Below are positions 1 to 64,000 of a stretch of 64,000 nt of DNA, one piece after another (within the stretch, counting starts at the first letter, position 1; each line of letters starts with the position of its first letter). Location of the stretch: positions 188,728,001 to 188,792,000 of the forward strand of contig OX597815.1 in assembly GCA_951406725.2 (NCBI GenBank). Direction: 5' to 3'. This stretch comes from Octopus vulgaris. Taxonomy: Eukaryota. The position numbers were made by a program, and so were the translations under genes. The notes beneath the pieces are model-generated. The model was not told where the DNA came from and searched no databases. It saw only the letters and a list, made by a program, of their open reading frames with translations.

Positions 1-450
1 GAACCAACCTTCAACATGCTTAGATTTTGATCATTCCAAATACACAGAATGGTGTTTAGTTTCTGAAAAAAGAATAAAAATTGTTTTAAAATATCTATTT
101 TCCTAAAAGCATTTAATATAATGAAGATTTTATACCCTAACATAAAAAATATTAACTGAATACGTCAAATAATCAGTAAGATACTCAGCAAAATTCATAT
201 TTAAGAAGACACACATTTAAGTTCGCATACACATTCGTAGGAGTATCTACATGTTGTATATACATATGTATATGTATTTATATGTATGTGCATGTGTGTA
301 CATAGATATATATGCCTTAAGTTTATTTCAGTTCAAGGTTAAAATAAATTTCCCATCAAAATATAAGCAAATGCTTCCATATCTAATCCTTATATAGAAG
401 CATATATATATAAATATATATATATGTATGTATATATAGGTATATATATG

Positions 451-537
<87 letters not shown>

Positions 538-1589
538 GCATACATGTATTTATTCACACACAAAGGCAAGCATATCATACTTCTACTAGCTATATCTATT
601 TCAAGTTTCAATCTGAGTTTCAAGCTGTTTTTCAGAAACATTATCTGTTAAATTTTTTCACTTATTTTGAATTATATTTAACAGAATTCCATAGCTATTT
701 TGGATACATTCTTTGAAAAGATATATTTGTGCCATTTCAATTTCTCCTTTCTCAGTTTAGTAGGAGCAGATATGTAAAATACATTATTTTTTTTATTTCA
801 CTGTTTCATATTATTTGCAACTTTCAATCAATTTTATTTATATATTTCATTTTTATATAATTTTATATTCTGAGGATTTAATGAACCTCTTACAACGCTA
901 AAGCTAAGATAAATAAAATGCAATGAAAATTTTATTTCTTATGGCAAATTGAGTACCAAAAGATAAAATAAAAATATTTTAAATAAAATTTAATATAAAA
1001 TATCTTAAGATTCAAATAATTTTAAATATAATGTTGAGATTCACAAAATACTTCTGTTTTGAAGAAAAAATAAAAAGGATATTTAAAATGTGTTTCTTCA
1101 TCAGAAAATTCAACTTTCACACTAGCAAAGTTCAAATCAAATTCAGATTTTTATTTTCTCTGAGTAGTGTCTAGTTGACCTGTTACATAGAGTGGTGAGA
1201 AGTTTAGTTAGTTTTTTTTCTTCTGCTTGGGGGAGAGATAAGACACTTTTTGAAAAATTATTAGTCAGACAATTTTTTAAAATATTTTATAAACACAGTG
1301 TCTACTGATGACACAGTGGGATATATCCACGAAAACTGAACTGGTATCAAAAAAGAAGAAAGACAATTTCACAGACAAATACATTTGTTATGGAAGATTA
1401 GTGTTAAGTAGTGATAAGGGGAATTGCAATGTTATTATCAGTTCAAATATGCTTGAGGCACGTTCGAACTGGGAAAGAAGCTACTCACTGCATTTTGAGA
1501 TGGAGAATATATCTCATTTGTTGATAAATTGTGTGTATACACCTAGATCAGCTCACAATGCATAACTTTTAATTTAAGCTGCCACCTAG

Positions 1590-1971
1590 GTTTGCTCAGA
1601 GTGGCACTCAAGCCCCGTGCTAGTAGGGTATTAAGAGCACCATTCGAGCGTGATTGTTGCCAGAGCAGCTATCTGGCCTCCGTGCTGGTGGCACGTAAGA
1701 GACACCATTCGAGCGTGATCGTTACCAGCATAGCCTTCACTGGCACCTGTGCCGGTGGCATGTGTAAAAGATTCGAGTGAGGTCGTTGCCAGTACTGCCT
1801 CACTGGCACCTAAAAAGCACCCACTACACTCTCGGTATGGTTGGCATTAGGAAGGGCATCCAGCTGTAGAAACTCTGCCAGATCAAGACTGGAGCCTGGT
1901 GCAGCCATCTGGTTCGCCAGACCTCAGTCAAATCGTCCAAACCATGCTAGCATGGAAAGCGGACGTTAAAC

Positions 1972-1990
<19 letters not shown>
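1590..1990 (+). mobile_element. RTE-type LINE 3' UTR/tail fragment
   Basis: Tandem GTGCCGGTGGCAC..AAAAAGCACC units, then the ..ccatgctagcatggaaagcggacgttaaac(GAT)n tail; same tail follows the RTE ORF at 14609-15650. Confidence 0.8.
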
Positions 1991-2019
<29 letters not shown>

Positions 2020-2675
2020 GGTGGGTGGTGGTGGTAGTGATAATGATGATGATGATGATGATGATGACGATGACGGCGATGATGATGATTAACCACTTCC
2101 CATTTTTGTGTCCTGCATGTTTCCCACAAGCAGTTGCCCAAGACAATCAAGCCTGAAAACCTCCTTGAACATTTCACATGCCAGAGTGGCTCTGAGAGAA
2201 CCCATTTCCTCTGGGTAGATGATGGATAAATGTTTCTAGATTATTAAGCTGGTTTTTATTATCTGAATTAACCTTATTAACAATGTATCTTATTACATCT
2301 GAGAATTTTGGCTTCTAATACTATTTTTCAAATTATTTAAATCTTAAAATATTTTAAACTAAATTTTATCGAGAATATTGCTTATTTTTTTTTTTGGTAC
2401 ACAAATATATGTTACTAAATATTGTTTGTATATTCCACATAGTGAAAATTTATTTTCTTAATTTGCACTTTATCATATCTTTTTTCATTCTGCAGTACAT
2501 TAGAAACCCTGCCAGTTCCTCATTGGCTATAGAAAGCTCTCTAAAATTCATAACTTCACAAGAAATTATGGCTTCTTCTTAAATCCTAAACACCTTTTCT
2601 TTTAGGATGTATACGGCTATTTTTTACTATTTCTGACAATTTGCTTCTTAATTCATTCTTCATGTCTTTCTGCAG

Positions 2676-2915
2676 AAAGCACCAATCGATCATGGCCGTT
2701 GCCAGCCTCCCCTGGCACCTGTGCCAGTGGCACGTAAAAAGTACCCACTACACTCACGGAGTGGTTGGCATTAGGAAGGGCGTCCAGCCATAGAAACACT
2801 GCCAGATCAAACTGGAGCCTGGTGCAGCCTCCTGGCTTCCTAGATCCCGGTCAAACTGTCCAACTCATGCAAGCATGGAAAGCAGACGTTGAACGATGAT
2901 GATGATGATGATGAT
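2676..2915 (+). mobile_element. RTE-type LINE 3' tail fragment
   Basis: Same tail sequence ending in (GAT)n. Confidence 0.8.
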
Positions 2916-3239
2916 AAGATGAAGGGATGATACTACTGGTAATGGCCTATGAAAGGACCCTTTCCCCTTGTCATCAGCACATGGCACTGAGGGAATGGTG
3001 AGTGTTTTTATTGTAATTTTCAAAGGTGTAAAAGAAGGTGTTCTGTTCCTGCTGTTATCGTTGCTAGGCATGCTGTTCTTGAAGCTGTCCATTACTCTCA
3101 CTCACTCTTTCTCTCTCTCTATGTCACTCACTCTCTCTCTCATCTCCCACCTCTGTCTTTCCAGCTTCTCAGAGAATAAAATTTTCAAGTGACTTTTACT
3201 GTCACACATATAACAACAATACTTTCTGCCTTATACCAA

Positions 3240-3465
3240 TTTCTTTACAACCCACAAGGGGCTAAACACAGAGAGGACAAACAAGGAGAGACAAACGGAT
3301 TAAGTTGATTATATCGACCCCAGTGCATAACTGATACTTAATTTATCGACCCCGAAAGGATGAAAGGCAAAGTTGACCTCGGCAGAATTTGAACTTAGAA
3401 TGTAGCGGCAGACGAAATACCGCTAAGCATTTCGCCCAGCATGCTAACGTTTCTGCCAGCTTGCC
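3240..3465 (-). mobile_element. SINE family B
   Basis: Reverse complement of agctggcagaa..gagttcaaattc (B box)..gcctttcatcctttcggggtcgataaa..ccccttgtgggt; multicopy in window. Confidence 0.85.
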
Positions 3466-3747
3466 TTATACCACCAGGTTTATTTCTTTTCTGTCTCTTT
3501 GCTCATGATGGGATACAGCTTCAAAATGACTTGCTGGTTTTGGGAGCTCACTAAGACTTGATTGTCTATGAGGATACCTCTAAACCACATATCTTTTCTA
3601 GTCACTTCAACACTCATAACCTGCCCAAACTGAGCCATAAGGGTGACAAGTCAAGGTTAATGCCATCATAAATGTCTCTTGCTGTGACATTTGTTTTACA
3701 GTGTCTCAAGTACTATGGCACCTGCCTATAGGTAGGTGTGTGATCAT

Positions 3748-4169
3748 CACTGGATTAACCATTAAGCAAAATAAGCACATGCTTAGGGCATCAAGGAAGG
3801 AAAGGGCACCAAATAAATGGTAAATGATTTATGGCACAAAAGAAATCCCTTTAAACTTACTAAAATAATATTCGAGATGCCTTTATCTCTGCTAAGTATA
3901 GATGCAGATGTGTTACCTAAGATTCATTTTGAGGATCTGATCAAAGACTTTGCAATTCAAAAAAGTAGGAGGAAACTTTTCAAATAGAAATAAAGTGGAA
4001 GTATACGAAAATAAACATTATTTTCCCTCTTACTGTTTTGTTTTGTTTTGAAAAATGAAAATTTATTTTATGGTTTGTTATTGTTTATATTTTGAATTAC
4101 ATGATCTTTTATGGGGGCACCAAAATCTTTTGAGTTCTTAGGGCCTCGATGGATCTCAATCCAACCCTG
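3748..4169. mobile_element. Degenerate MITE-like element
   Basis: Imperfect terminal inverted repeats (ctggattaa.. / ..tcaatccaaccctg) and internal repeated cttagggc(a/c)tc and gggcaccaaa motifs. Confidence 0.35.
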
Positions 4170-4400
4170 TGTGTGATGCACCAATTCTTCATACTTTCCT
4201 GTTCCATATTCAGTCCCGAAAACCAGACGCACACTTCTGTATGCCCCACAGCAGTTAATGAAAATCAGATTCTTCTACACATTGGCCAGGGTTTCCTTTT
4301 TGACTGTTCTCTTGAGAATTTGCTTAAAATGTTTTCATTTTCTGAGAGAAGCAGAATGTTACTTGTTTCCATCTTCTTTCTCCAACAAAATCTTCTTATA

Positions 4401-4757
4401 GGCGCAGGAGTGGCTGTGTGGTAAGTAGCTTGTTTACCAACCACATGGTCCCGGGTTCAGTCCCACTGCGTGGCACCTTGGGCAAGTGTCTTCTATTATA
4501 GCCTCGGGCTGACCAAAACCTTGTGAGTGGATTTGGTAGATGGAAACTGAAAGAAGCCCATCGTATATATGTATATATGCGTGTGTGTTTGTGTGTCTGT
4601 GTTTGTCCCCCTAGCTTTGCTTGACAACCGATGCTGGTGTGTTTATGTCCCCGTTACTTAGCGGTTCAGCAAAATCGAGTTGCTCGATTAAAGGTGGTGC
4701 TCCCGCATGGCCGCAGTCAAATGACTGAAACAAGTAAGAGAGTAAAGAGTAAAGAGT
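4401..4757 (+). mobile_element. SINE family A (tRNA-derived)
   Basis: Head ggcgcaggagtggctgtgtggtaag..gggttcagtccc (A/B-box like), central (TA)n(TG)n, tail gactgaaacaag(taaaagag)n; over 20 copies in window. Confidence 0.9.
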
Positions 4758-5869
4758 ATTGTTCATCATTTTTTTTAATGTTCACTTTTCCATGCTTACA
4801 TGAGTTGGATGGAGTTTATTGATTTTCTATGCCTGGTTGGTTTTCCTGCCACCACCCCTCTTATACACTCACACACACACACATATATACACGTATGTGT
4901 GTGTGTGTGTGTGTGTAATCAAACATAATGAAAATGGAGGATTATAAATCATCAAAATTTATGTTACTGTATTTTCTTTTTATTCCCTTCCGATACGTGT
5001 TTCTGCTAGATAAATGATTGAGTGTCCTTTAATATAGTAGTTAGGTGCATTCAGTTGATTTATATCAAAATCTAAAGGTTGACAATCCCATGCAGTTTTA
5101 TTCGAGGTGTCACCTATAGTGCTGGGTAAAACAAAATGAAAATTCAAGAATTAGATATATGTTCTTTAAGTATTTGTTTATTCCTTCTTGAGCCATGCCT
5201 AACTCATAGGGCTGGTTTCCCTGTTTCCTTGGCTTATAGGTTCCTCACCTGGACAGAATGCCAGTCTGTCGTAGGTGAGCTGCAAGATGTAGGAGAAAAG
5301 AGTTAAAATAATTAAAAATAATTTCAGTACTTAACTGGTACTTTATTTTATTAATCCAACATTAATCCAGCCTGTGCTAGCATGGAAAAACGACGTTAAA
5401 CGATGATGATGATGACGAATGAAAGCAAAGTTAATACTGGTGAAATTTCATTCCAGATACTAAAGTGCCATAACAAAATATTGCAAGGCATTTTGTCTAA
5501 TGTTTCAATGATTATGCTAACTTAACTCACTAATAAAAAATAATTGGGATATGAACAAGGAATGTAAATGTACTTTGTCCAGCAGCCTTTGCTATTTTGT
5601 AACTGACCAACACATGCACATAAACACATACACACAAATCTCCATTCTTCTCTCAGGGAGTGCCACTAGATTTAGCTTAACAAATTCATTTGAACTTTTG
5701 GAATTACACACAACTATGACATCATGTACATCTATTACACATGAGTATGATTGCAGGATGAGCCATGGTGCTCCCGAAACAGCTGCTGAGATAAGATTCT
5801 TCACCTAACTCCTGTTGTTTTCTTTACTCTGTAATCTGTATTTTGTATTCCATGTCATTATACAACTGA

Positions 5870-6320
5870 ATGCATTTGCCATATTCTGAACACCTTACTT
5901 CCCTGGGGATGGATACATTGAAACTCCAACATCTGGCACCTGACTTGGCAGTCACCCATAAAATTATTAACCATCTTACAAACAATAACTCTGAGCACCT
6001 TTTCAAACTCCATCTGTCTAACACCTGTGGACAAGTTTACAAAGTCAGAAAACAGCACAGCTCCCATGATTTTCGGAAACATTTTTTCACACTAAGAGTT
6101 ACTGAAGAATGGAAAAAACTGCCGGCATCCTTCAAAACTTCCATGCTTCCTGAGATCTGCCAACACTACACTTCATTTTCTCCTCTCCATACACACACAA
6201 GAATGTATCTGACTCATACACTGTTCACTTCCCAGACATTTGTACATTACTGTATATATTTTATATGCACTTTTGACAAGTTGTGGTGCACCTGAGCACT
6301 GTATACAATAATTTCATTAT
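5870..6320 (+). mobile_element. CR1-like LINE ORF2 C-terminal remnant plus 3' UTR
   Basis: LPYSEHLTSLGMDTLKLQHLAPDL..HKII..NTCGQVYKV..RKHFFTLRVTEEWKKLP matches the CR1-clade Y.ERL..L..RR..DL..YKI..TRGH..RK.FF..RV..WN.LP motif. Confidence 0.85.
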
Positions 6321-6330
6321 TTTTTTTTCT

Positions 6331-6684
6331 TTCTTTTCTTTTAATTGTTTCAGTCATTTGACTGCGGCCATGCTGGAGCACCGCCTTTAATCGAGCAACT
6401 CGACCCCGGGACTTATTCTTTGTAAGCCCAGTACTTATTCTATCGGCCTCTTTTGCCGAACCGCTAAGTGACGGGGACATAAACACACCAGCATCTGTTG
6501 TCAAGCAATGCTAGGAGGACAAACACAGACACACAAACACACACACATACATATATACATATATACGACGGGCTTCTTTCAGTTTCCGTCTACCAAATCC
6601 ACTCACAAGGCTTTGGTCGGCCCGAGGCTATAGTAGACGACACTTGCCCAAGGTGCCACGCAGTGGGACTGAACCCGGAACCAT
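6331..6684 (-). mobile_element. SINE family A, 5'-truncated
   Basis: Reverse complement match to family A. Confidence 0.9.
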
Positions 6685-7319
6685 TATATATATATTTTTT
6701 AAACCTATGTGTATTTATCTGCATTTCTACCTCAATATATAAATTATTGTTGAGTTAATGAGAAATGAGAAATTACAGAATGCAATTTGTAGAATATTCT
6801 TTGATACATTGTAACTAAATGGCTCACAATTCCAGTGCTCCGAATTGCACATTTTTTGATTATTCAGCAGGTAATTGGAGCTGGTTTTTCTTCTGAGATA
6901 TCTCTTGTTTGAGTGTATTTTGAAACATTATATCAAAGTTATGAAGTAAACACTTATCTTTATGTTCTTATTAAAAAAAAAACCTTGTGAGTGACACTTA
7001 CAAAAAACGGTTGTTTCAAGTTCATGCTTTCATTTCGTTTTTTGCTCTCATGGGAATATGCCACATGTTTTGAGTTTAATGCAAGCAAGATCACTCGAAT
7101 AACTTACTTCATGAAATTGCTTTGTTGCTTAAGTAATATTTTAAAGTAATATTTGAAAGCGATGTATGTGTGCATACACCTGTGAGTGTGTGGTTTGTGT
7201 GCATCTGCACAGATGCATATATTTCAGCCATACATATATACACATATCTACACATATCTACACATATATGCATAAATATATGTATGAATACACACACACA
7301 CACACACACATATATAAAT

Positions 7320-7740
7320 TCATACATAAACATGCACATACATTTTCATACATACATACATACATACAGACATACATACATACATACATACATACATACA
7401 TACATACAGACATACATGCATACAAACATACATACATACATACATACATACAAACATACATGCATGAATACATACATACATACATACATACATACATACA
7501 TACATACATACATACATACAAACATACATACATACATACAGACATACATACATACATGCATACATACATAAAAAATACATACATACAAACATACATACAT
7601 GCATACATACATACATACATACATACATACATACATACATGTATTCAAGCACACATACATACAAACATACATACATGCATACATACATACATACATGCAT
7701 ACATACATACATACATACATGTATTCAAGCACACACATAT
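7320..7740. repeat. (CATA)n microsatellite
   Basis: Directly visible; source of the YIHT/MYVC ORFs. Confidence 0.95.
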
Positions 7741-8425
7741 AAATGTATATACTTATATATATGTTAAGTAAACATTTCAAAACCATGACAAAATTGAAGG
7801 AGGCTGGTATTTACATAAAAGACACTTAACTCCGTGCATACAATGCATCAACAATTCAGTTCTTTTGTTCAACCATAACTATTTTGAGCCAAAATTCTTA
7901 AATATTTGTACAAAGACGACACCACGTTTTTGATTTGCAGCTACCATTCCTGTATTGTAATGACTTAAATTGAACAGGTAATTTTGAATTCGTGAGGACT
8001 TGTCTCATACAAAAACCATTTAAATTTCAATGAAATTGTAGCTCGTTCATTATCAGGGTTCACAATGAATGCCTATGCTCATAAGATTGGTGTTTGAATG
8101 TTAGTTCAGTTGCCTCAAGATCTCAAAGTTGTGGTTTTGATTCCCAGACTGGTGATGTGTTGTATTCTTTAGCAAAACACTTCGTTTCCTGCTGTTCCAG
8201 TCCACTAAGCCTATAAATGGGTACCCTTACAATGAATTGGCTTTCTGATCAGAGGGTATTTTGGCCTGCCCCTGACCAGTGAGGCAACATCATTTGAAAG
8301 CTACAACAATGTAAGGAAGGGCATTTTGACCAGAAGTGCATAATTATATATGATAATGTGATTGATATAGCAATACTGTGATATGCATACATGTATGTAT
8401 GTGTGCATTTATATATGCATGTGTG

Positions 8426-8652
8426 TAGGTAATAATTATCATTAAAATTATAATTAAGGGTATCTAAAAGATACCATCATGTTAGAGATAGCAGTCAAAA
8501 TTTAACTCTAAAATCACATCAAATATTCATAGAGCACCTGGTGCTGTATGAATACTTGATGTGGTTTTAGAGTCAAGTTTTGACTGCTATCTCTAGCATG
8601 ATGGTATCTATTAGATACCCTTAATTATAATTTTAATGATAATTATTACCTA
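8426..8652. repeat. Near-perfect ~112 bp-arm palindrome with 3-nt loop
   Basis: taggtaataattatc..agcac CTG gtgct..gataattattaccta. Confidence 0.95.
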
Positions 8653-8923
8653 TGAGATTTTTATTCCCATGCTAGCCACTTGATATGATTGGTATTTTAA
8701 ACAACGATCTTATACTTATTTATATAAATTTATATGTGTGTAGGTAGGTATTGGGGTGAATGAACTAACATTCAAAAATAGATTTTATGAGCATGAGCAT
8801 TCATTTGTCAGCAATGATAAAAAGGAAAAGGCACAACAGCTGTATTTACATTTATATGAATATTGCTTTTTCTCCAACTTACAAACAAGTAACTGATAAT
8901 ACATACATACAAATATATATATA

Positions 8924-9229
8924 GGTGCAGGCATGGTTATGTGGTAAGACACTTGCATCCCAACCACATGGCCTCAGGTTCAGTCCCACTTGATGTCACC
9001 TGGGGTGTCTTTTACTATAATCCTCAGGCTGACCAAAGCCTTGTGAGTGGATTTGATAAACGGAAACTGAGAGAAGCCTATTGGATATATATGAAGGGCA
9101 TCCAGCTGTAGAAACACTGCCAGATCTGACTGGCCTGGTGCAGCCTTCGGGCTCCCCAGACCCCAGTTGAACCGTCCAACCCATTCTAGCATGGAAAGCG
9201 GACGTTAAATGATGATGATGATGATGATG

Positions 9230-9267
<38 letters not shown>

Positions 9268-9478
9268 TTTTGTATCTGTGTTTGTCCCCATCACCATACC
9301 TTGACAACCGATGCTGGTGTATTTATGTCCCTGTAACTTAGTGGCTCAGCAGAAGAGACCGATAGAATAAGTACTAGGCTTAAAAAGAATAAGTCCTGGG
9401 GTTTATTTGTTCAACCAAAAGTGGTGCTCCAGCATGGCCACAGTCAAATGACTGAAACAAGTAAAAGAATAAAAGAAT
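8924..9478 (+). mobile_element. SINE family A with RTE tail (~9092-9230) inserted in its central microsatellite
   Basis: Family A head and tail flank gaagggcatccagc..(GAT)n. Confidence 0.85.
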
Positions 9479-9494
9479 ATATATACACACATAC

Positions 9495-9852
9495 TTTTAT
9501 TCTTTTACTTGCTTCAGTCATTTGACTGTGGCTATGCTGGAGCACTACTTTTAGTCAAACAAATTGACCCCAGGACTTATTCCTTGTAAGCCTTGTACTT
9601 ATTCTATCGGTCACTTTGCTGAACCACTAAGTTACAGAGTCGTAAATACACCACCATCGGTTGTCAAGTGATGATGGGGGACAGACACAGACACACAAAC
9701 ATACACGCACTCGCATATATATACGATGGGCTTCTTTCAGTTTCCATCTACCAAATCCACTCACAAGGCTTTGGTTGGCTTGAGGCTATAGTAGAAGACA
9801 CACAGTGGGACTGAACCCGGAACCATGTGGTTGGTAAGCAAGCTACTTACCA
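9495..9852 (-). mobile_element. SINE family A
   Basis: Reverse complement match; tail-to-tail with the previous copy. Confidence 0.9.
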
Positions 9853-9894
9853 TGCATGCAGAAGTACTTTACAATTATCAAAGTTGTTGTTATT

Positions 9895-10197
9895 TGTTCC
9901 TTCTCGAGCCATGCCTGGCTCATAAGGGCCGGTTTCCCGGTTTCTTGGCATATAGGTTCCCCACCTGGACGGGATGCTGGTCCGTCGCAGGTGAGCTGCA
10001 AAATGCAGGAGGAAAGAATGAGAGAATGTTGTGGTGAAAGAGTCAGCAGAAGTTTCGCCATTACCTTCTGCCGGAGCTGTGTGGAGCTTAGGTGTTTCAC
10101 TCATAAACACACACATCATCACCCGGTCTGAGATTCGAACCCGTGACCCCTCGACCGCGAGTCCACTGCTCTAACCATTAAGGTCATGTGCCTCCAC
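9895..10197 (-). mobile_element. SINE family C (tRNA-Arg-like head)
   Basis: Minus strand gtggaggcacatgac..tggttagagcagtggacTCGcggtc..gggttcgaatctc; multicopy. Confidence 0.85.
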
Positions 10198-10939
10198 AAT
10201 TATCAAAGAGTCATATCTAAATTTGCTTTTAGTAATAAGTCGATATAAGTATAAGCGACATATTAACTTTGATAGAGTTGGTAGTGATTAGTCATACAGG
10301 AATGAAGAAAAAGAAAAAAAACTACTTATAAAAGCTTCATTTCAAAATATAATGTGATTATCAGGTGTTGGTTTGTAAAACAGAGGCAAAGATAGAAAAG
10401 ACAATAATTAAGGCAAAAAAAAACACGAAGAAACATTTGTCAGTGAATGATTGATTAGAAACAGATAATAAATTCATGTATTTCTAACCATCTATGTATT
10501 ATACATAACATATATATGCTGCTGATTGGCCAGTTCCTGAGATAAATGCTCTAGGGGTGTTTTTTTCATCTCTCTCTCTGATATTGTCTTTTTTAACACA
10601 GTATGTCCATAAGAGATGTTATCTCAGGATGAATACTGCAGTAATTGGCCTATTGATGGTGTATATAATGGTCGTTTAAATTTGATACTGTCTTGGTTGG
10701 GTATACTGGATTCATGTTTGTGTATTGCATTGACATGTGCTGGCAGAAATAACATCCACTGTTATACATTATCATAAAGATACATTCTTTTCATTTGTTC
10801 CTCTCTCTCTCCTCATACACACATCCATCCATACATATCTATAAACATTATACTACATATATATATATGTATGTGTGTATGTCATCATCATCATCATCAT
10901 CATCGTTTAGCGTCCTTTTTCCATGCTAGCATGGTGTAT

Positions 10940-11146
10940 ATCAAAATGTGACCGCTTGTGTACCATTGGCGATTTTTTTCCTCTGTCTTCCCTTCTCTGG
11001 ATCTTTCCATCTCCTATGTTTCCGATGAAGAGCTCCGCTCGAAACGTTAAACCCTCCTTCTTTCCTTCTTTCCTGAGCGTCCAATAATACTATATTTGTT
11101 CCACGTCCTCGCGTTGTTGTGTATTTTTGTGCTTTCATGTTTGGAT

Positions 11147-11150
<4 letters not shown>
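10940..11150 (+). mobile_element. ORF-less Penelope-like terminal fragment next to (TA)n
   Basis: Homologous to 39836-40050 (-) and 51960-52108 (+); carries a minimal hammerhead; pyrimidine-rich end abutting (TA)n. Penelope assignment is inferred. Confidence 0.6.
11018..11052 (+). ncRNA. Minimal type I hammerhead-like motif (core CCGAUGA)
   Basis: gttt CCGATGA a gagc tcc gctc GAAA C GT T aaac. Confidence 0.65.
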
Positions 11151-11213
<63 letters not shown>

Positions 11214-11214
11214 G

Positions 11215-11540
11215 TCACCTTACTGGCACTTGTGCTGGTGGCATGTGAAAATACATTCGAGCGGGGTTGTTGCCAGTGCCGCTGGACTGGCTCCAGTGCA
11301 GGTGGCACATAAAAAGCACCATTTGAGCATGGCTTTTGCCAGTACCACCTGACTGGCCCTTGTGCTGATGGCACATAAAAGCACCCACTACACTCTCGGA
11401 GTGGTTGGCATTAGGAAGGGCATCCAGCTGTAGAAACTCTGCCAGATCAGATTGGAGCCTTGTGCAGCCATCTGGTTCGCCAGACCTCAGTCAAATCGTC
11501 CAACCCATGCTAGCATGGAAAGTGGATGTTAAACGATTAT
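11215..11540 (+). mobile_element. RTE-type LINE 3' tail fragment
   Basis: Same tail family. Confidence 0.8.
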
Positions 11541-11818
11541 GTATATATATATATATATATAAATATTAAAATTACTAAGTCTCTCTAAAGGAGATTATGG
11601 CAGTGTTACTAGATATTAATAGTTATCGCCATACTAATATGGCAGTCTATAAATATAAGACTAAAGCTGTCGCTGATTAGCTCCAAGAGGCCATCGCCTC
11701 TAGCTAGCTATATGATACACGAACCTGCATCCATTACAACCTTAGAACAGGGGTTATATATATATATATACGTTTATGAATTTGTTTCGTTAGGAAAAAT
11801 ATCACCATCCCTAAATAT

Positions 11819-11856
<38 letters not shown>

Positions 11857-11904
11857 TATAGAACGGTTTGTACATTGATTATTGTGAGTAGTCCACTCTC
11901 ATGG

Positions 11905-12017
11905 AGCTTTAGATGTTTTCGCTCAATAAACACACACAACACCCAGTCTGGGAATCGAAACCGTGATCCTCTAACCATGAGTCCGCTGCCCTAACCACTG
12001 GGCCATTGTGCCTCCAC
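11905..12017 (-). mobile_element. SINE family C head fragment
   Basis: Minus strand gtggaggcacaatggcccagtggttagggcagcggac.. Confidence 0.8.
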
Positions 12018-12282
12018 AAAGAAGACATGTAGTTCCATATTAAACACAGTTGAAAATCTTTAATGAAAGATATTCCAATTATGACAATCTTTCAAATTGT
12101 AGATCAGGAATTATATTCTTCTGTGTAGCCTTTATTTATAAGTGTGCTTTGAGGGAGTTCGTGTTGCTGTTTTCAGCAAACAGAATATCACAAAGTTAAA
12201 ATGTGTTTGTTTAAGAAATCCAGATATGTCTAATGGTAAAAGTGTTTAGTGTTAAGAAGAGTGTTTGCAAAAAATTACAATA

Positions 12283-12449
12283 GGCATAGGAGTGGCTGTG
12301 TGGTAAGTAACTTGCTTATCAACCACATGGTTCCGGGTTCAGTCCCACTGTGTGGCACCTTGGGCAAATGTCTTCTACTAAAGCTTCGGGCCACCCAAAG
12401 CCGTGTGAGTGGATTTGGTAGACAGAAACTGAAAGAAGCCCATCGTATA

Positions 12450-12508
<59 letters not shown>

Positions 12509-12737
12509 GTGTGTGTATATGTTTGTGTGTCTGTGTTTGCCACCCCCCCAACATCGCTTGACAACCGATGCTGGTATGTTTAGGTCCCCGTCACTTAGTG
12601 GTTCAGCAAAAGAGACGGATAGAATAAGTACTAGGCTTACAAAGAATAAGTCGTGGGGGGGGGGGTCGATTTGCTCGACTAAAAAGGCAGTGCTCCAGCA
12701 TGGCCACAGTCAAATGACTGAAACAAGTAAAAGAGTA
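12283..12737 (+). mobile_element. SINE family A
   Basis: Full head-microsatellite-tail match. Confidence 0.9.
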
Positions 12738-13219
12738 ATATATTTGTTCTATTACTTATGTAAACATAGATTTCAGAAAAATCTTAGTTATTCAAAAGAA
12801 AAATATAGAACTGAATAAAAACAACAAATCTATTACACTTCGAATTACTTTTTAATTTAGAATGAGTTTCAGCCTCTAGCCATTATTTAATGCACTTGAT
12901 TTCGTATATATTAGCTAAATATTCTCATTTTAATGACAGTAAATATATATATATATGTTACTACAAATTATGCAGCCATTTATAGATAGTTGAAATAGGT
13001 CACTTGAGAGTGTATTAGGCAGAAGAGCAAAAGATCTCTGATCCAACCTTGGGTTTTATCATGTGAATGACATTCTTTTTTTGCCCTTGAAATCATTACA
13101 AATTGATATTTCTACCATTTAACTTACTTAGGGAGGAGGGAGGGAGAGTGGAGGAGGAGGAGGATAGGCAACCAGGTTTCACTCACATATATACATATCA
13201 GAGCATAATCATCATTATA

Positions 13220-13344
<125 letters not shown>

Positions 13345-13506
13345 TGATGTAAATATGCCATTTGAATATGGCTAACCCCTAAGGGTGGATGCTACTGTAG
13401 TTTTTAGCCCCAGGAAGACATCTCCTCCAGCTGGCTATAGACACACTTTCTGTGCCCTATCAGTATTTGCAAAGGAAGCCATCCTTCCCGTCTTCAACTT
13501 ATGATA

Positions 13507-13551
13507 CACACGGACCCGAGTTTCAAGGTATTGACCTATCATCAGCGTGTG
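13507..13551 (-). ncRNA. Type I hammerhead ribozyme motif
   Basis: Mirror copy of 13658-13702. Confidence 0.85.
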
Positions 13552-13657
13552 ACAATCACAGTTGTCGATAGGAAGGAGGTTCTCTTTACAAATACATACT
13601 GGAAAATGTATATGTATTTGTAAAGAGAACCTCCTTCCTATCGACAACTGTGATTGT

Positions 13658-13702
13658 CACACGCTGATGATAGGTCAATACCTTGAAACTCGGGTCCGTG
13701 TG
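13658..13702 (+). ncRNA. Type I hammerhead ribozyme motif
   Basis: cacacg CTGATGA t aggt caat acct t GAAA C tcgg GTC cgtgtg: 6-bp stem I, intact core, GUC cleavage triplet, minimal stem III. Confidence 0.85.
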
Positions 13703-13864
13703 TATCATAAGTTGAAGACGGGAAGGATGGCTTCCTTTGCAAATACTGATAGGGCACAGAAAGTGTGTCTATAGCCAGCTGGAGGAGATGTCTTCCTGGG
13801 GCTAAAAACTACAGTAGCATCCACCCTTAGGGGTTAGCCATATTCAAATGGCATATTTACATCA

Positions 13865-13984
<120 letters not shown>

Positions 13985-14608
13985 TATAATGATGATTATG
14001 CTCTGATATGTATATATGTGAGTGAAACCTGGTTGCCTATCCTCCTCCTCCTCCACTTCCTCCTCCTCCCTAAGTAAGTTAAACGGTAGAAATATCAATT
14101 TGTAATGATTTCAAGGGCAAAAAAAGAATGTCATTCACATGATAAAACCCAAGGTTGGATCAGAGATATTTTGCTCTTCTGCCTAATACACTCTCAAGTG
14201 ACCTATTTCAACTATCTATAAATGGCTGCATAATTTGTAGTAACATATATATGTATTTACTGTCATTAAAATGAGAATATTTAGCTAATATATACGAAAT
14301 CAAATGCATTAAATAATGGCTAGAGGCTGAAACTCATTCTAAATTAAAAAGTAATTCGAAGTGTAATAGATTTGTTGTTTTTATTCAGTTCTATATTTTT
14401 CTTCTGAATATCTAAGATTTTTCTGAAATCTATGTTTACATAAGTAATAGAACAAATATATTACTCTTTTACTTGTTTCAGTTATTTGACTGTGGCCATG
14501 CTGGAGCACTGCCTTTTTAGTCGAGCATATCGACCCCATGACTTATTCTTTGTAATATATATATGAATGTGAGTATGTATCTATATGTATATATATATAT
14601 ATATACAT

Positions 14609-15650
14609 AAGCTCGCAAGAAATGAAGCCAGTATGCTCCGATGGATGTGTAATGTCAGTGTTCATAATCGACAGAGTGTAAGTACCTTGAGAGAAAAGCT
14701 GGACCTAAGAAGCATCAGTTGTGGTGTGCAAGAGAGACGATTGCGCTGGTATGGTCATGTGGCGAGAATGGATGAAGATAGTTGTGTGAAAAAGTGCCAC
14801 ACCCTAGCGGTTGAGGGAACCTGTGGAAGAGGCAGACCCAGGAAAACCTGGGACGAGGTGGTGAAGCACGACCTTCGAACTTTAGGTCTCACTGAGGAAA
14901 TGACTAGAGACCGAGTCCTCTGGAAGTGTGCTGTGCGCGAGAAGACCCGGCAGGACAAGTGAGTCCATAACCCGTGGCCTTCTACTTGGGATGGAGCCAG
15001 CTTACGTATGCATACCTTCCTTCTTGGGACAAAACTCTACTTGTGAAGACCTGTTGAGGCAAGTGAGGATCAGAATCGAAATCGATCAATGGAAATTGCA
15101 GATGTGTTACCAGTGCCGGTGGCATGTCGATACTCTACTTGTGTAGACCCGTTGAGGCAAGTGAGGATCAGAAATGGAAATCGATCAATGGAAATTGCAG
15201 ATGTGTTACCAGTGCCGGTGGCATGTCGAAACTCTACTTGTGAAGACCCGTTGAGGCAAGTGAGGATCAGAATGGAAATCGATCAATGGAAATTGCAGAT
15301 GTGTTACCAGTGCCGGTGGCATGTAAGAGAACCTTCCGTTTCGCGACCGTTGCCAGCACCGCCCCGTTTCGTGTCTGTTGCCAGCCTCGCCTGGCCCTTG
15401 TGCCAGTGGCACATAAAAAGCACGATCCGTTCGTGGCCGTTTGCCAGCTCTGTCTGGCACCTGTGCGGGTGGCACGTAAAAAGCACCCACTACACTCACG
15501 GAGTGGTTGGCGTTAGGAAGGGCATCCAGCCGTAGAAACACTGCCAGATTTGACTGGGCCTGATGAAGCCTTCTGGCTTCACAGACCCCAGTAGAACCGT
15601 CCAACCCATGCTAGCATGGAAAACGGACGCTAAACGATGATGATGATGAT
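14609..15650 (+). mobile_element. RTE-clade LINE, 5'-truncated (ORF C-terminus to 14962, 3' UTR, (GAT)n tail)
   Basis: [39 protein letters not shown] is the RTE C-terminal motif; ~99 bp triplication at 15032-15325. Confidence 0.92.
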
Positions 15651-15748
15651 ATACATACATAGGTGAGTTGAGTATAGAAATTCGGGGTGAGTACTTGATA
15701 ATTATAAGCACCTGTGTATACATACATATATATATATATGCACATATA

Positions 15749-16161
15749 CAGGAGTGGCTGTGTGGTAAGTAGCTTGCTTACCAACCATATGGTTTCAGGT
15801 TCAGTCCCACTGCATGGCACCTTGGGCAAGTACCTTCTACTATAACCTCGAGCCAACCAAAGCCTTATGAGTGGATTTGGTTGATGGAAACTGAAAGAAG
15901 CCTGTTGTATATATGTATATATATATGTGTATGTATATGTTTGTGTATCTGTGTTTGTCCCCCCAACATCGCTTGACAACCGATGCTGATGTGTTTACGT
16001 CCCCATAACTTAGCGATTCAGCAAAAGAAACTGATAGAATAAGAACTAGGCTTATAAAGAATAAGTCCTGGGGGTGATTTGTTTGACTAAAGGCAGTGCT
16101 CCAGCATGGCCTCAGTGACTGAAACAAGTAAAATGACTTAAACAAGTAAAAGTGTAAAAGA
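15749..16161 (+). mobile_element. SINE family A
   Basis: Family match. Confidence 0.9.
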
Positions 16162-16176
16162 GATATATATAAATAA

Positions 16177-16425
16177 ATGTTCCTTCTTGAGCCATACCAG
16201 GCTCATAAGGGTCAGTTTCCCGGTTTCAGTGGCGTAGAAATTCCCCACCTGGACAGGACACCTGTCCTTCGTAGGATTACTCATTTTTGCCAGCTGAGTG
16301 GACTGAAACAACGTGAAATTAAGTGTTTTGCTCAAGAACACAATGCATCGCCTGGTCCAGGAATCGAAACCACAACTTTACGATCATGAGTTCAACACCC
16401 TAACCACTAAGCCACACGACTCCAC
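16177..16425 (-). mobile_element. SINE family C variant
   Basis: tRNA-like head on minus strand; tail shared with 9895-10197. Confidence 0.75.
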
Positions 16426-16494
16426 ATACATATATATATAGACACGTATATACCAATGAAAAGAAGACAAAGAAAATTCTGTAATACACCTTTA

Positions 16495-17085
16495 ATTACA
16501 AGTTACAAATGTTTCTGTACCATCTTCATTTGCAATGGCAGTAAATGCAAAAATTATAAAAGAAAAATTATGCAATGTTTGCGGTTTTAGGCATTGGGAA
16601 GGCTTTTCCTCAGACTTGCATCAAAGGTGTGCTATTACCTTGTGTGTCTATCAGACCTTGTTGGGAAAGTACCAGAAAGATATAAGAAATAAAGAATAAA
16701 AAATGTGTATGCAGGATGAGTCTGTGGGGTAGATATTATGTGGTGGGGTGGAGGAATCAAGAGGATAGGTGTGTATAATGATGAGAGTGATACGTATAAT
16801 GAAATGTATCCACCCTCTTGATTCCCACCCCCATATAATATCTTCCCCACAGTCTCATCCCGCATATGTACACTTTCATTTTTTTCTTTTTTCTTTCCTT
16901 CCGGTACTTTTCCTCACAACATGGTCCGAGATAGACACACAATGTAATAGCATGCCTTTGATGTAAGTCTGAGGAAGTGCCCCACCGATGCCTAAAACCG
17001 CAAGTATTACGTAATTTTTCTTTTAGAATTTTTGCGTACGCTGATGTTGCAGAAGGAGATGGTATGGAGACTTTGGTAACTCATA
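16495..17085. repeat. Diverged inverted pair of Penelope-like ends (spacer ~16772-16805)
   Basis: For example gcggttttaggcat..cctcagacttgcatcaaagg versus cctttgatgtaagtctgagg..atgcctaaaaccgc. Confidence 0.85.
16497..16620 (-). ncRNA. Type I hammerhead motif with ~91-nt stem II domain
   Basis: Minus strand tgcaagt CTGAGGA [91 nt] GAAAC attt GTA acttgta. Confidence 0.65.
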
Positions 17086-17089
17086 ATTA

Positions 17090-17624
17090 GGTGCAGGAGT
17101 GGCTGTGTGGTAAGTAGCTTGCTTACCGACCACATGGTTCCGGGTTCAGTCCCACTGCGTGGCATCTTGGGCAAGTGTCTTCTGCTATAGCCTCGGGCCG
17201 ACCAATGCCTTGTGGGTAGATTTGGTAGACGGAAACTGAAAGAAGCCTGTAATATATATATATATATATATATTAAGGTATGTAGAAAAATACAACATGG
17301 ACAAGAACGTATAACTCTTAGAAGACGATACAATAAACACGGACAGGACATTCGAAACCCTCAGTCTTCAGTCAAGAACCGGATCATCGTAGTAATTTCG
17401 GTGTGTGTGTATGTTTGTGTGTCTGTGTTTGTCCCCCTAGCATTGCTTGACAACTGATGCTGGTGTGTTTATGTCCCCGTCACTTAGCGGTTCGGCAAAA
17501 GAGACCGATAGAATAAGTAGTAGGCTTACAAAGAATAAGTCTTGGGGTCGATTTGCTTGACTAAAGGCGGTGCTCCAGCATGGCTGCAGTCAAATGACTG
17601 AAACAAGTAAAAGAGTAAAAGAGT
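17090..17624 (+). mobile_element. SINE family A with an insert (~17276-17400) in its central microsatellite
   Basis: Family match; insert homologous to 34427-34545. Confidence 0.88.
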
Positions 17625-17737
17625 ATATGTTAAAGAATTTTATTTGTCTTCTTTTTATTGGATTATTTATGCTTCGCCAAACCATATGATGGTATAACTG
17701 TCGTGAAACTTGGATTTTCCACACCAGGAGTATTCCA

Positions 17738-17968
17738 GTGGCAAGCTGGCAGACATGTTAGCATACCGGGCAAAATGCTTAGCGGTATTTTGTCTACCGC
17801 TACGTTCTGAGTTCAAATTCCTCTGAGGTTGACTTTACCTTTCATCCTTTCAGGGTAGATAAATTAAGTACCAGTTATGCACTGGGGTTGATGTAAGTGA
17901 CTTAATCCTTTTGTATGTCCTGGTTTGTTCCCTCTGTGTTTGGCCCCTTGTGGGCAATAAAGAAATAA
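17738..17968 (+). mobile_element. SINE family B
   Basis: Family match; ggagtattccag is duplicated on both flanks (TSD-like). Confidence 0.88.
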
Positions 17969-18088
17969 GGAGTATTCCAGCTTTGGCTTGGATCACAACA
18001 GTGTTGATAGCCCTGTATTCGGTTGAGTGCTTCTCTGGAGAAATACCCTAACTTCACACCCAACTGCCCTTAGCTATTTGCTCTATAC

Positions 18089-18320
18089 CTATTTCTTTAT
18101 TAATCACAAGGGGCTAAACATAGAGGGGACAAACAAGGACAGACATAGGTATTAAGTCGATTACATCGACCCCAGTGCGTAACTGGTACTTAGTTTATCG
18201 ACCCCGAAAGGATGAAAGGTAAAGTCGACCTCGGCAGAATCTGAACTCAGAACGTAACGGCAGACGAAATACCGCTAAGCATTTTGTCCGACGTGCTAAT
18301 GTTTCTACCAGCTCGCCGCC
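18089..18320 (-). mobile_element. SINE family B
   Basis: Family match; tttgctctatacc is duplicated on both flanks (TSD-like). Confidence 0.88.
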
Positions 18321-18495
18321 TTTGCTCTATACCAAATAGCGCTCACCACTTCACCTCGTTATGGCTTAACAGCCAACACCATTTGTTTTTAGTGTTTTGT
18401 TCTTACTGTCCTGTTTTTGTTACTACTTTAACCCTCTGCAAAAAATCCCAAATTATATTTAATTTGCTTTGCAGGAAAGATTGTTTTGATCAGCT

Positions 18496-18556
18496 CGTGT
18501 CTTGTCCCTACCTTTGAAACATGGAGTAGATAAAATAGGGGACAACTGATGAAGGG
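18496..18556 (+). ncRNA. Candidate non-circularly permuted hammerhead (family P1)
   Basis: cgtg TC ttgtccc ta ccttt GAAA catg [15 nt] gggacaa CTGATGA aggg. Confidence 0.7.
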
Positions 18557-18835
18557 AAAGTTCTTTATGTTGCATGTCTCGTTTCTCTGTTTTTTTCGTT
18601 GTTAAAAAAAAAAAATTTGTTTTCTGTTTTTGTTTTTTATGTTCTCATTTCTCATTTTGTTCATGTCCTGTACCCAAATACCATATATGCATGTATATAT
18701 ACATATATGTGTAGGCATGTACATGTGTGTGTGTATATATGCAAATATGTATATATTATTTATATTATTATATATATACATATATATACACATATATACA
18801 TACACACACGTGCACACACACACACACACACACGT

Positions 18836-18878
<43 letters not shown>

Positions 18879-19236
18879 ATTTATATACATGTGTTATATA
18901 TGTATATATACATATAATTATTTTCACACTGGTGGTTGCCGTGATTCGGCACAAAAAGAATCAGATGCAGCGGAGACTTCAACACAATGGGTTGGGGCTC
19001 TCTAACATGGTAATGCATGCAGAGGAAGGTGAGGCTATTATGCCAGTCCAGAAACTGGCCCATGTGATTCCAAATACTTGAATGTATGCTGAGAGATTGT
19101 GTTGCCCATTTGCTTTCAGACAGTTGATTTCTGTAGTTATTATCAGTGTATTTTGGCAATTTAAATAAGAGGTTTGACAGTTATTTCTAGCAGATAGACA
19201 TACTTAGTATGATTAATTTTAATGACCTGCTGTGCT

Positions 19237-19822
19237 TAACTAGGATCGTAGGGCGACCTGCTGTGCTTGAGGAGACCTATTGAGTCAAGTACATCAACAT
19301 CAAAATAAAAATCAAATGGAAATTGTAGATGTGATACCCGTGCCTGATACAGTGATACGGTGCTACTGTGCCAGTGACATGTAAAATGCACCCACTGTAC
19401 ATTCGGAGTGGTTGGCGTTAGGAAGGGCATCTAGCTGTAGAAACACTGCCAGATCAGACTGGAGCATGGTGCAGCCTCCTGGCTTCCCAGATCCTGAGGT
19501 ACGTAAAAAGCACCATCTGAATGTGGCCAATGACAGTGCCGCCTTGAGTGGCGTACGTGCTGGTGGCACATAAAAAGCACCAACCGATTGTGGCCATTGC
19601 CAGCCTCCTCTGGGCCCTGGGCCGATGACATGTAAAAAGCACCCACTGCACATTCGGAGTGGTTGGCATTAGGAAGGGCATCTAGCTGTAGAAACACTGC
19701 CAGATCAGACTGGAGCATGGTGCAGCCTCCTGGCTTCCCAGATCCCGATCGAACCGTCCAACCCATACTAGCATGGAAAACGGACGTTAAACGACGACGA
19801 TGATGATGATGATGATGATGAT
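19237..19822 (+). mobile_element. RTE-type LINE 3' UTR with internal duplication
   Basis: Tail block cacccactg.acattcggagtgg..cccagatcc occurs twice; ends in (GAT)n; homologous to 52310-52743. Confidence 0.8.
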
Positions 19823-19833
19823 ATATATGGATT

Positions 19834-20358
19834 GTCAGTAGATCATATATCCAAAAACGAAATGCACTCTAAACATTAGAATAGTAGCATATACTAAGTT
19901 AATTATCTGGCCAGTCATAGAGTGACTAATGGTTTTGCATCAAGAAAGTGCTTAGGCCTTATAGATGGTTCGTTGGAATCTAATGGCTGCAGGAATATAA
20001 CCTCTTTTCAAATTGAAGGTTTGTCGAATAACCAAAGTTGTATAGCACTGTATTATCTGAGAGACACTGGCTTTCATGATTATGTAGATGCATGCAGCCA
20101 GAGGTACAGCTATCAAATACAAACAAGGTGGTGGTCTTTTGTAAAACACCCTGTGTCTAGGACTCGTAATGGATAGTCAGTAGATCATATATCCGTAAAA
20201 GAAGATTGCTCTAAATGGTTGAGCAGTAATGTATTTCGAAGTTAATTATATGGCTGGTCATAGAGTGACCAATTGTTTTGCATCTATAAAATGCTTGGCC
20301 TTACAGATGGATCATTGGACTTTAATAGCTTTCGGCATATAACCTCTTTTCCAGTTTG
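19834..20358. repeat. Diverged tandem repeat, period 342 bp (~1.5 copies)
   Basis: gtcagtagatcatatatcc at 19834 and 20176, with colinear similarity to ataacctctttt. Confidence 0.85.
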
Positions 20359-20418
20359 GTCAACTAGAGCAAATTCAGCTAATTAAACAAATTAAATTAC
20401 ATATATATATAAAACACA

Positions 20419-20461
<43 letters not shown>

Positions 20462-20708
20462 GCACACATATACAAGTGACTTTAGTATTTAACAAAGATT
20501 TTTTCTTTCACCTGAGGATGGAGCTAATTTCTGCATTGTTTTAAAGGATTATTTGTATTAATGCAGTTATGGAAGTAATTTATTTATTATTAAATATGAT
20601 AAAATAAATTATCTTTACATCCTTTAAGTTGTGAAACCATTTGATGTAATATTTGAATTTTCTTATAGTTAAATGAATTTCATCATACTATTTCTCTTGT
20701 CATTTATA

Positions 20709-20762
<54 letters not shown>

Positions 20763-20861
20763 CACATATATGTATGTATGTGTGTGTGTGTGTGTATAAT
20801 TAAGTTTGAAAATGGAGAGATACAATGGATACAAATTAATTTATTAATTGATTATCATCTT

Positions 20862-20963
20862 CACCTACAATTGTTTCATTTCACATCCAATTTATACTAC
20901 AAAGCATATATAAATATATGATTTTGCATTTCAAAATACCTTGGGTGGAATATCATCAGGGTA
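20862..20963 (-). ncRNA. Type I hammerhead motif with long stem II domain
   Basis: Minus strand tacc CTGATGA [75 nt] GAAAC aatt GTA ggtg. Confidence 0.7.
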
Positions 20964-21049
20964 TGCAAAAGGACAATACAAGGATTACATTATGAGTCTA
21001 TTGGAGTATTTCAACCGATCATAATGTAATCCTTGTATTGTCCTTTTCA

Positions 21050-21151
21050 CACTCTGATGATTTTCCACCCAAAGAATTTTGAAATGTAAGATTATATCTT
21101 TATATATGTTTTGTAGTCTAAACTGGATGTGAATTGAAACAATTGTAGGTG
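21050..21151 (+). ncRNA. Type I hammerhead motif with long stem II domain
   Basis: cact CTGATGA [75 nt] GAAAC aatt GTA ggtg; palindromic ACAATTGT stem III. Confidence 0.7.
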
Positions 21152-21353
21152 ACGATGATAATTAATTTATGAATTAATTTGTATCCATTGGATCTCTCCG
21201 TTTTCAAACTTAATAATAATATTTTATATTTTATATTTTATATTTTATATAATATATTAATTGAAGAAATATCTCTTCAAAATACAATATATTAAACCAG
21301 TATATATTGGCTAAAAATAGCCCTATAAGAGGCCTAAATATCCTCATAGTGGC

Positions 21354-21385
<32 letters not shown>

Positions 21386-21390
21386 CCCCA

Positions 21391-21595
21391 GGGGTATATG
21401 GCGTAGTGGTTAAGAGCGCAGGCTACTAACCCCAAGATTTTGAGTTCGATTCCATGCAGTGACCTGAATAATGAAAATAATAATTTCAGAAAAATACCTT
21501 AGGAATGAGAACCCAGGTTTGAAATTCTCCCAGGACACCTGATGTCTTAATAACAAACAAGATGAGGACAAATATCTGTCAAATGTAAATAATGT
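21391..21595 (+). mobile_element. tRNA-headed SINE-like element (family D)
   Basis: A box tggcgtagtgg and B box gagttcgattcc, but anticodon and acceptor arms do not pair. Confidence 0.6.
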
Positions 21596-21604
21596 ATTAT
21601 TTTA

Positions 21605-21986
21605 GGCAGAGGAGTGGCTGTGTGGTAAGTAGCTTGATTACCAACCACATGGTTCCAGGTTCAGTTCCACTGCGTGGCACCTTGGGCAAGTGTCTTCTAC
21701 TCTATCCTCGGGCCGACCAAAGCCTTGTGAGTGGATTTGGTAGACGGAAACTGAAAGAAGCCCATCGTATATATGTGTATATATATATATATATGTGTGT
21801 GTGTTTGTGTGTCTGTGTTTGTCCCCCTAGCATTGCTTGACAACCGATTGCGGTTCGGCAAAAGAGACCGATAGAATAAGCACTGGGCTTACAAAGAATA
21901 AGTGCCGGGGTCGAGTTGCTCGATTAAAGGCGGTGCTCCAGCATGGCCGCAGTCAAATGACTGAAAGAAATAAAAGAGTAAAGAGT
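21605..21986 (+). mobile_element. SINE family A
   Basis: Family match with an internal deletion. Confidence 0.9.
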
Positions 21987-22437
21987 AATATATATATATA
22001 TATATATATATATAACACTCCTCTCACAACCTGGGACCTTGAAGACTGCTTTAATGCAAGAAAGTATACGAGTCCCTTAATATTTGATGTTCAATATTTC
22101 ATCTATTCAATAGGACAATCAGTACTTCATTTCATTTTACTATATATACTTTTTATACTATATATTCTATATTCTACGTTAATATTATAAAGAATATAAA
22201 TAAAACATAAGAAACAGAGTTGGAATTCCTTTGAATAATAAATATCCCTCTATATACAATCATACATACAAACCCCTGAGGATAATTAAACCTCTTATAG
22301 GGATATTTATCCAAGATATACTGGTTTACTGGTTTAATATATTAAATTTTGAATATATTATATTGAATACAGTAGGATATCAAACATTTTTACCTAGTTA
22401 GAAAACAGAGAAATCTAATATATACAAATTAAATTAT

Positions 22438-22560
<123 letters not shown>

Positions 22561-23019
22561 GTGTAGAAATGGGTTTACATCCTCAAGAGTCAGTCCATCA
22601 TTCAGTGAGGAATGATACTCTGTTAGAAATTTATTTTCTTTCCATTTTAGATATACTCCTGAATAATGACTTCCAATAAAAATGCTTCTGGCTAGAACTG
22701 AACCAGTGTTTTCAGCTGCAAATCGTTTTATGCAATGTGATGAGCGACAAGGATATACCTATATCAATAGAATGGCTTACAAGATTGGTTCACTAATCTC
22801 ATCTCTCTTTTTTTTTTTGTTTGCTGTGTTTTTTTTTATAGCTGCAATGTGCAGTGCTTAAAGGAGTTCACATTTATAATAATATCAATTATGACAGTAA
22901 CAATCATACATAGATGCATGCACAGCAGATGCACCCAGTTGCATGCCTACAGACCAAAATATTAACACATGCACACACACACATGTACACATGTACATAT
23001 ATATGCATGCACACACACA

Positions 23020-23071
<52 letters not shown>

Positions 23072-23196
23072 GCTTATATGTATATTTATATAAAATATAT
23101 ACACACACATGTATATATATATTCACAAACACATTTTATATGAGTGTGCGTATTATATGTATATATATATATATATATGTTTATATATGTATGTAT

Positions 23197-23324
23197 ATCA
23201 TCATCATCATCATCGTTTAACGTCCGTTTTCCACGCTAGCACGGGTTGGGTGGTTCGACCGGGGTCTGGGAAGCCAGGGGCTGCACCAGGCTCCAGTCTG
23301 ATCTGGCAGTGTTTCTACAGCTGC
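23197..23324 (-). mobile_element. RTE tail fragment
   Basis: (ATC)n gtttaacgtccgttttcc.. Confidence 0.8.
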
Positions 23325-24266
23325 TTATATATATATATGCTTATATATACACCCTCGTATATATATATATGTTTATATATACACCCTTATATATATATAT
23401 GTTTATATATACACCCTTATATATATACCTTTATATATATATATATATATATGCTTATATATGTATGTATATATATATATATATGTATAGGCTTATATAT
23501 GTATATATATATATACATATATATATATCACATGCATAATATATATACGCACACACACATGAACGCACACACATATCACATTCATACATACATACATACA
23601 TACATGCATACATACATGCATACATACACATGAGTATGCATCACACACGCATACACACATCTACATACACACTCTCCTTTTTCACTGATAATCGTACAGA
23701 GTTCACCAACAGAATTTTCCATAAATGGAAACTGCTATTTTTCCCCTAGATTTATCTGTAATTACGTTAGGCTTGGGTCTCAATTGAATTATTCGCTGTT
23801 CCATGAATAACAAAAACTGATACAAGTTGATATAGAAGTAGAATATGTCTGAGAAAAATCTTCAGTTAAGAATCAAATATGTATCGCAAATTAGAAATAC
23901 CATCTCATTTTTCATTACAGCAAAGCATTGAATTTCTCATATTTCTCAACTTGTTTTGAAATATGGGTATTTTTATTACTGAAATGGTGCCACCAACTTA
24001 CTGAACCAACCGAAAATTCCAGCAACCACTAAATAACTGCTAATATACTCATCTTCTCTTCCCTGTTTTATTATCACCACCAACATTGGTGCAATCACCA
24101 CTATTATCGCTGCCACCACCAACCACCACCACCACCACCACAACCACCACCACCACCACCACCGCCGCCACCACCACCACTACTGCTGCTGCCATCAGTG
24201 AGATCTCATTCCCTTCATCAATTCTTACTTCTGTTCTCTTTTGTTCTATCATGTCAATATGCTTGT

Positions 24267-24300
<34 letters not shown>

Positions 24301-24513
24301 TCGTTCTCTCTCTCTCTCTCTCTCTCACTCTCTCGCTTTCTCTTTCTCAGTCGCTATATATAAATATACACATGTACATGCAAGTATATAAACACACGTG
24401 CATGTATATATCTTGTGTGTGTATATATACATATAAATGTATATATATATATGTGTGTGCGTGTGTGTTGTATGTAAATGTTGTGTGTAAATGTATATAT
24501 GCGTGTGTGTATG

Positions 24514-24565
<52 letters not shown>

Positions 24566-24629
24566 ACACTCACACTCACAAACACATTCACACAATACAT
24601 ACATATGCACACATTTGTACATATATATG

Positions 24630-24660
<31 letters not shown>

Positions 24661-24683
24661 ATGTATGTATATGTATATATTTA

Positions 24684-24845
24684 GCCACAGGAGTAGCTGT
24701 GTTGTAAGTAGCTTGCTTATCAACCACATGGTTCTGGGTTCAGTCCCACTGTGAGGCACCTTTGGCAAGTGTCTTCTATTATAGCCTTGGGCTGACCAAA
24801 GCTTTGTGAGTGGATTTGGTAGACGGAAACTGAAAGAAGCCCATC

Positions 24846-24880
<35 letters not shown>

Positions 24881-25090
24881 TATGTGTCTGTGTTTATCCC
24901 CCCCCCCCCCCACAAACATCACATGACAACCGATGTTGGTGTGTTTATGTCCCCGTAGCTTAACAGTTTGGCAAAAGCGACCGATAGAATAAGTACTAGG
25001 CTTACTAAGAAGAAGTCCTGGTCAATTTGTTCGACTAAAGGTGGTGCTCCAGCACGGCCGTAGTCAAATGACTGAAACAAATAAATAAAA
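24684..25090 (+). mobile_element. SINE family A
   Basis: Family match. Confidence 0.9.
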
Positions 25091-25227
25091 ATAATATATA
25101 TATATATACATATACATATACATATATATACATATACATATATATATACATATACATATACATATATATACATATATATACATATACATATATATATACA
25201 TATACATATACATATATATACATATAC

Positions 25228-25259
<32 letters not shown>

Positions 25260-25299
25260 ATATATGTATATATATATACATATATATATATACACACAC

Positions 25300-25364
<65 letters not shown>

Positions 25365-25368
25365 ATAT

Positions 25369-25784
25369 ACTCTTTTCTCTTTACTCTTTTACTTGTTTCA
25401 GTCATTTGACTGCGGCCATGCTGGAGCACCGCCTTTAGTCGAGCAAATCGACCCCGGGACTTATTCTTTGTAAGCCCAGTACTTATTCTATCGGTCTCTT
25501 TTGCCGAACCGCTAAGTGACGGGGACGTAAACACACCAGCATCGGTTGTCAAGGAATGCTAGGGGGACAAACACAGACACACAAACATATACACACACAC
25601 TTATATATATATACATATATACGACAGGCTTCTTTCAGTTTCCGTCTACCAAATCCACTCACAAGGCATTGGTCGGCCCGGGGCTATAGCAGAAGACACT
25701 TGCCCAAGATGCTACGCAGTGGGACTGAACCCGGAACCATGTGGTTGGTTAGCAAGCTACTTACCACACAGCCACTCCTGCGCC
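25369..25784 (-). mobile_element. SINE family A
   Basis: Family match, full length. Confidence 0.92.
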
Positions 25785-27388
25785 TATATATATATATATA
25801 TATATCAAACCACTTCCTCCTTCCTTTTATTATCATTATATTCACTCATTCTTTCAGTTATTTTTGTACAGATTTTTCCTCTTTCATTTATTTATCCTGC
25901 TTACCATATAATTCCTTCATCCCCCCCCCCCGTCTTTCCTTAAATTTTTCTCCTTTTTCTTCTTCACTCCTCTGTTGTGCATTTTATTTCCTCTTTTTAT
26001 CTTTCTGTCTATACAATATCTTCCTGTCTCTAATTACTTCTATGCCTTCTCAGCCCTTCTTCCTTGCACTCAAGTTTCTATTTTCTCTCTCTCTTTCTCT
26101 CCCTTCCCCCTCACTCCCTTTCCCTCCACTTCTCCCTTCCACTCTCCCTCCCTATCTATTTTCCTTCTCTTTACTCTGACTTTTACACTTCCTTCCCCCT
26201 TCCTGTTATCTCTGACAGTTATTTTGTTTATCTAAGTCCCTATCTCTCTCTCTCTCTCTCTCAATCTTTCTCTCTCTCTCTCTCACTTTTTCTCTCTCTC
26301 TCCCATTGCCTCTGTATTTTTCTATTCTGCTTACTTGCCTTTCTATTGCTTCACACAATGTTATATATTCTCTCAAATATATTTCCTTTCTCTTATCTTT
26401 TCCTTTCTAAATTTCTTTCACTCCTTCCTTGATCTTAAAATAATTTCTTTCATACATTACTAAACACAATGATGCCTACAATTTCTTTATCTCAATGTCT
26501 CCTACCTACCTTCCTCTCCTACAATTTTCTGGAGACAAGAAGCCTTTACACGGTCTCCTTCAGACTGCAAGAAGCAGCAGCCAAATGTCTCTCAATTCAC
26601 ACTAGATACTCATAGAAAAGAAACAATACACTAGAAAATATAAACTTAGATACATACAAAAATACAATCCCCTTGGCTGGAATGCTTTTGATTATAGGTC
26701 TGCTGGATCAGAGCTGACCTGGGGTTAAATAGTAACAACTGTCTTATCACAACATAATTATATTTATTTTCTTCTGCGTTATTTATCTTTCTTTTGTTTA
26801 CTGTTTGCACTTTCGTGAATTTCTGTTCTTTTCTCCTATCATATCTTTCTTAACTACTGGACTATCAGTTAAAAATTACATGAAAACAAATGTTATTAGA
26901 TGCATATACACCCACTTTTTCTTTCTGTATTTGTTTTTTTTTTTCCCTTTCTTTCATTCTTCTACTATTTTCGTGTATTTTTCTTTTTTTCTTTTTCGTC
27001 TTTTCTTCTCGCATGCACAGAAACCACATGCACACACATTAATGTATAAGTGCACATAAACACACACACACACACACTCACACATACACACGCAGATACA
27101 CATACCACTCCACACATTGAGAAATAGAAAGATATATAAATAAAAGAAAAAATTATTATATATATATATATATATATATATACATACATGAATACAGTGA
27201 GAGAGAGAGACAGAGAGACAGAGAGAAAGAGAAAGTGAGAGAGAGACATGCTTACATACACAATCATATATATATATATATATACATATTGCATATACAC
27301 ATATGCATTTACGTCAGTATATATGTAATATACATATGCATGGCTGGGTAAGTGTATATACATATATGCATATATATACATGTATATG

Positions 27389-27448
<60 letters not shown>

Positions 27449-27846
27449 TATATACATATGCACACACTTATATGTATATATAAATATATATGTATATGCA
27501 TATATATATGCATGTATGTGCATATGGATTACATATATGGAAGTATACACATGTGTACACACACACATGGCTGAATGCACACACACACACTTACAAGCAC
27601 ACATGCACATACAAGCAGGCTCATTGCAGGCAAACAGTTTATTCTTCCTGGACCACATTGCATAAAACATTTGGTCTGCTTCTTTCTTATATAATTGGAT
27701 ATACAAAGAGTCTTTCTGTTTAGATCACTGTATGAAACAAATATGTTTGTGTGAAAGGCTTTACTGAAGTCCCAAGTCAAAATCACATGAAGCATTTGGA
27801 GTGAAATATTTTTACTGTTCAGTATAAATATTCACAAATAACTTGA

Positions 27847-28220
27847 GGCATAGGAGTGGCTGTGTGGTAAGTAGCTTGCTTACCAACCACATTGTTCCGG
27901 GTTCAGTCCCACTGCATGGCACCTTGGGCAAGTGTCTTCTATAGCCTCGGGCCGACCAAAGCCTTGTGAGTGGATTGGGTAGACAGAAACTGAAAGAAGC
28001 CCATCGTATATATGTATATACATATATGTATGTTTGTGTGTCTGTGTTTGTCCCCCCTAACATCACTTGACAACTGATGCTGGTGTGTTTACGTCCCCGT
28101 AACTTAGTGGTTCGGCAAAATAGAATAAGTACTAGGCTTACAAAGAATAAGTCCTGCTCGACTAAAAAATGTGGTGCTCCAGCATGGCCTCACTCAAATG
28201 ACTGAAACAAGTAAAAGAAT
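27847..28220 (+). mobile_element. SINE family A
   Basis: Family match. Confidence 0.9.
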
Positions 28221-28223
28221 ATA

Positions 28224-28445
28224 AGGTGGTGAGCTGTCAGAACTGTTAGTATGCTGGACAAAATGCTTAGCTTTATTTTGCTCATTGCTGCGTTCTAAGT
28301 TCAAATTCCACTGAGGTTGACTTTGACTTTTATCCTTTAGGGGTCGATAACTTAAGTACTAGTGAAACACTGGGGTCAATGTAATTGTCAAGTCCTCTCC
28401 CCTAAAATTTCAGGCTTTGTACCTATAGTAGAAAGGATTATTATT
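28224..28445 (+). mobile_element. SINE family B variant
   Basis: ggtggtgagctgtcagaa..aagttcaaattcc.. with a different 3' tail. Confidence 0.75.
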
Positions 28446-28462
28446 ATACAATTAAATATAGG

Positions 28463-28770
28463 GTGGAAGCGCAATGGCCCTGTGGTTAGGGCAGCGGACT
28501 CGCGGTGGAGAATCACGGTTTCAATTCCCAGACCAGGCGTTGTGTGTGCTTATTGAGCGAAAACACCTAAAGCTCCACGAGGCTCTGGCAGGGGGTGGTG
28601 GGGTCCCCCGTTGTACTCTTTCACCCCAACTTTCTCTCACTCTTTCTTCCTGTTTCTTGAGTAACGCTGCAATGGACTGGCGTCCCATCCAGCTGGGGGG
28701 AACACATATGCCAAAGAAACCGGGAAACCAGGCCCACAAGCCTGGATAGGCTTGAAAAGGGCACATAAAA
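28463..28770 (+). mobile_element. SINE family C
   Basis: gtggaagcgcaatggccctgtggttagggcagcggacTCGcgg.. Confidence 0.85.
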
Positions 28771-29072
28771 AAGATAAATTAAATATAGGGTGGTAAGCTG
28801 GCAGAATTGTTAGCATGCTGGGAAAAATAGCATTTTGCCCAGCATGCTAACAGTTCTTTATGTTCTAAGTTCAAATTTTGCCTTTCACTCTTCCAGGATC
28901 AATAAAATAAGTACAAGTTGAGCCCTAGAGTTGATCTATCCTTTTTCAAAAATGACCAGCCATGTGTCAAAATTTGAAACCAATGTTATTATTAAACATT
29001 TAAGGACCTTATACTGACTTTAGTATAATGGCTGTTTTCTCCTTACACTTGTGTTAGAATTCATTTTTATTA

Positions 29073-29251
29073 TAAAAAGCACCCACTACACTCGCGGAGT
29101 GGTTGGCGTTAGGAAGGGCATCCAGCTGTAGAAACACTGCCAGATCAGACTGGAGCCTGGAGCAGCCCCTGGCTCTCCAGACCCCGGTCGAACTGTCCAA
29201 CCCGTGCTAGCGCAGAAAACGGATGTTAAACGATGATGATGATGATGATGA
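29073..29251 (+). mobile_element. RTE tail fragment
   Basis: aaaaagcacccactacactc..(GAT)n. Confidence 0.85.
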
Positions 29252-29473
29252 TATGAATATTGTTATTGTTTGCTATGAACAGAAAACTGTAAGCTGAGCT
29301 TCACATAAAAATTTTACATTTACTAAATAACAAAATGTTGAGTTTTTTTTTAACAAACGAATGGCTTTGGAATTTTGAAGCATCTGTCTCATTGTTATTT
29401 GAAAATCTATTGTGTTACATCTATTTTATTTTTGTAAATGTCCATTTGTTTTTTTTTTGTTTTTATTTTTTAG

Positions 29474-29561
29474 TGGTTCAGCATGGTCAACTTCGTACTA
29501 GTGAGTGGGAGGTGCTAGCCACAATGGAGATTGCAGCAAATATGCCCCTAAAATTTTTGAG
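29474..29561 (+). CDS. Candidate internal exon of an unidentified host gene
   Basis: Long T tract plus AG acceptor, open frame VQHGQLRTSEWEVLATMEIAANMPLKFL, GAG|gtcaga donor (alternative donor gtgagt at 29501); protein not recognised. Confidence 0.3.
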
Positions 29562-30409
29562 GTCAGACACAGATTAAAAGCCAAAAGACAAAAAAAAAAA
29601 TAATAATCAGTTAACAAACAGAAACAGTTGTAAACACAAACAGTCATGGTTTGAGATTTACAAGAGGAATTAATGTAGTATAAGTGCAAATTTAAATTAT
29701 AACAACCATATCAATGCTAACAGTAATGATAGCAATTTATCTTTTGCTAGAGTTGTGAACCAAAGAAAGAAACTCTGAATGGGTCAACTCTAGGTAAGTG
29801 AAAATGTGTGGAAGAGGTATGTCACAAAAAAGAGTACCTCTTTGCCTGAAAAAATTAGCAAAGAAAGAGTAATGTAAATCCCCCTGACTTTTGCAGCAAG
29901 CCAGCCAGATAGGAAGCTCAGGATAATATGAGTTCCACTGAGAGAGCAGGGAATATAAAAACATGAATTTAGTCTTTGTGATGGAAAACAAAACGAAGGG
30001 ACAGACAGAGTTTGCTAGAGAAGATGGAATATAAGAAATTTAATAAACAATAGAAGTAAATGGCAGGACAGGTCATGAAAATGGGGTATCGATCAGTCTT
30101 TTCTTGTAGAACAAAGAACACTGTTAAGGGTCGGGGTGGAGCATTTGCTCCTAGATTTCATGGCATTCTTAGGTCTTTGAAGATCTTTGATTGACCCTTG
30201 GTGGTTACCTTCCAATCGAAATACTTATTTTATCTTTTTATCATTTACTTGCTTCAGTCATTAGAATGTGGCCAATTTTTACATGAAATTTTGGCAAATC
30301 TGCATCTTAGAGCTTGAAATGCTTCAACTACACTCTAAGAGGCTTTTGATGAACATTCTTGAACATGGGATTTTGAGTTGCATGCACATTTCAAGATTGG
30401 CTGAATATC

Positions 30410-30952
30410 AAGCCAGCTCAGCCCAGCCCAATAGAGTGAATACAACCCAATGAAACTAGCCTAACCAAATTAGTCCAGTACAGACTAGCCAGCCTGTCCA
30501 GCATAACCAAGCCATTCCAGTTCAACTATACCAATCTAGACCAGTTTAACCAGCCTAGTCCAGCTCAGCCCAGCCCAACCCAACCCTGTCAGGCCAGGCC
30601 AACTCAGCCCAGCCAGGCTAGCTCAGACCAGCCTAGCCAGGCTAGCCCAGCTCAACCCAGCTCAGCCCAACCCAGCCAGGCCAGGCCAGCCCAGCCCAGT
30701 CAGGATAGCTCGGCCCAGCCCAGCCCAACCTAACACAGCCAGGCCAGGCCAGCTCAGCCCAGTGCAGCCAGGTTAGCCCAGCCCAGCTCAACCCAGCCAG
30801 GCCAGGCCAGCTCAGCCCAGCCGAACCAGGCTAGCCCAGCCCAGCCCAACCCAGCCAGGCCAGGCCAGGCCAGCTCAGACCAGTCAGGCTAGCTCAGCCC
30901 GGCCCAGCCCAGCCCAGTCCAGCCCAGCCCAACCAAGTGAAGCCCACTCAGC
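30410..30952. repeat. GC-skewed pentamer satellite (CCCAG/CTCAG/GCCAG/CCCAA)n
   Basis: Directly visible 5-bp periodicity with recurring higher-order blocks. Confidence 0.95.
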
Positions 30953-31369
30953 TTTAATTTTTGGTTCAGTTATACAAATATCTTTTTTCTCTCTTATCAT
31001 TAGCAAAATGCCAGGAAACAGAGGAAATTCCATGAATGCATCCATGTGGGCAACCAGAGATCAATCTATTTACTCTCTCCTGTTACTGGAAGCAATTAAG
31101 AAGTCTACCAGGAGATTCTCAGTGAAAACTTGAACATTCAATGTATGGCATCAAATTTTGTCCTGCTGCTCTTTAACATTCAATTAAAAGCAGTCGAATC
31201 TTGAAATGTGCATCATTAGTCTTCTTGCAGAGCTCAAGGCACATGGGAAGACGTTGCTTTTGAGTGAGCGCCAGGAGCTGAGGACAAACTTTGCACTTAT
31301 TTCCGTTGAACTGTTCAATATCACAGCATGCGAATTCATGAAGCTTTCTGATAACACCTCATACGTGCG

Positions 31370-31800
31370 CGCGTGTGTATGTGTGCTGTGCATGTGTGTT
31401 CACATGTGTGTACAAGTGTGTGTACATGTGTTGTATGTGTGTGTGTGAGTGTGTGTATGTATTTATGTGTGTACATATGATGTGTGTGTGTGTGTGTGCG
31501 TGCATGTGTATGTGTGTGTGTATGTGTGCTGTGCATGTGTGTTCACTTGTGTGTACAAGTGTGTGTACGTGTGTTGTATGTGTGTGTGTGTGTATGTATT
31601 TATGTGTGTACATATGATGTGTCTGTGTGTGTGTGCGTGCGTGCATGTGTGTGTATGTGTGTGCTGTGCATGTGTGTTCATTTGTGTGTACAACTGTGTG
31701 TACGTGTACTGTATGTGTGTGTGTGTGTATGTATATTTATGTGTGTACATATGATGAGTGTGTGTTCATGCACGTGTGTGTGTATGTGTGTGTGCTCACA
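31370..31800. repeat. TG-rich minisatellite, ~3 copies of a ~135-145 bp unit
   Basis: gtgtgctgtgcatgtgtgttca..gtgtacatatgatg repeated. Confidence 0.85.
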
Positions 31801-32049
31801 TATCTGCACATGCATGTCTGTTTACTATTATATGTCAATGCCGTGGCCTCTGATTTCTTAATTTTTGTTTCATTTGTACAAATATCCTTTTTCTCTCTTG
31901 GCATATGTTATGTTTTCCTGGCAAATATTGTTATCATCTCACTGAATAATATTGTTCATATATGCATACATACATATACACCCCAACCCCACAATACACA
32001 CACACGCACACACGCACACATACTTGTATGTTATACACATACACATTTA

Positions 32050-33224
32050 CAGGATGCGATGGGTAAATTGTCACCATTTTATATTTATAATTTCACGCAT
32101 GCATATTGCTTGTTTCACAATTTGTCAGCTACACAGTATAGTAGGGTCGTTTGGGCACTGTACATGAGAAAAACAGCAACATAATACAATTGGAAATGAC
32201 ATGTTGTACTGCTTGGCATTCATCTGAGGACAGAGCAGAGGATTCGGAAAGAGTTGGATGAGTCTAATGGTGATTACAAAAGTATGGCAGCTCGGAAAAC
32301 TCACTCTCATCAGTCTAATAAGAGAAGAACTCCTGAATTTGTTGGTGAGATCCAAGTCAATCAAGTCCATCCCTAGGGACATAGGAGTGTCTGAGTTTCT
32401 TATCAGGCAGGTAGTGCAGGAAAACATTCAGTATTCCTCACACAAGATGAGGAAGGGCCAGTTTTTATCCCAAGCCATCAAGGACAAGAGGAAAGACCAA
32501 GCTTTTGAACAAACCCAAGCATCCCTTCCAACCGAACATGCTTTGGTTTTTCTCAGATGAGAAAAATTTCTGCCAGGATCAGATGGGGAACACACAGAAC
32601 AACTGTTGGCTTGCCATGTCCCCAAAACATGTAGCAAGAGTGATAAAAATCAAACATCCAGTCAACATCATGGTGTTTGGAGTGATCACTTGAGATAGTG
32701 ATGTTATGCCTTCATTCATCTTCCCACAACGCCTTACTCAACACGGTGGCCTACATCAAGTGCCTGGAGGAGGTATTGCTGCCTTGGGTCAAGATGGTGG
32801 CTGCTGGAAGACCCCATATCTGGCAACAGGACTCTGCATCATGCTGAACAAGCAGTAGAACCCAGACATGGCTGTCAGACAATTTCTGAAACCACATCAC
32901 CCCTAACATCTGGCCACCTAACTCCCCAGACTGCAAACCCCTTGATTATTATGTGTGGGGGCAGTTGATCGAGAGACTAACAAAACTCCTTGTAACACCA
33001 AAGATGACCTGAAGGCAACGATTATGGCAGCATTGACCAACTTAAACAAGGAAACTATCCAGAAGAGTTGCAGAAGATTCCAAAGTCATCTGGAGGCCAT
33101 GGTTGAAGAATAATGGTGATTTTATGGAATAAATTTACTCGTTAGTATTTCAAGATATTCTCATGTAATTTTGGTAAATATATCTGTTAAAATGAGATGT
33201 CAGTGTTATTTTCCTTTTTATGTA

Positions 33225-33227
<3 letters not shown>
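32050..33227 (+). mobile_element. Decayed Tc1/mariner-superfamily transposon, DD37D (maT) type
   Basis: TA plus TIR caggatgcgatgggtaaattgtc; WFFSDEK..HPVNIMVFGVI and QQD-x37-D (WPPNSPDCKPLDYYVW) with stops and frameshifts; right TIR missing. Confidence 0.9.
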
Positions 33228-33265
<38 letters not shown>

Positions 33266-33671
33266 CTTTTTACTCTTTACTCTTTTACTTGTTTCAGTCA
33301 TTTGACTGCGGCCATGCTGGAGCACCGCCTTTTAGTCGAGCAACTCGACCCCAGGACTTATTCTTTGTAAGCCTAGTACTTATTCTATCGGTCTCTTTTT
33401 GCCGAACCGCTAAGTGACGGGGATGTAAACACACCAGCCTCGGTTGTCAAGCAATGCTAGGGGGACAAACACAGACACACAAACACATACACACACATAT
33501 ATATATACATATATACGACAGGCTTCTTTCAGTTTCCGTCTACCAAATCCACTCACAAGGCATTGGTCGGCTCGGGGCTATAGCAGAAGACACATGCCCA
33601 AGATGCCACGCAGTGGGACTGAACCTGGAACCATGTGGTTGGTTAGCAAGCTACTTACCACACAGCCACTC
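33266..33671 (-). mobile_element. SINE family A
   Basis: Family match. Confidence 0.9.
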
Positions 33672-33673
33672 TT

Positions 33674-34032
33674 TTTCATTTACTTGTTTCAGTCAATAGA
33701 CTACGACCATACTGGGGCACTGCCTTGAAGAATTCTAAATTGAATGAATTGACCCCCACCCCACCAGTGCTTATTATGTTTTTAAGCCTGGTACTTATTA
33801 TGTCAGTCTCTTTTGCTAAACTGTTAAGTTACAGGGACGCAAACACACCAACATCTGTTGTTAACCAGGACAAACACACACACACATATATCTACAATGG
33901 GCTTCTTTCAGTTTCCCTTTGCTAAATCCACTCACAGGACTTTGGTCAGCACAAAGCTATAGTACAAGACACTTGCCCGAGGTGCTTTGTAGTGGGATTG
34001 AACCTGGAACCAAGTGGTTCGGAAGCAAACTT
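33674..34032 (-). mobile_element. SINE family A, older diverged copy
   Basis: Degenerate family match. Confidence 0.8.
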
Positions 34033-34233
34033 CCTACCACAGAGGCATGCCATTAATTTTTTAAAATATTTTTTCCAACTTGAAATATTGCACCTTTGCA
34101 AATGGGATTAGAATTTCACATGAATACAATTTAAGTTACTTAATAAATTATTTTTGAAGATAGGTATAATTTTTATTTATAAGAATTTCAATTGAATTTG
34201 TTCCATTTTTTTCTACTGTGATTTTATCTTTTT

Positions 34234-34388
34234 TGGCTGTGTGGTAAGTAGCTTGCTTACCAACCACATAGTTCCGGGTTCATTCCCACTGTGTGGCACC
34301 TTAGGCAAATGTCTTCTACTATAGCCTCGGGCTGACCAAAGCCTTGTGAGTGGATTTTGTAGACAGAAACTGAAGGAAGCCCATCGTA

Positions 34389-34430
<42 letters not shown>

Positions 34431-34949
34431 CAAAATGGGACAAAAATGCAAAACATCCAAAGAAACGATACAAAAAATACAGACGGGTCATTCAAAGCTT
34501 CTAATCTTCAGTCAAGAACAGAATCATCCTTGCAATTTCGGCTGATTAATCTTGAGATTGCTCCGATCTGGCCAGCGTCAACGGAAAACTAAGCATTAGA
34601 TTTCTTGGAAAAAGGATCAAATGTATACGAAACAAGGACAGAAAAACGGATGATGTTACACAAATATAAATACAAAAGACAAAAAATAATACGAATATAA
34701 ATACAAAAAACAATAATATGTGTGTATGTATTTGTGTCTGTGTTTGTCCCCCCCCAACATCGCTTGACAACTGATGTTGGTGTGTTTACGTCCCCGTAAC
34801 TTAGCGGTTCGGCATAAGTGACCGATAAAATAAGTACTAGGCTTACAAAGAAAAAGTCCTGGGGTCGATTTGCTCGACTAAAGGCAGTGCTCCAGCATGG
34901 CCACAGTCAAATGACTGGAACAAGTAAAAGTGTAAAAGTGTAAAAGTGT
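34234..34949 (+). mobile_element. SINE family A with an insert (~34427-34716) in its central microsatellite
   Basis: Head and tail flank a segment homologous to 45813-46060. Confidence 0.88.
34496..34561 (-). ncRNA. Candidate non-circularly permuted hammerhead (family P2)
   Basis: Minus strand gcaa TC tcaaga ttaatc agcc GAAA ttgc [14 nt] tcttga CTGAAGA ttaga agct. Confidence 0.7.
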
Positions 34950-34983
34950 ATATAGTTATACACTCATTTTATTAAATGTCATA

Positions 34984-35148
34984 GGCGCTGGAGTGGCTGT
35001 GTGGTAAGTAGCTTGCTAACCAACCATATAGTTCCGGGTTCAGTCCCACTGCGTGGCATCTTGGGCAAGTGTCTTCTGCTATAGCCCCAGGCCGACCAAT
35101 GCCTTGTGAGTGGATTTGGTAGATGGAAACTGAAAGAAGCCTGTCGTA

Positions 35149-35195
<47 letters not shown>

Positions 35196-35411
35196 ATGTG
35201 TTTGTGTGTCTGTGTTTGTCTCCCTAGCATTGCTTGACAATTGATGCTGATGTGTTTACATCCCTGTCACTTAGCGGTTCGGCAAAAGAGACCGATAGAA
35301 TAAGTACTGGGCTTACAAAGAATAAGTCCCGTGGTCAATTTGCTCGACTAAAGGCAGTGCTCCAGCATGGCCACAGTCAAATGACTGGAAAAAGTAAAAG
35401 TGTAAAAGTGT
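34984..35411 (+). mobile_element. SINE family A
   Basis: Family match, tandem to the previous copy. Confidence 0.9.
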
Positions 35412-36152
35412 ATATAGTTATACACTCTTTTTATTAAATGTCATATGACTAAGTCAATGTAAATACACACACATACACAAAAAAAAAACAAATGTATGAA
35501 CTGATTATTTAGGAAAAGATCCCTGGGAAATCTAAGTGCTGGTTAGAATAGTAGTATATCAAGGCTGCACGATAAAACCTATGGTTGATAACAGAAAATG
35601 CAAATATTTCTGTTTCCCTAATGTGAACAAGCTGTCAGCAATGTCTGAATGACTTTATAGTTTGAGCTGAGGCTTTAAAGTATTCACGCATCAGTTGATA
35701 TTTGAAATTTATAGCAAATGCAATATGCATTTTATATGTAAGCTTGCCTGAAGTACTAATTTACCTTAATAAATATTTCCGAAAGGCAATATGCATGCGA
35801 AGCATTTCTGCTTTATTTCCTCTACTCAAATAGCATACTATGTAAATATTATGTATTACTATAATCATTAGCAAGGCTTGTTGTGTTTGTCAAAGACATA
35901 TTGGAATTTGAAACTGTTATTAATAAATAAAATAAATAAACAAACGTAAAAACAAAAAATATGTTATTGATATCTAAACTTTGGCAGAAAGCCACACATC
36001 TTTTGTGAAAGGGTTAACTGATTAATTTGACATCTGTATTTGAGGGTCACTTTTTTTATCCCCATCAGAAGGACAAAAGGCAAAGTAGATCATGTGGTGG
36101 TGGTGTTTTGAATTTGGAATATAATTGTCCATATGCCTGTAGGTACTGGAGT

Positions 36153-36385
36153 AGGTGGAGAGCTGGCAGAATCGTTAGCACACCGGGCGAGATGCTCAGC
36201 AGTATTTTGTCTGTCGCTACGTTCTGAGTTCAAATTCCGCCGAGGTTGACTTTGCCTATCAGCCTTTCGGGGTCGATTAAATACGTATCAGTTATGCACT
36301 GAGGTAGATGTAATCGACTTAATCCCTTTGTCTGTCCTTATTTGTCCCCTCTGTGTTTAGCCCCTTGTGGTTAGTAAAGAAATAG
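36153..36385 (+). mobile_element. SINE family B
   Basis: Family match; taggtactggagt is duplicated on both flanks. Confidence 0.88.
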
Positions 36386-36937
36386 GTACTGGAGTTGTTA
36401 TCTCTCAATGTGAAGGAGTAATGGCTTGACCTGGAACAATTATTTGATACTTGAGCCTACCAAGTAGCATTACTTCAGGAGAATTCTATTTTGGAAATTG
36501 CATTTGCATGTGGTTAGAATATCTGGGAAAAGACTCATAGGAACAGATTTTACAGGCAAAGCCAACCAACAGGAGATATAGGGGTTGATCTCAGATGAGA
36601 TGGTCGGATGATATCCATCACTTCAGTCGATTCTGCTTGGGAATCCAGGTGGAACATTTGTTGACAGTTACTTCTGAGAGGATCTCCAGGAAAATTTGCT
36701 TGATAACTTTGCTCCCAGAACCTTCTTGAAAATATGGAGTAATGAAGACGGATGAATGGATAGATGTAATGGTCTATGACTAAATATTGGTTTCAAATTT
36801 TGGCACAAGGCCAGCAATTTAAGGGAAGTGGGTAAGTCGATTACATCATCATCATCAACATCGTTTAACGTCCACTTTTCTTGCTAGGGGTTGGACGAAT
36901 TGACTGAGGTCTGGTGAACCAGATGGCTTGAGAACTG

Positions 36938-37110
36938 TTGCTGGTGTTTACATCCCTGTAACTTAGTGGTTCGGCAAAAGACACTGATAGAATAAGTACT
37001 AGGCTTCCGAAGAATAAGTCCTGGGGTCGATGTGCTCGACTAAAGGCGGTGCTCCAGCATGGCCACAGTCAAATGACTGAAGCAAGTAAAAGGGTAAAAG
37101 AGTAAAAGAG
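36938..37110 (+). mobile_element. SINE family A 3' half
   Basis: Family match. Confidence 0.85.
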
Positions 37111-37119
37111 TCTTGTAAA

Positions 37120-37332
37120 GGCAGTGAGCAAGCAGATTCCTTAGCAAATTGGATGAAATGCTTAGTGGTATTTCGCCCGTCGCTACGTCCTGAGTTCAAA
37201 TCCTGCCGAGGTTGATCTGCATTTTATCCTTTCAAGGCCAATAAAATATATACCAGTCAAATACTGGAGTCGTTGTAATCGACAGCCCTCCTCCCCCACA
37301 TTTCAGGCCTTCTGCTTTTAATAGAAAGGATC
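37120..37332 (+). mobile_element. SINE family B variant, diverged
   Basis: Homologous to 28224-28445. Confidence 0.7.
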
Positions 37333-37389
37333 ATGTTATCAGGCTTGAAGGACTGAAAACCAAATTTGATCACATCAGGACTTGGGAAG

Positions 37390-37767
37390 CACTCCATCGT
37401 TACGACGACGAGGGTTCCGGTTGATCTGAATCAACGGAACAGCCTGCTTGTGAAATTAACGTGTAAGTGGCTGAGCACTCCACAGACACGTGTACCCTTA
37501 ACGCAGTTCTCGGGGATTATCAGCGTGACACAGAGAGTGACAAGGCCGGCCCCTTGAAATACAGGTACAACAGAAACAGGAAGTAAGAGTGAGAGAAAGT
37601 TGTGGTGAAAGAGTACAGCAGGGATCACCACCACCCCCTGCCGGAGCCTCGTGGAGCTTTAGGTGTTTTCGCTCAATAAACACTCACAACGCCCGGTCTG
37701 GGAATCGAAACCGCGATCCTATGACCGCGAGTCCGCTGCCCTAACCACTGGGCCATTACGCCTCCAC
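37390..37767 (-). mobile_element. SINE family C long variant
   Basis: tRNA-Arg-like head; cacatcaggactt is duplicated on both flanks. Confidence 0.88.
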
Positions 37768-38038
37768 ACATCAGGACTTAATCTAAGACTAAAGAGAAAC
37801 TCGATTTTGCCATTCCATGGCACTAAATAATTACAATATTTTCTTTATTAGTGCCAACAAAGTATAATTAAAAAAATGCATAGAAATGAGCTATGAAGTA
37901 TGTGGATAAATGGAACAAAATTATAAGTAGGACATGACATAAACAATAAGGAGTTTATAATCTGCTGTAGCCACTACAAAAGTTTAAGTATGCCGATAAT
38001 GGACTGAAACCATATCCCTATCTATCTTGCTAGTCTAA

Positions 38039-38428
38039 TCTATATATATAAAGCTGAAGTTGTCTGTGTGTGGCAGGTTGGGTATCCTTCAACTAACACT
38101 ATCTCCTCCGAGACCCTGTGGTGCAAGTTGACCCAAATTGAGAGTATGATAGAAGAAGGCTTGCTCTTCCTTCTGCAGAAGATAAAATTCAAATCGGACC
38201 ATGTTAACACCAAAAATTATTTACATCAAAAAGGTGGGTTTTTTTCTATGAAAATCCCTATTTTTACGATTTTTTTACTGCTATGTTGTCATTTTTCAGT
38301 GTATTTCAACCAGAAAAATGTTCACTTAAAGAGAATAACAAGCTACATAATGCAAAATTTTTACTTTTCAAAAGTTCCAATTCTAAAGGGTCGAAACAAA
38401 TCCGAGCAACGCCGGGTGATGCTGCTAG
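38039..38428 (+). mobile_element. Non-autonomous Helitron
   Basis: A|TC(TA)nAAGCTG 5' end, subterminal hairpin ccgagcaacgccggg, CTAG|T 3' end, no TSD; second copy at 49268-49663. Confidence 0.88.
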
Positions 38429-38912
38429 TTGGTAAATAAGTCATATCATTGGTTCTTTACTCATTCCAATCTCCAGTCCCATTTTTTATCTTTCTCTGAT
38501 AGTTTGGTTTTTGCATTCTCCTCCATGGCATACAATTTTCAACTAAAATGGTTGTATGTACCCAAGGAGAAAGCGCACTGGACAGTTACAGGACATCCGT
38601 AATATTATGTAAGACACATCCACTGCACTTTTGAAACAAATGTAATACTTGACAACTTCTTCCATCCCTTTTAATTAAAGATTTGAATATGACATTATAA
38701 GCAATAAATGTTGCTTTTACAATGTGGTTGTCAGTTACATGTCATCGTGTCAGAATTTAGTATCTAATCTTGATATGGGATGAACTGTATTTGATACATT
38801 GATTAACAAATTTCATTGGTCAGTTATTGAGTCATCTGTATTTTCTATACAAGCCATGTTTATGCTAGAGACTAACAAACTGTGTTTTACCATGATCACT
38901 TGACTGATCCTA

Positions 38913-38945
<33 letters not shown>

Positions 38946-38970
38946 TATTATTATTATCATTATATATCTA

Positions 38971-39120
<150 letters not shown>

Positions 39121-39572
39121 CACATATATATATGCATATATATGTATAAGTACATATATTTGTATATATATGCATCGTTTCATATATGTATATATATATA
39201 TATATACACATACACACATACATGTTTCTGTATATATGTGTATGTGTGCGTGTGTGTGTAAATCTTTTCGAAACTTAACATGTAATTTTCATTTGAAATT
39301 TATTGGACATTTAACATATAATTTGCGTTTTACATTAAATATATTTTTTTGTAGTGAAATTTTAGTTGCCATGGTTTCCTCATTTTCTTTGAAAGAAACG
39401 TTCTAAATTGTTTATAACATGATATTTGTTTTTTTTTTTCTACTTTTAGCCAACATGGCAGAAGTTAATTACTCAACTAAGTGCAAAACAATTTATATAA
39501 CGAACAATATATGTAATGCCAATAAAATTATTAAATAGATGGGAAACAATATACTTACTTGTGGTGTTGATT

Positions 39573-40050
39573 TACTCTTTTACTCTTTTACTTGTTTCAG
39601 TCAGTTGACTGTGGCCATGCTGGAGCACCGCCTTTTTAGTCGAGCAAATCGACCCCAGGACTTATTCTTTGTAAGCCTACTACTTATTCTATCGGTCTCT
39701 TTTGCTGAACCGCTGAGTTACAGGGACAGACAGGGACGTAAACACAGCAGCATCGGTTGTCAAGCAATGTTGGGGGGACGAACAGACACACAAACATATA
39801 TACACACACACATACATACATATATATATATATAGTTAATCCAAACAAGAAAACACAGAAAAAAAGAGAAAAAACACAGCAACGCGAGGACGTGGAACAA
39901 TTAAAGTATTATTGATGCTCAGGAGAGAAGGGAAGGAGGGTTTAACGTTTCGAGCGGAGCTCTTCGTCGGAAACAAGGAGAAGGAAAGATCCCAAGAAGG
40001 AAAGACAGAGGAAAAAATATTTTTGCTGGTAGTGCTCAAGAGATCACATG

Positions 40051-40094
<44 letters not shown>

Positions 40095-40490
40095 CATAAT
40101 TTGAATGGAGGCAATATGAATGGAAAATTAGAGGAACATGACTGTGGCCATGCTGGAGCACTATGCTGGTCATGTTCCTCTAGTTTTCCGTTCGTATTGC
40201 CTCCATTCAAATTATAAATTGGAATTTAGCCCAATTTGAGCACTTCGATTGTAGCCTGTTTCTGAGTATTGTTAATGTTAACAATCTTTATATAAAATAG
40301 TATAATTTATATATATATATACATATATATGATGGGCTTCTTTCAGTTTCTGTCTACCAAATCCACCCACAAGGCTTTGGTCGGCCTGAGGCTATTGTAG
40401 AAGACACTTGCCCGAGGTGCCATGCAGTGAGACTGAACCCAGAACCATGCGGTTGGTAAGCAAGCTACTTACCACACAGCCACTCCTATG
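39573..40490 (-). mobile_element. SINE family A split by nested inserts (~39836-40310)
   Basis: Tail 39573-39830 and head 40330-40490. Confidence 0.88.
39940..39974 (-). ncRNA. Minimal type I hammerhead-like motif (core CCGACGA)
   Basis: Minus strand gttt CCGACGA a gagc tcc gctc GAAA C GT T aaac. Confidence 0.65.
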
Positions 40491-40545
40491 TCTATATAAA
40501 ATATTTCTGTACATAATACTGTGGTGTCCTATTAACATTCTAGTA

Positions 40546-40888
40546 CATGGTTCTCTACCGGGGTCCATATGGCCCTTGAGGATTCATATAAGTTTTTTAA
40601 GGATCCACACAACAAAATAGTAAATAGGGGATTCACAATAGTATTTTAAGAGTCTGTGAAAACATTTTGCTATAGATGTGTGAATTGGCATATATTACAA
40701 GAAACAGTTAGGTTTCTTTCTATAACATTTAACCTACACAAGTTAATGTGTGAAACTCAAAATAGGAATTCTGAAAGAAGTTTCTATAAACCTAGATTTT
40801 AAATATTGAATTGCTATGGAATGGGGGCACCAGAATAAAATAGCAATCAAAAGGGGTCATATATAACAAAATGGTTTAAAAAACCTTG
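40546..40888. mobile_element. hAT-like MITE
   Basis: Ends catggttctc.. / ..aaaaccttg, flanked by 8-bp ttctagta / ttatagta. Confidence 0.55.
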
Positions 40889-41548
40889 TTATAGTAGAAA
40901 GAACAATGATAGCTTTCTTCACAATAATACAGTAGTGTCTTATTGACTCTTTACCTGTTCAGTGTATCACATGATCTGAGTGTCATCTTAGGAGCATTAT
41001 AGGCCCCTTGAGAAAATCAATGCTCTGGACCCTATAGTTGCTAGTTATTGATTGGGAGCTATAGCATGGACAGATTAGAATTGGATCCTTGGACTGTGAG
41101 GCTCCTGGGAAAATCAGTGCACTGGACACTGTGGTATTTAGTTATGAACTGCAAGCAACATCACGGATAGGTCAGAAAGTGGCTGTGAGTTCGTTTCCTG
41201 GTGGCATATGGGTTCTTGAGCAAGACACTTTATTTCATGTTGTTTTAGTCTACTCAGCTGGCAAAAATGAATTGTAGCTGTAATTAAATGGGGGCAGCCT
41301 TGTCATGCTGAATCTCTCTCAGAACTACATTAAGGCTACATGAGTCTGTGGAGTGCTCAGCCACTTGCATTTTAATTTTACATGCAGGCTATTTCATTGA
41401 CTGGAGGAACTGGAACCCCCATTGCCTGTTATTCGATCAGAATTGGATCCTTAGACCTGTGAGGCTTCCAGGTCAATAAATGCTATGGGCCCTACAGTAT
41501 TTATTTACTAACAGCAAGCTGCAGCAAATATATCAATGAGAATGTTTG

Positions 41549-41845
41549 TTCCTTCTCGAGCCATGCCTAGCTTATAAGGGCCGGTTTCCCGGTTTCCTTG
41601 GCGTATAGGTTCTCCACCTGGACAGGACGCTGGCCCATCACAGGTGAACTGCAAGATGCAGGAGGAAAGAGTGCAAGAAAGTTGTGGCGAAAGAGTCTGC
41701 AGAAGTTCGCCATTACCTTCTGTCGGAGCCACGTGGAGCTTAGGTGTTTTGCTCATAAACACACACATCACCTGGTCTGAGATTCAAACCTACGATCCCT
41801 CGACCACGAGTCCGCTGCTCTAACCACTAGGCCATGTGCCTCCAC
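41549..41845 (-). mobile_element. SINE family C
   Basis: Family match; tatcaatgagaat is duplicated on both flanks. Confidence 0.88.
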
Positions 41846-42930
41846 TATCAATGAGAATCAGGCCCCTAGACTCATAATTCCACAAGGCGAGTTTCCTGGT
41901 GTGCCTATGCCATCAGATGGCATTACATATGATGCACATTCTACACTTTTTCGACCAGCCAGAGTAACTTGTAGCTTATGAAATGAAAGCTTTATATTTC
42001 TCAGAAAGTGTGGAACAGAAAGTATGAAACAAGCATGGACGTTAAGGACAAACATATGAAAATGCTTTGAACAGGCAAAGCAATTTTATCTAATAAGATG
42101 AGGTGAGATGTTTTTCTTCATTGTAGGTATCTGAAAATAAAGAAACTAAAATATACTGTGAATGGAATTTATTTTAATTTGATATGGTAATAAATGGTGT
42201 ATAGAAAACATTCAGTGATATAGACAGTGATACTGCAGTGTAAGCTAGAAAAGTAAAAAAGAAAAAAAAAAAGACCAAAAATTTATCAAAATACTCATAA
42301 TAAAGAAATTATATTCAATTATGTTCCAGAGTTAGACTGAGTGGTAAGTGATTTGATCTGTGATTGTGTGTCGAACTTCCTAATAATAAAAACAAATTAT
42401 TTCATCATGGAGAACTTCATTAGTCATTGAAACACATACCGTTGCGTGCAAGGTAGAACTGATTAGCTTAATGAAAAAAAAAAAAAAAAAAAAAACTTCA
42501 ATTATTTTTTAGTTGTCTTTTGCAACTTTGTTACTGTATGGCAATACCACAGATATTCAATGTTAGTTACATTCAGCTAAGTTTGCAATGATACCATATA
42601 TATTTCATACATTGTACTGAGTTCACGAAATTAATTACTTTTTTTTTGAGAGATAATCACCATCGTTATTATTGAATGCTCATATATGAAAATCAATAAT
42701 AATTCAAAATATATAAAATACATATATAATAGAATCTTTAAAGAAATTCAAAGATAATCACTTATGCTGCACAATCCCATGACATATCTATCTATATACC
42801 TACCTACCTACCTACCTACCTACCTACCTACCTACCTACCTACCTACCTACCTACCTACCTAACTACCTACCTACCTACATACATACATACATACATACA
42901 TACATACATACATACATACATAAATATATA

Positions 42931-43139
42931 CAAGGTGCGGTGAATAAATTGTCTAAATTACACAAAATGAAAATATCACTGACATCTCATTTTAACAGAT
43001 ATATTTACCAAATTTACATAAAGATATCATGAAATACTAACCACAACCTCCAGATGACTTTAAATCTCTTGCAACTCTTCTGGATGGTCTCCTTGTTTAA
43101 GTTGGTGAATGCTGCCATAATCCTTGCTTTCAGTTCATC
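42931..43139 (-). mobile_element. 3' end fragment of the maT-type transposon
   Basis: TA plus TIR caaggtgcggtgaataaattgtc; reverse complement similarity to 33003-33227. Confidence 0.85.
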
Positions 43140-43282
43140 ACTTTCAGTTCACCTCACTCAATTGCATCCCACACATAATAATCAAAGGGGTTATATATAC
43201 ATATATATGTGTGTATGTCTGTGTATATATATATATATATGTATATACAAATATGTATATATATATGTGTGTATATATAAAT

Positions 43283-44383
43283 ATCATCATCATCATCATC
43301 ATCATTTAACGTCCGCTTTCCATGCTAGCATGGGTTGGACGGTTCAACTGGGGTCTGGGGAGCCCGAAGGCTGCACCAGGCCAGTCAGATCTGGCAGTGT
43401 TTCTACAGCTGGATGCCCTTCCTAACGCCAACCACTCCGAGAGTGTAGTGGGTGATTTTATGTGCCACCGACACAGGTGCCAGACGAGGCTGGCGAACGG
43501 CCACGCTCGGATGGTGTTTTTATGTGCCACCGACACAGGTGCCAGACGAAGCTGGCGAACGGCTACGCTCGGATGGTGTTTTTATGTGCCACCGACACAG
43601 GTGCCAGACAAGGCTGGCAGACGACCACGCTCGGATGGTGTTTTTATGTGCCACCGACACAGGTGCCAGACAAGGCTGGCGAATGGCCACGCTCGGATGG
43701 TGTTTTTATGTGCCACCGACACAGGAGCCAGATTAGGCTGGCGATCGGCCACAATTGGATGGTGATTGTTACGTGCCCACAGCATGGAGGCCAGTCGGTG
43801 CGGCACTGGCTACGGACACGTTCGGATGGTTTTCTTGTGTGCCACCTGCACTGGTACCACAAGATACAAATTCCATTGATGTTCATCTATTTTGATTTTG
43901 TTTGATTTCACTTGCCTCAACAGGTCTTCACAAGTGTCACAAGAAGGAAGGTATGCACAGGTGGACTGACTACGTCCCAGGTAGGGGCCACGGGTTATGG
44001 CCTGACTAGTCTTGCCGGGTCTTCTCACGCACAGCATACTTCCATAGGTCTCGGTCTCTAGTCATTTCCTTGGTGAGACCTAAAGTTCGTAGGTCGTGCT
44101 TCACCACTTCGTCCCAGGTTTTCCTGGGTCTACCTCTTCCACAGGTTCCCTCAACTGCTAGGGTGTAGCACTTTTGCACACAACTATCTTCAGCCATTCT
44201 CGTCATATGACCATACCAGCGCAGCCGTCTCTCTTGCACACCACAACTGACGCTTCTTAGGTTCAACTTTTCTCTCAAGGTACTTACACTCTGACGATTA
44301 TGAACACTGACATTACACATCCATCGGAGCATACTGGCTTCATTTCTTGCGAGCTTACGCATATCCTCAGCAGTCACGGCCCA
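43283..44383 (-). mobile_element. RTE-clade LINE, 5'-truncated
   Basis: [31 protein letters not shown]; five 62-bp tandem units at ~43452-43745. Confidence 0.92.
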
Positions 44384-44405
44384 TATATTTATATATATAT
44401 ATGTA

Positions 44406-44472
<67 letters not shown>

Positions 44473-44500
44473 ATGTATATATATATATGTATGCATGTAT

Positions 44501-44907
44501 GGCAGGAGTGGCTGTGTGGTAAGTAGCTTGTTTATTAACCACTCGGTTCCGGGTTCAGTCCCACTGCGTGGCACCTTGGGCAAGTGTCTTCTACTATAGC
44601 TTCGGGCCGACCAAAGCCTTGTGAGTGGATTTGGTAGACGGAAACTGAAAGAAGTTCGTCGTATATATGTATATATATATATATGCGTGTGTGTGTTTGT
44701 GTGTGTGTGTTTGTCCCCCTAGCATTGCTTGACAACCGATGCTGGTGTGTTTATTTCCCCGTTACTTAGTGGTTCGGCAAAAGAGACTGATAGAATAAGC
44801 ACTGGGCTTACAAAAGAATAAGTTCCGGGGTCGAGTTGCTCGATTAAAGGTGGTGCTCCAGCATGGCCGCAGTCATATGACTGAAACAAGTAAAAGAGTA
44901 AAAGAGT
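44501..44907 (+). mobile_element. SINE family A
   Basis: Family match. Confidence 0.9.
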
Positions 44908-45252
44908 ATATATATATAAATATTAATTCACTTGGTTCAGAAAATATTTTGTAATAATATTGTATATCATTAAATATGAACATTGGCCATCATCGTATGT
45001 CTATGACCTACCTGGTAACTATTACACTACATTTGTGTATACATTAAACATGAAAGTCAGTAGTTGGCCAGTTCTGTTTATATTTTAGTTCTGTTTACAT
45101 TCTTTGATTTATGAAATAATAAACCATCTTGTTGAAACAAAGTGCAATTAAAGCACCAGTATTTTATTCATTTAGCAACTGAATAAATCATATCTCAGAA
45201 TAAATCATATTTCTAAGACGGCAGCCTATGATAATGGTAAAGATGTATCACC

Positions 45253-45290
<38 letters not shown>

Positions 45291-45314
45291 GTCATCATCA
45301 TCATCATCATCACC

Positions 45315-45360
<46 letters not shown>

Positions 45361-45810
45361 ACATCTGCTTTTCATGCTGGCATGGGTTAGACAGTTTGAC
45401 TGGAACTGGGAGGCCAGAGAGCTGTACCTGGTTCCAGTCTGGTTTGGTTTGATTTCTATGACTGGGTGCCCTTCCAAATGGCAGCCACTCCAAGAGTGTA
45501 ATAGGTGCTAGTTAAGTGGTTCTGTCACTGGTGCCAGTTATGTGCCACTGGCATCGGCCATGACCATCATTTCATTTGATCTCATGAGTCTCCTCAAGCA
45601 AAGCATATCAACAAAGGTTGTGGTCACTTGTCATTGCCTCTGTGAGGCCCAACATTCAAGGGTCATGCTTCACCACCTCGTCCTATGAATTCCTAAGTCT
45701 TCCTCTACCACACATTTCCTCTAGAGTTAAGGACCAACACTTCTTTACACAGCTGTCCTCATCCATACACATCACATGATGATAACATTGCAGTCATCTC
45801 TCTTGCACAG
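45253..45810 (-). mobile_element. Older RTE-clade LINE fragment
   Basis: Diverged homology to 43283-44240; long (ATC)n tail. Confidence 0.8.
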
Positions 45811-45885
45811 CATTAGATTTGATGCTTTTTTCCAAGGAATCTAATGCTCTTAGCTTAGTTTTTCCTTGAGGCTGGCCAGATTGGA

Positions 45886-45950
45886 GCAATGTCAAGATTA
45901 ATCAGCTGAAATGCAAGGATGATCTGGTTCTTGACTGAAGATAAAAGGCT
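45886..45950 (+). ncRNA. Permuted hammerhead family P2, mutated copy
   Basis: gcaa TG tcaaga ttaatc agct GAAA tgc [14 nt] tcttga CTGAAGA taaaa ggct; position 17 is G, predicted inactive. Confidence 0.6.
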
Positions 45951-46054
45951 TCGAACAACCCGTTTTTTTGTATCGTCTATCTGGATGTTTTGTTGTCCCC
46001 TTTTGTATCACCTAGTTGTCCGGATGTTTTGCGATCTTGTCCCATTTTGTATTT

Positions 46055-46097
<43 letters not shown>

Positions 46098-46205
46098 TAC
46101 ACTGAATTTTTGTGTTTTACTACCAAGTGTATGAATATGTCTGTGTATGAGTGTCTGTGTTTACATACATACACACACACACACACAAATGTACACACAT
46201 ATATA

Positions 46206-46580
46206 CAGGGTAATTCAAAAGTTGCCATACATAGGAACAATTTAGCTTTTTCTATAAGGAACAGTTTATAAGAACAGTTTTTTTTTATATTTAACAGGCT
46301 CTGTATGGTTACCCTTGTTTTGAATACATATTGCAACACATTTACTCCTCTCATTGTGAACTCATAATAGCACATCTGGTGATACTTGTGCAAATGATTT
46401 GGTGATGTGTTCCTTCAAATGATTTATGTCTTTTATCTTTCTGTGATACACCATGCCTTTCAAATGGCCCCAATGACAGAAATCAAGAGGGGTCAGATCA
46501 GGGGATCTAGGGGAACTTATAAACTGTCTATAATAAAAAAATAAATTTTTCCTATGTATGGAGACTTTTGAATCACCCTG
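46206..46580 (-). mobile_element. Internally deleted Tc1/mariner-superfamily element
   Basis: TA TSD; 30-bp TIRs cagggtaattcaaaagttgccatacatagg / cctatgtatggagacttttgaatcaccctg; minus-strand remnant PRSPDLTPLDFCHWGHLKGMVY. Confidence 0.92.
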
Positions 46581-46973
46581 TAGTTGTCCAATAAGTCTTC
46601 ATAAGTCCATGCGACTGTGTTCAATGATTGTGAGTTTACCTTTCACACTTGGACGATTTTTCAGTATGAAACTCTTTCAATAAAAGAATTATTGACTGTT
46701 ATGAGACAAAATTAACAATATTGTGTTTGTATGTTTGCATGATTTTTAGAAGGGAGAATATCATTGACAGGAACCATTCATCTAGTCCAAGCATTTGCAA
46801 CAGAGATAAAAGTGCCCCAGTAATAAGAAATTGCATGAAACAGGATAGGGTAATCTTTATATAGGTGAGGATGAAAAGGGCAGCTTGAAGTAAATAGTAA
46901 CTGCTAAATATCAATCAAGTGATTGCATAAAAACATTCTTTTAATTTTATAGAAGGAAAATAATTCAATATTA

Positions 46974-47390
46974 GGTGCAGGAGTAGCTGTGTGGTAAGTA
47001 GCTTGTTTACCAGCCACATGGTTCTGGGTTCAGTCCCACTGCATGGCACCTTGGGCAAGTGTCTTTTACAATTGCCTCGGGCCGACCAAAGCCTTGTGGG
47101 TGGATTTGGTAGACGGAAACTAAAAGAAGCCCGTCGTATATATGTATATATATATATATGCGTGTGTGTGTTTGTGTGTCTGTGTTTGTCCCCCTAACAT
47201 TGCTTGACAACCGATGCTGATGTGTTTATGTCCACGCGACTTAGAGGTTCGGCAAAAGAGACCGATAGAATAAGTACTGGGCTTACAAAAGAATAAGTCC
47301 TGGGGTCGAGTTGCTCGATTAAAGGCGGTGCTCCAGCATGGCCGCAGTCAAATGACTGAAACAAGTAAAAGAGTAAAGAGTAGAGAGTAA
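46974..47390 (+). mobile_element. SINE family A
   Basis: Family match. Confidence 0.9.
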
Positions 47391-47436
47391 AAACAATTCA
47401 ACATATATGAATATATATATAAGAATGGCTAGTATA

Positions 47437-47898
47437 GGCACAGGAATTGGGTGTGTGGTAAGAAGCTTGCTTCCCAGACATATGCTTTTAGGTTCAGTCC
47501 CACAGTGTGGCACCATGGGCAAGTGTCTTCTATATTATAGCTTCAGGTTGACCAAAGCCTTGTGAATGGATTTGGTAGATGGAAACTGAAAGAAGCCCAT
47601 TGCATATATCATCATCATCATCGTTTAATGTCTGCTTTCCATGCTGGCTTGGATTGGATGGTTTGACTGCGGACTGGCAAGCCAGTAGGCTGCATCAGGC
47701 TCCAATCTCATCTGGCAATGCTTCTACAGCTGGATGTCCTTCCTAACACCAACCACTCTGAGAGTGTAGTGGGTGCTTTTTAAGTGCCACAGGCACAAGA
47801 GCCCATCAATCACGTTCAGATAGTGCTTTTTATGTGCCACTGGCACAGGAGCCAGTTAGGGAGCACTGGCATCAACCACTTTCATATATATATATATT

Positions 47899-47954
<56 letters not shown>

Positions 47955-48433
47955 TATGTCATCATCATCATTTAGCGTCCGTTTGTAACATATGCTAGAT
48001 AAATTTCCTCTATTTACATGGGTTGGACAATATATATATATAGATATGTTCAACTGGGGCTAGCTGTGGACGGTTCAACTGCTGTGAAGCCGGAAGGCTT
48101 CATCAGGCCCAGTCAGATCTGGCAGTGTTTCTACGGCTGGATGCCCTTCCTAACGCCAACCACTCCGTGAGTGTAGTGGGTGCTTTTTACGTGCCACCCG
48201 CACTTACGTGCCACCAGCATATATATATATGTATGTATGTATGTGTGTGTATCTGTGTGTCAGTGTTTGTCCCTAACCATTGCTTGACAACCAGTGTTGG
48301 TGTGTTTACATCCCCATAAATTAGTTAGGCTCAAAAAAAAAGTACTGGGATTGCTTTGTTTGACTACAATTCTTCATGGCAGTGTCCCAGCATGGCCACA
48401 GTCTAATGACTGAAACAAGTAAAAGGATAAAAG
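47437..48433 (+). mobile_element. Old SINE family A split by two minus-strand RTE tails
   Basis: Head 47437-47605, RTE tails ~47608-47880 and ~47958-48218, tail ~48240-48433. Confidence 0.8.
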
Positions 48434-48468
48434 AACAAAAGAAAAATAGGATAAGAAAATACTTTAAA

Positions 48469-48689
48469 AATTGTAGCATGGAAGGTGTTTATAAGCCATT
48501 CAAAAACACACAAAATCCATTAGATTCACTTCGACATTTAAATTTGCATGGAATTTTGTCAGTGAACAGGTCACGATCTCAAAGCGACGAAAATATTCTG
48601 ACACAAATTGAATTTAAATGTTGAAGTGAATCTAACGATTTTTGTATGTTTTTTTTAAATGGCTTACAAACATCTTCCAAGCTGCAATT
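48469..48689. repeat. Imperfect inverted repeat (~77 bp arms)
   Basis: ttagattcacttcgacatttaaatt / aatttaaatgttgaagtgaatctaa. Confidence 0.85.
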
Positions 48690-49267
48690 GTTTTTGTTTC
48701 AGCACACGATCTCAGATCAGGTCACTTGCTATGCAAGTACATCTCTGTAATAGAAATACTTTAGTTTTCTACTTAAGAACATATCAGAAGTAGGGAAATA
48801 ATTGCATGCATGCACATCAGAATATCACCAGAAATAAACTATGCTTGAACATCAAATGCATATTAATCTAATGCACAAACTACTGCACAGAAGGTGATTG
48901 TGCAATCTTATTTGAAGTAGATATGAGTGCAGACAACATATTTTCCAAGAGCTTCTCTACCTGAGACTGGTAAAAGACAGATAAGACTACACCAAGCTTA
49001 TAAGATTTTGAGAATATATCGACAAATCCAACGTTGAATCTAATGTATATGTATCACAAATAATTGCATTAAAATAATAACCAACTGTATGTCTGTTTCT
49101 CCTCAATCTGTTACAGTCCATAAGGAATGGTGTTTATCATTCATATCTGTGGTATCTAAGAGGTTACCATTCTATTGCAGGTAACTCTCCATGAGGGGAG
49201 AACTGAACCTAGTATTGCAAGCCAATGAATTAGTTGGCAGTTTTACAGCTCTGCCACTAATTATGAA

Positions 49268-49663
49268 CTAGCAGCATCGCCCAGCATTGCTCGGATTTGT
49301 TTCGACCCTTTAGAATTGGAAGTTTTGAAAAGTAAAAATTTTGCATTATGTAGCTTGTTATTCTCTTTAAATGAACATTTTTTTCTGGTTGAAATACACC
49401 GAAAAATGGCCACACAGCAGTCAAAAACCCGTAAAAAATAGGGATTTTCATAGAAAAAAAGCACCTTTTTGATGTAAATAATTTTTGGTGTTAACATAGT
49501 CCAATTTGAATTTTTTCTTCTACGGAAGAAAGAGCAAGCCTTCTTCTATCATACTCTCAATTTTGGTGAACTTGCACCGCAGGGTCTCGGAGGAGATAGT
49601 GTTAGTTGAAGGCTACCAAACCTGCCATACACAGACAACTTCAGCTTTATATATATAGAGAGA
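49268..49663 (-). mobile_element. Non-autonomous Helitron
   Basis: Reverse complement of 38039-38428 with the same TC..CTAG termini in an A|T site. Confidence 0.88.
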
Positions 49664-50403
49664 TTATATCACCTGTTGGAACCACTTCAAAGTTAGGTGG
49701 ACTTAGCCTTTGAGAGTTCTGCATCTCCAGAAGAGAAACAGTGCAGTATTAATAACAGAATCAAAATTGCTGACCTGTTGGTTACTCTGTTTAACACCCT
49801 ACCCTCATTAGGTTTATGTTCTTCAATTATATTCGAATAAAATACTTGTTCATAAACAGCAGCAGTCAAGTTGGAATTCAGCACAGGGTTTTCAACGAGA
49901 AAAGATTAAATAGCAAATAAATAGGTGGAGCATACAACTTGAAAGAGAAAGTGGAAATTTTGCACTATAGCAGAGGCCAGTTGGATACTGTCAATGTACT
50001 AAGTGAGAACTAATTTTAATATACTTCAGATCCAACCTAAAGAAAACAATTACATGATGATGTAATGCAATAACGTGTAAGCATATGTTGAAGCAATTGA
50101 GTAGGAAACGAAATTACTGAGGAGGACTGCATGAATGAATCACCATATGCTGCAAGTTTGCTTCAAACTTTCAGGTTTCTAAAATAAAGGTGTAGGATTT
50201 CAGCCAAAACACATTATGTCTGAATCGGCCTTTACATAATATCATACTAACATTTTGAAAAATGATACATACCACCTACTTGAAAAATTTACACATACAC
50301 AACTGTTAAATGAAAAGAAAAGAATTAACTGTTCAATGTTGGCACTAGATTTTAACATTTTATCTTTCTGAATATCTACAGCTGAAAATAGAGAAATTAA
50401 CAT

Positions 50404-50625
50404 TATGATGTACTTTCCCAGGTTTTATATATAATAGCAGATACGATGTATTTTCTCAGATTTTATATATAATAGCAGATATGATGTATTTTCTCAGATT
50501 TTATATATAATAGCAGATATGATGTATTTTCTCAGATTTTATATATAATAGCAGATATGATGTATTTTCTCAGATTTTATATAGAATAGCAGATATGATG
50601 TATTTTCTCAGATTTTATATATAAT
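50404..50625. repeat. 38-bp minisatellite, ~5.8 copies
   Basis: Unit gattttatatataatagcagatatgatgtattttctca. Confidence 0.95.
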
Positions 50626-51603
50626 ATAATACATTTGAATCAATGCATCATTTTTTTTTTTTTTGTTCATTGAGAATACTGTATAGCAATCATTAGCAGT
50701 AAATAACCAACAGCAGTAAGCTGTATAAATAAAAAAAAAACTCTGCTAATAAATAAATTTGTGCTCCCTGATGTGAAGTAAAGCTTGGATACAAAATAGT
50801 TTGTAATACAAATATGACTAATGGAATTACTATGCCTAGAAAAAGCACCTGTTAGACTTCTAGCAGCCACTAAAAGACTACGATACTAGTCTTCTATTAT
50901 CATGCTAGCATGTTGTCACATGTATCACATGAGAAATAAAATATATAAGAAGAAACAGCTACAAGTTGATGATATTTCATGTTGCCCTAGCATACTAACA
51001 ATATGTGAGAGATGAATGTATATCTCATTAATGTGAGAAGCAGTGCTATCATTCATAAAGTGAGTCATGTCTCTTGGACCGGCAACATCTACTTTCAATG
51101 ATATGCACTTGTGATTCAGTAAAAGGTAATAATGACAACTAAATATTTTATGAAAGAAACCAAGATATTCTAAGCTTCTATATAATGTGACAGGGAAATT
51201 TTAACTGAGCCAAAATTATGAGGAGAATATAATAAGCGGTTTGTGCAAAATGTCAGTAAGATATTACATTTCTGCAAAGGAGAACAGCATAAAAACCAAA
51301 ATAAATAAAATATAAGTGTGTTGTGCGTATAAAAAGGAATCACTCAGATGATGTGGATACCAAAGTCAGCAAATTATGAAATAGATGCAAACCTTTCAAA
51401 ATAATTAATGAATTAGAAAAAAGAGAAAAAAAAAAAAATTGCGTTTTGCACTTTGATTAAATGCATCCAGATAATTCAGGAACAAAAATATATTGGTAAT
51501 TTCTTTTACTATATACAACACACACACACATATATATTTATATACATATATATATATGTATATACATATATATATATATACCTATATGCATATATATATA
51601 CAT

Positions 51604-51682
<79 letters not shown>

Positions 51683-51826
51683 TGATATAATGAAGGAAAT
51701 TACTGATAAAAAGTGCTCAGGTGCACAACAGCTAAAAATATATATATACATGCATTTAGATTTATATGAATATATATGTATGTATGCACATATATATATA
51801 TATATATATACATATATATGTATGTA

Positions 51827-51902
<76 letters not shown>

Positions 51903-51982
51903 ATACATTTGAATCAATGCATCATTTTTTTTATTCATTGAGAATACTGTATAGCAATCTCTCCTTGTTTTTTTCTGTGTCC

Positions 51983-52018
51983 CTTTCTGTAGAAGAGCGT
52001 AGGCTCGAAACGTAAAAG
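51983..52018 (+). ncRNA. Minimal hammerhead-like motif (core CUGUAGA)
   Basis: cttt CTGTAGA a gagc gtag gctc GAAA C GT A aaag. Confidence 0.55.
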
Positions 52019-52122
52019 ACTTTTTCTATTCCTGAGCGTTATACTAATACATCTGTTTGTTTTGTACACCACCTGTCTTCGTCTTTTGTTTTTTACGTAA
52101 ACTCTCCATATATATATATATT

Positions 52123-52181
<59 letters not shown>

Positions 52182-52188
52182 GTATACA

Positions 52189-52743
52189 TGACCTTTGAAC
52201 GTTGGGCCTTACAGAGGCTATGACGAAAGACCAAGAACACTGAGATATGCTGTGACTATGAAGACCCGACAAATGAAGTGAGTAAATGGCTCGCAGGATG
52301 GCCTGGTGTGCTAACCTTGGATCGTAGGGTGACCTGCTGTGCTTGAGGAGACCTATTGAGTCAAGTGCATCAACATCAAAATAAAAATCAAATGAAAATT
52401 GCTGTAGTAGTGATACCTGTGCCGGTGGCACGTAAAAAGCACTGTCCGAATGTGGCTGATGCCAGTGCTGTCTTGACTGGCGTCCATGCTGGTGACATGT
52501 AAAAAGCACCAACTGATCATGGCCGTTTGCCACCCTCCTCTGGCCCCTGTGCTGGTGGCATGTAAAAAGCACCCACTACACTCACGGAGTTGTTGGCGTT
52601 AGGAAGGGCATCCAGCTGTAGAAACACTGGTGGATTAGACTGGAGCCTGGTGCAGCCTCCTGGCTTTCCAGACTCCGGTCGAACCGTCCAACCCATGCCA
52701 GCATGGAAAACGGACGTTAAAAGATGATGATGCTGATGATGAT
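52189..52743 (+). mobile_element. RTE-clade LINE 3' fragment
   Basis: gacctttgaacgttgggccttacagagg (DL*TLGLTE) through the (GAT)n tail. Confidence 0.85.
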
Positions 52744-52799
52744 ATATATATATATATGTATATATATATGTATATATATGTATATATATGTATATATAT

Positions 52800-53020
52800 T
52801 TATGTGTGTACATCTTTGTGTCTGTGTTTGTCCCTGCCTAATTACTTGACAACCGATGTGGGTGTGTTTACATGCCCATAACTTGGCGGTTCGGCAAAAG
52901 TGAATGACGGAACAAGTTTTAGGCTTACAAAGAATAAGTCCTGGGAATTGATCTGTTTGACTAAAGGCAGTGGTCCTGCACAGCTGCAGTCAGATGAGTG
53001 AAACAGGTAAAAGAATAAAA
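52800..53020 (+). mobile_element. SINE family A 3' half, diverged
   Basis: Family match. Confidence 0.8.
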
Positions 53021-53110
<90 letters not shown>

Positions 53111-53141
53111 GTTTGTATGTATGAATGTGTATATATATATA

Positions 53142-53463
53142 TCACCGTGATCACAGTGATCACCATGACTGACCAGGCTATGAGATGTTGCTACACATCG
53201 CTGGTCACAATGCGCTTTGCATGGTTTTAGCCTTCAAATGACACCACCCTGCAGGCTAAGCGAGCAGGCCAACAGAAGAAAGAATGAGAGAAAGTTGTGG
53301 CGAAAGAGTACAGCAGGAATTGCCACCACCACCCTGCCGGAGCCCCGTGGAGCTTTAGGTGTTTTCACTCAATAAACACTCACAATGCCCGGTCTGGGAA
53401 TCGAAACCTTGATCCTACAACCGTGAGTTTGCTACCCTAACCACTGGGCCATTGTGCCTCCAC
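53142..53463 (-). mobile_element. SINE family C variant
   Basis: tRNA-like head with an alternative tail. Confidence 0.85.
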
Positions 53464-54149
53464 ACTCATATATATATATATATACGTATATACACATGCA
53501 CATATATACACACACATATATATATATGTTTGTATGTATGAGCATATATGTCACATCACTTATCTACATGAATGCATCGGCATAATTTGAATAGCACACC
53601 CACACATACACAAACGTATTTGCACATATGTATACAGGAAAATATTGAATTGTATTGGAAAAAAGGGTACATGCAAGCAGAGAAAGAAAGAGAGTAGTTA
53701 AGAGAAAGAGAGGGAATGAGAGAGAGTGGGGTGTTGGGAAAGAAGAACATTAATTATTCGAGTGAATCACATGGATGTGCCTTGGAAACAGATATGTATT
53801 TTATTGAACATTAATATATTTCTAGTAGAAAAAGTAAGTAAATTAAATTGAAATATGGTAATAACAATAAGGAAGAATCAGAAATTTAGGGAAAAGATAA
53901 ACAAACTAGAAATCTTTACAGCCAATATTTAATCATGGCTAATGTTGAATAAATATTCACTGACATTATGTGGTGCAATGATGAAATGACTTGTCTTAAT
54001 AACATCATTGCAATGAACAGAGATGTACAGAAAGAACGGAATCTATCTAATGTTAATCTATATTTTTCATGAAAGATCTGCTGAATAGGATATCTGAAGT
54101 AGAATGTTATGAATATTAAATTAATTGAAATATTTTTCTAAGAGTTGTG

Positions 54150-54202
<53 letters not shown>

Positions 54203-54578
54203 AGAAAAACAGAAAATGATCAGATTTACTGTAATTTGCAGGAAATATGTTAAATGTTGGATATTACAGGCTTTGGTAAAATGGAACCAATTATAAGATT
54301 ATTTCAGTATGCAGTAAATAGAAAGAATATCAAACAGTTTTAGGTGCTGTCCTTCTATACACCCCCTTCCCCCCACACACAGACACTCTGTTCCTCTTTT
54401 ACTTCTCACGATTACTTAGCTTTTTATGAGCCAATTTGGGAACCTCAGTGTGGTTGCTGAATCCGCTAGAAATAGCAACTGAATCTTTCTCATATCACAT
54501 CTAATGTCTCAGAGAAAGAAAAAAACAAACAAAAAGTGAAAAGCTCATTGAATAATGTGGTTCTAGATATACAATGCT

Positions 54579-54579
<1 letters not shown>

Positions 54580-54642
<63 letters not shown>

Positions 54643-54681
54643 TGATAATAATAATAATAAATAATAATAATAATAATAATT

Positions 54682-54723
<42 letters not shown>

Positions 54724-54985
54724 TGTATGTATGTTTACATCTTTGTGTGTCTGTGTTTGTTCTCCCAACATCGCTTGACAACCGATGCTGGTGTGCTTAC
54801 GTCCCCATAACAAAGCGGTTCGGCAAAAGAGACAGATAGAATAAGACTAGGCTTCCAAACAATAAGTCCTGGGTTCGATTTCTTCGACTAAATGTGGTGC
54901 TCCAGCATGGCTGCAATCAAATGACTGAAACAAGTAAAAGAGTAAAAGAGTAAAGAGTAAAGAGAGTATGATAATGATGAGGATG

Positions 54986-55044
<59 letters not shown>

Positions 55045-55139
55045 CCTTATCAGACGGGTAGTCATGATGGGTATACTGGGCTTCGTATATTTTACCCCAG
55101 TGTCACTTTGATGGCATGAACCGCTCTTTCACTCAATAA

Positions 55140-55199
<60 letters not shown>

Positions 55200-55243
55200 T
55201 AATAATGATAATAATAATAATGATAATAATAATGATGATGATG

Positions 55244-55277
<34 letters not shown>

Positions 55278-55363
55278 TAATAATAATAATAATAATAATG
55301 ATGATGATGATAATAATAATAATAACAACAATAATAATAATAATAATGATGATGATGATGAAG

Positions 55364-55440
<77 letters not shown>

Positions 55441-55453
55441 AATAATAATAATC

Positions 55454-55488
<35 letters not shown>

Positions 55489-55561
55489 AATAATAATAAT
55501 AATAATGATGATGATGATAATAATGATAATAATAATAATAATAATGATAATAATAATGATG

Positions 55562-55632
<71 letters not shown>
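54580..55632. repeat. (AAT)n/(GAT)n microsatellite complex with an embedded SINE A 3' half (~54722-54968) and a 93-bp insert
   Basis: Directly visible. Confidence 0.93.
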
Positions 55633-55633
<1 letters not shown>

Positions 55634-55839
55634 GAGATGGATCAGCCATGAGTGGAATGCCTTTGATCATAGGTCTACTTGATCAGAGCAGACTTGAAGC
55701 TGATCTATAACAACAAATTAGCTTTTATACTGTTTCCAATAATTTTTTCTACTCTTTGACCGCTGACATGCCCTGAATTCCTCTTGCTCTCCTTCTACAC
55801 AAACCAACATACATATATACACATATACACACACATATG

Positions 55840-56506
55840 CATGTATGTATGTATGTATGTATGTATGAATGTATGTTTGTATGTATATAAATATATATGT
55901 CTGTCTGTCTGTCTGTCTGTATGTATGTATGTATGTATGTATATATGTAAGTATGTATGTATATATGTATGTATGTATGTATGTCTGTCTGTATGTATGT
56001 ATGTATGTATGTATGTCTGTATGTATGTATGTATGTATGTATGTATATATGTATGTATGTATATATGTATGTATGTATGTATATATGTCTGTCTGTATGT
56101 CTGTATGTATGTCTGTATGTATGTCTGTATGTCTGTATGTATGTATGTATGTCTGTCTGTCTGTCTGTCTGTATGTATGTATGTATGTATGTATGTATGT
56201 ATGTATGTATGTATATATGTATGTATGTATGTCTGTCTGTCTGTATGTATGTATGTATGTATGTATGTATGTATGTATGTATGTATGTATATATGCATGC
56301 ATGTATGTATGTATGTATGTATATGTATGTATATATGTATATATGTATGTCTGTATGATATATATATGTATGTATATATGTATGTATGTATATATGTATG
56401 TACGTATGTATGTATGTATGTATTTATGTATGTATGTATATATGTATGTGTGTATGTATGTATGTATGTACGTATGTATTTATGTTTGTATGTATGTATA
56501 TATATA

Positions 56507-56552
<46 letters not shown>
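55840..56552. repeat. (TATG)n/(TCTG)n/(TG)n microsatellite
   Basis: Directly visible. Confidence 0.95.
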
Positions 56553-56556
<4 letters not shown>

Positions 56557-57077
56557 ATGTACTGGCTATTTCTCTTTGAATTCTCTAACCATTACTCTCC
56601 CCGTCTCCTTGTTTGGTTACCATTCACCCACCAACTCCCATACACCATCAGCACAATGTCTCTTTATATAAATTCTACCATTTATATAATTCATCGGTAA
56701 CAATTCCTCTCATGTCTTCCTGTGGGAATGGTATCCTCTCCATCACCTAAACATTAGTTACTCCCATTCTTTGTGGAGCGTCAACATAACCATCTTACAA
56801 CTTTATATTTTTTTTTTTTTTTTAATATCTTAAGTGATTCACGTCAATACTAACCACCACTTCAGCCAGGGGCACTTTCCACCTTTCCTCTTGAATTCTG
56901 TCTCCTTCCTTTGACTTCCTTACACCTCTCCCCTCCCTCTCATTTTTAACCCTTTCACTTTGTCCCCGACACTCTCTTTCTTCATTACTCTCCGCTCCTT
57001 TACTTCAATCTCCTCATTTAGTAGCTTCCAGCTAAAGCAACAACACCACTTCCCTCCTCCTCCTCCTCCTCCTCCCC

Positions 57078-57114
<37 letters not shown>

Positions 57115-57789
57115 ACTTTCACTTTCAGCTATCTAATTGCTGCCAATAAAGATCATCACCAAGTTCTTCAGATTCTGGATTTTTACCTTAACGACTATCA
57201 ACATACCCATACAAAAGGTGTGACATCAATTTTATAAAATTTACAAAAAAAAAAAAAAAAAAAAGAAATTTTCAAAATGCAGCTGATCATGTTAGAAATA
57301 GCCCAGAATGCAAATTCAGATAGAAAGATAACACCTCCCCCCACCACACACACACCCCAACACCCCCACACACATTCACACACTTACGCAAAGGATTGCC
57401 TGTAGGTCAGCTCTAATTTATTTTACTGATAATTCAATAATATTCGTTAAAATTGTCACCTTTAAAAAATAGAATTTTCAAATATCATGTAACCTAATCT
57501 AAAAACATTAGTAACATAGCCCAGTTCTTGTAGCCCAATTTGGCAACTTTGCCCCCATTGTAATGATTGTTTTTTTAACCCTTTAATATTCAGATTTCTC
57601 CACTAAATGTTTTTGGATTTGGTTTGCAAGATTCTTTATGGGAATTCGTGTGTTGAAGCATATTTTGTTGTGTTTGGGGAGAGTCATGTACTGGTTCAAT
57701 TTCCACTCATTTAATTTCTATTTTTCTTTTACTTGTTTTAGTCATTTGACAGCAGCCATGCTGGAGCACTGCCTTTAGTCAAGAAAATC

Positions 57790-57842
57790 GAGAGAGAGAG
57801 AGAGAGAGAGAGACAAATAGACAGAGACAGAGACATGGAAAC

Positions 57843-57876
<34 letters not shown>

Positions 57877-57934
57877 CCAGAGACAGATAGAGAGACAGAC
57901 AGACAGACAAACAGACAAACACAGAGATAGATAG

Positions 57935-58019
<85 letters not shown>

Positions 58020-58218
58020 AAAACATGGAGAGACAGACAGAAAGACGGGCAGAGACAGAGAGAGTGAAAGGGAGAGAGAGAGAGAAAAAGAGAGAGAAAG
58101 AGAGACAGAGACAGACAGACAGAAAGACAGGCAGATAGAGAGAGAAAAGGTGAGAGAGAAGGAGACGGAGAGAGAGGAGAGATAGAGGGAGGAGAGAGAG
58201 AGAGAGAGAGAGAGAGAA
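57790..58218. repeat. (AG)n/(AGAC)n microsatellite
   Basis: Directly visible. Confidence 0.95.
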
Positions 58219-58290
58219 GGCTGCACCAGCACTTGCCTGGTTCTCATTTACAGCAGATTAGTCTGGACTAAAGCAAAATGCCTGGCTTAA

Positions 58291-58502
58291 CTCATTAGCA
58301 TTTAGATTGCTCAGTCAAATGTATTACTTCTTAATTCATATTGTTTTTAATTAATCATGCATTATCTTGCAGCTTCAAGATTTCGATGATGTTTACTTTT
58401 CGAATGACATTATGGGGTAGGTGTGAGAGACCAGATCTGGCCAGTTTGAACAGAAAATAGAGAACATTTCAACTGGATATAGCCAGTTTAAATGCTAAGG
58501 GG
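58291..58502. mobile_element. piggyBac-like MITE
   Basis: TTAA on both sides; TIRs ctcattagcattta / taaatgctaagggg; related fragment starts at 60447. Confidence 0.7.
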
Positions 58503-58610
58503 TTAAAGGCACAATGGACAGACCGGTCAGGGAATTAAACCTACTGCCTTATGACTGTGACCTGAACACCCATTGTGAAGGCTATATGCCTCCACAATGT
58601 AATCACAAAA

Positions 58611-58820
58611 GGTGGCGCGCTGGCAGAATCATTAGCACACCGGGCAAAATGCTTAGTGATATTTCGTCTGCTGTTACATTCTGAGTTCAAATTCCATTGA
58701 GGTCGACTTTGCCTTTCATCCTTTTGGGGTTGATTAAATAAGTACCAGTTATGCACTAGGGTCCATGTAATCGACTTAACCCCTTTGTCTGTCCTTGTTT
58801 GTCCCCCTCTATGTCCCCTT
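58611..58820 (+). mobile_element. SINE family B
   Basis: Family match. Confidence 0.85.
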
Positions 58821-58853
58821 GATCTCTCCCTCCTCTTGTTCTCCCCCGATTCC

Positions 58854-58953
58854 NNNNNNNNNNNNNNNNNNNNNNNNNNNNNNNNNNNNNNNNNNNNNNN
58901 NNNNNNNNNNNNNNNNNNNNNNNNNNNNNNNNNNNNNNNNNNNNNNNNNNNNN
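58854..58953. other. Assembly gap (100 N)
   Basis: Run of N. Confidence 1.
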
Positions 58954-60019
58954 ATGTACATGTAGGACTTCTGCATTGTTTCTGTCTACCAATTTACTGA
59001 CAAAGCCGGATATTGAAATTTTTCATTTATTTCCATCTGTAGATGTTGATTGTTCTTTCATGTTATTATTAAACTTGAATGCTAATACTTCCAAACCTAA
59101 TTTCAAAGTGATAGTTCATTAAGTAACTAATTATCGTTATAGTGATTCAAAGTGGACAAAGACAGTTCCGTACTTAAATGCTTAACAATGATGAAATATC
59201 GGATAAATTAGCTTTGAAATTGTGAAAAACAATCTAAAGCACTCACACACACACACACACACACACGTAAAGACACACTCACACACACATAAAGACAAAC
59301 ACACACACACATAAAGACAAACACACACACACGTAAAGACAAACACACACACATAAAGACAAACATACACATACATCAAAACACATATATACATAATATA
59401 TATATAATTTAATATGAATTGTTAGGATTTAAAATATGAGGAAATTTTTGATTAATTTGATTAATTGAATAATTTGGCATTTTGCATATGTTATTAAATT
59501 GATTGCTTCTAGATGATAAATTTAATACAGTAACATCTGTCAAACCGATTCCTTTAGGAAAAGAAAATGTATTGTTGAGTTCTGAAGTTATAGTTTAGCA
59601 ACAGAAAGGAAATAAAAGTGATTTATTAAAACAAAAACTACTTTGATAGTTTTTCTTGAAGATGGAACAAAGAAGAAAAGACAATTCCAAGGGAAAAATT
59701 GAACCAAATATTAACAACAAAGATATAGTAAAACTTAAACTTGGTATAAGATGCAACATTCAAATGTGTAATTAATGGCATTTGAAATTTCTTAATTAGT
59801 TTCATATAGTTGATCAAAATAATTTTTTGAGTGAAAGACTCGTTAAGAAGCCTGTTTGTGACTACATGGTTTCAGATTTTGTACTATTGTGTAATGCACT
59901 AGACAAAGAAACTCTACAGGAGTATTCTGCATACTGAATCCACATATTACAGGGTCTCACATATGGAAGGTATTTCAACCATGTTTTGAGGTCTGCTACC
60001 ACAACAGCTCCTTTATAGG

Positions 60020-60378
60020 ATCCAGTTAACTCAAGACATCATCAGGAAGAACCACGTTCGGTTTCGGCCCTTAATCCTCTACCGTTTTGACGTGGTGCTC
60101 CCCCCACTTTTGGAGGTGTCTTCAGCTCTGGTGTTGGGTGCGTGTCTTCTTTCTTCTTCTTTCTTCTGTTCCCTGGCCTCTTCGATGTAGCGCCAATGAG
60201 TGTCAGCAGGCGACTGACTGCCTTGTCAAATTTTTTCCCTTTAAATACCTGCTGCTAGGCTCCCGCAGGCAGCCCCAGCAAGTTGTCACGTGACACTGTC
60301 TCAACTTTAATGGTGGTAATACTGGACATTCCATCCCTGTTCTCTGCACTCTTCGATTAGTTTTTCGTACCTCAGTGG
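60020..60378 (-). mobile_element. 3' remnant of an RLE-type non-LTR retrotransposon (HERO/NeSL-like)
   Basis: Minus strand 60375-60300 reads LRYEKLIEECREQGWNVQYYH then, after a frameshift, IKVE; resembles the Y..L...C...GW.....EVG end of RLE domains. Confidence 0.6.
60033..60084 (-). ncRNA. Candidate non-circularly permuted hammerhead (family P3)
   Basis: Minus strand cgg TA gagga tta agggc c GAAA ccg aacgtggt tcttc CTGATGA t gtctt. Confidence 0.75.
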
Positions 60379-60533
60379 ATTAAAAATAACTTTCAGCAAC
60401 TGAGATTATCCAAGCAGCTGGAAGGCAAATCTCCCTCTAATGGTATTTAACTTCTCGGCATTTAAACCGGTCATATCTGGCCCAAATATTCGGCCTATTT
60501 TATGCTGGGACTGGCCACATCTACCCTATAATG

Positions 60534-60763
60534 CAAGGGTCAGGGAACTTTTTTAATCAATTACCCCAAAATATATTTATTTACACCGAAGTTATGCAGG
60601 AGTGGTTGTGTGGTAAGTAGCTTGCTTACCAACCACATGGTTCTGGGTTCAGTCCCACTGGATGGCACCTTGGGCAAGTGTCTTCTACTATAGCCTCGGG
60701 CCGACCAAAGCCTTGTGAGTGGATTTAGTAGACAGAAACTGAAAGAAGCCCGTCGTATATATG

Positions 60764-60794
<31 letters not shown>

Positions 60795-61265
60795 ATATAT
60801 TTGTGTGTCTGTCTTTGTCCCCCCAACATCACTTGACAACCGATGCTGGTGTGTTTACATCCCCGTAACTTAGCGGTTTAGCAAAAGGGACTGATAGAAT
60901 AAGTACTAGGTTTATAAAGAATAAGTCCTGGAGTTGATTTGCTCGACTAAAGGTGGTGCTCCAGCATGGCCACAGTCAAATGACTGAAACAAGTAAAAGA
61001 GAAAAAGAGAAAGAGAAAAACTGATTTGAAAGGAAGAAAATCATAGATTCTTTGAATTCAAAAGGTTTACAGAATCTATTTACCTGAATCTATTTGTGCA
61101 TTCATTACATTGAACAGAAGCAGTGTCGCCAGAAAAAAAATTTCTGTCACAACAAAGAACACGTTTTTTTATGTTATTTTACTTATGTCTAATGAGTCCT
61201 CATTAACCCCAAGAATTTAATTTTTACCCCACTTGGAGTAATTTACTCTGGTTTACCTACCTTTG
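60534..61265. mobile_element. hAT-like MITE interrupted by SINE A
   Basis: Perfect 8-bp TSD ctataatg (60526-60533, 61266-61273); imperfect TIRs caagggtcagggaac / gtttacctacctttg. Confidence 0.7.
60596..61020 (+). mobile_element. SINE family A
   Basis: Family match. Confidence 0.9.
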
Positions 61266-61286
61266 CTATAATGTCATTCTAAAACT

Positions 61287-61632
61287 AAACAAGAGTACTC
61301 AGAGAGCACAAACCTCCACCAAGGCAACACCAACGTCCTCTCAATGATTAGCTGGAGATGATTTTTTTAAATGAGAATATCTGAAATGAACTCGACTGCT
61401 CTCACAAATGAGAATACTAAAAATGAACCCGACTGCTCTCAAAAATTAAGTAAAAAAACAGGGAAAATAATTCAGAATCCTTGTCCGGTACCTGATCGAT
61501 CCCAAATCTAATCAGTTCATTCCAGTCACAAGGCCAAACATCCCTGAAAGTTTCATTCGAATCCATCCAACAGTTCTTGAGATATCTTGTCCATGGACAA
61601 ACTAACTAACAAACAAACAAGCATGACTGAAA
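61287..61632 (+). mobile_element. Helentron/HINE-like non-autonomous element, 3'-truncated
   Basis: aaacaagag start, acctccaccaagg motif, gaaagtttcattcgaatccatcc core and (AAAC)n near the end; family assignment from resemblance only. Confidence 0.45.
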
Positions 61633-61633
61633 A

Positions 61634-62028
61634 GGGGCTAAACACAGAGAGGACAAACAAGGACAGACAAACGGATTAAGTCGATTATATCATCCACAGT
61701 GCATAACTGGTACTTATTTAATCGACCCCGAAAGGCTGAAAGGTAAAGTCAACCTTGGTGGAATTTGAACTCAGAATGTAGTGGTAGAAGAAATACCTAT
61801 TTCTTTACTACCCACAAGGGGCTAAACACAGAGAGGACAAACAAGGACAGAAAAACGGATTAAGCTGATTACAGTGACCCCAGTGCGTAATTAGTACTTA
61901 ATTTATCGACCCCGAAAGGATGAAAGGCAAAGTTGACCTCGGCGGAATTTGAACTCAGAACGTAACGGCAGACGAAATACGGCTTTGCATTTCGCCCGGC
62001 TTGCTAACGATTCTGCCAGCTCGCCACC
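61634..62028 (-). mobile_element. Two tandem SINE family B copies (one partial)
   Basis: ggggctaaacacagagaggac.. at 61634 and 61818. Confidence 0.88.
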
Positions 62029-62124
62029 CAAAATAAAGAGACTATAGTGAGGATGATTACAGGTATTTGCCATTGCCTTTACCATTAAGTTAAAAGAACA
62101 AAATAACTTTTCATAGTTTTAGTT

Positions 62125-62408
62125 GACGATGATGTTACTTCCGGTCATTCAAAGAGCATAAGGCAATGAGAGTTCTCCAAGTGGAACCATTCTGTGCCAA
62201 ACTGCATCCTTCTTGCCAGGTGATACCAACCTTGGTCAAGTCTTCCTGCACCGTCCTTTCTCATGTCTTCACTGTCCTGTCTTTTCTTCTCCTTCCTTCT
62301 TCAGGTGTCCACTCAATAGCTGTCCTTGTCAGTCTCTCTCACAGTAAGTGCAATACATGGCCGCCAAGCAGCTTCCTTCGTCTTGCTGTGATGATGTCTT
62401 CCTTGGGT
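62125..62408 (-). mobile_element. Decayed RTE-like LINE C-terminal fragment (second family)
   Basis: Minus strand ARRRKLLGGHVLHL..AIEWTPEEGRRRKDRTVKT*ERTVQEDL..GITW..AQNGSTWR. Confidence 0.8.
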
Positions 62409-63173
62409 TAATGTAAAATATTTTTGTGACGCATATCAACCTGATCCTACCAACGGTAAAGGCAATGGAGGTTTTTGAGCTTAATTTTAATTCTCAATAA
62501 ATATCAGAGCTTATAAAATATATAGATGTTGTATGCATAGCAAAGTGTAATATAAAACGTTATCATCAAAGAACGCATTATTAAAGAAAGACAGTGATAT
62601 TTTAGAAATAATACATCATGTGAAAAATAAAAATGAGATTTTTTTAAAAGATATATTCTTAGGCACCTACTGGATTAATTTAATAAATAAACACTGAACA
62701 GAAACAAAAAAATATATACATGGAGCAAATAAAAGTATTTTATGTTCATGTAATACAAATATTTGCATTATCTTTTAGAGATTCTGTGATGTAGAAAATG
62801 CTTCAATGTATTGTATAGGAATGTTTCCATAAATACCTTATTCTTTTATTTTTGCTGCAGTGGATTAACATTCTAAAACGCACACAGTTCTTTTCTATTG
62901 TTAGAGTGGTAGAAGGAAATCAATAGATAAAAACTGTTGCTAAGTGTCAAACAAAAGATGAAAGTTCTTCAATAAACAAGTTATCTTGGTAGCTGGCTGA
63001 TTTGGTAATTTACCTGCATTGGCACTGGAACTACAGATATTCAACTGCTGAAATAACACTGAGAATGCTGTAAGAATGATACAAGTTCTCTGGAAATAAG
63101 TAAAATGTCAGATTATTTCCTATTTTCATAGAAATTTCAATACAGAAGAAAATAATTCAATGACATTTGTTAC

Positions 63174-63330
63174 CTAAGACAGTTTATTCTTTTTCTATTA
63201 ACCTTTCTTTCATGGTCATATATATGGCCATGAAATATATATTTAGATATAGATATGTATAGATGTTGGTTTTCTCCAAGTAGTTGAAATAAAATATGTA
63301 TTATCTCATCTTCATGCTTATACAAAGAAA
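63174..63330 (-). CDS. Candidate exon of an unidentified gene
   Basis: tttattgtag acceptor, open frame SLYKHEDEIIHILFQLLGENQHLYISISKYIFHGHIYDHERK.., TAG|gtaac donor; no homology recognised. Confidence 0.25.
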
Positions 63331-63684
63331 CTACAATAAAGCCTTTCCCAAGCAAATTGAGCAACCACGAGAGGTCTTGCTTTCTTGGTCAAAGTAAAAT
63401 TGTTTTCAGGTACAGATCAGCACTGATCAAACAGACATACAATAAAAGGTATTGCAGATAGGACCATCCTGTCTTTTTATACATCAGAAACTACATTATC
63501 CAGTGGTAACTTCTGATTAATTGATTTCAATAATTTTTCTGTGCATAATTTTTTTTCTCCATCCTAGATCATGATGTCTGGTCTTCTATGCATGCATTTC
63601 ATTGTAGTCTTGGTATGAACTTTTCACTAGTGTCCTCATGTGTTATGAGTGATTATGCTCTCCATGTCACTGTTTTTTCTTTGT

Positions 63685-63965
63685 TCCTTCTCATAAGGGC
63701 TGGTTTCCCGGTTTCCTTGGCATATAGATTCCCCACCTGGACGGGACGCTGGTCCATCACAGGTGAGCTGCAAGATGCAGGAGGAAAGAGTGAGAGAAAG
63801 TTGTGGTGAAAGAGTCAGCAGAAAGTTCACCATTACCTTCTGCTGGAACCGCGTGGAGCTTAGGTGTTTCGATCATAAACACACACATCGCCCGGTCTGA
63901 AATTCAAACCCATGATCCCTCGACTGCGAGTCCACTGCTCTAACCACTAGACTATGTGTCTCCAC
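63685..63965 (-). mobile_element. SINE family C
   Basis: Family match; ccatgtca.tgt is duplicated on both flanks. Confidence 0.88.
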
Positions 63966-64000
63966 CCATGTCATTGTAGTTTCTTATATTTATATTCTCA

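Follow-up and report, generated by a model that had tools for sequence, protein, structure and literature searches.

The window analysed here is 64,000 nucleotides of Octopus vulgaris DNA (contig OX597815.1, positions 188,728,001 to 188,792,000, forward strand). It contains a copy of a short repeat whose family, as we read the sequences, probably encodes an active hammerhead ribozyme with a split core (roughly three chances in four), at the 3′ end of a non-autonomous Penelope-like repeat that is likely mobilised by Naiad elements. In the fold that we propose, the catalytic core chain would be open between A9 and G10.1, because the partner strand of stem II lies upstream of the cut site and not after the CUGAnGA box.

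Results

The motif in the window

A preliminary description had placed a permuted hammerhead at 18496..18556. On re-reading, strand a (18496-18508), strand c (18511-18523) and strand b (18539-18556) had the letters and coordinates described, as did the seven Watson-Crick pairs of stem I, the five pairs of stem III (one of them G-U), the GUC triplet with C17 at 18501, and a pyrimidine-rich tail followed by TA-rich repeat. The CUGAnGA and GAAA boxes, the A15.1-U16.1 pair and H17 are all present in this copy. The block order is S-G-C, which is non-circular and unlike that of types I, II and III (CGS, GSC, SCG). Of the permuted hammerhead as described, the core, stems I and III, the repeat family, the Penelope-like end and the predicted cut after 18501 were borne out; its stem II, drawn from the AGGG that follows the core, was not. 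The extent given was too short, since an extra helix (18481-18488 with 18531-18538) had been missed, and the real start lies 21 bases further 5′. The features of the window copy are the following.

18336..18773, + strand: 5′-truncated copy of a non-autonomous Penelope-type repeat of about 750 nt (the 3′ 430 nt of the unit), from alignments to other copies
18475..18479, + strand: proposed stem II 5′ strand, upstream of the cut site, with G10.1 at 18475; mismatched at 18478 in the window copy
18481..18488, + strand: extra helix, 5′ strand; would extend stem III and stack beside stem II; its letters vary between families
18489..18495, + strand: internal loop, purine-rich 5′ side; decayed in the window copy, GAA in the family majority
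18496..18508, + strand: block S, with a stem III strand, U16.1 (18500), C17 (18501, predicted cut after it) and a stem I strand
18511..18523, + strand: block G, with the stem II 3′ strand (18511-18515, C11.1 changed to T), GAAA (18516-18519) and a stem III strand
18524..18538, + strand: internal loop, 3′ side (18524-18530), and extra helix, 3′ strand (18531-18538)
18539..18553, + strand: stem I 3′ strand (18539-18545), CUGAUGA core (18546-18552) and one unpaired base after A9, where the chain would exit the core
18554..18773, + strand: pyrimidine-rich 3′ tail ending in TA-rich repeat, the right end common to all copies

The motif is not due to chance. Dinucleotide-shuffled window strands gave no match (0/120) in S-G-C order with stem I of at least 7 bp and stem III of at least 5 bp, all within 80 nt. 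Plain, pseudoknot-free folding showed nothing special (z 0.25) and is uninformative for this motif because it is pseudoknotted. An Rfam search of 18400-18660 returned no hammerhead family among its matches at E≤10, and with the whole window as query only simple-repeat matches were seen among the 150 of 251 matches listed.

At 14 positions the window copy departs from the majority sequence of the family, and its 10.1-11.1 pair is G.U. Calculated stabilities were -1.5 vs. -5.7 kcal/mol for the upstream stem II, -4.0 vs. -7.3 for stem III and -2.0 vs. -5.8 for the extra helix (window copy vs. majority). The copy is decayed, and as a ribozyme it is probably slow or dead.

The repeat family

The genome comparison that the preliminary description had proposed as a check showed that 18440-18680 belongs to a repeat family, with 3843 first-look candidates in the 2.8-Gb genome. 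Forty of these were scored, and the 39 other copies were 81-87% identical to the window copy. An 18-mer spanning strand b had 963 exact genome matches (reversed control, 0), and copies occur on many chromosomes. Alignments of the window copy to other copies begin at 18335-18338 and run into TA-rich repeat, where they stop at about 18754-18802. A complete unit measures about 750 nt and has no open reading frame (ORF). The right end of the copies is fixed and falls within TA-rich repeat, while their left ends vary; they are mostly single and dispersed or in partial tandems, with tails often joined to a unit start. In five loci (L007, L023, L037, L055, L057) the 3′ end is followed by 30-45 nt of unit start, and in four (L028, L048, L055, L056) inverted truncated copies adjoin the repeat copy.

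Penelope-like hallmarks given for Naiads in the sections of PMC8557442 consulted (Craig et al. 2021) are (TA)n targets, partial tandems, a 30-40 bp tail and inverted truncated neighbours. The repeat shows partial tandems, 30-45 nt tails, inverted truncated neighbours, a fixed 3′ end, 5′ truncation and a (TA)n target, and by these insertion hallmarks it is a non-autonomous Penelope-like element. Naiads have an ORF, whereas this family has none. No Naiad ORF was attached to the repeat in 90 loci, and a search for an autonomous partner with its 5′ part gave more ORF-less units and nothing else. The tie to Naiads consists of the shared fold and the insertion hallmarks. Two short terms taken from the repeat had no match in the parts of the PMC8557442 supplement consulted, where line breaks may hide one.

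One locus, L193, was considered as a link between the repeat and a reverse transcriptase (RT) and rejected: its RT has its own motif and the neighbouring sequence is an inverted relative. That sequence (L193:414-649) and another 3′ of a family C copy (L398; family C is described below) are inverted, more distant relatives of the repeat with changed stem letters. In the window, a SINE-like insert with 13-nt direct repeats (18077-18333; repeats at 18077-18089 and 18321-18333) adjoins the 5′ end of the repeat copy.

The same layout in Naiad-like loci

Metagenome loci were collected with a GIY-YIG piece of an octopus-genome Naiad as query, and the best 80 of 437 loci were searched with a descriptor comprising the two boxes, UH, and stems I and III only. 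Ten matches were found, all of them S-G-C, on the sense strand and outside the ORF; two are near-identical. The antisense strands of the 80 loci gave no S-G-C match, and 30 shuffle sets gave a mean of 0.2 and a maximum of 1. In 8/10 matches there was an upstream stem II with 5-6 Watson-Crick pairs and G as its first base, while shuffles contained none with an upstream stem II of at least 5 bp starting with G. Contiguous stem II, formed from the bases directly after the core, amounted to 0-1 bp in 10/10. On a quick RT tree the matches are spread over three or more separate parts. No match was found in 70/80 loci, including a whole 29-row clade and some loci with short tails. Among 13 full-length relatives, the 11 that were aligned have an N-terminal GIY-YIG domain, CxC and DKA motifs and a C-terminal RT.

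In the octopus genome, Naiad GIY-YIG and RT searches led to an octopus Naiad family and to a second, decayed family without a readable motif. A 17-letter motif of the published octopus Naiad consensus has 523 genome matches (control 0). At least nine loci of the octopus Naiad family have the motif on the strand of an RT piece, 0.9-1.8 kb to its 3′ side:

L178, L202, L206, L209, L211, L216, L218, L224, L225: octopus Naiad loci with the motif 3′ of RT

The split fold accompanies ORFs with GIY-YIG, CxC, DKA and RT both in the octopus genome and in metagenome loci. Searches for Naiad relatives gave none in viral contigs and one 962-nt contig in prokaryote genomes. A further GIY-YIG element is abundant in the octopus genome (e.g. 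L089-L092), with open frames of up to 784 aa; from its sequence it is probably an active Penelope-type family of another clade.

The sections of PMC8557442 consulted describe Naiads as without canonical hammerheads and give no fold, while marking 'HHR_core' and eight 'HHR_half_core' cases in several Naiads, Naiad_Ovul and Naiad_Esco among them. By eye, the split layout with different letters is present in the supplementary tails of Naiad_Obim, Ovul, Amil, Aacu, Anas and Esco and in four further tails there; Aacu has one mismatch and Esco is weak in this layout. Our reading of that supplement covered 60/62, 30/43, 15/23 and 15/25 places of four core words, some being hidden by line breaks. In Naiad-1, -2 and -3_Nbra and three more nematode places the core is, by eye, the intact type CSG with the same extra helix (six tails, supplement S5, parts 13-16); type CSG is known from just two metagenome sequences in the consulted sections of PMC10085705. 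Other tails in the consulted parts 16-19 of S5, several spider and ostracod Naiads included, combine S-G-C order with a hairpin that separates stem I from GAAA and a further helix 3′ of the core, and are possibly other hammerhead variants.

Stem II is best completed by an upstream strand

The preliminary description drew stem II from the AGGG after the core. These pairs can be drawn in the window copy, but they depend on T at 18515. Among 78 distinct copies spanning the motif this position is C in 65/78 and T in 10/78. The first contiguous pair is therefore A.C in the family majority, which is how the suggested check of stem II in the consensus turned out. The core is intact in 52/78 of these copies, and all features are kept in only 11/78.

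The strand before GAAA finds its partner instead in a strand that precedes the cut site (18475-18479 in the window), next to the extra helix, and in the family majority this upstream stem II has five Watson-Crick pairs. Eleven examples were aligned, eight from metagenome Naiad loci and three from the octopus genome. Upstream pairs 1-4 are formed in 11/11; pair 1 is always G-C, and pairs 2-4 show three to four pair types each, as do the individual positions of stems I and III. The descriptor demanded the boxes and the A15.1-U16.1 pair, not C11.1 or G10.1, and G10.1-C11.1 is kept in 11/11. Core letters, U16.1-A15.1, H17 (never G) and G10.1-C11.1 are all kept across separate RT clades.

The order of strands is stem II (5′), extra helix, stem III/UH/stem I, stem II (3′)/GAAA/stem III, extra helix, and stem I/CUGAnGA. 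The extra helix has 6-10 bp in 8/8 metagenome examples, with letters that differ between families. Its 5′ strand begins 0-4 nt after the stem II strand and its 3′ strand ends 0-4 nt before stem I; in the window copy the latter (18531-18538) runs straight into stem I. Covariation is seen in all four helices. The upstream helix was chosen as the best within 45 nt, and the probability of finding one by chance in a single example is sizeable (0.007-0.25; 0.62 for L162), so the argument for it depends on all examples together and on their fixed geometry.

In our view the motif is very unlikely to be an ordinary type-SGC hammerhead whose weak stem II comes from the bases directly after CUGAUGA. Four such pairs can be drawn in the window copy, and if one base is skipped the ~750-nt family, its sister subfamily and the octopus Naiad family offer G-C and at least one G-U; an extra base at 9/10.1 is carried by Penelope hammerheads (PMC4209133, sections consulted). 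The window pairing, however, needs the minority letter at 18515, and the contiguous first pair is found in 1/11 examples (3/11 when one base is skipped) and in 0/17 loci of family B (described below), compared with 11/11 and covariation for the upstream strand. One calculation counts against the split-core reading. In the ~750-nt family the core's own G8-A9-A-G-G strand can pair with the same partner at -6.2 vs. -5.7 kcal/mol for the upstream strand, which in this energy model would be an alternative, inactive fold.

A ribozyme active only in a dimer or across neighbouring tandem units, as the minimal type I hammerheads of other Penelope elements are proposed to be, seems still more improbable. 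Dimer action has been proposed for Penelope hammerheads (PMC4209133, sections consulted), stem III of the ~750-nt family majority is self-complementary (CGCG), and partial tandems of this repeat are common. In the split fold, on the other hand, every helix closes inside one stretch of about 80 nt, and stem III is non-palindromic in the sister family, the octopus Naiad family and most metagenome examples.

Further families in the octopus genome

The split fold was found with different letters in four more families of this genome: a sister subfamily, families B and C, and the octopus Naiad family. In the sister subfamily C-G replaces U-A at pair 1.1-2.1, U-A replaces C-G at one stem III pair, and the extra helix differs throughout; the changes in stems I and III are compensatory. 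Families B and C both have members in the window.

34511 (core), - strand: family B; relatives at 45935 (+) and 17371 (-); 4351 first-look candidates
60045 (core), - strand: family C; younger, 92-95% identity, 1391 candidates

The samples of both families were the copies closest to the window copy, and that of family C is biased towards the broken window copy. The layout was present in 17/20 loci of family B, with contiguous stem II of 0 bp in 17/17 and at least five upstream pairs in 14. It was also present in 17/20 loci of family C, where an upstream stem II of at least 5 bp was found in 5/17 only. The upstream strand of family C is a highly variable G-run, its most variable part, the rest being nearly fixed; slippage, or the survival of uncut RNAs, could lie behind this variability. 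By eye, the internal loop that separates stem III from the extra helix resembles a kink-turn in family B and in the octopus Naiad family, and is loop-E-like (AGUA/GAA) in the ~750-nt family.

5′ ends of truncated copies

The predicted cut after 18501 agrees with the 5′ ends of truncated copies, which peak at the equivalent of 18502. In an unselected sample of 90 copies of the repeat, taken in chromosome order, 38 start within the 29 bases 3′ of the cut and 7-8 within the 29 bases 5′ of it, the latter including one inverted-copy artefact and one internal deletion. Five start exactly at the first base after the cut, and the offset 12 bases 3′ also has five. An AT-rich junction pattern over 13 positions gave 192 matches (control 1); the first 100 of these matches represent 29 loci, 20 of which were retrieved; one locus is intact and 28 are truncated. 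Fourteen of the truncated loci start at the first base after the cut, five and four at the next two bases, and five on the 5′ side. Two of the 14 are a duplicated pair, and AT-rich flanks blur several junctions by one base. The three positions from the first base after the cut thus hold 23/28 starts against about 6/28 for a flat spread, a comparison made for the cut position only. In two sequence variants the drop in 5′-end density coincides exactly with the predicted bond. For the octopus Naiad family, 52 copies gave no clear peak, and 4/6 independent junctions lie at the cut or one base 3′ of it. As a pattern in genomic sequence, the pile-up of 5′ ends at the predicted cut suggests cleavage in vivo.

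These ends could also have arisen if the RNA were a conserved but non-cleaving structure of hammerhead descent, such as a binding site for the Naiad protein or an RT stop, with truncations left by enzyme stalls in the knot. We regard this as unlikely, though less so than the two alternatives above. It would fit the high density of 5′ ends over all 30 bases 3′ of the cut and the spread of family C despite a broken stem II in many copies. Catalysis across an open A9/G10.1 junction is itself a prediction. Insertion of a Poseidon element in vitro proceeded without need of ribozyme cleavage, and no reads ended at the cut (PMC11167929, sections consulted). Stalling does not readily account for the sharp fall at the predicted bond in both variants, however, as no helix should persist at the cut once its 3′ partners have been copied, nor would a mere binding site explain why the catalytic letters, U16.1-A15.1, H17 and G10.1-C11.1 are retained in separate RT clades.

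Under the split-core reading, intact family members would likely self-cleave after C17 (18501). The extra helix may clamp stems II and I, so that G10.1-C11.1 stacks under A9.G12 without a covalent A9-G10.1 link, and the 2-3 nt linker would tie the far ends of stems I and II and replace the usual loop-loop contact. Cleaved read-through or tandem transcripts would leave RNAs whose 5′ end is base 1.1, and their reverse transcription would give genomic copies that start at the cut.

Relation to known hammerheads

The nearest described relative in block order is type SGC (HRIMA-1 and variants; Eckert et al. 2023, PMC10085705, sections consulted here and below). It shares with the split fold the S-then-G-then-core order, the core letters, an added helix joining stems I and II and a short linker between these stems (typically 3 nt in type SGC, 2-3 nt in the split fold). 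Type SGC has been shown to cleave and comes from metatranscriptomes rather than genomes of known organisms, whereas the split fold is known from sequence alone, in an animal genome and in retroelements. In type SGC the stem I strand, CUGAnGA and the stem II strand form one continuous block C, a continuity that PMC10085705 takes to be obligatory; the split fold has its stem II strand at the 5′ end, and we do not file it as type SGC because an unbroken block C is what it lacks.

Type CSG (PMC10085705) and the nematode Naiad tails (PMC8557442, sections consulted) have the same helices, the extra one included, and the same S-to-G linker. The split fold is a circular permutation of type CSG. In type CSG A9 is joined to G10.1 and the molecule starts before the extra helix; in the split fold an extra-helix strand, a stem I strand and the core have moved to the 3′ end. 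One Naiad-like 3′ UTR (L161, 2331-2460) contains a type CSG with 23 nt, forming two hairpins, between A9 and G10.1, and by its sequence it would be a natural intermediate between the two forms. The split form may have originated by head-to-tail duplication of a type-CSG hammerhead, as found in nematode Naiads, followed by loss of the outer halves. The route offered thus leads from CSG through CSG with an insert at 9/10.1 (L161) to the split form.

Minimal type I hammerheads of Penelope/Poseidon, Neptune and Hydra (Cervera and de la Pena 2014, PMC4209133, sections consulted) share the 3′ location in a Penelope-like element, G10.1-C11.1 and an extra base after A9. They have type I circular order, their stem II is a hairpin, and their stem III, minimal and palindromic, is believed to require a dimer, whereas the split fold is pseudoknotted, with a long stem III and without a stem II hairpin. 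Non-LTR retrozymes (bioRxiv 10.64898/2026.07.22.740005, sections consulted) are likewise small non-coding Penelope-derived hammerhead repeats with head-to-tail units; theirs are type I hammerheads in tandem arrays, while the ~750-nt repeat is mostly dispersed and 5′-truncated with a scrambled, split core.

No published description of a core opened between A9 and G10.1 was found among the open-access texts searched. Taking the evidence further, we lean towards a wider reading, held with less assurance than the first: that this is a seventh hammerhead topology beyond the six block orders so far taken to be the only ones possible, with the core opened at A9/G10.1 and reassembled by a clamp helix; that it is the usual ribozyme in much of the Naiad clade and in its parasite repeats, which would number tens of thousands in animal genomes; that it arose from type CSG through the elements' tandem duplication; and that it is active in vivo, its cut site being recorded as insertion 5′ ends. 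If true, this would contradict PMC10085705 on the inseparability of the CUGAnGA box and the stem II strand, and the statement in PMC8557442 that Naiads lack hammerheads. It would place non-circularly permuted ribozymes, so far from environmental RNA, in animal genomes at high copy number, and would give rare genomic evidence for Penelope-type ribozyme cutting in vivo. A hammerhead that requires a separate stem II strand could also serve as a scaffold for switchable ribozymes.

Elsewhere in the window lies a 348-bp inverted repeat of 98% identity (13251-13598 and 13611-13958, with a 12-nt spacer), flanked by an outer pair (12662-12954 and 14245-14537). By eye, each arm of the 348-bp repeat contains an ordinary type I minimal hammerhead, with cores at -13545 and +13664, and these resemble Hydra-clade Penelope ends.

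What the first reader, a model, noticed from the sequence alone, without database searches (positions are those of the whole stretch)
20797..21217. Palindrome carrying two core-intact long-stem-II hammerheads
The arms have diverged at many positions, yet both retain CUGAUGA and GAAACAAUUGUA-GGUG exactly, and stem I differs while still pairing (UACC vs CACU opposite GGUG). Seventy-five nt separate the core halves. The palindromic ACAAUUGU stem III suits either monomer or dimer folding.
Basis: partly seen in the sequence, partly recalled or inferred. Interest (0 to 1): 0.7.

Follow-up and report, generated by a model that had tools for sequence, protein, structure and literature searches.

The report
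Long-armed hammerheads in Penelope retrotransposon ends
This DNA palindrome is two head-to-head tail ends of a common jumping gene, a known insertion layout; each end carries a likely self-cutting RNA motif whose second arm is about three times longer than in published relatives, but cutting is untested and these two copies are likely decaying leftovers.

Summary
20795-21218 is an inverted repeat; each arm has CUGAUGA, a 75-nt spacer and GAAACAAUUGUA-GGUG, on opposite strands. The arms are 5'-truncated 3' ends of a dispersed Penelope-like retroelement (PLE). In 8 of 17 endonuclease-anchored loci the same unit lies downstream of an RT/GIY-YIG ORF with Hydra-clade motifs. Head-to-head stubs with a one-sided tail are the known PLE insertion pattern. 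Across subfamilies stems I and II covary and the spacer folds as a long rod (218 exact long-spacer motifs, 0 controls), so the hammerhead was likely selected in the source elements. At this locus the intact cores are not significant (P about 0.29); the right arm's stem II folds no better than shuffles, and a read-through RNA would bury the ribozyme in a 200-bp hairpin. The two cores cannot dimerise in cis. Cleavage is untested, and copy 5' ends do not pile up at the cut site. The scan noted similar cases before, in this genome and others. New variant of a known kind.

The parts
20797..20995 (-). Left arm: 5'-truncated 3' end of the PLE family ('family A'), ending at the short 3' end (no tail)
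20862..20963 (-). Left type I hammerhead motif: stem I UACC (20963-20960), CUGAUGA (20959-20953), 75-nt stem II (20952-20878), GAAACAAUUGUA (20877-20866), GGUG (20865-20862); predicted cut after 20866
   Evidence: stem II -12.3 kcal/mol, z -1.1
20993..21018 (+). Asymmetric centre: extra 5' sequence of the right arm matching the family's upstream sequence; the arms overlap by 2-3 nt at about 20993-20995 (read from the sequence)
20993..21217 (+). Right arm: 5'-truncated 3' end of the same family
21050..21151 (+). Right type I hammerhead motif: stem I CACU (21050-21053), CUGAUGA (21054-21060), 75-nt stem II (21061-21135) opening with a U.U juxtaposition, GAAACAAUUGUA (21136-21147), GGUG (21148-21151); predicted cut after 21147
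   Evidence: stem II -7.3 kcal/mol, z +0.4
21218..21355 (+). One-sided 3' tail of about 140 nt, shared with other copies; in L165 the same tail runs into the start of the ORF
20712..20796 (.). (TA)n/(TG)n microsatellite at the left end, likely the insertion target
   Evidence: (TA)n preference of Hydra PLEs
21355..21385 (.). (TA)n microsatellite at the right end; no target-site duplication can be resolved

Best explanation
The palindrome is two head-to-head, 5'-truncated 3' ends of a Penelope-like retrotransposon family with Hydra-clade motifs, likely written in one insertion event, and each end carries the element's type I hammerhead motif with an unusually long stem II that likely self-cleaved in active source elements but is likely decaying neutrally here. 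Inferred mechanism: the GIY-YIG endonuclease cut both strands of a TA-rich microsatellite, and the RT primed from each end on the element RNA at two 3' start sites, giving one short end (20797) and one tailed end (21355). Both cDNAs stopped early (about 200 and 360 nt) and were joined through a 2-3 nt overlap. About 5% change per arm since then explains the 10% arm difference. In source elements the hammerhead likely trimmed tandem or read-through transcripts, weakly, and likely needed a partner copy (palindromic ACAAUUGU) or the element protein. The long stem II is a short basal stem plus an apical hairpin module of about 40 nt.
For: Shown: a dispersed family (780 first-look candidates, 40 scored, 51 matches; 137 exact 21-nt flank matches, 0 control). 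The unit lies in sense downstream of an RT/GIY-YIG ORF in 8 of 17 endonuclease-anchored loci, inverted upstream in 3 of 17, and in direct orientation upstream with its tail leading into the ORF start in L165. ORF motifs SDKT, GGLYRDD, CxCX5C and a C-terminal VY..YIG are present and match the Hydra description. In about 11 other head-to-head loci with both ends visible one arm has the tail and the other lacks it, and none has two full tails, as described for PLEs. The two arms share uncommon variants (21158 A in 4 of 33 copies, 21130 T in 8 of 33). The spacer folds as a rod in the clan: mean z -1.9, 49 of 69 below -1. For the named structure on 45 copies, 88% of cells pair vs 80% shuffled, with 72 two-sided changes vs 25 (0 of 500 shuffles), and slid controls give 26-43%. 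RNAalifold on 20 closer copies recovers stem II. The U.U junction is in 53 of 69 copies and 14 of 26 published Hydra rows; U10.1-U11.1 is reported as tolerated. Relatives with a 34-nt spacer keep the same basal stem without the apical module.
Against: No cleavage data. Copy 5' ends do not cluster at the predicted cut: 3 of 87 lie within 4 nt, about what an even spread gives. RNAalifold on all 45 copies predicted no pairs. The counted structure was derived from these sequences, the 45 were picked for intact cores, and related copies are not independent. The hammerhead fold lies 7.1 (right) and 4.2 (left) kcal/mol above each arm's minimum-energy fold. Rfam gave no match at gathering score. Hydra membership rests on motifs, not on a tree; 9 of 17 ORF-anchored loci showed no downstream unit within the fetched 10 kb. 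The two-end priming step is inferred from published in vitro work on another clade; self-priming on an antisense RNA is a published alternative.
Confidence: 0.82

Rival explanations
1. The palindrome arose by fold-back self-priming or template switching during reverse transcription of one PLE strand rather than by priming at both cut ends. Same element, different route.
For: Arkhipova et al. 2013 (PMC3846280, passages) interpret head-to-head PLE palindromes as self-priming on an antisense template. The junction here is tight, with a 23-nt asymmetric centre.
Against: The consistent one-tail/one-short-end pattern fits two 3' start sites on sense RNA, as shown in vitro for an Anolis PLE that cleaves and extends both strands. 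Junction positions differ between loci.
Confidence: 0.2
2. The unit is a short non-autonomous derivative (retrozyme- or SINE-like, about 350-400 nt) copied in trans by the PLE enzyme, rather than truncation products of the full element.
For: Many flank-anchored copies begin 170-215 nt upstream of the anchor. Animal retrozymes are described as PLE derivatives (bioRxiv 10.64898/2026.07.22.740005).
Against: 5' ends are spread over the whole unit. Longer copies continue into an AT-rich 3' UTR and the ORF. No tandem monomer arrays were seen in the fetched loci. The apparent cluster lies next to TA-rich sequence and the edge of the reference.
Confidence: 0.12
3. The host keeps this locus as a functional bidirectional ribozyme pair or RNA switch.
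For: Both cores and both stem III palindromes are intact.
Against: Both cores intact has chance probability about 0.3. The right stem II is decayed (z +0.4). A read-through RNA traps the ribozyme in a -259 kcal/mol hairpin. The surroundings are repeats and microsatellites.
Confidence: 0.04
4. It is a MITE whose terminal inverted repeats happen to contain hammerhead-like words.
For: About 420 bp, non-coding, long inverted arms, TA-rich flanks.
Against: Most copies are single arms, and junctions vary between palindromic loci. The unit is the 3' end of an RT-encoding element, and the stems covary.
Confidence: 0.02

Closest known systems
Hydra clade of C-terminal EN+ Penelope-like elements and their hammerheads (Craig et al. 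2021, PMC8557442; passages, section 11, supplement part 2 and supplement searches read)
   Same: DKT and CxCX5C motifs, C-terminal GIY-YIG, (TA)n targets, type I hammerhead near the 3' end, CUGAUGA-U...U-GAAAC junction (14 of 26 rows), short palindromic stem III, inverted 5'-truncated copies (Penelope-13_HM is listed with a hammerhead on both strands).
   Different: Core-to-core spacer 64-87 nt (75 here) against 12-26 nt in the listed Hydra hammerheads; tail about 140 nt rather than 30-40; long AT-rich 3' UTR. Two 12-nt motifs from this arm were not found in that supplement (line breaks could hide them), and the listed Hydra-1_oBim hammerhead is a different sequence.
Minimal/variant type I hammerheads of metazoan PLEs (Cervera and De la Pena 2014, PMC4209133; parts 1-2 of 4 read)
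   Same: Short stem I, enlarged stem II, palindromic stem III suited to dimers, mostly solo motifs from truncated PLEs, and pairs 100-700 bp apart on opposite strands.
   Different: Their stem II is 6-8 bp with a G10.1-C11.1 pair; here it is a rod of about 25-30 bp opening with U.U (or A.G in some subfamilies).
Inverted pLTR insertions with one-sided tail in Adineta vaga Penelope (Arkhipova et al. 2013, PMC3846280; passages read)
   Same: Head-to-head inverted pLTRs, tail on one end only, overlap or microhomology at the junction.
   Different: No ORF between the arms here, no resolvable target-site duplication, and a longer tail.
Animal non-LTR retrozymes (bioRxiv 10.64898/2026.07.22.740005, part 1 of 5 read; PMC7229834, search listing only)
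   Same: Non-coding, type I hammerhead, PLE-related.
   Different: Retrozymes are head-to-tail tandems; this is head-to-head and continuous with a PLE 3' UTR.

Membership tests
Type I hammerhead ribozyme | Core CUGANGA, GAAA, U16.1 and H17 | tested here: met
   Both arms
Type I hammerhead ribozyme | Three helices around the core, stem I open | tested here: met
   Constrained fold feasible; covariation in stems I and II across 45 copies; recovered by RNAalifold on 20 copies but not on 45
Type I hammerhead ribozyme | Paired 10.1-11.1 (usually G-C) | tested here: not met
   U.U in both arms and in 53 of 69 copies; a known tolerated variant and common in Hydra PLEs
Type I hammerhead ribozyme | Match to an Rfam hammerhead model | tested here: not met
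   0 matches at gathering score in the window; the long spacer is a likely reason (inference)
Type I hammerhead ribozyme | Site-specific self-cleavage | not testable with these tools
   Indirect test negative: no pile-up of copy 5' ends at the cut site, 3 of 87
EN+ Penelope-like element | Single ORF with RT and GIY-YIG endonuclease linked to the repeat | tested here: met
   Unit in sense downstream of the ORF in 8 of 17 loci; RT and EN motifs in broken ORFs
EN+ Penelope-like element | pLTR in direct or inverted orientation, 5' truncation, one-sided tail | tested here: met
Hydra clade | DKT in place of DKG | tested here: met
   SDKTGNLY in L108
Hydra clade | CxCX5C linker and C-terminal EN | tested here: met
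   CDCRIKENC followed by the VY..YIG region in L161
Hydra clade | N-terminal RWK motif | tested here: inconclusive
   R-X-K with a break at the middle residue in L165; intact RWK in the sister family ORF L102
Hydra clade | (TA)n insertion preference | tested here: met
   Window flanks and many copies; not counted formally
Hydra clade | Generally short (<3 kb) elements | tested here: not met
   ORF region of about 2.9 kb plus a 3' UTR of at least 1.8 kb in L108; later insertions blur the length
Hydra clade | Placement in an RT phylogeny | not tested
   Published Hydra proteins were only compared by eye
Non-LTR retrozyme | Head-to-tail tandem monomers each with a hammerhead | tested here: not met
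MITE | Copies of uniform length with both terminal inverted repeats | tested here: not met

The most novel reading that the evidence does not exclude
A whole clan of Hydra-type PLEs in this genome carries active hammerheads whose loop II has been expanded into a selected, modular 40-50 nt hairpin that serves as a docking handle for the element's RT or replaces the loop I-II tertiary contact. Such motifs fall outside published descriptors (7-17 nt core spacer; 35-50 nt 'half-core' cases), so PLEs scored as lacking hammerheads, such as Naiads, may often carry long-armed ones.
Probability: 0.3. Interest if true: 0.55.

Novelty: new variant of a known kind. Interest (0 to 1): 0.3.

Why it matters
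The locus itself is an ordinary PLE insertion scar. The useful part is the family. It gives a natural series of short (34 nt) and long (60-87 nt) stem II hammerheads with the same core and stem III, with compensatory changes, and makes it testable whether the extra hairpin aids cleavage or recruits the RT, which bears on the open question of what PLE hammerheads are for. It also warns that descriptor-based surveys likely undercount hammerheads in invertebrate PLEs.

Tried and rejected
Rfam scan of the window: no match. Walking upstream from L006 returned only microsatellite matches. Naiad identity was considered because of the 'HHR_half_core' notes and rejected: the linked ORF has a C-terminal EN and Hydra motifs. 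Pfam gave only RVT_1 at E 0.0045, below cut-off, for 1 of 3 ORF pieces. The protein search for longer homologues of the EN piece found none, which is weak evidence. RNAalifold on 45 copies gave no structure. No 5'-end pile-up at the cut site in 87 flank-anchored copies, which were 87 of 137 matches. Cofolding two right arms gave no stem III dimer fold as the minimum-energy state. Sequencing runs: no RNA holder listed; contigs laid at 85% likeness were other family copies and say nothing on expression of this locus. No tRNA gene in the window. Literature searches listed no paper on long-stem-II PLE hammerheads, and 'long stem II' did not occur in the 15 papers listed. The library lacks most subscription papers, and the supplements of PMC4209133 and of the bioRxiv preprint were not seen, so absence from print is not established. 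Lunse et al. 2017 on dimeric PLE hammerheads is recalled, not read.

Full report
Observation. The window is G000:C2:188728001-188792000 of a 2.8 Gb, microsatellite-rich animal genome. The inverted repeat is real: arms 20795-20969 and 21044-21218, 88% complementary, extending inward to about 20995 and 21018 with one gap. Each arm has CUGAUGA, exactly 75 nt, then GAAACAAUUGUA-GGUG, one on each strand. Stem I is CACU/GGUG on the right and UACC/GGUG on the left. Rfam finds nothing at gathering score. The arms differ at 19 of 192 positions, so an untouched 12-nt core is expected with P about 0.29. The locus alone therefore shows no selection.

What it is. The arm is a dispersed repeat: 780 first-look candidates, 40 scored, 51 matches at 78-95% identity apart from the query itself, and 137 exact matches to a 21-nt stretch of its 3' flank with 0 controls. 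Most copies are single and 5'-truncated; many have an inverted partner with a different junction. Walking upstream led to an AT-rich 3' UTR and to broken ORFs. I took 17 of the best endonuclease matches (150 scored) with about 10 kb of DNA each. The hammerhead unit lay downstream on the same strand in 8 of 17 (L162, 164, 165, 167, 168, 169, 174, 176), inverted upstream in 3 (L160, 164, 176), and upstream in direct orientation in L165, where its tail runs into the ORF start. The ORFs show SDKT, GGLYRDD, CDCRIKENC and a C-terminal VY..YIG, the features given for the Hydra clade of Penelope-like elements. No tree was built, RWK is broken in the one family A copy that covers it, and the element is longer than typical Hydra PLEs.

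The palindrome. PLE insertions often carry an inverted 5'-truncated copy and a tail at one end only, and opposite-strand hammerhead pairs 100-700 bp apart were reported in Schistosoma PLEs. Here the right arm continues about 140 nt (21218-21355) into sequence shared with other copies, while the left arm stops at the common short end. Family 3' ends are bimodal: 35 of 87 reach the tail end, 45 stop early and 7 lie between. In about 11 other head-to-head loci with both ends visible, one arm is tailed and the other is not. Both flanks are TA/TG microsatellites. The arms share uncommon variants, consistent with one template. I infer one insertion with priming at both cut ends from two 3' start sites, as shown in vitro for an Anolis PLE. 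Fold-back self-priming remains possible.

The hammerhead across the family. The pattern CTGAWGA-N62-90-GAAACAATTGTAGG has 218 exact matches and 0 controls; the same pattern with an 8-38 nt spacer has 17. In 69 distinct core-intact copies from the fetched loci, spacers are 64-87 nt and fold as long rods: mean z -1.9 against dinucleotide shuffles, 49 of 69 below -1 and 29 below -2. On 45 of these 69, chosen for diversity, the named structure has 88.3% of cells paired against 80.3% shuffled, 72 two-sided changes against 25, and 26-43% pairing when slid. The basal stem II occurs as U-A, A-U and C-G at the same pair, and the outer stem I pairs as U-A, C-G, G-C and A-U. Cautions: the structure was read from these sequences, copies are related, the two pair-level measures were weaker (33 and 30 of 500 shuffles), and RNAalifold found no structure on all 45, though it recovered stem II on 20 closer copies. 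The stem opens with U.U in 53 of 69, as in 14 of 26 published Hydra rows, a tolerated variant. Several copies on different contigs have a 34-nt spacer with the same basal stem and no apical hairpin, so the long form is a modular extension; which came first is not known. A sister Hydra family ends in a 60-nt-spacer hammerhead with the same stem III.

In 33 copies the core mismatch rate was 3.5% against 7.9% outside it (p 0.026; base-matched 0.018). In 105 copies from searches not built on core patterns it was 5.0% against 11.4% (p 0.013); the BLAST-found copies still include the core in the query. The gap comes from variants shared by subfamilies: 50 of 171 non-core columns against 1 of 12 core columns, that one being the permitted A/U at H17. 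Rare changes are similar (3.9% vs 5.2%), and 40 of 68 core-spanning copies are intact, as neutral decay predicts. So selection likely acted on source elements, not on inserted copies.

Activity at this locus. The right stem II folds no better than shuffles (z +0.4) and the left only slightly better (z -1.1). The hammerhead fold is 7.1 and 4.2 kcal/mol above each arm's best fold, each strand carries one core only, and a read-through RNA forms a hairpin of about 200 bp with no predicted hammerhead pairing. Copy 5' ends do not cluster at the cut site (3 of 87), in line with the report that cleavage is dispensable for insertion in vitro, protein-assisted, and not visible in RNA-seq ends for the Anolis element. 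Metazoan PLE hammerheads cleave poorly and mainly as dimers. No expression evidence was obtained.

Earlier scan notes describe a similar palindrome with long stem II in this genome and long-stem-II or Hydra hammerheads in others; they are unchecked AI notes. I had recorded the same reading before opening them, and took from them only the pointer to PMC3846280.

Verdict. A known PLE insertion layout and a known ribozyme class. The long, covarying, modular stem II in a large clan is a modest variant that I did not find in the papers searched. Interest 0.3.

Noticed in passing
window 21391-21590 (+): A very abundant repeat with a tRNA-like head (A/B-box-like, recalled pattern; ARAGORN calls no tRNA). 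Other copies carry a compact hammerhead (CUGAUGA, short stem, GAAAC); in this copy about 30 nt of it are deleted after CCTGATG at about 21540. It looks like a SINE bearing a PLE-type hammerhead (L134, L175, L191, L221).
   Followed up: partly
window 22277-22432 (-): A third, more decayed fragment (about 70%) of the same family's 3' end and tail, without the hammerhead.
   Followed up: partly
window 19827-20356: Two diverged copies of a unit of about 342 nt in direct orientation (75-86% in blocks), non-microsatellite; identity unknown.
   Followed up: no
L102:2273-6500 and L110-L129: A younger Hydra-type family (739 candidates; the 20 best copies 85-100% identical to the query) with a near-complete ORF and a 3' hammerhead whose 60-nt stem II appears branched into two hairpins; in L102 a family A unit lies inverted directly before it.
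   Followed up: partly
L109, L162, L163, L166, L170, L171, L172: Further unrelated hammerhead-like motifs with long spacers (matches of 73-115 nt) turned up in randomly flanking DNA, suggesting long stem II is common across several repeat families in this genome.
   Followed up: no
window 21155-21355: Several small predicted hairpins follow the hammerhead and fill the tail; the short 3' end falls between them, so they may mark RT start sites. Not tested for conservation.
   Followed up: no
L102:3960-4800; L108:3260-3560 and 4280-4420: Long asparagine-rich low-complexity stretches between RT and EN, like the N-rich inserts described in Adineta Penelope ORFs.
   Followed up: no
G000:C29:20844344-20857481: Four closely spaced same-strand copies of a short-spacer hammerhead variant, possibly a tandem array.
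   Followed up: no

Follow-up and report, generated by a model that had tools for sequence, protein, structure and literature searches.

Hammerhead ribozymes whose blocks stand in non-circular permutations can cleave, as reported by Eckert et al. 2023 (PMC10085705). That work assumed that CUGAnGA and its stem II strand are separated by no more than 1-2 bases, and it records no SGC form in the genomes of known organisms. An extra base at A9/G10.1 is tolerated according to PMC3705267. In Penelope-like elements, minimal type I hammerheads have been described within the terminal repeat (Cervera and de la Pena 2014, PMC4209133), a location similar to that of the motif considered here; they have a C-G-S order and a continuous core and are proposed to act as dimers, all unlike our motif. 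A base left unpaired at the stem II 5' end is known among them. The non-LTR retrozymes (PMC7229834; 10.64898/2026.07.22.740005) resemble our repeats in being non-coding tandem units with one hammerhead each, and a circular RNA intermediate and a Penelope-like origin have been proposed for them, as they are here. However, their hammerheads are of type I, and the type I descriptors used to find them would not detect the fold reported below. Finally, Naiads were presented by Craig et al. 2021 (PMC8557442) as being without a canonical hammerhead, but entries in its supplement are flagged HHR_core or HHR_half_core.

We analysed a 64-kb stretch of Octopus vulgaris DNA (the window, to which the positions below refer). 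A repeat insertion on its minus strand presents the CUGAnGA, GAAA, and NUH core bases of the hammerhead ribozyme. We consider it quite probable that this insertion is a decayed, non-coding copy of a Penelope-like element carrying a split hammerhead of the SGC class, which likely cut after AUC and would serve to trim and circularise the RNA for reverse transcription in trans. The features of the insertion, and of the other relevant repeats in the window, are as follows.

34418..34718, minus strand: the focal insertion, the 3' end of a family-A unit, about 300 nt, 5'-truncated and non-coding
34611..34623, minus strand: 5' strand of putative helix IVa, whose partner is the tail after A9; mismatches in the focal copy
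34578..34608, minus strand: putative leader hairpin IVb, ending beside position 10.1; 7-nt deletion in the loop region of the focal copy
34573..34577, minus strand: true 5' strand of stem II (10.1-10.5), CGCUG in the focal copy and GGCUG in the family
34564..34572, minus strand: 5' strand of the stem I-II interaction helix (6 pairs, 82.5% paired)
34562..34563, minus strand: GA of the predicted kink-turn that links the interaction helix to stem III (A in 59/59 rows, G in 53/59)
34550..34561, minus strand: S block, comprising stem III GCAA, U16.1, C17, the predicted cut at 34556/34555, and stem I UCAAGA
34532..34544, minus strand: G block, comprising stem II strand CAGCC, GAAA, and stem III strand UUGC
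34518..34531, minus strand: 3-nt bulge, GA of the predicted kink-turn (G and A in 59/59 rows), and 3' strand of the interaction helix
34505..34517, minus strand: C block, comprising stem I UCUUGA and CUGAAGA (C3-A9), after which the chain exits the core
34489..34504, minus strand: tail after A9, read as the 3' strand of helix IVa and not as stem II (n5-AGCU in the sequence-only reading)
45814..46006, plus strand: second family-A copy, 80% identical to the focal copy over 206 nt (45814-46008)
17273..17402, minus strand: copy of subfamily B (copy 3), 76% identical to the focal copy in the alignment at 17401-17256, with a fixed 3' end into (TA)n
18440..18640, plus strand: family D, an unrelated repeat with the same predicted split-core fold, core at 18546-18552
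59960..60140, minus strand: family E, an unrelated repeat with the same predicted split-core fold, core at 60045-60039

The sequence-only reading of this DNA had proposed a permuted hammerhead made of three blocks in the order a-c-b, equivalent to S-G-C, and each block is found on the minus strand where it was placed: a (GCAA-UC-UCAAGA) at 34561-34550, c (AGCC-GAAA-UUGC) at 34543-34532, and b (UCUUGA-CUGAAGA) at 34517-34505. Its stem I of 6 bp and stem III of 5 bp are borne out in the focal copy, and its placement of the cut after AUC, in a non-circularly permuted hammerhead fold, appears right as a prediction. Among all six block orders, only S-G-C was found at this site; a minimal type I reading (CUGAAGA...CGAAU...GUC) was rejected, as no stem I forms after GUC. 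The insertion matches family-A unit positions 543-850 at 87.5% identity, sits in the microsatellite belonging to a SINE-like host repeat, and has (TA)n as its end. It carries lesions in helix IVa and in the interaction helix, the 3' strand of the latter having two, and the 7-nt deletion in the IVb loop region is common to three other copies (L012, L013, and L022). Because position 10.1 is C and G10.1 has been lost, and with it the 10.1-11.1 pair, the focal copy is probably inactive.

For stem II, the earlier reading had paired AGCC with GGCU or GGUU five bases after A9, which would give a continuous SGC core with a 5-nt bulge. We compared 59 distinct copies (23 of family A, 5 of B, and 31 of C) that match an anchor pattern, with duplicates dropped, in a MAFFT alignment made without structure fitting. 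The four base pairs can form in families A and B, and at one of them both bases differ between A/B and C, but the helix is only 73% paired in the alignment and two of its four pairs are broken in about half of the rows, the loss being that of family C. Moreover, the metagenome examples of Naiads do not have such a partner within 0-2 nt of A9, and the GGCU bases pair better in helix IVa, to which they and the n5 segment belong, so that the supposed atypical insertion between A9 and stem II is an error. We therefore regard this fold as very improbable. The reading had itself named the lack of a conserved GGCU/AGCC pairing as grounds for its rejection, and the pairing is indeed not conserved among the copies; this applies to that helix only, and the hammerhead survives with a stranger wiring.

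The real partner of AGCC lies 5' of the S block, on a strand that precedes the cut by 21-22 nt. Stems I, II, and III, with stem II paired in this way, are 97%, 95%, and 95% paired in the 59 copies and show 1, 3, and 4 compensatory pairs, and the four core helices together reach 92% with 9 compensatory pairs as compared with 22-46% in slid controls; since copies of one family are related, these pair counts cannot be treated as independent. Rows of family C that have A at 10.3 always have U at 11.3 (6/0 vs 8/15, p=0.006). The upstream G10.1-C11.1 pair begins stem II in all 16 sequence-distinct examples, which comprise 9 metagenome Naiads and 7 repeat families of the O. vulgaris genome. The 5' strand of stem II is followed directly by a helix whose partner abuts stem I; this is the stem I-II interaction of Eckert et al., and it is seen in 17 structures. 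As the stem II strand comes from upstream, the core chain on these pairings is open between A9 and G10.1, entering at G10.1 and leaving at A9.

Beyond A9, the tail is predicted to form helix IVa, which begins at A9+1 to +3, pairs with a strand far upstream, and abuts hairpin IVb. When an 85-nt leader is considered, IVb (ending at G10.1) and IVa fold together in 13 of the 16 distinct examples, as compared with 2-41% for shuffled tails (energy against shuffled tails, p=2e-4); the three examples in which they do not form are all single old copies. A leader-tail pairing test with a 40-nt leader was not significant (p=0.19), a leader of that length being insufficient; the pairing was resolved with 85 nt. 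Paired cells in IVa amount to 323/336 in family A, 382/403 in C, 79/84 in D, and 145/204 in F (weak), and those in IVb to 399/411 in family A, all scored against each family's own majority fold and thus leaning towards it. The 'n5-GGCU' of the earlier reading is, as the bases pair, part of IVa.

In a kink-turn, two helices are joined by a 3-nt bulge and, after it, the tandem pairs G.A and A.G. At the candidate kink-turn between stem III and the interaction helix, three of the four G/A positions are invariant in 59/59 rows; the pattern is present in families A, C, and F, variant in B, and absent from several others, and L338-L340 have tandem GA without a bulge at this site. The element thus reads, from 5' to 3', IVa, the IVb hairpin, stem II from G10.1, the interaction helix, stem III, NUH, and stem I, followed by stem II, GAAA, stem III, the interaction helix, stem I, CUGAnGA, and IVa again. 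In the model that we propose, IVa and IVb would stack end to end and splint the open A9/G10.1 junction, with five helices meeting at the core, and the kink-turn of the octopus families would bend stem III into the interaction helix. The RNA is predicted to cleave after AUC.

The sequence-only reading had counted three copies in the window, and its two further copies exist, aligning at 80% and 76%. The second family-A copy has G at position 17, U in place of C11.1, and one missing stem III base, and is likely dead. Copy 3 indeed lacks strand a, as claimed, but decay is not the cause; it is a 5'-truncated insertion of the younger subfamily, and it begins some 15 nt past the predicted cut. Scanning all six block orders across the window recovered S-G-C cores at 34511 (minus), 18546 (plus), and 60045 (minus), as well as a canonical type I pair at 13664/13545. 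The S-G-C motif exceeds chance, as 7 cores occur in 464 kb (the window plus 40 random, evenly picked 10-kb stretches) against 0-2 (mean 0.35) per dinucleotide shuffle in 20 shuffles. No hammerhead appears among the 150 matches listed of 251 in an Rfam scan of the window.

Several further observations concern the window. The type I pair (cores 13664, plus, and 13545, minus; stem I of 6 bp and stem III of 7 bp) belongs to a long perfect inverted repeat at 13350-13860, probably an inverted Penelope-like end. At 59950-60400 on the minus strand, the family E motif comes after a broken reading frame, which we take to resemble the C-terminus of HERO/R2-like LINEs. Family E also forms tandem copies of about 262 nt at two other loci (L113 and L115), and from its context the split-core fold may extend beyond Penelope-like elements. 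A run of N at 58900-58953 represents an assembly gap or a withheld stretch.

The host repeat is a non-coding, CT-rich unit of approximately 850 nt (about 840-860 nt) present in thousands of copies. The longest open reading frame in A and B units is 149 aa, and the two units are 70% alike. Family A yielded 4468 first-look candidates in the 2.8-Gb genome, the top 40 of which were scored. Subfamily B has at least 40 matches at 100% and its 3' tag matches exactly at 1165 sites; its copies are intact, and it is young. Family C came to light in a flanking sequence. Families A-C share a 3' end fixed into (TA)n, variable 5' truncation, partial tandems, inverted pairs, and no coding domain, and by this anatomy the host repeat is a non-autonomous Penelope-like element. 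The fixed 3' end and 5' truncation also place the motif on the sense strand. Elsewhere in the genome, families G (D-related; L216:8380-8600) and H (A-related; L517:6750-6880, minus) present split-core motifs with further compensatory changes, and a hammerhead-like core fragment with CUGAUGA, a long stem II, and GAAA lies just 5' of a family-A tandem (L006:1375-1410).

The 5' ends of insertions bear on whether the RNA is cut. For subfamily B, we sampled 70 insertions from the first 100 matches listed of a tag lying 88 nt after the cut, with arrays collapsed. Thirteen of the 5' ends lie beyond +20, 25 at +1 to +20, a single one in the 20 nt before the cut, and 31 further upstream, a few of the latter being alignment breaks and not true ends. 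Expressed as a hazard, 25/57 insertions end at +1 to +20, as compared with 1/32 over the 20 nt preceding the cut (p=2e-5). Family A, for which 73 ends bearing the tag were taken from the first ~70 of 500 matches, replicates this pile-up at 27/63 against 4/36 (p=0.0014); its four ends before the cut lie at 0 to -4 and none falls from -5 to -22. Exactly +1 is the position of 6/25 near-cut ends in B and 2/27 in A. Most near-cut ends are a few bases downstream, and microhomology at the (TA)n junction blurs them.

It could be argued that the motif is a hammerhead-shaped, protein-binding 3' signal that cuts rarely or never, and that the wall of 5' ends marks where reverse transcriptase stalls within the knot. 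Roughly half the insertions do extend past the cut, the end clusters at +13 and +6 could reflect pausing or microhomology, and published SGC ribozymes are slow, at 0.007-0.19 per min in PMC10085705. However, the catalytic bases and the NUH triplet are all kept in the 16 distinct examples, and the ends lie at the scissile bond, whereas a polymerase would meet the 3' edge of the knot first. A wall in the middle of the structure, at the scissile bond, fits a template end made by cleavage better than polymerase stalling, and we judge a non-cutting signal unlikely. As copies begin at the predicted cut, the split-core RNA likely cuts in cells.

We further propose that trimming and circularisation would prepare the cleaved RNA for reverse transcription in trans by an autonomous element. 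Reverse transcription would begin some 130 nt past the cut, always at one site, and the product would integrate into (TA)n. A cut linear RNA would then give short copies beginning at or just after +1, and longer copies, as well as arrays in which identical units follow one another head to tail, would come from a ligated circle. In 17/18 pairs of units from the same array, the difference is 0-1 base, and some units are identical across arrays too. Clusters of A-to-G changes can be a trace of A-to-I editing. One six-unit array (L270; G000:C1:108237000-108244830) carries 7-8 private A-to-G changes that are clustered in the ribozyme, including GAAA, and are identical in all five full units and all six ribozyme copies. 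These identical edited units suggest that a single A-to-I-edited circular RNA was copied round several times, although this is one edited array (n=1) and DNA duplication of one edited copy could also yield identical units.

Alternatively, with the same fold and cut, cleavage may set only the 5' end of a linear tandem transcript, so that arrays would be read-through multimers or DNA duplications formed without a circle. This account differs from the one that we favour in the last step only. It would accommodate the two-unit insertions that begin at +1 (L236/L237), and partial tandems are usual for Penelope-like elements according to PMC8557442, but identical private A-to-G clusters in six ribozyme copies are hard to obtain through independent editing of multimers. 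We consider the linear account rather unlikely, though it retains real weight next to copying from a circular RNA.

The split-core fold is also found in Naiad 3' UTRs, including entries marked HHR_core or HHR_half_core in the supplement of PMC8557442. By eye, 3' ends from three Acropora, two octopus, one ctenophore, and two further entries carry it, the ctenophore entry with a stem I of only 2 bp; one squid entry is a partial fit, and two nematode entries are of type CSG. These readings cover places 1-58 of 62 (CTGATGA) and 1-29 of 43 (CTGAAGA) in the supplement, with names partly taken from file order. A motif taken from the octopus Naiad consensus in the literature matches the genome exactly at 244 sites, and its reversed control at none. 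Family F, which carries this motif, lies about 1.4 kb 3' of a reverse transcriptase remnant on the same strand; relatives of the remnant have an N-terminal GIY-YIG and a C-terminal reverse transcriptase, and family F and the metagenome loci both fall within the Naiad clade as defined by this domain order or by sequence in common with an element that has it. Families A-C share the fold with the Naiads examined and no alignable sequence, and families A and B match Naiad flanks only through nested insertions.

Among marine-metagenome Naiad-like loci (best 80 of 440, of which 66 have at least 150 nt of 3' flank), a strict split-core fold occurs in the sense orientation in 9/66 flanks. The remaining 57 flanks gave no strict match; many of these contigs are short, and two have intact CSG forms. 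The same strict fold occurs 0 times in antisense, 0 times in 100 shuffles, and once in 208 kb of open reading frame and 5' sequence. These numbers bear on the simplest objection, namely that the motif is chance complementarity within a high-copy repeat. In pseudoknot-free folding of four copies, three were indeed no better than shuffles and one was marginal (z +1.0, +0.7, -1.9, and +1.0), but such single-strand energies are uninformative because the fold is a pseudoknot that these programs cannot draw. Given 9 sense matches against none in the antisense and shuffled controls, and recurrence in unrelated sequence families with compensatory changes, chance is effectively refuted and we give it almost no weight.

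Type-CSG hammerheads were found in three Naiad 3' flanks (L368, L388, and L410). In L410, a 23-nt insert of two hairpins stands between A9 and G10.1 (by eye), a closed form of the junction, which suggests that the split form is its circular permutation, opened in helix IVa. Certain Naiad-like proteins of 1000-1300 aa (P0026, P0039, and relatives) carry a C-terminal ubiquitin hydrolase (UCH, PF00443) after the reverse transcriptase.

The sequence-only reading had called for an autonomous partner element. The need for one stands, but our search of the genome for a carrier of the A/B motif did not find it: the Naiad matches listed are partial or broken frames only (57 of 103 candidates; 54 under a stricter first look), with no intact Naiad and no autonomous element with the motif among the matches examined. 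An A-like motif near one Naiad remnant sits inside a SINE-like repeat that precedes the reverse transcriptase, and one near a second remnant lies on the opposite strand; neither is in a 3' UTR, and both were set aside. We also considered a young, intact Penelope-like family encoding an 811-aa reverse transcriptase-then-GIY-YIG protein (L161-L168; 10217 first-look candidates), some copies of which have a frame of about 495 aa upstream. It ends in (TA)n and shares this target, yet it was rejected as mobiliser since it has no similarity to the A/B units; no CUGAnGA occurs in the 3' sequence inspected. No Naiad relative was found in viral contigs, and a short Naiad fragment used as query returned no protein homologue.

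With respect to the described classes, the motif resembles types SGC and CSG, as given in PMC10085705, in its S-G-C order, core bases, short linker between stems I and II, and far-end I-II helix. However, block C of type SGC is uninterrupted, whereas here it is interrupted at A9/G10.1, where two additional helices would brace it. A stem II strand within 1-2 nt of A9 is absent here, and the motif is for this reason not assigned to type SGC. As far as the pairing pattern goes, it would work like a hammerhead and is best filed as a variant that lacks the defining intact block. It also departs from the non-LTR retrozymes, since its order is S-G-C and not the C-G-S of a type I hammerhead in each unit. 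The (TA)n targets, partial tandems, inversions, and occurrence of the fold in 3' UTRs are shared with Naiads as described in PMC8557442, from which families A-C differ in being non-coding. We found no published description of the split-core fold in a search that lay outside most subscription journals and the supplements of Eckert 2023.

The split core breaks the assumption of an uninterruptible CUGAnGA that underlies the count of six hammerhead permutations, and standard descriptors and Rfam consequently miss a very abundant class. The opening at A9/G10.1 would also offer a new attachment point for ribozyme engineering. With about even confidence, we propose a hammerhead class outside the six published permutations, with its strand open at A9/G10.1 and five helices, that would be the missing ribozyme of Naiads from ctenophores to cephalopods, active in vivo and driving the transposition of Penelope-like elements by rolling reverse transcription of a circular RNA. 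The role of ribozymes in Penelope-like elements thereby becomes testable, with the wall of 5' ends and the edited array as genomic evidence for the cut and for a circular template, respectively. If true, this would overturn the view of Naiads as elements spreading without a hammerhead.

Follow-up and report, generated by a model that had tools for sequence, protein, structure and literature searches.

Near its 3' end, the window (the whole 64,000-nt stretch of Octopus vulgaris DNA analysed here) contains the remnant of a LINE with a restriction-like endonuclease (RLE), and within it the building blocks of a permuted hammerhead ribozyme (Table 1). The peptide that the original prediction had placed upstream of these blocks is real: positions 60372-60313 encode a piece of the RLE region of the protein of what we refer to as family A, with 95% identity over 20 amino acids by tblastn. 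The distance of ~220 nt between peptide and motif is an artefact of decay, produced by an internal deletion of ~299 nt at 60311 that took the end of the open reading frame (ORF); in three relatives (L026, L016, and L009), about 300 nt extra lie between the two blocks matching the window copy. At 60084-60033 on the minus strand, the three hammerhead blocks were found with the letters and in the order predicted, S-G-C, and the predicted cut between 60080 and 60079 was upheld on re-reading of the letters. The window copy has the core letters C3 U4 G5 A6 N7 G8 A9 and G12 A13 A14, the pair A15.1-U16.1, and an H17 that is not G. The motif is located 112 nt upstream of the 3' end of the element, whose terminal segment (59968-60032) is presumably the region of protein binding and of the start of reverse transcription. 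A descriptor set to the stringency of the window motif gave four matches in the window (two SGC and two type I) compared to none in 100 local dinucleotide shuffles. An Rfam search of the window gave no match at gathering thresholds.

Table 1. Parts of the LINE copy and of its predicted ribozyme in the window, in 5' to 3' order of the minus strand except for the first row, which gives the whole copy.
Feature	Position	Strand	Basis or state
5'-truncated, internally deleted copy of the high-copy HERO-like RLE LINE family A	59968..60373	-	genome relatives
Restriction-like endonuclease coding remnant, 20 aa, 95% identity to family A protein	60312..60373	-	tblastn, translation
Breakpoint of ~299-nt internal deletion; ORF end and start of 3' UTR gone	60310..60312	-	relatives
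Stem II 5' strand (10.x), decayed	60097..60102	-	2 bp here vs 5-6 bp in intact copies
P0 (fourth helix) 5' strand	60089..60095	-	motif comparison, helix count
4-nt bulge separating P0 and stem III	60085..60088	-	motif comparison
Stem III 3' strand including U16.1	60081..60084	-	letters, covariation
Predicted cleavage site after A17	60079..60080	-	hammerhead geometry; family B 5' truncations at equivalent site
Stem I strand 3' of the cut	60075..60079	-	covariation
Stem II 3' strand (11.x) with short linker to stem I	60066..60071	-	covariation
G12-A13-A14-A15.1 and stem III 5' strand	60059..60065	-	letters, helices-only search
P0 3' strand, one mismatch in window copy	60052..60058	-	motif comparison
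Stem I partner strand, then C3-U4-G5-A6-N7-G8-A9 (3' end of the predicted ribozyme)	60039..60050	-	letters
Stem II partner of the original prediction, without cross-family covariation	60033..60038	-	motif comparison
Terminal segment with hairpins, up to the common 3' end of insertions	59968..60032	-	relatives

A first look at the 2.8-Gb genome yielded 2255 candidates for the family A stretch, 40 of which were scored. The full unit has a size of ~3.7-3.9 kb, and 30 loci share one common 3' end 112 nt past the cut, with variable 5' ends. Long copies encode a C2H2 finger, a reverse transcriptase (RT), a CCHC knuckle, and a PD..E nuclease, the knuckle and the PD..E being identified by eye and the RT by a match to RVT_1 with an E value of 1.7e-23. 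Pfam analysis of two family A pieces returned RVT_1 only, without GIY-YIG or telomerase-like RT, and the C-terminus is of the RLE type, unlike in Penelope-like elements. Family B, a young sister in the same genome, has a unit of 3738 nt with an open frame of 1175 amino acids and is about 65% identical to family A at the DNA level in the RT region. The single ORF with RT, CCHC knuckle, and PD..E endonuclease corresponds to the structure of HERO elements, and dispersed insertions are a further feature in common with the HERO clade. By eye, the RT of family A contains the HERO-specific stretches of the HERO-2_DR, HERO-1_BF, and HERO-1_SP rows printed in that supplement, and these stretches are absent by eye from the Dong, CRE, R2, NeSL, and Utopia rows on the same page (PMC5678591). 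The original prediction of a permuted hammerhead core near the 3' end of an RLE-type LINE other than Penelope is supported, the LINE being HERO-like. A PDB sequence search with the C-terminal half of the protein produced no matches, and viral contigs contained no relatives of the protein. Family A is present in contigs of four organisms (4 of 24 sequencing runs), with loose ends piling up at the common 3' end. Target-site duplications at short copies are mostly absent or within microsatellites; two longer copies (L246 and L263) have duplications of ~25 bp by eye.

Relatives of the element were collected with a profile from 30 of 81 proteins (the query and 80 matches), and the best 79 of 345 metagenome loci, with protein identities of 31-62%, were compared. 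Using a first descriptor that did not include stem II, an S-G-C core was found within 600 nt after the ORF in 45 of the 79 loci and in 35 of the 53 loci with at least 350 nt downstream, with no SGC match in 286 kb of minus strand. A revised descriptor identified the motif in 47/79 loci, and the union of both descriptors amounts to 51/79. Among the 28 loci missed by both, 16 have less than 350 nt downstream; the 12 loci with at least 350 nt gave no descriptor match and several near-matches by eye. To avoid circularity, we also performed a search for helices only, in which no letters were required. The complete core, with H17 never G and N7 free, occurred in 36 of 43 solutions compared to 0 of 16 antisense and 0 of 8 ORF solutions. 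All 13 core letters are kept, with exactly the freedoms of a hammerhead, across proteins that are 31-62% identical. In two loci (L120 and L132), U replaces C3 while all helices are intact. Six motif-bearing loci gave no Rfam match at E values up to 1. Another GAAA close to the 3' end was considered as the G block (type SCG) and rejected, as it needs a core mismatch and occurs in 1 of the 79 relatives. In a quick, midpoint-drawn protein tree (79/81 rows, without named HERO proteins), which was not used for the order of events, the motif is spread across the tree. Full-length relatives, checked for the motif, have kept it, and as judged from these comparisons the predicted ribozyme is a clade-wide feature.

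Covariation was analysed in 45 distinct motifs: 42 from metagenomes (3 duplicates were dropped), the window copy, and one copy each of families A and B. For stems I and III, positions not required by the descriptor were paired in 76-91% of cognate compared to 38-68% of non-cognate combinations. The original prediction that all three stems pair thus stands for stems I and III and fails for stem II, which lacks covariation over the 45 motifs. When the tail following CUGANGA was placed opposite the segment before GAAA, 10.1-11.1 was mismatched in 40/45 motifs; the duplex energy was -3.2 kcal/mol for cognate and -3.4 for foreign tails (43 rows with a long enough tail), and the numbers of pairs were 2.38 vs 2.37. 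A stem II after CUGANGA was tried in four registers and rejected, as no covariation was obtained beyond isolated columns. The stem II that is supported is formed by the 5-6 letters before GAAA and a segment ~19-25 nt upstream of U16.1, with at least four Watson-Crick pairs in 40/45 cognate compared to 30% of non-cognate combinations (0/20000 permutations). Within it, 10.1-11.1 is G-C in 40, G-U in 3, and A-U in 2 of the 45 motifs. At the family level, this stem II is closed by R10.1-Y11.1 adjoining G12, and only 2 bp are left in the window copy. In the window, the partner is located at 60102-60097, 5' of the 52 nt of the original prediction, which had assigned an a-c-b (type SGC) fold with stem II after CUGAUGA. 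As the true partner of stem II lies upstream of the cut, the backbone is open between A9 and 10.1: 10.1 is situated ~20 nt 5' of the cut, A9 forms the 3' end of the motif, and the covalent A9-10.1 link is absent. A constant helix closing the gap between A9 and 10.1 was considered and is unsupported (3.4 vs 2.7 pairs).

A fourth helix, P0, is formed by the leader and the linker between blocks G and C; what had been taken for an 8-nt linker in the window is actually one strand of this helix, paired with 60095-60089. Kink-turns have a consensus of a 3-nt bulge followed by tandem GA/AG, placed between a canonical and a second helix. This signature occurs in the standard register between P0 and stem III in 26/45 motifs. 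Families A and B, which belong to a bulge-type subgroup of the protein tree, have a bulge of 4-6 nt instead. Counted over 21 rows taken from the 42 for equal spacing, 93.8% of the cells in the four helices were paired, with two-sided changes at 20 of 23 pairs; shuffled controls gave 0/500, and in slid controls 33-48% of the cells were paired. For the two helices that had not been part of the first descriptor, counted alone, the value was 90.1%. From 5' to 3', the motif consists of the stem II 5' strand, P0, the kink-turn or bulge, the stem III strand with the cut site, stem I, a short linker, the stem II 3' strand, GAAA, stem III, P0, stem I, and CUGANGA. By its pairing pattern, the motif is a double pseudoknot with a fourth helix, often a kink-turn, and not a plain type-SGC hammerhead.

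The stem II 5' strand has at least five pairs in 11/38 family A and 31/39 family B copies and is broken in the others. Instability of a G run may account for the frequent breakage in family A. In this family, the G/C run that holds the stem II strand (equivalent to 60097-60112) varies far more than the rest, also in contigs of other organisms, and slippage of the run is the likely cause. Having lost the upstream strand of stem II, the window copy is probably inactive. A second copy of the stem II 5' strand occurs ~16-20 nt further upstream, within a hairpin, in nine relatives (L148, L150, L169, L173, L117, L127, L163, L130, and L151) and in family B; it could represent a folding switch that delays or blocks cleavage.

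Further hammerhead-like motifs are found elsewhere in the window. A different high-copy repeat (4762 first-look candidates) at 18475-18556 (+) has the same open-core layout with sequences of its own, including an upstream stem II, P0, and stems I and III; its tail could also pair as stem II. None of 20 loci of this repeat gave a HERO protein match. A third repeat family with S-G-C blocks is located at 34500-34580 (-), 45865-45945 (+), and 17365-17400 (-); by eye, it combines an upstream stem II with the signature of a kink-turn. The 5' side of the copy at 17371 is shortened. Positions 13350-13860 form a fold-back inverted repeat with type I hammerheads at 13658-13702 (+) and 13551-13507 (-), both with a U-U mismatch after the core. 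The layout of this region resembles the inverted structure at the 5' end of Penelope-like elements. Two related segments lie in inverted orientation between 20860 and 21130; in both, half-motifs with GAAA and CUGAUGA are separated by ~45 nt. Related copies in opposite orientation at 16560-16620 (-) and 16910-17010 (+), with CUGAGGA and a nearby hairpin, are possibly decayed hammerheads.

In the sections covered of the study by Eckert et al. (2023), permuted hammerheads are sorted into six block orders in which the blocks are assumed to be uninterruptible, with A9 and 10.1 joined (at most 1-2 inserted letters) in all types (PMC10085705). The HERO motif shares with their type-SGC/CSG hammerheads the core letters, the cyclic block order, the short linker between stems I and II, and an extra helix that joins the outer sides of stems I and II, P0 being equivalent to their helix 'I' (PMC10085705). 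In contrast to these types, block C of the HERO motif is split at A9|10.1, with one stem II strand 5' of the cut, and both strands of stem III connect to the extra helix, in many cases by way of a kink-turn signature (PMC10085705). In the same sections, SGC RNAs are said not to be found in genomes of known organisms, whereas the HERO motifs are present in the genome of an animal and belong to a clade of autonomous LINEs (PMC10085705). How the distal ends of the extra helix and stem III are joined was found hard to explain by Eckert et al., and the term 'kink' has no match in their supplement (PMC10085705); a kink-turn or bulge may offer a route joining the distal ends of P0 and stem III. On the grounds of its predicted pairing, the HERO motif is a further opening of the SGC/CSG scaffold. 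The term 'type-SGC' appeared in one paper only in the open literature searched, and published tests of hammerheads that lack the A9-10.1 link were not encountered there. In the same literature, seen mainly as titles and starts of abstracts, no HERO ribozyme or partial-tandem structure was encountered. Nor was a report of a HERO hammerhead or of the A9|10.1 wiring found in these open papers, which does not prove its absence from the literature.

Evidence on cleavage comes from copies whose upstream sequence leaves the family within a fixed interval around the site (38 of family B and 54 of family A). Family B has 19 true 5' truncations in the interval from -15 to +10. Eight of these are located exactly at +1 (p 3e-7, uniform over 25 positions), and two further ones are at -1 or mis-scored through a nearby change. 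The +1 truncations examined (7 of 30 shown) are solo inserts of ~116-120 nt, reaching from the cut to the common 3' end. Family A displayed no significant peak (2/20 at +1, 4/20 at -1/+1, p 0.08), a few of its 20 truncations resembling mis-called indels. A T before the junction occurs in nearly all truncations and is not peculiar to +1. Since the partner strands would already have been copied, a structural stall is not expected at +1. The family B peak points indirectly to an RNA end or nick at the predicted bond, and we consider it very probable that the motif self-cleaves. Three family A loci (L075, L336, and L371) have internal deletions that end at or adjoin the predicted cut, possibly as a result of template jumps to the cut end.

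In the original prediction, cleavage could define the 3' end of the element. Inserted copies, however, run past the cut with the site intact, by 112 nt in family A and by 116-119 nt, up to the common 3' end of the insertions, in family B, and the 3' end of the insertion is therefore not set by the ribozyme. At the other end, 30 family A loci were selected through the start of the ORF. The match begins at the first base in 23 of them, and in 22 of these the upstream sequence is that of the element's own 3' end over about 100-950 nt; in the remaining one, ~20 nt of the 3' end are recognisable by eye. Of these 22 partial tandems, 21 cross the cut and none begins at it; seven on one contig share the same start and probably go back to a single event. 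Unit position 1 is reached by 7 of 20 long family B loci; each of the 7 extends a further 238-1971 nt upstream, and none begins at the cut. Two full units were not seen at any of the 20. Full-length copies accordingly have no fixed 5' end and are headed by a partial copy of their own 3' end that is variable in length and spans the site. As no tandem starts at the cut, the motif does not act solely as an R2-like 5' trimmer. Five metagenome contigs contain a second motif copy 3.5-4.6 kb upstream, and several have terminal repeats at unit distance. An inverted, 5'-truncated copy abuts the 5' end of the family B locus L256 (G000:C11:84626500-84635500); an inverted 5' copy is among the arrangements described for Penelope-like elements in the part of PMC8557442 covered.

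Partial copies resemble the unit that they precede. In the three informative loci among the seven family B partial tandems, the partial copy and its own 3' end have 11/11, 1/1, and 4/6 private variants in common, and no other locus shares more than 6, 0, and 1 of them, respectively; the remaining four are uninformative. The partial copy of L248 differs from its own unit at 2 positions and from all 17 others at 10 or more. One master locus or local gene conversion would also fit the shared private variants. At the 3' junctions, the sequence tapers off into the beginning of the following unit, and 37 of 94 family B junctions extend past the modal end, which suggests internal priming, with microsatellite tails as a confounding factor. 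Junctions across the cut are nearly always seamless. The letter before the cut is changed in 18 of 541 family A copies, 16 of which keep upstream element sequence; in family B, this letter differs in 36 copies, mainly through C-to-T at CpG, compared to 404 exact matches (to an overlapping longer pattern).

In the reading that we favour, with a probability of roughly two in three, a unit-length RNA would be cut at both ends, circularised, primed ~116 nt past the junction, and copied for more than one round. Transcription of a partial-tandem locus and cleavage by both ribozyme copies would yield a unit-length RNA (3738 nt in family B) that is closed into a circle. Three helices would hold the two ends of this RNA in one active site, so that closure could occur by self-ligation or by an RtcB-type ligase. 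The element protein would prime target-primed reverse transcription internally and circle more than once, by which the partial tandem would be regenerated, while stops at +1 would reflect nicked or unligated templates. Translation from a unit-length or circular RNA would have to be cap-independent. Weighing against this reading are the non-significant 5'-end peak of family A, its stem II strand being broken in 27/38 copies, and the 12 loci that gave no descriptor match despite sufficient downstream sequence. Release of units from tandem transcripts had been suggested in the original prediction, and the sequence data support the idea. That HERO LINEs use rolling-circle target-primed reverse transcription on a ribozyme-made RNA circle and, in addition, have a seventh hammerhead wiring missed by standard descriptors is, as a combined statement, somewhat better than an even bet.

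The same ribozyme could also produce a unit-length RNA that stays linear. The RT would then begin 116 nt from the 5' end of this RNA, proceed to the cut end, and switch precisely onto the 3' end of that RNA or of a sister molecule. End-to-end template jumping is a known activity of the R2 protein. The fixed 3' end, the partial tandems, the private variants in common, and the +1 stops would be expected from this route as well; the seamless junctions, however, would demand high efficiency without added letters, and we regard it as possible but unlikely. More doubtful still is a fold that serves as a docking or priming structure for the element protein and cuts rarely or never, with tandems derived from read-through transcripts of tandem loci. 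The intact site in more than 95% of site-spanning copies and the lack of a significant 5'-end peak in family A would suit such a role. It is difficult to reconcile with all 13 core letters being kept with hammerhead freedoms despite the divergence of the proteins (31-62% identity), with the helix in conflict with plain SGC being the canonical stem II, with the sharp 5'-end peak of family B at the predicted bond, and with the lack of any two-full-unit locus among the 20 long loci of that family.

A plain type-SGC hammerhead with stem II after CUGAUGA, whose cut defines the 3' end or acts in an R2-like manner at the upstream copy only, would agree with the block order S-G-C, and the tail of family A can form five pairs (three of them G-U) behind a U-C mismatch. 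We consider this very improbable: the tail shows no covariation in four registers and its duplex energies equal those of foreign controls, copies end 112-119 nt past the cut, and partial tandems do not begin at the cut in family B (0/7) or in family A (0/22). Partial tandems might finally arise independently of any ribozyme, by new copies inserting at the 5' ends of older ones. The head-to-tail junctions are precise, and 3' junctions frequently agree with the opening letters of the following unit. This explanation is nevertheless hardly credible, given that partial copies have private variants in common with their own downstream unit (L248) and that nearly every copy reaching the start is a tandem.

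Circle-templated copying, as favoured here, has precedents among proposals for other elements, each compared as far as the sources were covered. For Penelope-like elements, a circular template and more-than-unit reverse transcription have been proposed (PMC4209133). HERO-like elements share with them the 5' truncation, the partial tandems, and a 3'-proximal hammerhead duplicated upstream (PMC4209133, PMC8557442). Penelope-like elements have type I hammerheads in pseudo-LTRs, a GIY-YIG endonuclease, and a telomerase-like RT, whereas HERO-like elements have a C2H2-RT-CCHC-RLE protein and a permuted ribozyme (PMC4209133, PMC8557442). Naiad elements are reported to be without canonical hammerheads, and eight of them have half-cores 35-50 nt apart (PMC8557442); for these and other partial-tandem elements, the 'missing' ribozyme may be one with the A9|10.1-open wiring. 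In animal non-LTR retrozymes, for which RNA circles have been shown, a hammerhead similarly cuts monomers from tandems, and circles are proposed as templates for more-than-unit cDNA; in contrast to these non-coding, non-autonomous elements of 170-400 nt, the HERO-like element is 3.7 kb in size, protein-coding, and autonomous (PMC7229834). With R2, it would have in common that the RNA of an RLE LINE is freed from a longer transcript by a ribozyme, which in R2 is of the HDV-like class and at a fixed 5' end (PMC3774820, PMC13580325, PMC7650587). The HERO-like ribozyme, unlike that of R2, is located near the 3' end of the insertion, and full-length copies lack a fixed 5' end. The contrast with R2 drawn in the original prediction thus persists in a subtler form, as both ends of a unit-length RNA most likely arise from the cut.

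If this reading is correct, hammerhead topology would extend beyond the six-permutation scheme, and the permuted hammerhead family would gain its first genomic home and a job. A LINE clade would then be copied beyond unit length from circular RNA, a route hypothesised until now for Penelope-like elements and not expected for elements of the RLE LINE type. The young family B, with its intact frames of 1175 amino acids and a precisely predicted cut, would permit a direct test of this long-standing circle hypothesis. For the production of circular RNA and for retrotransposon-based gene insertion, a compact ribozyme keeping its two ends together and a LINE protein that primes internally on a circle would likewise be of relevance.
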